The notes beneath the pieces were generated by a model. The model did not search any database. It had not been told where the DNA came from and saw nothing but the letters and a program-made list of their open reading frames with translations. From the human T2T-CHM13v2.0 reference genome, Homo sapiens, in the NCBI RefSeq assembly GCF_009914755.1, contig NC_060936.1: a DNA stretch of 64,000 nt, one strand, 5' to 3'. How positions within the stretch are numbered: position 1 is the first letter of the stretch; each line of letters begins with the position of its first letter. Positions 1 through 64,000 of the stretch are shown here, piece after piece. The position numbers and the translations under genes are program-made.

Positions 1-932
<932 letters not shown>

Positions 933-1261
933 TCATTGGCCATTTGCATTCATTAACATAAAAGATGTGCAGGTTACACTGCATTTTAAAAAGGCGGAGA
1001 TGACTAATCAACAAAGTTCCTAACCAACAGCAGCAGCCAGTTAATATTAATATCTCAGTCCAGCATATCTCATAGAATCCAATTTACCTCACAAATTTTA
1101 ACAGTTCTCATGTTAAATTCACAAATATTTCAGAAAAGTTCTACATAAAAATGTTAACAATGGTTAACTGGGGTGATGAGATGGAGGGGATTGGATTTTT
1201 TCCTTCTTAATCTGTAGTTTTCCATTTTCAGACGTCATCCCGCCCCTCCGCGTATGTGCTA

Positions 1262-1783
<522 letters not shown>

Positions 1784-1884
1784 TCACAAAATACTAACAC
1801 CTGCTGAAGCTGGGTGATGGGTACTAGGGTTCATTATATAATGGCATCAGTTTCTGTTTCTTTCATTAAAAACTTTTTTTCTTG

Positions 1885-3689
<1,805 letters not shown>

Positions 3690-3927
3690 CTAACCTACGT
3701 AACTTTGGAAAACAGTGAGTGACTAGGTGCTCTAAGGAGAAAGACAAAAAGGACTGTGCACCATTACCGTGTGAACAGGCTCTAGGCAGTAGATGTTTTC
3801 ACAATGGTATAGGTTAACACACCTAAAGCTATTTTCTGTGGACTCTAGGGCAAAGCAAATAATTGGAATACACGGTGGCTGATGAGAGCCAGGACTCTCA
3901 ATGACAGAAAGGAAAGTGGGAGTGAGA

Positions 3928-4732
3928 ACAGGGTTTCAGCAAACGATTCCTGTAAAGGGCGAGAGAGTAAGCATCTCAGACTCTATGAGCCAAAGGCCAC
4001 GTGAGTGCTCAGAACAGCCACAGGCCGCGTGTGGCGGCTCACACCTGTCACCCCAGCGCTTGGGGAGGCCGAGGCGGGAAGATCACTTGAGCCCAGGAGT
4101 TCAAGACCAGCCTGGGTAACACAGCGACACCCTTTCTACAAAAACTTTAAAAATTATCTGATGGCTGGGCGCGGTGACTCATGCCTGTAATCCCAGCACT
4201 TTGGGAGGCCGAGGCAGGTGGATCATGAGGTCAGGAGATTGAGACTATCCTGGCAAACACGGTGAAACCCTGTCTCTACTAAAAATACTAAAAAATTAGC
4301 CGGCCATGGTGGCGGGCGCCTGTAGTCCCAGCTACTCAGGAGGCTGAGGCAGGAGAATGGTGTGAACCCAGGGGGCAGAACTTGCAGTGAGCAGAGATGG
4401 CGGCACTGCACTCCAGCCTGGGCGACAGAGCGAGACTCCGTCTCAAAAAAAAAAAATTAGCTGAGTGTGGTGACGTGCACCTGTGGTTCCAACTACTTGG
4501 GGGGCTGAGGAAGGAGGATAAATTAAGCCTAAGAGTTTGAGGATGCAGTGAGCCCTGTTTGTGCCACTGCACTCCAACCTGGGCAACAGAGCAAGACCCC
4601 GTCTCCAAAAAAAAAAAAAAAAAGAACAGCCACAGATATACATAAACAAAAGGGTATGGTTGTATTCCAATAAAACTTTACTAAGGAAAATAGGTGGGGG
4701 CCAGTTTGGACCACAGTTTACTGACTCTTGCA
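3928..4732 (+). mobile_element. MER58-like hAT element split by an AluJ-like element, itself split by a young Alu
   Basis: MER58-like ends (CAGGGTTTCAGCAAAC... / ...CCAATAAAACTTTA...AGTTTACTGACTCTTG); AGAACAGCCACAG duplicated around the Alu block. Confidence 0.65.
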
Positions 4733-5136
4733 TTAGAATAAAGCCAGGGAGCCGGACACGGTGGCTCATGCTGGTAATCCCAGCACTTTGGGAGGCCAAG
4801 GTGCATGGATCATTTGAGGTCAGGTGTTTGAGACCAGCCTGGCCAACATGATGAAACCAGGTGTCTACTAAAAACACAAAAATTAGCCAGGCATGGTGGC
4901 ATGCACCTGTCATCCCAGCTACTCAGCAGGCTAGGTGGGAGAATCGCTTGAACTGGGCAGGCAGAGGTTGCAGTGAGTCTCCAGCCTGGACAACAGAGTG
5001 AGACTCCACCTAAAAAAAAAAGAATAAACCCGCGGACGTCGCATTGAAATTGGAAGTATCAGTATGATCACAAGGTCTTTGACAGATCGATGGGTAAAGA
5101 TGTGAGAAACAGCTAGGTCTGAACACTGGGTTATAA

Positions 5137-5325
<189 letters not shown>

Positions 5326-5382
5326 TAGTGGAGACTGCCTCACCATGTTGGCCAGGCTGATCTTGAACTCCTGACCTTGTGA

Positions 5383-6705
<1,323 letters not shown>

Positions 6706-6888
6706 ACCACCACCCTCACCCGCCGCCACCTTGTCCGCAGCTCTGCCTGGATGATGCCGCTGGTGACAGTAACAGCACTCAGAGGTGCTTAACACATACC
6801 AAGTGCTGCACTTACCCAACTCCCAAAAAAGCCTAACCAGGTATCACTATCATCCCCATTCCTAAAAGAGCAGGCTGAAAACAGGTTA

Positions 6889-7233
<345 letters not shown>

Positions 7234-7309
7234 TCACACAATTGGACAGGAATCCCCACTCAATCATCAGAAAGCACCTCTCCGCAGTGACTAACAGTCT
7301 GACAATTTA

Positions 7310-8098
7310 GAGTAAAAACAAACTCAGTTTCTCCCACTAGTCTTGCAACGTGCTTCGGACACCAGGTATGTGGGGATTTTCTCCCCACAAATCACGCAGG
7401 TCGTCAGTTCTGCAGTGGACACAGGCTGGGTGTCGTCTGTCATCCTAATTCAGTCATCTATTCTGACAGCGTCTTCCTGGAGATACCAGCAGACCCCCAC
7501 AGGTTAACGGCTCAGCCCCGCAAGACTGCCCCCCACTTCCAGTGCCCAGGTTGTTTGACCTGCGCTTGGGACCGACGGGGCGTAACCCGGTGACCTCCTC
7601 AGGTTGCGGTAATTTGCTAGAGTGGCTCCCGAACTCACAGACATGTTTTACTTACACTTACCAGCAGAGTATAAAGGATTACAAAGAATACAGGTGAAGA
7701 GATGCGTGACGTAAAACCGGGGGGAAGCGCTTGGAAATTCAGGGCCTCTCTGGGCACCGCCTCCAGGAACCCCCACGTACTATCTGGAAGCTCCCTGAAC
7801 CCAGCCCTTTTGGGTTTTTACAGAAACTTCATTTCACAGGCGTGATTCATCAGCCACTGGTGATCAACGCAACCTTCACCCCTCTCTCCTCCCCAGAGGT
7901 TGGGGGTGGGGCTGAAAGTCCCCAGAACCTCTAACCCTGCCTTGGTCTTTCCTGCGACCAGCCCCATCCAGAAGCTCCCTAGGGGCTGCCGGCCACCAGT
8001 CCACTCAGCCTACAAAAGACATCACTTTGGAGGTTCCCGGGATTTCAAGAGTTGTATGCCAGGAAAAGGGGATGGAGCTGAAATACACAGTTCACTGT
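7310..8098 (-). mobile_element. MER21-family LTR in ANKLE2 intron 1
   Basis: Reverse complement resembles recalled MER21 (GGCATACAACTC...GAAAGACCAAGGCAGG...GACTTTCAGCCCCACCCCC). Confidence 0.7.
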
Positions 8099-8169
8099 AT
8101 CAGTTACCTCAAACTTAAAACGACCAAAACCCACCTCTGATCTCCACATCACCCAGACCCGATAGTCTA

Positions 8170-9560
<1,391 letters not shown>

Positions 9561-9660
9561 AATATTTTGAAAGTCATGGTAAAAGCCGCAATTACTTTTG
9601 CACCAACCTAATAGTGAGACCCTGTCTCGAAAAAGGGAAGGAGGATTTTACTGTATGTAA

Positions 9661-9984
<324 letters not shown>

Positions 9985-10434
9985 TGAAAATGAAAGACCT
10001 GAAAAATATAATTGATATCCTTGGTTAAAAACATAATTGATCTGAGCGAGGTGGCTCAGGTCTGTAGTCTCAGCAACTCTGGAGCGTGAGGGGTGATGGT
10101 AGTTTCAGTCCGGGAGTTCGAGGCTGCCATGAGCGTGATCTCGCCTGTGAATAGCCACTGCACGCCAGCCTGACCAACATAGCAAGACCCCATCTCTTAA
10201 AAAATATCATTGGATGGTACTAATGGTTGGTTGGGCACTACAGAAGAAAGGGTCAGTAATTTTGAAGATGGATGAAATGGAAATTCAAACCACGATGAGA
10301 TGCTGCTTGAAATCCACCAGAATGGCTAAAATTTAAAAATTGGCAATATCAAATTTTGCTGGCAAGAGCAAACACTGAGTTAACCACCTTGGAAAATAGT
10401 GAGGCAGTTTCTTTCAAAGTTAAACGTACACCTC

Positions 10435-11022
<588 letters not shown>

Positions 11023-11906
11023 TTAGCTGAACGTGGTGGCACACGCCTTGAGGAGGGAGGATTACTTGAGCCTGGGAGGTCAAGGCTGCAGTGAGCGAAG
11101 ATTGCGCCATTGCCCTCCAGCCTGGGAGAGAGAGACCCTGTCTCAAAAATAAATAAATAAACAAGTACGTACATACATACATAAAAAGGTAATTATGTAA
11201 GTCCTCGTTACGGAGCCTCCATACATGAAGGGCTTTAGAGCCGATTTGTTAAATGGTCAGCTGTAGTCAGCTGTTGACACCCAGCGTCCACTCTCCATTA
11301 AGTTATTAAGAGCTTTTTCTTAGTAACAGAAGCTCTCAGTGGGCTGTGGAGACGCTGCCGTCTCCTGAACACATCCAGCGACCACATGACTAAGCAAAGG
11401 CAGCGGAGAGTGGACGGACGGTGATGGACGCGGCCACGGAGCCCAAGCGCCCACAATGCGCATTCCTGTCTTTTCTCTCCCCGCTCACCTCAGAGCGGGA
11501 CGGAAGGTGGGACTGGGAGAGCTGTTCTCGGGCAGGTGGACACTGTGGATTAGCGGAGAGGGAAGGCACTTTCGTTCTCGGCACCGTGAGGCTGTCCTGG
11601 TCAATCCTGTTTTCATGCTTGAGGGTCTCTGGTGCAGCAGCTCCACCAGCCTTGACACCAGGACTTCTGTGGAATCCAGGTAAGCAGCCAGGGTCCTGAT
11701 AGGGCCATGCCCTCACCCCCATGTAATGCATCCACTCCCAGTTAAATGAGAAAGGAACAATCACAGGAAAACATGGAGAACAACTCCACTGTTCAGAAGC
11801 CAACCCTATATTAGCTACTGTTTAGGTAGAAATGAAAAACTTTGAGACGTAAACTCCTGCAGGTAGAAGTAGATTTCCGGTGAATGAACAAAATGAAGCT
11901 TATTAG

Positions 11907-12138
<232 letters not shown>

Positions 12139-12957
12139 TAGCCAGGATGGTCTTGATCTCCTGACCTCATGATCCGCCCACCTCGGCCTCCCAAAGTGCT
12201 GGGATTACAGTCGTGAGCCACTGCGCCCAGCCCTGATTTTATTCCTAGTTGTAATTTAACTTCTACTTCATTTCTGATCCGAGATCACAAAGGGGCCATG
12301 TGAGCCCCAGGGACTGAGCGGAAGCTGAAGTCTCACAGCTCGAGGATTTACTCCCAACGTGCTGGGAAAAGCCCTAGATGAGCAGGGAGTAGCTAATTTC
12401 TTTTCTTCCCCTTCTTTTTCAATATTAATTGGATTTCCTTAAAGGCCGTGTGTCTATTAAGTTTGTTATCAATGGCTATTTAGCACTTGTAGAAACCCAG
12501 CCGTATGTTACATACAGTAGGGTCTAGTCAGGGAAACATCCCAGGCCAAGTGGTTCAGCAGAGGAAATGCAGGGGCAGGGACGGCAACCGCAGGACGCCA
12601 GAGGCCCTCAGGTGGAGATAACGGCCCTGAGTGGAAACGTACAGGCTCCAGAACCTGGTGGGACCTGGGCTGATGCAGGGGAATGAGGGGTTTCAGGGGA
12701 GCTACGGCCGTGACCATCAGACGCCCAGCTGCAGGGACAGGCAGGTGGCGGGGGGGGGGGGTCTGTTTTCTGGGTGAAGATGGGGGCATTTTTGAAAGCA
12801 TTGGGAAGATACACTTGACGTATCTATCCAGTCTCCAGAAATGCACGTTTAATGCTCAGAAGGAAATCTTGCAACAATTGAAGTGCTGTGGGAGGCTCCG
12901 CGAGCAGAGACAAGATTGTCCTTCTCTGGGTTTCAGGGCATTTAGACATGACACTCA

Positions 12958-13254
<297 letters not shown>

Positions 13255-13604
13255 TCAAAATATATCTATTTCATGTGAAGGTGAAATCCAACCCCGACGA
13301 TGTGTAGAAAAGCCCAGCAATCTCCCGCAAATCCCTGAGCCGATGGCCGCGGAGATGGGTGTCCTGGTGGTGCTCCCAGAGCTGCCTCCCCAGGTGCCGC
13401 CAGGACATGCTGCCTTTGGGGCTAGAGGTTCCCACCTCATCAGTAACGAGGGCATCGCCAGCCCTCAGCTGCCTTGGGCGCCCACAGTCGGCTTTCACGC
13501 CTCCCAGAGGTTCCGCCACCTTCAGCCCTCACTTCAGATGGAGTCAGAACTTAGAGATGTGGACACTGTGAAGGTCACCGGCAGCCAGTGGTGGAGCCGG
13601 GGGA

Positions 13605-13745
13605 AGGGTGTAGGACGCCCCCACACACAGGTGAAGAGGGCACTGCCAGGGGGAGGGCTGTAGGACACCCCCACACAGAGGTGAAGAGGGCACTGCCAGG
13701 AGGAGGGCTGTAGGACGCCCCCACACACAGGCGAGCAGAGGGCGT
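13605..13745. repeat. 50-bp tandem repeat x ~2.7
   Basis: TAGGAC at 13611, 13661, 13711. Confidence 0.85.
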
Positions 13746-15992
13746 TGCAAACATGGGCAGAGGCGGCCCAGCAGCAGTTTAACATTGCCCTGTGTCCAGG
13801 AGAAAGGCCACTGCCCAAGTATGCTCTTTATCGCAACCTGCAACATTCCCCCTCAGACGGAAGCTTGTGTAGAGGCCGCCAAGTTCCAACAAATGCTCCC
13901 GACTGTAGACGCCACCAAGTGCTGGGACTTGCTCTCGTCATCTGGGAAAGGCTTGGGGACGCTGCCAGCAACTGTCATGTTTATCCATCAAGCTAGACGG
14001 CGGAAGTGCAGTCGTCTTAGTTTCCACCATTATCTGCTTCCTGCTTTTTTTTTTTATCTCGAGTCTCAACTTTGTTGCCCAGGCTGGAGTGCAACGGCAC
14101 GAACTCCACTCACTGCAGCCTCCACCTCCCGGCTTCAACAATTCTCCTGCCTCAGCCTCCTGAGTAGCTGGGATTACAGGCGCCCATCACCACGCCCGGC
14201 TAATTTTTGTATTTTTAGTAGAGATGGGGTTTCACCATGTTAGCCAGGCGGGTTTCAAATTCCTGATCTTGAGTGATTCACCCGCCTCAGCCTCCCAAAG
14301 CGCTGGGATTACAGGCATGAGCCACTGTGCCTGGCCTGCTTCCTAATACTACCCGAGGTCTCAGATTTCTGAGTGACCTGGTAATTTTTAAATCCTGAGT
14401 CTCCTTCATGCCTGTAATCCCAGCACTTTGGGAGGCCGAGGCGGGCGGATCATGAGGTCAGGAGATCGAGACCATCCGGGCCGACACGGTGAAACCCCGT
14501 CTCTACTAAAATACAAAAAGAAATTAGCCGGGCGTGGTGGCGGGAGCCTGTAGTCCCAGCTACTCAGGAGGCTGAGGCAGGAGAATGGCGTGAACCTGGG
14601 AGGCGTAGCTTGCAGTGAGCCGAGATCGCGCCGCCGCACACCAGCCTGGGCCACAGAGTGAGACTCCGTCTCCAAAAAAAAAAAAAAAAAAAAAAAAATC
14701 CTGAGCCTCCCATCAGCGATACGTCCTCTGTCCTACACTCAACCCAAATTCCTGACAGTACCTGCCGCCACTCTAAGCCAGGAAGAAGTGACCCATTCAT
14801 CTCTGCCAAAACCACTCCTGACACCCACTGCTGAGCTCTGTAGCAGGACGCAGCGTGGAGCTTCGAGCTGCTGAGACAGACACAGCTTAAAATATACCTG
14901 TCAGTGCAGTGCCTGCAAACACGTAGCAACTCCATGGAGAAAAGGAAAAAGTTCAGATACATACATGTCCCCTTAAGGGTTCTATAGACCAAAAAAAATT
15001 ATATCCTTAATATTTCAGAAAGTTAAGGCCACAGAAGGTGGTCAGGGAATTTTTACTCTGTGTAGCAATTCTCTGGGTACAGAAGCTGGTAACGCTCACA
15101 GGAAGAAGTGCATTAATCCCACAGGGCCAAGCCCAGCGACCACCACTTCCTGCCCCTTTTCTGTACTTTTTAAACCATGGTGGCCTCTAATAACGTCTAA
15201 CTGAAAACTCTGTACCTGGTTAACTCTTTTTTTTTTTAGACGGAGTCATGCTCTGTCACCCAGGCTGGAGTGCAGTGGTGTGATCTCGGCTCACTGCAAC
15301 CTCTGCCCGATCAAGCGATTCTTCTGCCTCAGCCTCCTGACAAGTGGGGATTACAGGCGCCCGCCACCACGCCCTGGCTAATTTTTTGTTTAGTAGAGGT
15401 GGAGTTTCACCATGTTGGCCGGGCTGGTCTTGAACCCCTGACCTCAGGTGACCACCCCCTCCCAGCCTCCCAAAGTGCTGGGATTACAGGCGTGAGCCAC
15501 CACACCCAGCTTACGCCTGGTTAACTCTTAATGACCAAAATCAAAGTATGGATGAAAAAGACGAGAATCTGGGAAGTCACATTGCTGAGGTCTGAGAGTC
15601 ATGACTCCACTGTCACCGGGGAGGCCCAGCAGAGGGCAGCACCTGGATGATGAGACCCAGTTCAGGAGGCGCAGCACAGAGCGGTCACCATCCTTCCCCG
15701 GTTCACCGGGAAGCTTGCTCCCCCTCCTTCTGTATTCCTGGCAAATGACAACGGGCAAAGCGAAGCGTGGGCCAAGGACGGAGGAGGCGGTGCCGCGCGT
15801 CTGCCGTGGTCACAAGCCACAGAAGTTTGCTTCACTCCTGCCAGAAACCGGCAGGACAGTAGAATTCTCTTTTAAAGCACGTGTTGAACAGAGTGTGTAA
15901 TAACATGAGATTAAAAAGTTACTGCCAAACGACAAAATATAACTATTAAAATGAAGCTTCCAATGAATATGAAAATCTTTACCAAAAAATAG

Positions 15993-15998
15993 TTTATT
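15993..15998 (-). terminator. GOLGA3: Distal polyadenylation signal AATAAA of GOLGA3
   Basis: tttatt on +; followed on - by U-rich sequence. Confidence 0.7.
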
Positions 15999-17015
15999 GC
16001 ACAAAATTTAAGGAATTCCCAAGCACACTTACATTTGTAAAAAATCAACGTGCTTTTTAAAGTTACACTTTGTCAGACACGGTGACCCCTTTCCCAAGAA
16101 CAGCCACAACTTGAGGACTCTCTTTTGTGAGGAAATTTTTAATAAAAACAAGTAACTCAAAAGCACTGAATTTTCCAGACCCTCTAACACATTTCCCTCC
16201 GGATCCTGTGAGAGCCTGAGATCACTTATGACGAGATTCACCTGGACCTTCCGGTCAGTGAGCTCAGAACACCTCACACCACAGCGTCACTCAACTCAAG
16301 TCCCTCCTCACATCAGAGGGCTCCTCGAAGGGAGGCCCCAGGACGGTTCTCTCAGATTTGCTGGTCCCTCCCCTCCTAGAATCTTCACGTACAACATTCT
16401 GTTTTTGTTTTTAAAGACCTCAGGGAACTAGAACTCGGTTGTGGGAACCCTGCACCAAGGAGAGTTGAGGGCCAGCTCCTTAGCGCAGCACAGCACGGAC
16501 TGTGTTCTGGTGGGCAGGGCCCCTGCTGGACCCACCCGAGGAGAGTCCATTTCACATCCTATCAGAAACACTGCCTGATCCATATTGCAGAGAGTGGGAA
16601 CGGGTGTGAGTCCGTAAGACCCGTAGCATCAATCTCACATATACCACGGAAAAACACATGAAAACCAAGTTACGTTGTTTTTGGAACGTCAGAAAAACAA
16701 GTAGTGACATCGTGAAGTGCCCTAGCCTGTTGTGACACACGGTGTGGGGATGAACACGCCGCCCTAGCCCGTGACACACGGCGTGGGGATGAACACGCCA
16801 CATAATGCACTGGTGACCCTGTTTTGTAAGCAGTACTCCCAACTTCACTGCCTTTTCCGTGAGGATATTCCATCATTCCCACTTCTGCCCACAAGAACAA
16901 AATAATTCAAACTTTATGCACTGAAGTAACTCTGGAAGGTAGAAGTGCCGGGAGAGTCCCTTGGAGATAAAAAAACCTCAACAATAAAAAAAAGCAATTT
17001 AAAAATCCAACTGCA

Positions 17016-19654
<2,639 letters not shown>

Positions 19655-20166
19655 CTATGTACACATCCTATGGTGGGATGGCTATCCAAAAAAACAAGTA
19701 AAAAGCCAAAGGTACAGATAAAATTTCATTTCTGCGGAAAAGTAAAGCTCTTACTGAATGGAACAGGGAAGTGAGAAACTGCAGCCGGCCTGGCCAGGCG
19801 CGGTGCCGCAGACCCTGTCACACAGCTGCTCCCAGTTACGCAGCCTCTCCCTGTCACCCGCAGAGAGCAGCATCGGTGGCCGCTCAGAAGCCACGACCTA
19901 CAAGTAACCCTTCAGACACGTTCAAAGCTCCTCGCCGAGAGCCTATCAGGCTTTTAAGAGTTGGTCATTCCATGTGAAAAGCTAATTGTGATCTTCGAAT
20001 GTTTTTCTAGTCCTTGGCTCTCATTCTGCTATATATTTTACTTCTTGTTAAAGGCAAAACAAAACTTAAATTTCATGTCTTAGAAAAACATCGACGACAC
20101 AATCAAATAAATAACATTGATAAGAGCCTTCTGGGGCAGCGGCGCACGGAGGCGAGTCCACAGCAG

Positions 20167-20356
20167 TCACTCTCCCGGCCCTTCTTTGGAAGCCCTGCTC
20201 TGACTGTGTCTCTGTGGGTCGCCGCGTGGGCCGGCGTGACCCCCCGGGGGCACAGGGCTGGCAGTGGCTGGCTCCAGCGGCGTCCACGAGGACAGAGACT
20301 CGTGCACCGTCAGGGCGTGCTCCTCCATCTGGCGCTGCAGGCTGTCCATCTCCTGC
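20167..20356 (-). CDS. GOLGA3: GOLGA3 last coding exon (24): QEMDSLQRQ...SRASKEGPGE*
   Basis: Acceptor ttctgtcccag|G; TGA at 20169-20167; recognised golgin-160 C-terminus. Confidence 0.95.
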
Positions 20357-20762
20357 CTGGGACAGAAGGAGGAGGAAGAAGGCCCAGATCACACAAGTGC
20401 CAGGCAGAACGCGCCACCTGTGGACAGCGTCACTCGCTAGCACCTGAGTGGACCGGGGCGCCTTCGGGGATCCGCAAACCAACTGAGACCACAGAAGCTC
20501 AGCTGTTCTCAGCACCGTTCTCTACACTGTGCAGAGGACACAGGCTCAAGGACCAGTCCTGACCAGGCGGCAGGGTGGAAGCTGTCACTGAGGCCTGGCA
20601 CACACGACTTCCACTCCGTTACCTGCCCTCGGGGCGCCGCCTGGCTCCGCCCTACACACTTCGCTCAGCCTCAGGCTGCCAGGTGCACCATGTGTGGCCT
20701 TCCAGCTTCTCAGGGCCTATCAGGGTAGTTTAACTCCAGGCAGTTTCCACCTATGAGTTCAC

Positions 20763-21110
20763 AGGCTGTGTGTGCGAGTTCCCCCACCTTTATATAAACC
20801 TCAGAGGCTGTGCGAGTCCCCCTCCCACTTTATATAAACCGCAGAGGCTGTGTGAGTCCCCCTCCCCCTTTATATAAACCTCAGAGGCTGTGCGAGTCCC
20901 CCTCCCCCTTTATATAAACCGCAGAGGCTGTGAGTCCCTCCCCCTTTATATAAACCACAGAGGCTGTGCGAGTCCCCCTCCCCCTTTATATAAACCTCAG
21001 AGGCTGAGTCCTTCCCCCTTTATATAAACCTCAAAGGCTGTGTGTGCAAGTCCCTCCCTTATATAAACCTCAGAGGCTATGTATGCGAGTCCCCCACCCT
21101 TATATAAACC
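20763..21110. repeat. VNTR ~38-40 bp x 9 with a TTTATATAAA core (intron 23)
   Basis: GAGGCTGTGCGAGTCCCCCTCCCCCTTTATATAAACCTCA units. Confidence 0.95.
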
Positions 21111-21218
21111 TGCTGAAACTCTGCTGGGCACTCAGTACTGGCACCAGGAGTGCCCTCCCAGGTAAGAGGGCATTAATCTTTAAGACTAGCTGAAGTGCAG
21201 CACGGAATACGGTCGTAC

Positions 21219-21382
21219 TTGAGCTGCTGGAGGCAGCTGTTCAGGTTCTTGAGGGGCTCCTTGCTCACGGCGGGCGGTGGTCTCAGCAGCTCCTCCAGCA
21301 GCGAGGCGGGAACTGGGCAGTCCGGGATCTTGATGGGCGTGGCAGGGTTGGAAGAGCTGGCCTCGCCTTTCGGCTCCTTTCT
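21219..21382 (-). CDS. GOLGA3: GOLGA3 exon 23 (RKEPKGEASSSNPATPIKIPDCPVP...CLQQLK)
   Basis: aaacag|AGA...CTCAA|gtacga; 164 nt; phases 0/2 fit neighbours. Confidence 0.93.
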
Positions 21383-22202
21383 CTGTTTTTAAAAGCACAT
21401 GATCAGCTTTCCCACCGTCCCCTCCCTCGGGTCAGTCTCACTAGCACAGCTTGTGGCAAACGGGCCTCCCCAACTGGTGGACGTGGGGCCTCTGGGAAGG
21501 GGACCGTCCTGGCCGCCGTGGCAGCCCAGCACGACAGTCCCCGGAGCTCCAGAATAGCTGGCTGAGGAAACACCTTTATTCCTAAGGCACAAAACCAGAG
21601 CAAAGCAGAGACAACCTAAGTCCTGGGTCTGCGGCAGGACGGGGCCGAGCCACAGACTACAGCTCTCCCAGACGCTTCTCCCATCAGATACTCAAGACCT
21701 TGATGTGGAATTTCCTTAAGAAATTAAGTAAGTTTTCCAGCTTAGGCTCCCTTTTCTGGGACTTCAAACTTTTTCCACAGATAAGCACACGACGCTAAAC
21801 GGCCTCTCAATCCGAGCGCTGCCCTCCCACCTGCCTCCTGGAAAACATGGATGTGGACCGAGCACAGAAAACCGCCGGGCGCCTGGGCACAGCTCCCGGG
21901 CCCCAGCCCTTCACACACAGCAGGGACTGCCGAGTCACAGACCACCGCTCATCTGCTTTACAAAGCACATTACAACAAAGTGGTATTTGAATTCACAGAA
22001 CGAGGAAAACACTGTTGGATGAATGAAACCAGAATGAAATGATTTCATCTGTCACCCCATTACCACTGACTACACAGCAGCTGCTCAGTGTGGGCTCAAC
22101 AAATCCGTTTATGTCTGAATGACTAACACGTCTGCCAGCCTCCTGTCCGAGAGCATCTACAGCGCACGTCGGCTACCCCGGGAGGGACGCGGGCCTGAGT
22201 AC

Positions 22203-22367
22203 CGTCTTGGCCGCGCCGCGGCGTAGGTCCAGCTTGAGCTGCTGGTTCTGCTGGAGCAGGGTCTTCATGTTGTTCTTCAGCTCCGACACTTTTGCCTGGA
22301 GCATAAATTTATCCTTCTGGGTCATGGACAGGTCTTCCTGGGCCATCTCCAACTCAGACTTGACGTT
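22203..22367 (-). CDS. GOLGA3: GOLGA3 exon 22 (NVKSELEMAQED...RRGAAKT)
   Basis: ttttccacag|AAC...ACG|gtactc; 165 nt. Confidence 0.94.
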
Positions 22368-22489
22368 CTGTGGAAAATGAAGTCAGATTTTTAAAAGCTA
22401 ACAGATCTTAAACATCCTGCCAAGATCCGAGTTTGTATTTTCATAGGTTAAGCACACACATGTCCTCCTCGGCGCCATCTAGATGATGC

Positions 22490-22818
22490 CAGTCCAGGTC
22501 CAAAATGCTCAGGACCAGAAGTGTGTCAAATTTTGGAATTTTGAATATTTGCGTTACAACTACCAGCTGAGTATCCACAATCCAAAAATTTGAAATGTTC
22601 CAATGATCATTTCCTTTATCATGTTGATGCTCAGAAAGTTTCAGATTTTGGATTTTTGTTCTTGTTTTTTTTAGACACAGGGTCTCACTCTGTCATCCAG
22701 GCTGGAGTGCAGTGGTCCAACCACAGCTCACTGCCTAAGTGCTGGGACTACAGGTGTGAGCCACCAGGCCTGGCCAGGTTTTGGATTTCTGGATGATGGA
22801 CGCTTGTCGGCCTGTGTC
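22490..22818. mobile_element. Tigger4/MER46 (Zombi)-like MITE with an inserted Alu fragment
   Basis: CCAAAATGCT..GGACCAGAAGTG...CTCAGAAAGTTTCAGATTTTGG. Confidence 0.6.
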
Positions 22819-23185
22819 TATAAATAAATTCTCACTGTAACTCAAGCCCCTCATTTACAAGGGGAACTTAGCAATTACACTCCTTTCCCGAGCAGTCAAG
22901 ACCGAACCCTGAGTTCTTTGTTGAGAAGTTTATCGCAAATTGGCAAACTTTTCCCACGCACCCTCCCATTTGCTGTAGTCCATGAAATCACGTTCTTGGT
23001 CCGTGACACACAGCGCGGCCAAGGGATCGGAGCCGGCCCAGGCTTCGCCCCTGCCTCTGTCCTGCCGCATGACGTGGACCAGGTGGCTTTGCGAGCGCCC
23101 CACTGGACGAGGGCGCCAGCTCCCCGGGAGCACTGCCTGGCCGCAGGCCGCATGGCACAGGAACCACGGGCTGCCCCAGAAGTGG

Positions 23186-24291
23186 TGCTCCCGCCTGTGT
23201 CCAGCACCTCATACACAGGTACCTGCAGCAGCTGCTGTAGCCCCTCCAGCTCCTTCCTGCCCTGCTGCTCCCGCCTGTGCCCAGCGCCTCAGATACAGGT
23301 ACCTGCAGCAGCTGCTGTAGCCCCTCCAGCTCCTTCCTGCCCTGCTGCTCCCGCCTGTGCCCAGCGCCTCAGATACAGGTACCTGCAGCAGCTGCTGTAG
23401 CCCCTCCAGCTCCTTCCTCCCTGCTGCTCCCGCCTGTACCCAGAGCCTCACACAGGTACCCGCAGCAGCTGCTGTAGCCCCTCCAGCTCCTTCCTCCCTG
23501 CTGCTCCCGCCTGTACCCAGAGCCTCACACAGGTACCCGCAGCAGCTGCTGTAGCCCCTCCAGTTCCTTCCTCCCTGCTGCTCCCGCCTGTGCCCAGCGC
23601 CTCACACACAGGTACCCACAGCAGCTGCTGTAGCCCCTCCAGCTCCTTCCTCCCTGCTGCTCCCGCCTGTACCCAGAGCCTCACACAGGTACCCGCAGCA
23701 GCTGCTGTAGCCCCTCCAGCTCCTTCCTCCCTGCTGCTCCCGCCTGTACCCAGCGCCTCACACACAGGTACCCGCAGCAGCTGCTGTAGCCCCTCCAGCT
23801 CCTTCCTCCCTGCTGCTCCCGCCTGTACCCAGCGCCTCACACACAGGTACCCGCAGCAGCTGCTGTAGCCCCTCCAGTTCCTTCCTCCCTGCTGCTCCCG
23901 CCTGTGCCCAGCGCCTCACACACAGGTACCTGCAGCAGCTGCTGTAGCCCCTCCAGCTCCTTCCTCCCTGCTGCTCCCGCCTGTACCCAGAGCCTCACAC
24001 AGGTACCCGCAGCAGCTGCTGTAGCCCCTCCAGTTCCTTCCTCCCTGCTGCTCCCGCCTGTGCCCAGCGCCTCACACACAGGTACCCGCAGCAGCTGCTG
24101 TAGCCCCTCCAGCTCCTTCCTCCCTGCTGCTCCCGCCTGTACCCAGCGCCTCACACACAGGTACCCACAGCAGCTGCTGTAGCCCCTCCAGTTCCTTCCT
24201 CCCTGCTGCTCCCGCCTGTGCCCAGCGCCTCACACACAGGTACCTGCAGCAGCTGCTGTAGCCCTTCCAGTTCCTTCCTGCCCTGCTGCTC
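23186..24291. repeat. VNTR 77-80 bp x 14 derived from the exon 21/intron 21 junction
   Basis: Each unit = last ~48 nt of exon 21 + first ~30 nt of intron 21. Confidence 0.97.
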
Positions 24292-24366
24292 CGTCAAGTC
24301 CAGCTGCTGCTTCAAGGACTGGATTTCTCTTTCTTTCTGATCCACCTCCCATTTGAGATTTTCCAT
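24244..24366 (-). CDS. GOLGA3: GOLGA3 exon 21 (MENLKWEVDQKE...LEGLQQLLQ)
   Basis: ctctttag|ATG...CAG|gtacct; 123 nt. Confidence 0.93.
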
Positions 24367-24567
24367 CTAAAGAGGGGAAAGTCACATGGCCAAAAGAATA
24401 TTAAAGTGGCTTTACTGCCCTGGAAAATGGCTCTAGCTGTGTTTTGGTTTATCTTTTAATACCATATTCAGAAAACCATCACTGTTGCTCCCCAAGCAGG
24501 ATGGAGTGAAGTCACCCAGGGCACCCGTGAGTCCAGCCCTGCAAGTCCAGCCCCCGTGAACCGTCAC

Positions 24568-24700
24568 CTCTTGGTTTCCCACGGGCTGTTTGCTGAGCTG
24601 CTCGTCCAGCTGCTTCTGCAGGAGCTGGAGCTGTGCCCGGGCCTCGGCCAGCTCTGCTTGGAACTGTGCTATCTCCTGGGAATGTTTCCCCTCCCGAATC
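24568..24700 (-). CDS. GOLGA3: GOLGA3 exon 20 (IREGKHSQEIAQF...PVGNQE)
   Basis: acgctag|GATT...GAG|gtgacg; 133 nt. Confidence 0.94.
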
Positions 24701-25274
24701 CTAGCGTAAAAAAACAAGAAAGAAGGGAATCGCCACGCTCCTCCAGTGTGCTGTGCCCTCCCGCTGGGAAATGCTGCCTGTGGAAGGCGTTCGTCCTGGC
24801 AGGCCCTCTGCTGTGCACTGCGTGCTGCAGCCATGCTTGGTGCCCACAGTGTGCACTCGGGCAGTCCTCACGAAGCACCTGAGACTCACACTTCACTGGC
24901 ACCCCTCACAGATCCCAGAGACTCACTTTGCCGGCACCCCTCACAGATCCCAGAGAGTGCCGGCCCCGAGACCACAGTGCATGGGACCCACAGAGCCAAG
25001 CATCAGCCCCGCGCCGGGCCGCCCCTTCCCGCCTCTGACCTGAAGCTAAGTACTCCTGCTGGGGCGCTTTCTCTCTTGGGGGGAGGACACGGGGCAGTGA
25101 GTGAGGCTCAGGATTCTGGAGACGGAGGCTGGGTGCCTTCTACTCCTATGATTCACTCAAGTACTCGGCAATTTGCAAAATATAGATGACCCTCGCTGTG
25201 CTGAAGGTGTGAATTAGACCCCGCCCATTGCCAGGACAGCCATGTTTGAGGGCTGGCGGGGCCCAGGCACTCAC

Positions 25275-25414
25275 TGAAGGTCGTCGGCCTCGGCCTGCAG
25301 CTTCTGCACCAGGTGTTCCTTGGCCTGCAGCTCCTTCTTCACCTCACTCAGCTCCAAGGAGGCCGCCTTGAAGTGGCGGCGGTTATGCCCGGCTTCCACC
25401 TTGGCAGCAGCCAC
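25275..25414 (-). CDS. GOLGA3: GOLGA3 exon 19 (VAAAKVEAGHNRRHFK...ADDL)
   Basis: ctcctag|GTG...CTTCA|gtgagt; 140 nt. Confidence 0.94.
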
Positions 25415-26017
25415 CTAGGAGGAAGGAAGCCACGTTGTCCATGCCCTGCGTGACACCCACAGCTTTATGACGTGCCGGGCGCAGGGGGTGAACGCACTCC
25501 CGGCCCCGTGCATGTCCTGGCTGCCGGCGTGTGCTTCTCCACAGGCCTGTCAAGTTCCTTGTAAAGATGAAACCACCTGACCCGGAGCTCGGCACGCAGC
25601 AAGTGCACACTTATGTGGCTGCTGCTATCTGTTGAATGAACACATTTATTCGAGATTTCTCGGTCTAAATAGTTTTTATAGTCTTCTTCCAGTGTATTCA
25701 CAGCCTGGACAACATAGCAAGACCCTGTCTCCACAAAAAATAAAAAAATTAGCAGGGCATGGTGGTCCCAGGTACTCAGGAGGCTGAGGTGGAAGGATCA
25801 CTTGAGCTCAGGAGTTCCAGGCTGCAGGGGAGCTGTGATCGCGCCACTGCACTCCAGCTGGGGTGACAGAGTGAGACCCGGTCCCAAAAATGAAATAAAT
25901 AGGCCAGGCGTGGCGGCTCACGCCTGTAATCCCAGCACTGTGGGAGGCCGAGGCGGGTGGATCACGAGGTCAGATCGAGACTATCCTGGCTAACACGGGG
26001 AAACCCCGTCTCTACTA

Positions 26018-26238
<221 letters not shown>

Positions 26239-26289
26239 TTAAAAAATAAAAATAAAATTAATTGGAAGGCCAAGGCGGGCAGGTCATCA

Positions 26290-26526
<237 letters not shown>

Positions 26527-26928
26527 TCAGTGAACCCTAAGCACGGAGCGAAAGCTGGAGAGCTGGGGCACCGTGTGAGCCAGCCTGAACCACGGCCCAG
26601 CAGCAGGCCCCAGGCCAGGGTTAAACGGCCGGGCGGATGAGGCCTGTGGGGCCAAGAGAAAGCTGTTAACTGCTCCTGTTAAAATATTCCAGCCACATTT
26701 TTTTTTTGAGACGGAGTTTCCCACTTGTTGCCCAGGCTGGAGTGCAATGGTGTGATCTTGGCTCACCACAACCTCCGCCTCCTGGTTCAAGCGATTCTCC
26801 TGCCTCAGCCTCCCGAGTAGCTGGGACTACAGGCATGTGCCACCATGCCAGGCTAATTTTGTATTCATAGTAGAGACAGGGTTTCTCCATGTTGGTCAGC
26901 CTGGTCTTGAACTCCCGACCTCAGGTGA

Positions 26929-27045
<117 letters not shown>

Positions 27046-27315
27046 TAAAAAAAATCAAGAACCTTTTTCTTTTCATCTCAATTACATTATCATAGAAAAG
27101 TTCTTAAAGGTTGTGGCAAAGCCAGGTCATAGGAACGAAAGCAGCTTCACTGTTAGGCCGAAAAGTTTGAATTGTGAAGCAATTACTTTTTTACAAGTTC
27201 AATTCAAACGGGATTTAAAGGAAAAGTGATGTGTTCTTTCCTGCCTTTCTCTAGAGACAACCAGTTATTTCTTGTGTTCCTCCTAGAAATTTTCTACATA
27301 TACATCAGCATCAAA

Positions 27316-27852
27316 TGCATGCACACACACCACAGCCCAGGCACACACGTGCGCACACACACCACAGCCCTTGCATGGACACCCCCCCCGTGCACATACA
27401 CACACCCCAGGCACACACGTGTGTGCACACACACCACAGCCCTTGCACGGACACCCCCCCCCGCGCACATACACCTCAGGCACACACGTGTGTACAGACA
27501 TCACAACTCTTGCACGCACAGCCCCCCGCATGCACACAACCCAGGCACACACGCGTATACAGACATCACAACCCTTCCACGCACAGCCCGCGTGCACACA
27601 CACCCCAGGCACACACGTGCGCACACACACCACAGCCCTTGCACGGACACCCCCCCGCGCACATACACACACACACCCCAGGCACACGTGTGTGCAGACA
27701 TCACACTTGCACGCACAGCCCCCCGCGTGCACACCACACCCCAGGCACACGTGTGTACAGACATCACAACACTTGCATGCACAGCCCCCCGCGTGCACAC
27801 ACACCACACCCCAGGCACACGTGCACGCACACCCCCCATGTGCACACACACG
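27316..27852. repeat. Compound CA-rich minisatellite (intron 18)
   Basis: Recurrent CCCCAGGCACACACGTG / CAGACATCACA motifs. Confidence 0.9.
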
Positions 27853-28408
27853 GCAAGCGTACTAGGAGTAGCTGCTCTGTGCCAGGTATGGCGGAGGTAG
27901 CCAGCAAGCAGCAGCGTTCTAACAGAGGAGCAGGGCCCAGACAGGGCACCTGGGGGTCAGGATGGGCCTCTGCTGGCGACGTGACCAACGTGTCAGTGAA
28001 CACCTGAAGCAGGGCAGGGGCCAGCCACGAAAAGACAGCTCTCTACACAGAGAAGGGTCCACAGAACCACCCCTCTTATCTGCCGAACACAAATGGGATC
28101 ATATGCTATTCTCAAGTTTGCTTTTGCAATGCAACACGACATACAGGACACCACTCCCAGCACAATATAAATACACATGCACGCGGAGCTCATTGGCCCC
28201 AGGCCCTCACAGCTGCACTGCCATTTAATCTAACGCCACCTTCTACGGACCAGAGCAGGTGCTCTGCGGCCTCCGTCACCAACAACTGCAACACACCTTT
28301 GCTCTGTGTAACTGCTGGAAGGAGGCTGGTGTGTGAAGGACCCTGCATAGATTTCTAGGCACTGGAGCGTCCTCTGGAACGCCCTGTGAGACGGAAGGTG
28401 GCACGCAC

Positions 28409-28525
28409 CTGCTCCTTGAGGCTGTTCACCTTCTCCTTCTCCTTCTCTAGTGAGGCCTGCAGGGCCTGGACAAGATGCTTCATCTGGCGATCCTCCTCTT
28501 CTTTGCGCTGCAAAACTGCCTGCAC
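28409..28525 (-). CDS. GOLGA3: GOLGA3 exon 18 (VQAVLQRKEEEDRQMK...SLKEQ)
   Basis: tctag|GTG...CAG|gtgcgt; 117 nt. Confidence 0.93.
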
Positions 28526-29007
28526 CTAGATCAGATTGCAGGAGGACAGATAAGGAAGGACGTCGAATTACAAACACACAAGGCTGCTACAGCAGGCAAC
28601 GTGACACACGCCACATCACAGGCACACGCCAGGGAGGTAGAGGGAACTTCACTGCTGAAGAATCTGTGACAAAAACAGAATCCTAGGTTGCGGGAGCATG
28701 ATCACAGGGCCGCACTCAAGAACGTGGCACGCCTGTGGGCCCCACGGCTCCAGAGGCCAGGGCAGGAGGATCGCTGGAGCCCAGGAGGTTGAGGATGCAG
28801 TGAGCTATGATGGTACCACCGCAGTGCCCTCCACCGCACTGCCCTCCACTCCGGGCAAGAGCCAGACCCTGTCTCAAAAAAAAAAGAATGGGCCGGGCGC
28901 GGTGGCTCACACCTGTAATCCCAGCACTTTGGGAGGCCGAGGCAGGCGGATGACAGTCAGAAAATCGAGACCATCCTGGCTAACACAGTGAAACCTTGTC
29001 TCTACTA

Positions 29008-29268
<261 letters not shown>

Positions 29269-29509
29269 CTAGGGCAAAATATGGAACTAAGATGGGATAG
29301 TCAACACCAGCAGCTCGATTTGGCCCCCAGGATTTCCCTGAAATGCCCAGCCTAGTCCTCAATTCAGAGAGGCTGTGGAGACTAAGTAGCTGAGTGAGAA
29401 CCAGGTCAGGGTTCAAGTCCCAGTTCTGAATTGTGTGAACCTCTTGTTAAGTGCCCCCTACAAACAATGTCACCGTCTGGGACTGGAACTCAGCCACACC
29501 CACATGGAA

Positions 29510-29780
29510 GGTCTACCCCTCAACTAAGCAGGTCTGCCCCCCAACTAAGCAGGTCTGCCCCCCGACTAAGCAGGTCTGCCCCTCAACTAAACAGGTGAAC
29601 TGAGCACACGCAGGGGCTCCAGCCTCACCTCAGAGAGCCCAGCCCTGCACCAACAGCTGGGGACTCAGGGCTGTGGGTCACCCAGACCCCTGAGCCTGTT
29701 CCTCCCCTCGGAGAGCCCAGCCCTGCACCAACAGCTGGGGACCCAGGGCCGTGGGTCACCCGGACTCCTGAGCCTGTTCT
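29510..29780. repeat. 21-bp x4 repeat (CAACTAAGCAGGTCTGCCCCC) followed by a 78-bp x2 duplication
   Basis: Direct repeats visible. Confidence 0.85.
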
Positions 29781-29906
29781 CTCGGCTGCAGGCCGGGTGG
29801 GCTAGGAGTCAGCACAGGTGACTGAATCTGGATGAGATTCTCGGAGTGCGCACAGCCCCACCAACTCTCACACCGTTGCTGGCGTGAGTTTGACGAGTTT
29901 GAATAC

Positions 29907-30104
29907 CTGAAGGTTCAACTGGACTAGGTCTGCCTCCCTCTTGGCCAAAGCTGTTTCTAGGATGCTGTTGTGTTCCCGCAGAGCTGCGTTGGACTGACCG
30001 AGGCCCGTAAGCTTCCCTTTCTCGTGCTCTAATTCAAGAGCCAACTTCTTGTTTGACTCCTCAAGGCGTTTTATCTTCTTCCTAAAGCCTCTGGATTCTT
30101 GAAG
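29907..30104 (-). CDS. GOLGA3: GOLGA3 exon 17 ([17 protein letters not shown]...VQLNLQ)
   Basis: tgtttcag|CTT...CAG|gtattc; 198 nt. Confidence 0.94.
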
Positions 30105-30123
30105 CTGAAACATACCAATGTCA

Positions 30124-30345
<222 letters not shown>

Positions 30346-30366
30346 CTATCGTGGCACATGCCTTTA

Positions 30367-30531
<165 letters not shown>

Positions 30532-31805
30532 CTAAAACACAGCAATGGGCTGGACGCAGTGACTCACACCTGTAATCCCAGCACTTTGGGAGGTCAGGGG
30601 TTTGAGACCAGCCTAGCCAACATGATGAAACCCTGTCTCTACCAAAACTACAGAAATTATCCAGGTGTGGTGGCGATCACCTGTAGTTCCAGCTACTCAG
30701 GAGAATGAGGCGGGAGAATCACTTGAACCTGGGAAGTGGAGGCTGTGGTGAGCCAAGATTGTGCACTCCAGCCTGAATGACAGAGTGAGACTCTGTCTCA
30801 AGACAACAAAAACAAAGAACAATGGACACCACACAACCCTGCGATGGACACCACAGGACCGTGCTTGCTTCATGATCTGAAGGCTGTCGTGGTCATGGTC
30901 AGTTGCTTCCCCAGGCCCCTCTCATTCCTCCCCATGGCCAAGAGCCCAGCCTTCTCCTGGGGCCATGGGCTTCTGGAGAAGTCTGTCCAGGCACTGAGCC
31001 CTGGCTAGGCCACTCAGCAGGGTGGGCATGAGCAAAACCACTTCAGGGCAGGACACAGCCAGAGAGTGGAACAGGCGGCCCTACTGCGACGGAGCTCCAC
31101 AGGGAGGGGCTGGGGAGTGGGGGCGCCGGGAAGCAGGAGGGCTGGGGAGGCGGGGGGGCCGGGACACTGAGCTGCCACCAGCACCGCTGAAGCGAGAACT
31201 GTCTCTGAACCTGAGATATCTGACGTTTTTCTTTTTTTGAGACGGAGTCTCACTCTGTCGCCCAGCCTGGAGTGCAGTGGCGCGATCTTGGCTCACTGCA
31301 ACCTCCGCTCCTGGGTTCAAGCGGTTTACCTGCCTCAGCCACCCAAGTAACTGGGACTACAGGCACCCGCCACCACACCCGGCTAATTTTTGTATTTTTA
31401 GTAGAGATGGGGTTTCACCATGTCGGCCAGGCTGGTCTCGAGCTCCTAACCTCATGATCCGCCCACCTCAGCCTCCCAAAGTGCTGGGATTACAGGCATG
31501 AGCCACTCGCCTGGCGAAGTTGGGTTTCTTATTTGCAACCAAAGCATTTGAACTGAGAAGGGTTCCACTATGAATTCTGTAACCACTCCACCAAAGAGGC
31601 TGTACAGTGATCCTCCCCAGAGGGCTGGAATCAGGGCCTGCCCCACCACAGAGCCAGAGGCCGACGGTCAGAAGGTGGCAACACCAAAAGTAGCAACGCT
31701 GGGCACACGGTGAAGTTTTGTTCTTCGGGTCTCACGCGTGGCGGCATGTCCAGGGCTCACGTGACCTGCCCCACGCTGCCGCCACAGCAGATGGCCAGGC
31801 CTCAC

Positions 31806-31949
31806 CTCGTCCTCCAGCTCCAGCACCTTCTCCCGGGACTCCTCCAGCTCCTGGCTGGTCAGCGCTATGACCTCCTGCAGTTCCTTTTCCAGCAGCGTCT
31901 TGCTATGACTGACAGCCTGCAGCTCCGCCTCCAGGGCCTGGATCCTTTC
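31806..31949 (-). CDS. GOLGA3: GOLGA3 exon 16 (ERIQALEAELQ...LELEDE)
   Basis: cccttag|GAA...GAG|gtgagg; 144 nt. Confidence 0.94.
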
Positions 31950-32269
31950 CTAAGGGCCAAGATGGAACGGGCGCTTGGTCATGGGACAGGCCCTGACCCC
32001 CCTCACTTCCTGTGGTGCCAGCAGGCATGAGGCTGTGTGGCTGCACACACCAGACACCAGCTGTCTGACACAGTCTCACAACCTTCCTTTTTGTTAAAGA
32101 AGTTGAATTAACCGACCACAGCATGCACACGATGACACACGGGGATAGTTGGGACAAACAAAATCATCTCTTCAGTTCAATGCTTCAAAAATACAGAAGA
32201 AAATCTGACCTGCAGATAATGGCTATAAATCACCATCTGTGGCAAGCAAGCAGCACCAGTTGTAATAAA

Positions 32270-32600
32270 TACCACACACGTGCTCACGCACCACACATCA
32301 CATACACACACTCATGTAACACACACCACGTGCACATGTTCACATCCCACACACCACACACACACGTGCTCACACCCCACACGCACATGCTCACACCCCA
32401 CATGTGTTCACACCCCACACCACACATGCACGTGCTCACACCTCACACTGCATGCACACATACACCCCACACTGCATGCACACATATGCTCACATCCCAC
32501 ACACCATGCACACACACACTCCACACGCTGCACACACACATGCTCACACCTCACACATGCACGGATACATGCAGGCACAGGTGTGCTCTCACACCCCGCC
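32270..32600. repeat. CA-rich low-complexity repeat
   Basis: CACAC/CATGC motifs. Confidence 0.85.
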
Positions 32601-33018
32601 CACTTGCTGCCTCGATGGTACCAGGCCCTTGCCAAGCATGTTCCAGTACCACCTAACTTAACCCTTACATGAGAAGGTTCTCATTCACCTCAATTTGGCC
32701 TCATTTTGCTGAGGATCAAAAAGGTGAGAAATTTGCCAAAAGTCACCACTTGCGAGGGGTGAAGCCCGGACGGACACAAGACATCGGCTCGCAGCTGTGC
32801 TATTCCTCAGCTGCAACAGCGCGGCGAGGGGCCAGCTCTGCCCGGCCTTTGCGACCTCCCCACCCCAGCCCTTAGTGAGCCCAAAGAAAATGGCAACTAA
32901 ATCAATCTCCCCAACATTTTACAAAGCAACCAGGTGAGAGGAAGCACTTGATTTATTTATTGAATTTCAGACACAGAGTCTCTATCGCCCGGGCTGGAGT
33001 GCAGCAGCAAAATCATGA

Positions 33019-33306
<288 letters not shown>

Positions 33307-33980
33307 TAAATTCTTAAGTGGACAGGAGATAGAAACAAACCACATATAAGAAGAAATACTAAGTTGTCAGTGCAAGGACGTGAATTGGAGAATAATAAAT
33401 AAAATGCGGATGAACTCACTCAGGTAGAATGTTATGCCTACCACGAAAGGTGACAGAGCACGGAGGGCCACGGCCTCCACGGAAGGCTCTGCTCAGAGCC
33501 CTCCAGAAAGGGCACCCGCTTGTTCTGGGCCACCGCAGCATGGCTACCTCTAAACGCTCCCTGAACCCTGTCAATCGCTGACCCCATGCCCTCACTCCTG
33601 CTTCTCAGTGAGTGCGGAGGCTGCTTTTCCTCCTGAGATGCGAGGAGGCGCAGAGGCAGCTGGAACGCGAGCGGACCAGGGCAGGCCCTCCCTCTGCCCC
33701 AAGGGAGCAGCTGAACTTCTCTGAGCCAAGGAGATTTCTTGAGGAAAATCAGGTGAACGCCACAGGCCACAGGCCATGTGGGGTTCATGAGGGAGACGCG
33801 AGGCAATGCTCAGTCACTGTGGGTTCCTGGTAACCTCGAAGATGAGCGGGAGTTTAGAGAGTTGCCACCTCCCACGCGAGCTCGGCCCCGCTAGGCTTTA
33901 GGGGACAACTGCTGATGGAGAGCCCTTCCCTGCACTGAGGGGCTGGTGACCCTGGCCGGGGATGGCACGGTGTTACCTAC

Positions 33981-34197
33981 ATGTAGAGCCAGGCTGCTGT
34001 CACTGCTGCCACCCTGGGCTCGGAGCTGGCCCAGCTCCGCGTCCGCAGCCTCCTTGGCCGCGAGGGCCTCCTGCAGGCGGCGGCTGAGGATGCCCACGGC
34101 GTTCTCGTAGGCCTTATGTTTGGTCTTCATCTCCTTCTGGGCGCTGGTCAAGTCTGAGCCCAGCCGCCTCATCTTCTGCTTCTGTTCCGTGATGGCC
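33981..34197 (-). CDS. GOLGA3: GOLGA3 exon 15 (AITEQKQKMRRLGSD...SSLALH)
   Basis: ccccag|GGCC...CAT|gtaggt; 217 nt. Confidence 0.93.
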
Positions 34198-34334
34198 CTG
34201 GGGTGTCATGAGGGAGACACAGGAGGAAGCTGAATTATCCCGATGTGACCGTCTGGCATTCTGGTTCGCCTCCCCCCCGGCCCCCGCACCTCCCACCTGG
34301 CCCCCGCACCTCCCCCGGGTACATGCAGACTTAC

Positions 34335-34830
<496 letters not shown>

Positions 34831-34989
34831 TGATCCACCTGCCTCGGCCTCCCAAAGTGCTGGGATTACAGGTGTGAGCCACTGCACCCGGCCACAAACC
34901 ACTCATTACTGAGACCAACAAGCATTTCCAAACACTGTCCAGAGCATCAGAGGCACAACAGGACATGACTGGTTCATAGGAAAGCCTGT

Positions 34990-35550
34990 GGACCCAGGAC
35001 CTCTCCTCCAAACCCCCAGGACCCAGGACCCCTCCCCAGGGCCCCAGGAACCCTCCCCAAGGCCTAGGACCCCTCCTCAAGGATCCAGACCCCTCCTAGG
35101 AAACCCCAGGACCCCTCCCCAAGAGCCCCCGGGAACCCTCCCCACAAGCCCCTGGATCCCCTCCCCACAGTCCCCAGACCCCTCCCCCAGAGCCCCCAGG
35201 ACCCTTCCTGAGACCCCGGGACCCCTCCCCGGAGACCCCGGGACCCCTCCCCGGAGACCCCGGGACCCCTCCCCGGAGACCCCGGGACCCCTCCCCGGAG
35301 ACCACGGGACCCCTCCCCGGAGACCCCGGGACCCCTCCCCGGAGACCCCGGGACCCCTCCCCGGAGACCCCGGGACCCCTCCCCGGAGACCCCGGGACCC
35401 CTCCCCGGAGACCCCGGGACCCCTCCCCGGAGACCCCGGGACCCCTCCCCGGAGACCACGGGACCCCTCCCCGGAGACCACGGGACCCCTTCCCAAGACC
35501 CCAGGACCCTTCCTGAGACCCCAGGACCCTTCCCTGGACCCCCCCCTGGA
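34990..35550. repeat. 22-bp GC-rich VNTR (ACCCCTCCCCGGAGACCCCGGG) with degenerate flanks
   Basis: Near-perfect core ~35210-35490. Confidence 0.93.
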
Positions 35551-36647
35551 TGCCCTCCTCAGGATCAATTGTGAACACTGAGGGCCGCGTCCCCGACCTG
35601 CTCCTGCCCTCGCAGCCTTTCCCCAGCTCCTGTGTGCGAGGCGAGTCCCCACAACCAGCCCAGGCCTGCAGCTGTGGGGTCCGAACGTGCTCTGCCCGCA
35701 CTGCTGAGTCCTCCAAGCCTCCTACAGTCCAAAGAGCCGGCCCTCCCCTTGGCCCACCTCCCCACCCCGGCACCAGCGCTAATCCATCAGCCCTCACTTT
35801 CCAACAATGATGGTGCCGGCCACACCGCCTACTCACAGGCCTCAGCCTGGCTCCTAATGAGCCAGACATGCTGACCAATCTGCCTGCTGGGACCTTGGCT
35901 CGGTCCTCTCCGGCAACTTCAGAAACTTCATAAGCAAAACGTAGCACTTGGTCTAACGTGCCATCAGACGACTCTCCCCAAATTTACTGTTGCTCTCCTG
36001 ATTTCTCGTCTCACCTCCCGGTTCCTCAGCCTGGATGTCTGGACAGGATCCTGGACTGCGGCCTCCGTCCCCCGCCTCTACCCCTCACCTGCTCTGCTAC
36101 CTGCAGCCGAGAAACTGTCACCAGCATCTCGGACACCCACTGTGTGCAGAAGCCAGCCCAGGCTCAGCTGCCACAGGAACATGACTAGCTCTGGTCAGTC
36201 CCAGCTCCGCACTCAGCCACGAGGGACTCCCAGGGTCCCCGGGCCCCGACGCCCTGCCCTGACGTGGGGTCTCCACAAAACACTCACCCTTGCTTTCTGC
36301 ATGACAGCCGCTGTCCTCTCACATGCTAGATCCCGGGAGCCCATGGCAATGGGGAGAAGCTGGGTGCCTCACGGGGCCTCCTCACTCCCTCCCTTCATGC
36401 ACCATCACCACCTGGACTTACCAGGCCTCACCGGACTGCCCCTCTGGGACCTATGCTCCAGGTGGGCCTTGTTCCCAGCTGTTCTTCCAAAAGCCTCTCC
36501 CACCTTGGCCCCACCCCAGACACAGGCCCCGCCCCAGACAGACCCCGCCCCAGACACAGGCCCCGCCCCAGACACAGGCCCCACCCTCCCGACAAGCACT
36601 TTGGCCGAATCCTCCCCATCAAATGAGTCAACCCGACACGGACAGAC

Positions 36648-36911
36648 CTGCAAGTGTGTTTCCATCTCGTCTCGCTCCTTCTGCGCCGACTGGAGATGCC
36701 CTTCAAGGTCCGCCATGTGCTGACGGACCTGGGCCACCTCTCTGTGCAGGCGCGAGAGCTCCGCCTCGGCAGTCCGCTTCTCCCCGTGCACTTGCATCAG
36801 CTCCTGCCGCAGCTCCTTCAGCTCCGAGTCCAGCCTCTTCCTGGTGGCTTTCAGCTCACTGATGAGCTGGTCTTTGGAGGTGGCGTCGCGCCGGTAGGCC
36901 TCCACCATCAC
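36648..36911 (-). CDS. GOLGA3: GOLGA3 exon 13 (VMVEAYRRDATSK...METHLQ)
   Basis: tttggcag|GTG...CAG|gtctgt; 264 nt. Confidence 0.94.
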
Positions 36912-37592
36912 CTGCCAAAGACAGAGGCTGTGAGCGGACGCTGGGCGGCGGGGCATGGGGGGCGTACCTGGGGGTCAAGCTGGCTTCAACAAAAATGTTT
37001 ACCACTTATCGGGGGCATAACTTTTTTGAGGTAAAGATACATTTCATCAAATCTAAGACTCCATCGACTGAGACACACCACTGTTTATCCACAGGTGACA
37101 TCACTGCCTGTTGAGAGACTGCGTGGTGCACAAGGCAGTCACACCGGCCTCATAGACGTCTCCTCTATTCCAAGGAGTCTGGCTCTCTCCTGACTTCAGT
37201 TGCACGGCTTTGCTTCCAACAGGTAATCCCCTTGCTTGTGGCTCAGTAATAAAGCAAAGCAGGACTCACGACACCGCTTCAGGGGCCGCCCTTGCTCAGA
37301 AATAAAATACAGCAGGCCGGGCGCGGTGGCTCACACTTGTAATCCCAGCACTCTCAGAAATAAAATACAGCAGGCCGGGCGCGGTGGCTCACACTTGTAA
37401 TCCCAGCACTCTCAGAAATAAAATACAGCAGGCCGGGCGCGGTGGCTCACACTTGTAATCCCAGCACTCTGGGAGCCCGAGCTGGCTGATCACCTGAGGT
37501 CAGGAGTTCAACCAGCCTGGCCAACAAGGTGAAAACCCCATCTCTACTAAAAATACAAAAAACTAGCCAGGCGTGGTGGTGCATGCTTGTAG

Positions 37593-37805
<213 letters not shown>

Positions 37806-38419
37806 TGAGACCATCCTGGCTAACACGGTGAAACCCCGTCTCTACTAAAAATGCAAAAAAAAATTAGTCGGGCGTGGTGGCCGGTGCCTGTAGTCCCAGC
37901 TACTCAGGAGGCTGAGGCAAGAGAATGGCGTGAACCTGGGAGGCGGAGCTTGCAGTGAGCCGAGATCGCACCACTGCCCTCCAGCCTGGGGTACAGAGCG
38001 AGACTTCATCTCAAAAATAAAATAAAATAAAATACAGCAGCGCTCACAACGCTGCTTCAGGGGTCACCCTCGCTCAGAAATAAAACACAGCAGCACTCAC
38101 AATATAGCTTCGGGGTCACCCTTGCTCAGATCCCATAAAATCCAACAGGAGGTACTGGCTTCACTGACACAAAATTTATATTCCATGTCTTTTTGGATAA
38201 CCAAAATTTGTTTCAATGCTGGAACTCTATGTGCATTTTTCAAAGACATTTTAAATGGCAAACCCAACCTGTGTGTTAACAACACTGCACAACACACAGC
38301 TCCCTGGAGTGAGCACAACAGGGTATGCTGACAGGCGCTCCAGTGACAGCCGCCCCTGGAGATCTGAGGGGCCAAGACCCCCACCCCACTGTGGAAGTGT
38401 GTCTTGACTTTGCAGATTA

Positions 38420-38770
<351 letters not shown>

Positions 38771-38886
38771 TCAAGATGTTACCTTCTTCTCAACTTCAAT
38801 GACATTGGAATTGCTAAGCAATTAAACCACAGAAAACTCTGTTCATATGCTTGTTTCAAGTGAAGAAATCAACAACAGATTTTTAC

Positions 38887-38964
38887 CTTTTGTTGGAGAA
38901 ACTGTTCCTTTATTTTTTGCATTTGCTTTTTCAGAGCAGCAGTCTCCTGCTGCAGGTGTTCCAC
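38887..38964 (-). CDS. GOLGA3: GOLGA3 exon 12 (VEHLQQETAALKKQMQKIKEQFLQQK)
   Basis: tctcccacag|GTG...AAG|gtaaaa; 78 nt. Confidence 0.93.
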
Positions 38965-38967
38965 CTG

Positions 38968-39488
38968 TGGGAGACATGTGCACAGACATTACACTGACGG
39001 CTCCAGGAGGGGAATCTGTCTGCACAGATGTTACACTGAAGCCTCCAGGAGGGGAACACATCTGCACAAATGTTACAGAGAGCTCCAGGAGGGGACACAT
39101 CCTCACAGATGTTACACTGAGGGCTCCAGGAAAGGACACATCTGCAGAGATGTTTCACTGAGGGCTCCAGAAGGGGCCACATCTGCAGCGATGTTACACT
39201 GAGGGCTCCAGAAGGGGCCACATCTGCAGCGATGTTACACTGAGGGCTCCAGGAAAGGACACATCTGCAGAGTTGTTACACTGAGGACTATAGGAGGGGA
39301 ATGTGTCTGCACAGATGTTACACTGAGGGCTCCAAGAGGGGGATGCATGTGCATGAATATTACACTGAGGGCTACAGCAGGGGGACACATCTACACAGAT
39401 GTTACACTGAGGGCTCCAGGAGGGGGATGCAACTACACAGACATTACACTGATGGCTCCAGGAGGGCACACATCTGCACAGATGTTAT
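38968..39488. repeat. ~40-bp minisatellite x ~13 abutting the exon 12 acceptor
   Basis: CACATCTGCACAGATGTTACACTGAGGGCTCCAGGAGGGG units. Confidence 0.93.
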
Positions 39489-39884
39489 AGGAAGAAGCAC
39501 TTGTGTTCTGACGGGAACTGGTGGTTCCTAAGGCCTGGGCTCTCCCTCCTCACCACTGACAGCATGAAGGCACAGTGAGTGGCAGGGAGGTGGGAGAGGG
39601 GATGAGGCCAGGGGACACTGCAGCCCAGGGCTCGGCAAGCCTTTCTTGGAGATGCCTGATGGGAAAAGACTGCAGCTCACAGGCTGCACGTCAGTCACAG
39701 CTGCTCAGCAATGCTCTTGCAGCACAGGCGAGCGAGCAGGGCTGTTACAGTGACAGTTTACAGAACCCGGTGTTGGGCTGCGCCCACAGGCTGAGGGTGC
39801 TGACCCCAGGCTCTGGTCCTTGTCCTGCAAAGTCTGTTGGAGCCCAGCCCATTCAGCCCAGGAGCTTGTGAGAAATGCAGAGCC

Positions 39885-40892
39885 TCGGGCCCCACACAGA
39901 CCCACCGCACAGGACCTGCACTCAGAGGGCTCCACACAGACCCACCCCACGGGACCTGCACTCCGAGGGCTCCACACAGACCGACCGCACGGGACCTGCA
40001 CTCGGAGGGCTCCACACAGACCCACCACACGGGATCTGCACTCGGAGGGCTCCACACGGACCGACCGCACGGGACCTGCACTCGGAGGGCTCCACACGGA
40101 CCGACCGCACGGGACCTGCACTCGGAGGGCTCCACACGGACCCACCCCACGGGACCTCCACTCGGAGGGCTCCACACAGACCGACCACACGGGACCTGCA
40201 CTCGGAGGGCTCCACACAGACCCACCACACGGGATCTGCACTCGGAGGGCCCCACACAGACCCACCCCACGGGACCTGCACTCGGAGGGCTCCACACAGA
40301 CCCACCACACGGGATCTGAACTCGGAGGGCTCCACACAGACAGACCGCACGGGACCTGCACTCGGAGGGCTCCACACAGACCCACCGCACGGGACCCGCA
40401 CTCGGAGGGCTCCACACAGACCCACCCCACGGGACCCGCACTCGGAGGGCTCCACACAGACCCACCGCACGGGACCCGCACTCGGAGGGCTCCACACAGA
40501 CCCATCGCACGGGACCCGCACTCGGAGGGCTCCACACAGACCCACCGCACGGGACCCGCACTCGGAGGGCTCCACACTGACCCACCGCACGGGACCCGCA
40601 CTCGGAGGGCTCCACACAGACCCACCGCACGGGACCCGCACTCGGAGGGCTCCACACAGACCCACCGCACGGGACCCGCACTCGGAGGGCTCCACACAGA
40701 CCCACCGCACGGGACCCGCACTCGGAGGGCTCCACACAGACCCACCGCACGGGACCCGCACTCGGAGGGCTCCACACAGACCCACCGCAGGGGACCCGCA
40801 CTCGGAGGGCTCCACACAGACCCACCGCACGGGATCTGCACTCGGAGGGCTCCATACAGACCCACGGCACAGGACCTGCACTTGGAGGGTCC
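39885..40892. repeat. 40-bp VNTR x ~25 (CCACACAGACCCACCGCACGGGACCCGCACTCGGAGGGCT)
   Basis: Strict 40-bp period. Confidence 0.97.
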
Positions 40893-41314
40893 CGGAGGAC
40901 TCAGGAATCCATGTGTTTGTGAAACACTTCTCTACCTCAGCAAACAGCTCTCAGTGCACACACACATGGGGCGGCCGACTCCAGAAATAGGGAAGAGCTT
41001 GTTTAGGGCCTAGGTTTTCTGTCTGAATACAGAACACACTGCATGCAAATCCTAGTTATCACTAGAGCATGACTGAAGAATGAGCCTTTTTCCCTACAAT
41101 ATGGAGGGCGGTCCCTCAGGAGCCCCCCTGCGAAGGATCAAAGTGCTGGTTGTTCCACACGCATCATTCATCCGTTCCGATGATCCTCACGTCACCTGCC
41201 CCTGGTCCCACAGCGGCTCCCACAGTGGGCAACAGACTTGGAACTCAGCAAACAGGGAGCCATGGTCAGAGAAACCTCAGCCCCCACGTGGATACTGCTG
41301 TGTCTAGATGCCTA

Positions 41315-41431
<117 letters not shown>

Positions 41432-42069
41432 TTAAAAAAAAAAAAAAAAAAAAAGATGGCCGGGGATGTGTGCACATTCCGACAAGGCCAGGCAGAGTGG
41501 CCAACACCAGGCAGGCCCAGGAGGCCAGTCCGTCTCCCAGTCGGCTGACTATGGTCCCCAGGTGGAAAACAGACTTCAGAGCTGGGAAGGCAGCTTCCAA
41601 GACAAGGTCACTGCTACCACCACCTTCATCTGCCCTGGGGAAAACAGCCCAACCCAGAGGTTAACTTGGATTAAATAACTGCCAGTAATGACAACACAGG
41701 TAAAATTCCAATATGAGAAATAACATATAGCTCCACAAAAGTCTCTCTCGCAGTCTTCCAGGTATCAGCTGTTTCTTACTGAGCTAATGGTGAGTAAAAT
41801 CAAGTTTAAATTCATCCACAGAATTGGGACAATTCCTCTAAATTTACTCCCCCAACACTGTAAACAGTAATGACCTGTCTGAGTGCCTCTTTACTAGAAA
41901 ATCACTTAGTACAGGTCAGTGTTTGTAGTGACAGCTTCCTTCAGAAAGGAGGGAAAACAGGCTCATGATTTCCTCTTGCCCTTGATCCTTATAGAGTGGG
42001 ATTTAAAGACAGAATAGGTGGCTCACACCTGTAATCCCAACACTTCGGGAGGCCGAGGTGAGCAGATCA

Positions 42070-42639
<570 letters not shown>

Positions 42640-42952
42640 TCACTTGAGGTTAGGAGTTTGAGACTAGCCTGGCCAACATGGCGAAACCCCATCTCTACTA
42701 CAAATACAAAAATTAGCTGGGCATGGTGGCGCACACCTGTAATCCCAGCTACTCAGGAGGCTGAGGCACAAGAATTGCCTGAACCTGGGAGGTGGAGGTT
42801 GCAGTGAGCGCAGATCATCCCACTGCACTCCAGCCTGGGCAACACAGCGAGACTGTTTCAAAAAAAAAAGAAAGAAAGAAAGAAGCAAATAATCAGCATC
42901 ATTCCTGCACGGAGGGTTCTGATTCAAAACAAAACACAGCAGAATGCATTAC

Positions 42953-43321
42953 CTGGCCGGATTTGATAGCTAATTCTTCTCTTAACTTCTCTAAAGTTTC
43001 CGACGTTTCCTCGGTACCTTCTTCCAAGCGTCTTGCTCCTCTGTCAAGCTCCTCCTTGCCACTCTTGGCCGCCTGCAAAGCCGCCTCCAAGATGATCTTC
43101 TCGTTCTGCAGGAGGCAGATCGTGTCCTCCCTGGAGGCGGCCTCGCCCTGCAGCTCCCCCAGCCTGGCCTGCAGCTCATCGTAGTGTGTCTGCAGGGCAT
43201 CGAGGGACTGCTCCCTGCTCTGCAGAGCCTCCTGAGTCAAGGTGAGCTGTTTCATCAGGTCCAGGTGCTCCTGCTGCAAAGCCTCAAGCTGCTGGTCTCG
43301 CTGGAGTAAAGTCAACTTCAC
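42953..43321 (-). CDS. GOLGA3: GOLGA3 exon 11 (VKLTLLQRDQQ...AIKSGQ)
   Basis: cttctccag|GTG...CAG|gtaatg; 369 nt; coiled coil. Confidence 0.95.
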
Positions 43322-43639
43322 CTGGAGAAGGAATGAAGCCCACATGGCTGCGCCTGACCCTCCTCCGAGAGCGTATGCCCTTTTCCTGTTCGGGTTTCAA
43401 GTAATTTTGATGGACACTATGGAGGGTCTTTTTTTCACGCACAATCCTGGTATAGAAGAACCAGCAGGGCAAACACAGGGTCAGGTCTGCAGCAGCAGCA
43501 GCGTCTGACCGACAGCCCAACTCCCACCTGAGCGGACGTGGCCCCACAGCAGAGGACTGCTCGGTCTCCTTGTGTGCAGTCCTGGCTGCTCGGGATCACC
43601 TGGGGCCTGGGTCCAGCCTGAAGGGCTGCAGGGACTTAC

Positions 43640-43801
43640 CTGCTCCAGCTGCTGCTCCAGGGATGCCGCCGAGTCCGCCATCCTCTGCAGCCGCTCCCTC
43701 TCACCTTCAAACTCTTCCAGCCTCCTCTGAAGGTCCTCCTCCACCATCGTCTTTGCCTCCTGAATCTGCATGAAGGCTGCTTCCTGATCCAACATGTCAG
43801 C
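43640..43801 (-). CDS. GOLGA3: GOLGA3 exon 10 (ADMLDQEAAF...EQQLEQ)
   Basis: gctcag|GCT...CAG|gtaagt; 162 nt. Confidence 0.94.
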
Positions 43802-44522
43802 CTGAGCCCAGGAAACTTGTTTTTAAAAAGGCAGGAAACCTTAATAGTGAACAGCAGCCGGTGGCCCCGTGCTCTGCAGAGAAACCCACCGCCCTGGCAT
43901 GGGCCCCATCCACCTCCTCATCCTGTCTACCGACTGCAGACTGAGGGCCCAGGATGGGCAGCTTGGCCGCCCCCCAACCAGGAGACCGAGGCCAGGCCCA
44001 GCCCAGGCCAGCAACCCCGTGAGAAGGACTTGGACCCACTGGTGAGCAGAGCCTCCCCGACTTTCTCGTGTGGCGACAGCTGCCTCCTTTCGGGAGTGAG
44101 ACCCGGACATGCTCTCACAAGAGCGGTGCTTGGTGCTACCGGGTAAGAGACCAGAGGCCCCCGCAGTGAACACAGCCTCACATCGGGGTACACTTCTTAG
44201 GGAAAACACAAATTCCTAACTTGAAACTTGAAATTCTTTTCAGTTCTTCTCTACTAAGCCCTTGAAGCACTATGGCTGACGCAACGTGATTCTTCTCATC
44301 CCAGCCGGGCAGCCCAGCTAATGCCACAGAGAGGTGGGAGCAGTCGCAGGAGATGAGAAACCACGTGAGGCTGCAGAGAGCTCCCTGTACAACTGGCAAG
44401 ATCGGCAACGAGACCAGCCCAGCAACATCCAGCACAGAACCTCCCTCCATACACTGCCTTGGGGTTTTACACCATTTCTTCTTCTTTAATTTTTCCACAA
44501 GGCTATCGAGTAGGTGACACTA

Positions 44523-44833
<311 letters not shown>

Positions 44834-45169
44834 TCAGAGAGGTAAGAAATTGTCCAGCGCCCCACAGCTAAAGGAGAACAGCTATCAAGGCTGCTGCATT
44901 TCTGTCCTCTGGAGATGGCTGTGCAGGCAGCGGCCATGACCTCGACAGCGTGTGGTTGCTGGAGGGTTAAATGGCAATGCAGTCTGAGTGCTCAGTAAGC
45001 AAAGAAAATCCTCTCATCCCTAGGCTTCGACAGGCTGTCAGGCAAAAACGCACTGGCCCCTTCCTCCGTACCCACTCTGTACCCAGCGCCATCCCTGACT
45101 GGCAATGACTGACAGCCGGGGGCCCAGGCCCAAGGCGGGGCTTGCAGGAAAAGAGCCGCAAGTGCTCAC

Positions 45170-45322
45170 TGCACTAAGCCCCCACAGGTGAGGATGAGGG
45201 GTGGGGGGGGTCCCAAAGCCTTAACGAGCAGTCACTGCAGGCCATCCATGCTAAGCCCCCACAGGTGAGGGATGAGGGGTGGGGGGGGGGGGTCCCAAAG
45301 CCTTAACGAGCAGTCACTGCCC
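45170..45322. repeat. ~80-bp duplication containing poly-G runs
   Basis: CTAAGCCCCCACAGGTGAGG...TCCCAAAGCCTTAACGAGCAGTCACTGC x2. Confidence 0.85.
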
Positions 45323-45442
45323 GCCATCCATGAGAATATTTAAGAGATACACACAGAGAGACGGAACATGTAAGAAAACACACATGGTATCGATGTCTGC
45401 GTCTGTTCTCCTAAGCTTCCACGGCCCCGGCCGCAGCCTCAC

Positions 45443-45580
45443 CTCAATGCCCTGCAGCTGTGCCGCGATGCGCCCCTTCTCCTTCATGGACCTGTGCTGA
45501 GTTTCCGTCAGCTGCTGGGACAGGGACACATTCTCGAGTTTCAGGTGCTCCAGGAGACCTGCCTGGGTCATCTGTCCAAC
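45443..45580 (-). CDS. GOLGA3: GOLGA3 exon 9 (VGQMTQAGLLEH...LQGIE)
   Basis: tttttaag|GTT...GAG|gtgagg; 138 nt. Confidence 0.94.
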
Positions 45581-47379
45581 CTTAAAAAAAAAACCCACAA
45601 AGTAAAAAGTTGCTCAATTTCAAGCAAGAAATGCAGACCAGCCTGTCCCTGGAGGCCCCAGGGTGAGGGTCACTGGCTGCCCCCTCAGTGTCTCCCACGC
45701 AAGCCCCACTACCCACTACACGTCTTCCCATCTCAAAATATGCGCTGTCTGGGCTCTGCGTGCCTGAGTGGGAGGGCGGGCGGGCCATCAGCCAGCGCTC
45801 ATCATGCTGTTTGTAGCTCATCAGACTGCGGTTTGTAGCAGGACCTACCCAAAAGTCCCCATTGACAAGGCATCTCTGAGCCCCTGTGGGTGAGGAGGGG
45901 CATCTCTGAGCCCCTGTAGGTGAGGAGCCTTATCTTAACTGAACAAATCCAGCCAGACACACACCAGGGCCTGCCCTCAGCCAGACGCCCGACAGGTGCC
46001 ATTCCAGGGATACAGCCTTTCCAGCCAGCTAGGGCCCGGCCCAGACCTCCAGGTGCTCAGGCCCACGCTGGCCAAGCGTCTCGTGAAAAAGCCCAGGACC
46101 ATGGCCCTGAGGAGGACGGCGTCAGCCAAGGGAAGTAGCACTGAAAAGGAGGTGTGAGGACAGCCTGGGGCCTGAGGCTAGACCTGCCCGCATCGCCTCT
46201 AGCTCCATGCTGCTTCCTGGAGTGCACAGTGCGAGACGTGACAGAAGCCACACGCTCCAGGACCTCAGGAGAAGGTGCACGGAGCCAGGGAAGACAGCCT
46301 TTGCTGGGACTGTGTTTCGAGACCATGAAAGCAGACTGACTGCCTGGAATTCTCCTCCCTCCTGAACGTTACTGGGAATGAAGGGATACATTTGGGTACC
46401 AAAAAAATGTATTAAAAACTCTGATTAAGGAATGCTGAACCTGGGTTCCAAAGGTATTTGGAAAAAGCAGTGAGGGCCCGGCAGTGGCTCATCCTGTAAT
46501 CCCAGCACGCTGGGAGGATCGCTTGAGTCCAGGAGTTCAAAACCTGCTTAGGCAACATAGCGAGACCCTGTCCTTACAGAAAACTTTTAAACAATTAGCC
46601 AGGTGTGATGGTGTTCACCTATGTCCCAGCTACTTGGGGGGCTGAGGCAGGAGGACTGTTTGAGCCCAACAGGTCAAGGCTGCAGGGAGCTATGATGGTA
46701 ACACTGAATTCCAGCAGCCTGGGTGACAGGGCAAGACCCTGTCTCCGAAAAAACAGCAGATAGGGCTCTGGAGCCACCATTGCTTTAAAGCTTCCTCTCT
46801 TTTTGTTGTCCAGGCTACACCACCACACTTCCTTGTTGTTGGTTTTTTTTTTTTGAGACAAAGTCTGGCTCTGTTGCCCAGGCTGAAGTGTGGAGTGCAG
46901 CAGCGCAATCTTGGCTCACTACAACCTCTGCCTCCTGGATTCAAGCACATCTCATGCCTCAGCCTCCCAAGTAGCTGGGACTACAGGCACTCACCACCAC
47001 ACCTGGCTAACTTTTGCATTTTTAGTAGAGATGCAGTTTCGCTATGTTGGCCAGGCTGGTCTTGAACTCCTGGCCTCAAGTGATCGGCCCGCCTCGGCCT
47101 CCCAAAGTGCTGGGATTACAGGCATGCGCTACTGCACCTGGCCCAAACTATACTTCTAAAATACACCTGGCTTGGCCTACGTCTTTAAATACCTCATATA
47201 AATGCACTGCAGCTGTAAAAAAGTGTATTAATTTGTATACTGATTTGTTTCCAAGCTATGTTGTAAGTAGAACAAATGCTTTTCCGTATTGTTCTTTGGC
47301 TTAAAAAATATGTAACAGTCGAGTGTGGTGGCTCACACCTGTAATCCCAGCACTCTGGAAGGCTGAGGAAGGCGGATCA

Positions 47380-47634
<255 letters not shown>

Positions 47635-47842
47635 CTATTGTGTATATTTGTAACTCTAGATGTAAAAGGAACATTTGGTGGAATTAGTATTTCACGTTCC
47701 CCTCTTGAGAAATAAAGTTTTAATAAATTTATAATATTTTATCTGGGAAAAAAAAATTCCACAGCTAATTAAAAAATAACAGGCCAGGTGCGGTGGCTCA
47801 CGCCTGTAATCCCAACACTTTGGGAGGCTGAGGCAGGCATCA

Positions 47843-48517
<675 letters not shown>

Positions 48518-48868
48518 TCACAGGCACGCAACACTGTGCCGAGTCAGGAGGCCAGGGTGGGAGGGTCCCGAGACCCAGGCAAATGAGGATTCACCGGCAT
48601 GTGTCACCATGCCCAGCAAGAGAGGCTTTGGAACTGAAAATGCTGGCAGAGGCTGCCGTGGGACTCCCATGTCAGAAGGTTGGGGGGGGGCCCACGGGAC
48701 ACGTCCTGCATACGACACGTCCTACATGGGACACGGGGTGGGCTGGACAGCAGGTTAAAAAAAAAACATGCCTGTGAACTCTAAAAACAGAAAAATCTCA
48801 GGAAAAAGCACCGTTCTACATGAAGACAAGAAGCGTGACCTGCCCTGGAAGGTAGATGTGGGCCGTAC

Positions 48869-49071
48869 CTGGATGTGGGCCATCTCACCCTGCAGCCTGA
48901 CGCGGGCCTCCTGTGCCAGGGCGAGCTGCTGCTGGTACCACTGCCGGACACTCTGTAGGGACGAGATCTCCGCCTGCGACGCCTTCAGCTTGCTGGTCAG
49001 CGTCGTCCGCTCCAGCTGCACCTGCTGAAGCTGGCTCTGCAAGGCTGTCATCTGCTGTCGCAGGTCGTGCA
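48869..49071 (-). CDS. GOLGA3: GOLGA3 exon 8 (HDLRQQMTALQ...EMAHIQ)
   Basis: catttcag|TG...CAG|gtacgg; 203 nt. Confidence 0.94.
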
Positions 49072-49391
49072 CTGAAATGGGGCAAGCACAGCGGCTCAGG
49101 CCAGCGACGGCCAACGGGGGAGTCCGCAGCTCCGCGCGTGCGGGACACAAGGCGGGACTCTCAGGGGAGACCAAGAATGAGTCAGTTCCGGTTATTCCCC
49201 ATAGCTGACTCCATGAAGTCGCCGTGAACACGGCATTAGTGGGCGCTGAGAGATGCCGCTCCTGGCAGAAATGCAGGGTGAGGTTCCTGCAGGCCTCTGC
49301 TCACAGCACCTTCACCAGGTCATCAATACATAACCTCTGTTCAGTGTTTCCATTTACGACACCGATTCAATACATAGCGTCGATTCATTCA

Positions 49392-50218
<827 letters not shown>

Positions 50219-51587
50219 TTAACTGCAAAATTACCCCCCAAAGCACAAACATGTAAACATGGCCCTGGAAAGAACTCCTGCCTGCAGCCCGGCTGAGCAC
50301 CAAGGCAGGCAGAGTATCCTGCCCTCCTCAGCGGGCGCCTAGGATGACTCACGTACTCTGCTGCTCCACACGTGTCCATGAATACTGAGTTTGTGGTTCA
50401 AACAAATTTAATCAAGTCGGCAAATTCACACTTAGGAAATCTGTGAAAATGGTCATGGACGCCGAGGCTCTGTCTTCGACCCAACGATGTCTACCAGCCA
50501 TCAACAAACAGCAAGGGTATCCGTGTGGCTAATTCCAACTTAAACCCACCGGTTAGGACTGGGCGGCCTCATCAAAGTTCAGGTTGGTTTTGCCACCCCC
50601 CGATCACTGGTCAAGTGAAGCGTGGCAACCCACAGGGCCCCAAACTACTTTAGTGTTGAGAACTTTTTGGGTTTCATGGTTTTTCCTAAGGGATTGGGTA
50701 TCACGAAATGCTCAAGGACTAAAATATTAAAGCGATTACAAGAGTACTACTGTCTCTCGGCCGGCTTTCTCTTTCCTAGTATTAGAATGTAGCCTCTGTG
50801 ACGCCAGCTTGTCACCTTCCTCTGTGTCATCCAAGACCCAGTCTCACAGCCTCATGGGCGGACCGGCTCACATGGAGTCAGCCCTCACAGCGGCTGCACC
50901 AGGGACCCCTGGCTCAGGAGATCCCAAGACCTGAGAGATGAGCCCACCAAGCGGCCTCCCTGGGAGGACTCTGGACCCGGGTCACTCTACACCCCTCGGG
51001 CTTTGTCTTCAATCTTCCCACCCTGCTTCGCCCTCTCCTTCCCACTCCTGTTCACGCTTGCTCTGAGCAGGCCAACCACAGTCTTCTCCGTGTCTGCTGG
51101 GCACTGGAGTGTGAGCTCTGGGACTGGCCCGGGCGGGGACTGAGGGGGTGGAAGGCGTGCTGCCAAGCCACATGGAAGCCCGCCGCGGCTTCCGCAATCC
51201 ACTGCCCTACTTGTACTCTCTGGGCGAGCCCTATAGGGAGGCAGCTGGACCGACGCACTGCATCCAGGGAGAAAAGGTTGCCAGACGGACAGTCAAGGAG
51301 CTGTTCTTGAATATTTTAAATGGAATCTGCAATTCTGTGGAATAAGTGGGCAGCTCTATACTCCCAAATAACACTGGACTTTTGAGGCAGGATCACCGCA
51401 GATACTCCAGGGTCCAAGGTCAATCTCCAAGACCTAATTCATTCCCCTGGATGTGCACACAAAAATGTACACAATTCCACAAGTTCAACTAAAACCTGTA
51501 TTTCCTTTAGAAAAGCAGCCTCCTTATGTGTAAATTATAAACCAATGCAACCCTCACAGGCACAGTCACATGCCGACAGAGCTGTCA

Positions 51588-51795
51588 GCACCAGGGAGGA
51601 GGGCGTGGCGGGGACCAGTCAGGGAAGGAGGGTGTGGCGGGGACCAGTCGAGGAAGGAGGGAGCAGCGGGGACCAGTCGAGGAAGGAGGAGGGAGCAGCA
51701 AGGACCAGTCAGGGAAGGAGGAGGGCGTGGCGGGGGCCAGTCGAGGAAGGAGGAGGGAGCAGCAGGGACCAGTCAGGGAGGGGAGGGCGTGGCCA
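51588..51795. repeat. ~30-bp purine-rich minisatellite just inside intron 7
   Basis: GGGACCAGTC(A)G(A/G)GGAAGGAGG units. Confidence 0.85.
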
Positions 51796-51808
51796 GGGCC
51801 AGCCTCAC

Positions 51809-52115
51809 CTGTGTTGTCCTTGCTGAGCATGCTCCTCTGCATGTCCTCTACCTTGGCCATAAGCCTCTGGTACTGCTCCTCGGCCACCTGCAAGTCGTTG
51901 TTGGACGACGCCAGGCTGGCATTTTTTGCCTCCAGCATGTTCTGCAGGTCAGTCATGGCTCGCTCCAGGTCCCAGCACGACTGCTTCAGGGTGTCCACCT
52001 CCGAGCTCAGCGAATCCTGCCGCTGCTGGCTGCTGTGGCTGCACTCCACCTGCGCCTGCAGCTTCGTGCTGAGGGCGGCCAGCTGGGCCTGCAGCTCAGC
52101 CTTCTCTTTAAGTGC
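51809..52115 (-). CDS. GOLGA3: GOLGA3 exon 7 (ALKEKAELQAQ...LSKDNT)
   Basis: cttttcag|GCA...ACAG|gtgagg; 307 nt. Confidence 0.95.
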
Positions 52116-52202
52116 CTGAAAAGATCCCAACAACCACAATGATTTTAAGAAAACGAGTCACTTCCATCCAGTGTATTAACAGGAACACAACCAGCGAGTC
52201 AG

Positions 52203-52702
52203 TCAGGGCCTGACAGGGGACCCCGAGACCCCCAGGCGCTCTCCCAAGGCCTGACAGAGGACCCCAAGACCCCCAGGCGCTCTCCCAAGGCCTGACAGGG
52301 GACCCCAAGACCCCCAGGCGCTCTCCCAAGGCCTGACAGGGGACCCCAAGACCCCCAGGCGCTCTCCCAAGGCCTGACAGAGGACCCTGCCCCGAGAACC
52401 CCAGGCGCTCTCCCAAGGCCTGACAGGGGACCCCGAGACCCCCAGGCGCTCTCCCAAGGCCTGACAGGGGACCCCGAGACCCCCAGGCGCTCTCCCAAGG
52501 CCTGACAGGGGACCCCGAGACCCCCAGGCGCTCTCCCAAGGCCTGACAGGGGACCCCGAGACCCCCAGGCGCTCTCCCAAGGCCTGACAGGGGACCCCGA
52601 GACCCCCAGGCGCTCTCCCAAGGCCTGACAGGGGACCCCGAGACCCCCAGGCGCTCTCCCAAGGCCTGACAGAGGACCCCGAGACCCCCAGGCGCTCTCC
52701 CA
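52203..52702. repeat. 41-bp VNTR x ~12 (GGCCTGACAGGGGACCCCGAGACCCCCAGGCGCTCTCCCAA)
   Basis: Direct periodicity. Confidence 0.95.
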
Positions 52703-54228
52703 GCACAGCCGTCACAGAAAAAGGCGACTTTCCAAACAGGCCCAGGACGCACAGGGAGCCTGCACTGGTTTTGGGCCCAACTGCACCTGCACAGGGCAGC
52801 GCTAGGGCAGGGCTGGGGAAGCACCCGTCTCCTGCGAGGACACTGGAAACGTGTTCAAAACACCAAACGTGTACACGGGTGCACATGTATGCGCACACAC
52901 ACAGAATGCCAGACGTGTAGAGGGACCCCTGAGAGATTAAAAGCGGATTCAGATCTGGGGGGAAATGGGCAAAAAACACAGGCAGGGAAAGGCGGCTGCC
53001 TAAGTGCGGCTCCAGCCAGAGCCACGGGACACAGCACAGTCCTGAGTGGCCACCGCAGTGCTGTGTGGTCCCAGGAGCAGCAGAGAATCGCCAGAGGAAA
53101 TCGCCCCACCACCTGCCCCCACGCTGAGGCCTACAGGGGCAGGGATCCAGTTCACACATCACCAAGACAACAAACACCCAAAGCAATTGAGGAACTCCAC
53201 AAACTCCAGGAGACCCTAGAGCAAGGGGCCAGCAACCACCACACCTGAAACAACCCTCACGATCTTGGTGTGGATGCAACCGAAGGACCAATCAGTGATC
53301 CTAAGAGGATAAGAAGACAAAGTGCAGTGACAGCAAGCCACCGTTCGAGAGAGTGGCTACACAGAGGAGGGGAAATGCATCCGACGGAGGGAGGCTCACG
53401 CTGTAACACTGGAGAAGTGACGACCGTACAACCAGAATTAGCCTCAAAACAGCCGAAATCACCTCTTCTGTAGACACAGCTTTAGGTGTCACAAACTGGT
53501 TGGTTTGTGTCCAAGGACCATGTTGTATGAGAAAACCATCTTCGACATGAGGCGTGCATTTAGCAAGGCAAGCTCCGGACACTGTGAGCAGCTCCAGCCC
53601 TGCTCTGCGGCCTCGCAGGCCACAGGAGGCTCCCTCAGCTGTGTCACCTCAGGGCCTGGGTGCATTCTCACCCTCCCACGCCAGAAGCGGACAGCTGAAC
53701 CCCACTGAACAGATTTACTCAACTGCCGACAGAAGATAAATACCTTGCTCTTCACTGTGGATAAAGTGCATACGACAAAATGACAAAGGAGAGCTGAAAT
53801 AAGGGATGGAAAATGATGTTTCTGGCACATGCTAACCAAGCCAGCGTGTGCAGCTTTCTCTGATACAGCACAATTAGTATCAGAAAAAGCAGAAATCACT
53901 ACAAAGAAAAAAGGTTCACCATGCCAGAAAAAGCTGCAACCCACCAAGAGAATTTGACTCTTATGGACTGTGAGACACCTAACATCTAGGAAATATTCTG
54001 GTAGAGACGCAGGGAGAAACACGCCCACGCACGATGAGGCAGAAAACTCACAACTCTTTCTAAGGCTGACAAGTAGACAAAAAACGTAAAGATGCAGAAC
54101 CCTCGGCTGCCACACATGCTGCGGCGGCTGATTCCCAACCACATCTGTGAAACCTCGTACCCAACAGAGGAGCCACACATGCTTTCCGACTTCGCCGCAC
54201 GCTGAGATGTCAGTCGAACGTCCGTTAC

Positions 54229-54340
54229 CTGACTCGCCTCCAGTGACAAGGCTTCCAGCTGTCCTTCGAGTCGCATTTTCTCTTTGAGCACCTGCAGCAT
54301 CTCCTCCTGTGTTTCTGCTGCAGAGCTCTCCAAGGACACG
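54229..54340 (-). CDS. GOLGA3: GOLGA3 exon 6 (VSLESSAAETQEEML...LEASQ)
   Basis: gtccccag|CGTG...CAG|gtaacg; 112 nt. Confidence 0.94.
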
Positions 54341-54811
54341 CTGGGGACAAAGGCACGGGTCAGGCCTGTGCGAGCCATCCTCATTTTCCTTCACACTCCT
54401 CCACATTCTCCAAATTCCACACACCCCTGCTGCTCTCTCCCAATTTTTTAAAATTAAGTAAGAGATTTAAGTAGAGAGCTGAGGCTTGCATGATGCACGG
54501 ATGAACATTCCTGCCAACAGTTGGCACCTCACTCAGTGGGAACTGTTACAGAAACATGAGACATGCAAGCGTCGTGCAGCTTAGTGACAAGTCTATGTAA
54601 ACGGGAGACTGGATATTTTAGTAACACAGACCATTGCTGATCTAATTCTACTGATTAAAAAGCAGCGGACTTGTTATGAATTAAATGTTCATGTCAAGAC
54701 TAAGGATAGAATCAGGAAGAAAAGCTGTGTATCGCCTGTTCCAGTGCGGAGAGCCGTGGGCCCGGGAAGCAACATCTCAGGCCAGGCCCTCTGCCTGCCC
54801 TGCCCGTCTCT

Positions 54812-54942
54812 GCCCACCCCGCCCCCTCTGTTGGCCCCACCCACCTCTGCTACCGCCCCACCCACCTCTGCCCGCCCCACACCCCCCTCTGTTGGCCCCA
54901 CCCACCTCCACCCACCCCGCCCACCTCTGCTGTCCCCACCAC
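54812..54942 (-). repeat. G-rich (sense strand) degenerate repeat right after the exon 5 donor
   Basis: CCCACCCACCTCTG repeats on +. Confidence 0.8.
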
Positions 54943-55601
54943 CTGCTGCAGATGCTGTCTCTCCGACTCCGCACCTCCCCGTTGACCTCCTGCCCCTGGT
55001 CTTGGTGCTCAGCGGCTGCGGCCTGGAGGACGTCCTTAATGGAGGGGAACTGGCCCAGGGTATCCGCAGGAATCTCCTGGCCGTTGACCATATAGGGGGT
55101 GTCCTGCGTGCCCACTGTCTTCGACAGAATGCCATAGGTCCCTCGGGTGGAGGCGCTGCTGTACGATGAGCTGTCGCTGTCATTTCCATCCACCTCAGAC
55201 ACGCTGTCTCCAGCCAGGGAGGTGTTCTCCAGACGGTCGTCAGTGTCGGGGGACAGGCTGATCTCAGACACAACGGACGCCGCACTGCTTCTGTTCTGCT
55301 TCAGGGAACCCTTGGTAGAATCGGGAGCCGGGACATTTCCCCCAGAATTCCCCGCATTTGAATCTTCAGTTCTGTAATCGGCCAGAGACCGGATTTTGCT
55401 TGATTTGGAAGTTTTTTTCTCCCTAGGATGTGCCGGAAGCCCCAGGCTGCCCACCTTAGGCCCCCGAGGGACACTGGTGCGCAGGAAGGAATATTCTTTT
55501 GTCATAGCCAGGGTACTGGCCCTTGGTAAGTTTTCTGGGTTTAACATGAGCTCAGGATCAAGCGTGCTAAAAAGTCTCGTTTTGGTTGCAGGTTGACTGG
55601 A
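54943..55601 (-). CDS. GOLGA3: GOLGA3 exon 5, head domain with NLS-like PREKKTSK and caspase site SEVD
   Basis: ttcttctcag|TCC...AGCAG|gtggtg; 659 nt; with recalled numbering SEVD falls at D311, matching golgin-160. Confidence 0.95.
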
Positions 55602-55901
55602 CTGAGAAGAAAACAAAAGTACAAAAATTACATTTAAAATCCACAAGCAGCATTCTTAAAACTGCCATTCAGAAAGGTGGCACCGATCACTACTCCCTCC
55701 GCTGACAACCAGAGAGCACCACCTCCCCAGCCCCTCACCACACAGGGTGCGGCCAGGCCTCCGATCCGTGGTGGTCTCACTGCCGCAAGGCCCCACTCTA
55801 GTGACCAGCATGACCACCTCTGGTCTAAAGCACACTCTTCAGTGACTGTGACCTCAACACGTTTAAAACACATCCCAGCAAGTACCTCCTCATCAGACTT
55901 C

Positions 55902-56937
55902 TGTAGGGACCAGCCCCACAGGGTCAGTGGGTCTCCCCCTGTGTGCGGCGACGAGAGTGTAGAAATAAAGACACAAGACAAAGAGACAAGAGAAAAGGCA
56001 GCTGGGCCTGGGGGACCACTACCACCAATGCGCGGAGACCGGTAGTGGCCCTGAATGTCGGGCTGCGCTGTTATTTATTGGATACAAGGCAGAAGGGGCA
56101 GGGTAAAGAATGTGAGTCACCTCCAATGATAGGTAAGGTCACGTGGGTCACGTGTCCACTGGACGGGGGCCCTTCCCTGCCTGGCAACCAAGGCAGAGAG
56201 GGAGAGGAGACACAAAGACAGCTTACGCCATTATTTCTGCATATCAGGGACTATTAGTACTTTCACTAATTTACTACTGCTGTCTAGAAGGCAGAGCCAG
56301 GTATACAGGATGGAACATGAAGGCAGACTAGGAGTGTGACCACTGAAGCACAGCATCACAGGGAGATGGTTAGGCCTCCGGATAACTGCGGGCAGGCCTG
56401 ACATCAGTCAGGCCCTCCACAAGAGGTGGAGGAGCAGAGTCTTCTCTAAACTCCCCCGGGGAAAGGGAGACACCAACCCCCACCCCCGCCCCCCCGCCCC
56501 CCGGTTCCCGGTCTGCTAAGTAGTGGGTGTTGTTCCTTGACACCTTTTGCTACCGCTGGACCACAATCCGCCTGGTAACGGGCGTCTTCCCGTCTTCCCA
56601 GACACTGGCTTCACCGCTAGACCAAGGAGCCCTCTGGTGGCCCTGTCTGGGCATAACAGAAGGCTTGCACTCTTGCCTTCTGGTCACACCTCACTATGTC
56701 CCCTCAGCTCCTATCTCTGTATGGCCTGGTTTTTCCTAGGCTATGATTATAGAGCGAGGATTATCATAATATTGGAATAAAAAGTAATTGCTACAAACTA
56801 ATGATTAATGATATTCATATATAATCATATCTAAGATCTATATCTGGTGTAACTATTCTTGTTTTATATTTTATTATACTGGAACAGCCCGTGTCCTCTG
56901 TCTCTTGCCTCGGTGCCTGAGTGGCTTGCCACCCACA
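55902..56937 (-). mobile_element. Solo LTR13 (ERVK, HERV-K13/HML-4 type), copy 1, sense to GOLGA3
   Basis: TG...CA termini; 5' end TGTGGGTGGCAAGCCAC on -; 6-bp TSD GACTTC at 55896-55901 and 56938-56943; family from recalled consensus. Confidence 0.88.
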
Positions 56938-57136
56938 GACTTCCTCAACAGAACTTTCCTGGCTACTCTCCAGTTTATTTTATTTTTTTGGATAAACATA
57001 GAAATTTTCTTCAAGGCCGGGCGTGGTGGTTCACATGTGTAATCCCAGCACTTTGGGAGGCTGAGGCGGGCAGATCATTTGAGGTAAGGAGTTCAAGACC
57101 AGGCTGGCCAACATGTTGAAACCCCCGTCTCTACTA

Positions 57137-57319
<183 letters not shown>

Positions 57320-57399
57320 TCAAAAAGGAAGAACATTCTGTTGAACTATAACCACCTTAAATCCATAATTTCCTCCGCCTGCCCACATCTGCTTGCACG

Positions 57400-58363
57400 T
57401 GTGGGCGGCAAGCCACCCAGGTGCCGAGGCAAGAGACTGAGGACGCGAACTGTTCCAGTATAATAAAGTATATAAAATAAGAATAGTTATACCAGATATA
57501 GATCTTAGATATGATTATATATGAATATCATTAATCATTAGTTTGCAGCAATTACTTTTTATTCCAATATTATAATAATCCTCACTCTACAATCATAACC
57601 TAGGAAAAACCAGGCCATACAGAGATAGGAGCTGAGGGGACACAGTGAGAAGTGACCAGAAGACAAGTGCGAGCCTTCTGTTATGCCCAGACAGGGCCAC
57701 CAGAGGGCTCCTGGGTCTAGCGGTAACGCCAGCATCTGGGAAGACGCCCATTGCCAAGCAGACCATGGTCTAGCGGTAGCATCAGTGTCAAGGAAAAACA
57801 CCCACTACTTAGCAGAGTTTAGAGAAGACTCTACTCCTCCACCTCTTGTGGAGGGCCTGACATCAGTCAGGCCCGCGCACAGTTATCCGGAGGCCTAACC
57901 ATCAACCTGTGATGCTGTGCTTCAGTGGTCACACTCCTAGTCTGCTTTCATGTTCCATCCTGTACACGTGGCTCTGCCTTTTAGATAACAGTAGCAAAAT
58001 TAGTGAAAGTACTAAAAGTCTCTGATATGCAGAAATAATGGCATAAGCTGTCTCTCTCTCTCCCTCTCTCTCTACCTCAGCTGCCAGGCAGGGAAGGGCC
58101 CCCTGTCCAGTGGGCACGTGACCCACGTGACCTTACTTATCATTGGAGATGACTCACACTCTTTACCCTGCCCCTTTTGCTTTGTATCCAATAAATAACA
58201 GCACAGCCTGACATTCGGGGCCACTACCTGTCTCCACGTCTTGGTGGTAGTGGTCCCCCGGGCCCAGCTGTCTTTTATCTCTGTCTTGTGTCTTTATTTC
58301 TACACTCTCTCGTCTCCGCACACAGGGAGAAAACCCACTGACCCTGTGGGGCTGGACCCTACA
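57400..58363 (+). mobile_element. Solo LTR13, copy 2, antisense to GOLGA3
   Basis: Starts TGTGGGCGGCAAGCCACCCAGGTGCCGAGGCAAGAG, ends GGACCCTACA; TSD TGCACG at 57394-57399 and 58364-58369. Confidence 0.88.
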
Positions 58364-58544
58364 TGCACGCCCCTCAACAGAGCAGCTACCCCACCCCCAT
58401 CTAGAACCCAGGCCCTCTGCGGCCATTCTAACTTATTTCTCAGTTTATCCTTTTTGTTGTTATAAATGTTATACTTCCCACTAATCTTACAACTGCTAGG
58501 ATAACTCTTGATTTTTCATACTTGCATTTTTATTTTTTTTTTGA

Positions 58545-58634
<90 letters not shown>

Positions 58635-58869
58635 TGAGTAGCTAGGATTACAGGGGTGTGCCATCACATCCGGCTAATTTTTTGTATTTTTAGTAGAGAC
58701 GGGGTTTCTCCACGTTGGCCAGGCTGGTCTCAAACTCCTGACCTCAAGCAATCCGCCCGCCCCACCCTCCCATAGTGCTGGGATTATAGGTGTGAGCCAC
58801 TGCACCCAGCCAGATTAAAGTATTTAAAAACATAACCTTAAAGGTATAAGAAGAACACGCTGGTCATTT

Positions 58870-60192
<1,323 letters not shown>

Positions 60193-60363
60193 TTTGCTTT
60201 CTTTGCTTTTCAATTGGCAGATTTAGAAATAAAATGTGCTTGTTGCCCCTGAGCCCATGGCAGCTCAGAGAAGCCAATGGCAGGTCCCCGGGTTATGTGG
60301 GACCAACAGTTGTCTCTGGCACAGGAAGCTTTCCATGAGCTTGTTCGGGAGAGGGAGACTCAC

Positions 60364-60476
60364 CCTCTCCTGCTGGCGCTTCACCCTGTACTGTTTGAGC
60401 TGCTCTTCCAGCCACTTCCGAGCCTGAAGTCGGACCTGCTCCTCCTTCTCCAGGGGCAGGGGAGAATCTGTAGAGC
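60364..60476 (-). CDS. GOLGA3: GOLGA3 exon 4 (STDSPLPLEKEEQVRLQARKWLEEQLKQYRVKRQQER); upstream exons lie outside the window
   Basis: cccactgcag|GC...AGG|gtgagt; 113 nt; includes the recalled caspase site (C)STD139. Confidence 0.94.
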
Positions 60477-60564
60477 CTGCAGTGGGAAAAGGGCAATTTG
60501 GAAACTCATAAAATACCAGGATGCAGAACAATCAGGCACAAGAACTTGGTCATTTTGTACTTAA

Positions 60565-60985
<421 letters not shown>

Positions 60986-61100
60986 TAGTCAGGATGGTCT
61001 CGATCTCCTGACCTCATGATCCACCCGCCTCGGCCTCCCAAAGTGCTGGGATTACAGGCGTGAGCCACCGCGCCCGGCCTTTTTTTTTTTTTTTTTTTGA

Positions 61101-61205
<105 letters not shown>

Positions 61206-63067
61206 TGAGTAGGTGGGATTACAGGCATGCAACACGACCCCTGACGACTTTGGTATTTTTAGTAGAGACAGGGTTTCTCCATGTTGGTCAGGCTGGTCTC
61301 GAACTCCCGACCTGAGGTGATCCGCCCACCTCGGCCTCTCAAAGTGCTGAGATTATGGGCCTGAGCCACCGTGCCCGGCAGCAAGTGCCTTTTAACAACA
61401 GAAAGAACTGGGTTCAAAGCTGGAGCCGTGCCGAGCACTCTGAGGCAGGCTCAGCTCTCACCACGCTGCAACTTGCCCTGGCTTCACAGCAGGTTCTCGT
61501 GACCCCGCTGGGAGAACCTGAAACGCCGGCACCGTGGAGTTACAGGCAGTACCCAGCCACAGGAGCTCAGCCGTCGTGGGGTCACGAGACCCCGAGTGCA
61601 TTTCTTTGCTCAGTTACATTTGGGGTCCGCTCTGACGCACAGCTCATCTCAGCTCCTGCAGTAACAAGTCACATTACGATAAGGCTCTGGCGGTACTCAA
61701 ATGGCTGAAGCCTGGCGCCAGGCCTCACTGCAGGGTAAATGCTGCACAGGCTCCGCCCTCCAGGGCTGGGGGCGGGTTACCTCAGTTTCCAGACAGACAA
61801 GACTCCAATCCGAGGTCATGCTCCGGGACAGGAGGGGAAAATTTACAACTTTTTAGCCAAAACCAGAATTTAAAATATCTAAAACCCAGACCTTTCATTG
61901 TAGGTGATGAAAGAGTTGCATGGTACGTGCCAACGTGTTATAGTTACAAACCCAGGGCTCCACTTCCCAGGACTGAGTGTGTGGCCTCATCCTTCCTAAG
62001 CCATCAGCAGACACCGCCCGACGGCCTGGGTGCCGACCAGAGTAGGAAAGCATAATCACACAGCAACGCTTTACACATGACAACCTCCTTACAGGTAGAT
62101 GCTGAGGAGATGAGCAGCTACTGTCCTAAATAATCCCTAACATCTGAGCAGTCACCAAGAATTTCACTGTAAATGTACCATTATTAGTTTATACATTTTA
62201 TCACTGAAAAGATCTCTAGTCCTTTTCACATGGCAAAGTGGTCCAGATGGCTAGACCGTAAGTGGCAAATTCAGGCCTATGGCCACCAGGCAGATATTTA
62301 TATAAGTCGGCAAAATAAGCAGGGTTTCAACCAAACACTGACGCAGGAGATAGGCTCAGGGCCAGGCGCCAGCAGGAACAGGTGACCAGGGGCATCCCGC
62401 AAAGGTGTGCACGTAGACCCAGCGCTGCTGCCCCAGACACCTGGGCCAGAGCTCACACATCTGTAACTTCAGGACCCCAAAGTAAATAAACTAAGTTGAA
62501 AAAAATCAGGAATCTAGACTTTTTTACATGCTACTTCTCAACTTAAATGCTGGCAGTGAGTTTTCAGAATTGTTTCAAATAAACACATGTGAAATGCAGT
62601 CTGATTTCAGTAATTTAGGGTTTTTTGTTGTTGTTATTTAGTTTTAAGAAATTTTTAAAAATATACTGCAGGCCAGGTACAGTGGCTCACGCCTATAATC
62701 CCAGTATTTTGGGAGGCCAAGGTATGACGATCACTTGAGCCCAGGAGTTCAAGACCAGCCTGGGAAACATGGTGAGACCCCGTTTCTACACACACAAAAA
62801 ATTAAAATTAGCCAGGTGTGGTGACACGCACCTGTGGTCCAAGCTACTTGACAGCAGAGGCAGGAAGATCCCTTGAACCTGGGAGGCAGAGGCTGCAGTG
62901 AGCTCTGACTCTGCCACTGGCCTCCAGCCTGGGCGACAGAGCAAGATCCTGACTCTAATTAAAAAACAAAACAGGCTGGGCCTGGTGGCTCACGCCTGTA
63001 ATCCCAACACTTTGGGAGGCCAAGGCAGGCAGACCATGAGGTCAGGAGATCAATACCATCTTGACTA

Positions 63068-63367
<300 letters not shown>

Positions 63368-64000
63368 TCAGCACTGCTGCCAGTCAGACCACAGCAGAAC
63401 CTTGACTCCACCTGCATCTTCACTCTCTAACTTGAAGCTCTCCTTGCTAAACTCACAGCCCCACGTGGGACTCAGATGGCACACGGCAGGCACAGGCACA
63501 CAACAGCTCAGACAGTGAGTGCGCAGGGCACCTGCTCCCAAGGGGCTGAGCGACGCGGACGTGGAGGGTGGGAAAAGCGGGGTAACGGATGCTTACACAG
63601 TTGCGTTTCTTGCATAGGAAGACTGAGTCTGAGAGACTGCAAAGCTTCTTTTCTAACACTGCCCTCAGCACTAGTTCCCTGAGACTTCCTTAGGTTGTCA
63701 TGGAAACCAGCCACACCTGGAGAGGCATCAGGGCCCACTGGGCTTGTGGTGGGATCGAGAGACGACGGAGGGTCTGGGAAGGGTGGCGTTGGCCCGTTCT
63801 GACAGAGGCCTCCCTGGCCAGGTCCATCCGGGCTTTCCCCTTCCGTGGATGCTCTGTTTACCTCGGCACCTGGAAAGACAGAGCACGCTGGACCACCATG
63901 GCTTTAACAACAAGGTGACGTCGCTTTTCAGACATGCAGCTGGAGTAGGAGAGAAGAGGATCCAGACTCATGAGCACGGCACTTTCTCATCCCACAAAGG

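What the first reader, a model, noticed from the sequence alone, without database searches (positions are those of the whole stretch)
23186..24291. VNTR built from an exon-intron junction: 13 extra 5' splice sites behind GOLGA3 exon 21
Seen: the unit is the exon 21 3' end (EQQGRKELEGLQQLLQ) plus its donor GTACCT. Donor-equivalent positions are 24244 (authentic), 24165, 24086, 24007, 23930, 23851, 23772, 23693, 23616, 23537, 23460, 23383, 23303 and 23223. Four copies (23930, 23383, 23303, 23223) keep CAG|GTACCT; the others are CGG| or TGG|. The first extra donor adds 79 nt (frameshift), and all later ones include the in-frame stop at 24153-24151, so every alternative donor is non-productive. 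Inference: copy number and unit type could act as a splicing/NMD dial on golgin-160 dosage or as a U1/SR decoy array. The authentic donor is itself non-consensus.
Basis: partly seen in the sequence, partly recalled or inferred. Interest (0 to 1): 0.78.

Follow-up and report, generated by a model that had tools for sequence, protein, structure and literature searches.

The report
GOLGA3 exon-21 splice-junction minisatellite
A variable 79-base tandem repeat in the human GOLGA3 gene copies the end of exon 21 and its splice signal 13 extra times; it is real and already catalogued, and whether the extra splice signals are ever used is still untested.

Summary
Window 23186-24292 holds 14.1 copies of a 79-base unit. 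The first unit is the last 48 nt of GOLGA3 exon 21 plus its donor cag|GTACCT, and 13 donor copies follow at exactly the listed positions. Four keep CAG, seven are CGG and two are TGG. All 13 would give a premature stop.

The array is a true VNTR. GRCh38 holds 559 bp and CHM13 holds 1107 bp, about 7 versus 14 units.

It is already catalogued. Lu et al. 2023 list it as the lead expression-associated motif locus for GOLGA3. The motif is a CGG-type junction and has a positive slope. The same locus is equally strongly associated with neighbouring ANKLE2, with the opposite sign, and GOLGA3 is absent from their fine-mapped set. That pattern favours linkage or a chromatin effect over NMD.

The ABCA7 intron-18 VNTR is a close precedent: cryptic unit-donor use was about 2% and did not depend on length.

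Best reading: a minisatellite born from the exon-intron junction, with mostly silent pseudo-donors and a small NMD leak. A dosage dial remains possible but is not shown.

The parts
24244..24366 (-). GOLGA3 exon 21 (123 nt, phase 0-0). Its last 48 nt (24291-24244) form the exonic half of repeat unit 1.
   Evidence: Hub RefSeq table; translation; unit alignment.
23186..24292 (-). The minisatellite: 14.1 units of 77-80 nt. On the sense strand it is 46% G, with G/C skew +0.40 and 5.9 G-runs per 100 nt.
24238..24246 (-). Authentic 5' splice site, cag|GTACCT.
   Evidence: Hub table (exon ends at 24244).
23924..23932 (-). Pseudo-donor cag|GTACCT in unit 5. Its use would add 314 nt. Unit 5 equals units 3 (CGG) and 9 (TGG) except at this CpG.
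23377..23385 (-). Pseudo-donor cag|GTACCT followed by GTATCT (unit 12). Its use would add 861 nt.
23297..23305 (-). Pseudo-donor cag|GTACCT followed by GTATCT (unit 13, 94% identical to the exon copy). Its use would add 941 nt.
23217..23225 (-). Last pseudo-donor, cag|GTACCT (unit 14). Its use would add 1021 nt.
24151..24153 (-). In-frame TGA, included by 12 of the 13 extra donors and by intron retention.
23585..24212 (-). Two copies of a four-unit, 314-nt higher-order block: units 2-5 and units 6-9. Paired units are 97-99% identical.
   Evidence: TRF period 314; identity matrix.
22203..22367 (-). Exon 22. Its acceptor at 22367 is the partner of all 14 donors. The frameshift stop for donor 24165 lies 11 nt inside it.
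   Evidence: Hub table.

Best explanation
This is a polymorphic, GC-rich minisatellite. It arose by tandem duplication of about 79 bases spanning the last 48 nt of GOLGA3 exon 21 and the first 31 nt of intron 21. Unit 1 is the working exon end and donor. The other 13 units are intronic pseudo-junctions. The inner units (2-12) descend from one variant that lost one base of the exonic part, and most of them also changed the donor's -2 A to G (CGG). That CGG has since decayed by CpG transition to TGG (2 units) or back to CAG (unit 5).

Inferred, not shown: splicing uses the first donor for three reasons. It alone lies 123 nt from the exon 21 acceptor. It is transcribed first. Every later copy lies behind 4-5 G-runs per unit, and G-runs help an upstream donor while silencing a downstream one. 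Later donors, mainly the four CAG copies, probably capture at most a few percent of transcripts. All such products carry a premature stop and should be removed by NMD. On this reading the array is mostly a neutral by-product with a small, allele-dependent leak. The published link between its motif content and GOLGA3 and ANKLE2 mRNA levels more likely reflects linkage or a chromatin effect than NMD.
For: Structure and frames.
Local origin: the unit occurs nowhere else in the T2T genome.
Variability: GRCh38 VNTR is chr12:132776122-132776680, 559 bp, against 1107 bp here. GRCh38 intron 21 is 1328 nt from the coordinates, against 1876 nt here. Both differences are 548 nt, about 7 units (my arithmetic).
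Minisatellite setting: TRF gives 42 rows in the 64-kb window, including many 18-82-bp arrays.
Weakened copies: 9 of 13 pseudo-donors lack -2A and score about 2.3 bits or more below the authentic site on a recalled matrix.
CpG trio: units 3, 5 and 9 are identical except for CGG/CAG/TGG.
G-runs: 5.9 per 100 nt in the array against 2.0 in the other GOLGA3 introns, and 4-5 between each pair of donors.
Positional rule for G-runs: passages of PMC12062376, where G-runs between a weak native donor and a cryptic donor were required for native donor use.
Precedent: in the ABCA7 VNTR the unit donor was used in 2 +/- 1% of transcripts, independent of length.
Annotation: no RefSeq exon boundary lies inside the array (hub table).
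Shared association: an ANKLE2 association of equal strength at the same locus, and GOLGA3 absent from the fine-mapped table.
Against: Four pseudo-donors have the same 9-mer as the authentic site, and their 48-nt upstream context is nearly the same (unit 13 is 94% identical). Local sequence therefore does not explain why they would be silent. In vitro, two strong competing 5' sites can both bind U1 (abstract of PMC3413131). The usual preference for the site nearer the acceptor, which I recall rather than read, would favour the pseudo-donors.

The published GOLGA3 expression motif differs from CHM13 units 12-13 exactly at donor position -2 (G instead of A), and its slope is positive. That is what an NMD leak through CAG copies predicts.

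NMD would hide such isoforms from annotation. No RNA data were available here, so low usage is an assumption.

The link between weak donors and G-runs across the 21 introns is not significant (Spearman -0.32, p 0.15). Only a post hoc split gave p 0.008.
Confidence: 0.52

Rival explanations
1. The number and type of pseudo-donors set the share of GOLGA3 pre-mRNA that is spliced unproductively and lost to NMD. On this view the array tunes golgin-160 dosage between haplotypes, and CpG transitions switch individual donors on (CGG to CAG) or further off (CGG to TGG).
For: 13 of 13 extra donors are non-productive. Four are identical to the authentic 9-mer. The authentic donor is weak, rank 16 of 21 on a recalled matrix. 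Copy number differs two-fold between two assemblies. A lead GOLGA3 expression motif in at least 2 tissues is the -2G version of the GTATCT-type junction, with slope +0.37. Exon 21 is easily lost when an exonic site is masked by an off-target oligonucleotide (dPSI 0.73, control PSI 1.0), so its definition is fragile.
Against: No transcript evidence of use: RefSeq has none (hub table), and no differential event with coordinates in the array appears in the tables searched, though those tables list only significant events. The same locus is equally associated with ANKLE2. GOLGA3 is absent from the fine-mapped table, and the length-based lead VNTR for GOLGA3 is a different locus. In ABCA7 the unit-donor isoform did not depend on length.
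Confidence: 0.2
2. The array helps the authentic donor. It acts as a long block of G-runs (hnRNP H/F sites), and possibly extra U1 landing sites, directly downstream of a weak 5' splice site. On this view it enforces the exon 21 border, and longer arrays give more robust exon 21 inclusion.
For: 5 G-runs lie in the first 79 intronic nt and 12 in the first 200 nt, the third highest of 21 introns. The two introns with more G-runs also follow weak donors and contain G-rich arrays. In TP53 intron 6, G-runs between a weak native donor and a cryptic donor were essential for the native donor.
Against: The correlation across the 21 introns is not significant. The GRCh38 allele, with half the array, is evidently functional. 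The G-richness may simply be inherited from the duplicated junction sequence.
Confidence: 0.13
3. The array acts at the DNA or chromatin level, for example through CpG methylation, G-rich non-template-strand structures, or factor binding. On this view it influences transcription of both GOLGA3 and ANKLE2, and the splice-site content is incidental.
For: Motifs of this one locus are the lead expression motifs for two neighbouring genes in the same tissue, with opposite signs. The array has 30 CpGs and a strong G/C skew.
Against: Not fine-mapped. CpG observed/expected is only 0.31. The RefSeq functional-element spans shown in the hub table do not overlap the array, although two spans are not shown. 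Linkage with ordinary eQTL SNPs explains the same data.
Confidence: 0.12

Closest known systems
ABCA7 intron-18 VNTR (De Roeck et al. 2018, PMC5954066; passages read)
   Same: An intronic VNTR that begins at the authentic donor of the upstream exon, with a donor-like GT in each unit. Use of the next unit's donor adds one unit, shifts the frame and gives a PTC/NMD isoform. Copy number is polymorphic and associated with expression.
   Different: The ABCA7 unit is 25 bp and starts at the GT, so it contains no exon sequence. The GOLGA3 unit is 79 bp and includes 48 coding bases, so the whole exonic context of the donor is copied. For ABCA7, isoforms were measured (2 +/- 1%, length-independent; exon 19 skipping rose with length). 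For GOLGA3 nothing has been measured.
Classical GC-rich minisatellites (Jeffreys type; knowledge recalled, not read here)
   Same: Unit of tens of bases, GC-rich with purine/pyrimidine strand asymmetry, internal variant units, higher-order blocks, a position near a chromosome end, and many sister arrays nearby. The recalled core GGGCAGGANG is present in the exon copy and in units 13-14.
   Different: The seed is a functional exon-intron junction, so one edge unit is under coding and splicing constraint. No PRDM9-type 13-mer lies in the array.
Duplicated 5' splice-site competition constructs (Hodson et al. 2012, PMC3413131; abstract passages read)
   Same: Identical donors in tandem upstream of a single acceptor. 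Surplus U1 snRNPs can bind and are purged at complex A.
   Different: Those are artificial pairs of strong sites about 100-200 nt apart. Here there are 14 weak natural sites spread over 1 kb in a polymorphic allelic series.
TP53 intron 6 G-run enhancer (PMC12062376; passages read)
   Same: A weak native donor followed by several G-runs and then a cryptic donor. The G-runs favour the upstream site.
   Different: TP53 has five G-runs in 85 nt and no repeat. In GOLGA3 the role of the G-runs is inferred only.

Membership tests
Minisatellite / VNTR | Head-to-tail units of about 10-100 bp | tested here: met
   Period 79, 14.1 copies, 95% matches.
Minisatellite / VNTR | Copy number varies between haplotypes | tested here: met
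   GRCh38 has 559 bp and CHM13 has 1107 bp. The intron 21 length difference of 548 nt (coordinates against the hub table) matches exactly. The locus also passed Lu et al.'s filter 'length variable on the HGSVC'. Only two alleles were seen directly.
Donor-containing intronic VNTR (ABCA7 type) | The array starts at or includes the authentic 5' splice site, and each unit carries a donor-like GT | tested here: met
   14 of 14 units carry GTACCTGT, and unit 1 is the annotated donor (hub table).
Donor-containing intronic VNTR (ABCA7 type) | Unit donors are actually used, giving frameshift/PTC isoforms | not testable with these tools
   Reading frames predict a PTC for 13 of 13. No RNA data were available here, and RefSeq shows no such isoform (hub table).
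Donor-containing intronic VNTR (ABCA7 type) | VNTR length or composition associates with splicing or expression | tested here: inconclusive
   It is the lead expression motif locus for GOLGA3 in at least 2 tissues, but also for ANKLE2. GOLGA3 is not in the fine-mapped table and was not found in the length-based table for this locus.
Regulated unproductive splicing (AS-NMD dial) | PTC more than 50-55 nt upstream of the last exon junction | tested here: met
   The stops lie in the extended exon 21 or 11 nt into exon 22, with two or more junctions downstream. The NMD rule itself is established knowledge.
Regulated unproductive splicing (AS-NMD dial) | The isoform is detectable, rises on NMD block, and responds to a regulator | not testable with these tools
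   No RNA-seq access.
U1 / SR decoy array | U1 snRNP or SR proteins bind the pseudo-sites | not testable with these tools
   Only motif content is known: a purine-rich GAGGAAGGA in 11 units (GARGAR count 11) and U1 complementarity at 6-7 of 9 positions for 11 of the 13 pseudo-donors (the CAG and CGG copies; not listed for the two TGG copies).

The most novel reading that the evidence does not exclude
The count of full-strength (CAG) pseudo-donors in the array sets how much GOLGA3 pre-mRNA is lost to NMD, and methylated-CpG transitions at donor position -2/-3 act as a fast mutational toggle (CGG to CAG switches a donor on; CGG to TGG switches it further off). On this reading the published positive expression motif (the -2G version of the GTATCT-type unit) would be the causal variant itself. 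Human haplotypes would then carry heritable, stepwise differences in golgin-160 dosage written in the splice-site content of a minisatellite.
Probability: 0.15. Interest if true: 0.7.

Novelty: new member of a known kind. Interest (0 to 1): 0.42.

Why it matters
If the pseudo-donors are used, this locus is a natural allelic series for two questions: how cells choose among identical 5' splice sites, and how far repeat composition, rather than length, sets gene dosage through NMD. The series spans at least 7 to 14 copies and mixes CAG, CGG and TGG donors.

There is also a practical point that does not depend on function. The last 48 coding bases of exon 21 are repeated up to 13 times nearby, with a 1-base deletion and a Q-to-R/W-type change in most copies. 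Short-read variant calls and RNA-seq counts for this part of GOLGA3 are therefore at risk of mis-mapping. Unequal exchange with a breakpoint in the exonic part could also create a true frameshift allele. Both points are inferences.

Tried and rejected
1. RNA structure hiding the pseudo-donors. A partition-function fold of 1568 nt gave mean P(unpaired) of 0.45 for the authentic site and 0.05-0.62 for the copies. The four CAG copies scored 0.39-0.49, so there is no distinction.
2. PRDM9-type 13-mer (recalled motif). There were 8 matches in the window against 4.8 expected, and none in the array.
3. Rfam. Only 5 sub-threshold chance hits in 22000-25000.
4. A telescripting role for extra U1 sites. 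There is no AATAAA or ATTAAA anywhere in intron 21.
5. Splicing within the array, or exonisation. The best AG candidates have pyrimidine fractions of 0.53-0.59, against 0.71-0.82 for real acceptors.
6. Coding potential. Stop-to-stop frames in the array reach at most 155 aa on either strand and are all repeat-derived.
7. Other genomic copies. None were found. That search skips very common words, so this is a lower bound.
8. The MIR137 VNTR as a precedent. Its novel donors lie outside the repeat units, so it is not close.
9. Papers on this array. Searches for GOLGA3 with VNTR, with tandem repeat and splicing, with nonsense-mediated and with sQTL found none about it. A looser search listed no paper containing GOLGA3. 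GOLGA3 is absent from the spl-TR paper's main text and the 10 supplement files that were searched (file 1 was not searched). It is also absent from the supplements of PMC8275641 and PMC11701250 (1 file held).
10. The two remaining GOLGA3 rows of Lu et al. Data S3. A tissue-phrase search returned nothing, so I saw 2 of 4 GOLGA3 rows, and 3 of the 6 rows for this locus. The stored file is cut.
12. MaxEntScan and SpliceAI were not available.

Full report
**1. The observation**

The window is T2T-CHM13 chr12:132804001-132868000, and GOLGA3 lies on the minus strand (hub table; one search gives the same placement). Reading 22100-24800 on the minus strand shows exon 21 ending ...CTGCTGCAG|GTACCTGTGTGTGAGG, followed by near-copies of the same text.

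Tandem Repeats Finder reports one array at 23186-24292. Its period is 79, with 14.1 copies and 95% matches, and the same array is also reported at periods 156 and 314.

A script located GTACCTGT 14 times. The donor-equivalent positions are exactly those in the finding, and the spacings are 79,79,79,77,79,79,79,77,79,77,77,80,80. The three bases before the GT are:

| -3..-1 | Units | Positions |
|---|---|---|
| CAG | 5 of 14 | authentic 24244, plus 23930, 23383, 23303, 23223 |
| CGG | 7 of 14 | the remaining seven |
| TGG | 2 of 14 | 24165, 23616 |

A 23-base junction word matches 14 times, against 0 expected in 100 shuffles, and nowhere else in the window. In the whole assembly a 236-base piece of the array matches only this locus (7 overlapping matches). 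That search is a lower bound for repeats.

**2. Reading frames**

Exon 21 is 123 nt, phase 0-0, and ends EQQGRKELEGLQQLLQ.
- Donor 24165 adds 79 nt and shifts the frame. The stop then falls 11 nt into exon 22.
- The other 12 extra donors add 158 to 1021 nt, and all of them include the in-frame TGA at 24153-24151.
- Each stop lies upstream of at least two exon junctions. By the established 50-55-nt rule, all 13 products are predicted NMD substrates.

**3. Anatomy and history of the array**

Aligning the units shows three kinds.
- Unit 1 is the exon copy.
- Units 13 and 14, at the far end, keep the exon's GGGCAGG and the CAG donor. Unit 13 is 94% identical to unit 1 and unit 14 is 87%.
- Units 2-12 all lack one base (GGGAGG), a change that would shift the frame if copied into the exon. 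Nine of these eleven have CGG or TGG in place of CAG.

The other two exonic-part differences (GAA to GAG, twice) would be synonymous in the exon frame. This is my reading.

Units 2-5 and 6-9 form a duplicated four-unit block of 314 nt, with paired units 97-99% identical. Units 10 and 11 are 100% identical to units 4 and 8.

Units 3, 5 and 9 are identical except at one CpG, where they read CGG, CAG and TGG. CAG and TGG are the two transition products of a methylated CpG. The CAG of unit 5 is therefore most simply a secondary re-creation of the full-strength donor (inference).

The picture is a first duplication of the junction, then expansion of one inner variant, which is the usual pattern for minisatellites.

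The region fits that class:
- TRF gives 42 rows in the 64-kb window, including many 18-82-bp arrays.
- The array is 66% GC and its sense strand is 46% G.
- The recalled Jeffreys-type core GGGCAGGANG is present in unit 1 and units 13-14.
- No PRDM9-type 13-mer lies in it.

**4. It is variable, and already catalogued**

A paper on antisense-oligonucleotide off-targets gives GRCh38 coordinates for exon 21 (12:132776634-132776756) and for the upstream end of exon 22 (132775305). From these, GRCh38 intron 21 is 1328 nt, against 1876 nt here. The difference is 548 nt (my arithmetic).

Lu et al. 2023 (PMC10234305) list a VNTR at chr12:132776122-132776680, which is 559 bp, against 1107 bp here. The difference is again 548. 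GRCh38 therefore carries about 7 units and CHM13 about 14. The locus also passed their filter for length variation in HGSVC assemblies.

Their gene-level table has the header read. In it this VNTR is the lead expression-motif locus for GOLGA3:

| Tissue | Slope | p | q |
|---|---|---|---|
| Cultured fibroblasts | +0.370 | 1.6e-15 | 3.0e-11 |
| Esophagus muscularis | +0.369 | 6.3e-15 | (not quoted) |

I saw 2 of the 4 GOLGA3 rows, and the stored file is cut.

The motif is the junction word of the GTATCT-type unit, but with CGG. In CHM13 both GTATCT-type units (donors 23383 and 23303) carry CAG, and none of the 14 units carries the CGG form. More copies of the weakened-donor form go with more GOLGA3 mRNA, which is the direction an NMD leak would predict.

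Three results from the same data set cut the other way.
- A motif in this same VNTR is the lead expression motif for the neighbouring gene ANKLE2 in fibroblasts, with slope -0.361 and p 1.9e-15. GOLGA3 splicing cannot cause that.
- GOLGA3 has no hit in the fine-mapped table (posterior above 0.8).
- The length-based table lists a different VNTR for GOLGA3.

The authors themselves state that most such associations are linked to nearby eQTLs.

**5. Why the first donor should win (inferred)**

The CGG copies score 2.3 bits lower. The four CAG copies are identical to the authentic 9-mer, so local sequence cannot separate them from it.

What does differ:
- *Distance to the exon 21 acceptor.* It is 123 nt for the authentic site. 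For the CAG copies it is 437, 984, 1064 and 1144 nt (added lengths).
- *G-run load.* There are 4-5 G-runs between each pair of donors, and 5.9 per 100 nt in the array against 2.0 in the other GOLGA3 introns.

According to passages of PMC12062376, G-runs enhance a donor that lies upstream of them and silence when they are exonic. In TP53 intron 6, removing the G-runs between a weak native donor and a cryptic donor inactivated the native site.

Across the 21 introns the link between weak donors and G-runs is not significant (Spearman -0.32, p 0.15). Only a post hoc split gave p 0.008.

Equilibrium RNA folding gave no accessibility difference. The array contains no usable acceptors, and intron 21 contains no poly(A) signals.

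**6. What is known elsewhere**

The closest precedent is the ABCA7 intron-18 VNTR (PMC5954066). Its 25-bp units start at the GT of the exon 18 donor. A cryptic donor one unit downstream is used, which adds 25 nt, shifts the frame and gives a PTC/NMD isoform. That isoform made up 2 +/- 1% of transcripts and was unaffected by VNTR length. Skipping of the next exon rose with length, and expression fell with it.

The GOLGA3 array is the same kind of object. It differs in that the unit also copies 48 coding bases.

In cells treated with an ATXN3 oligonucleotide, GOLGA3 exon 21 was the largest hybridisation-linked off-target (dPSI 0.73; control PSI 1.0 in 7 of 7 replicates). The predicted binding site has 3 mismatches and lies in the unique upstream part of exon 21, not in the repeated part. 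This shows that exon 21 is weakly defined. It says nothing about the pseudo-donors. No significant event with coordinates inside the array appears in the supplement files searched (files 2 and 6 were not searched).

I found no paper that discusses this array.

**7. Verdict**

The structure is real, variable and of local origin. It is a new member of a known kind, the donor-containing intronic VNTR.

The dosage-dial idea is neither shown nor excluded. I put it at about 0.2, and at about 0.15 in its strongest form. The most likely reading, at about 0.5, is a largely neutral minisatellite with a small NMD leak, whose expression associations arise from linkage or chromatin effects.

The decisive data are junction reads under NMD block and haplotype-resolved counts of CAG units set against allele-specific expression. 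Both already exist in public resources that I could not reach.

Noticed in passing
window 54788-54949 (minus strand; intron after GOLGA3 exon 5, whose donor is at 54943): A second array starts at a donor. It is a G-rich 19/40-bp repeat that begins at cag|GTGGTG and carries gag|GTGGGT pseudo-donors. These score higher (4.84) than the authentic site (0.77) on the recalled matrix. Three of them would add 37, 77 or 98 nt, none of which is a multiple of three. The first 200 nt of this intron hold 20 G-runs, the most of the 21 introns.
   Followed up: partly
window 38969-39487: A 41-bp x 12.6 array ends 5 nt from the acceptor side of GOLGA3 exon 12 (38887-38964). The polypyrimidine tract, and probably the branch point, therefore lie in repeat sequence.
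   Followed up: partly
window 36507-36586: An 18-bp x 4.6 array, G-rich on the sense strand, lies about 60 nt downstream of the weak exon 13 donor cag|GTCTGT. The first 200 intronic nt hold 15 G-runs.
   Followed up: partly
window 5498-6327, 20771-21111, 27326-27805, 35088-35538, 39887-40889, 52207-52702: The window is unusually rich in minisatellites, for example 44 bp x 19, 40 bp x 25 and 41 bp x 12. This is typical of a chromosome-end region.
   Followed up: no
window 24234-24255 (and each unit): The junction consists of two adjacent perfect palindromes, CAGCAGCTGCTG and CAGGTACCTG, seen directly. The donor motif therefore reads the same on both strands, and units could pair with each other. 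The equilibrium fold showed no consistent masking.
   Followed up: partly
window about 24295-24312 (exon 21, unique part): A published off-target antisense oligonucleotide site with 3 mismatches lies here. Masking it causes strong skipping of exon 21, and of exon 20 with it (PMC12581821). This suggests an important exonic enhancer just upstream of the repeated part.
   Followed up: partly
GRCh38 chr12:132776122-132776680 (= window 23186-24292), in relation to ANKLE2: A CGG-type junction motif of this VNTR is the lead expression motif for ANKLE2 in fibroblasts (slope -0.36, p 1.9e-15). Six rows in the held part of the table name this locus, and I saw three of them.
   Followed up: partly
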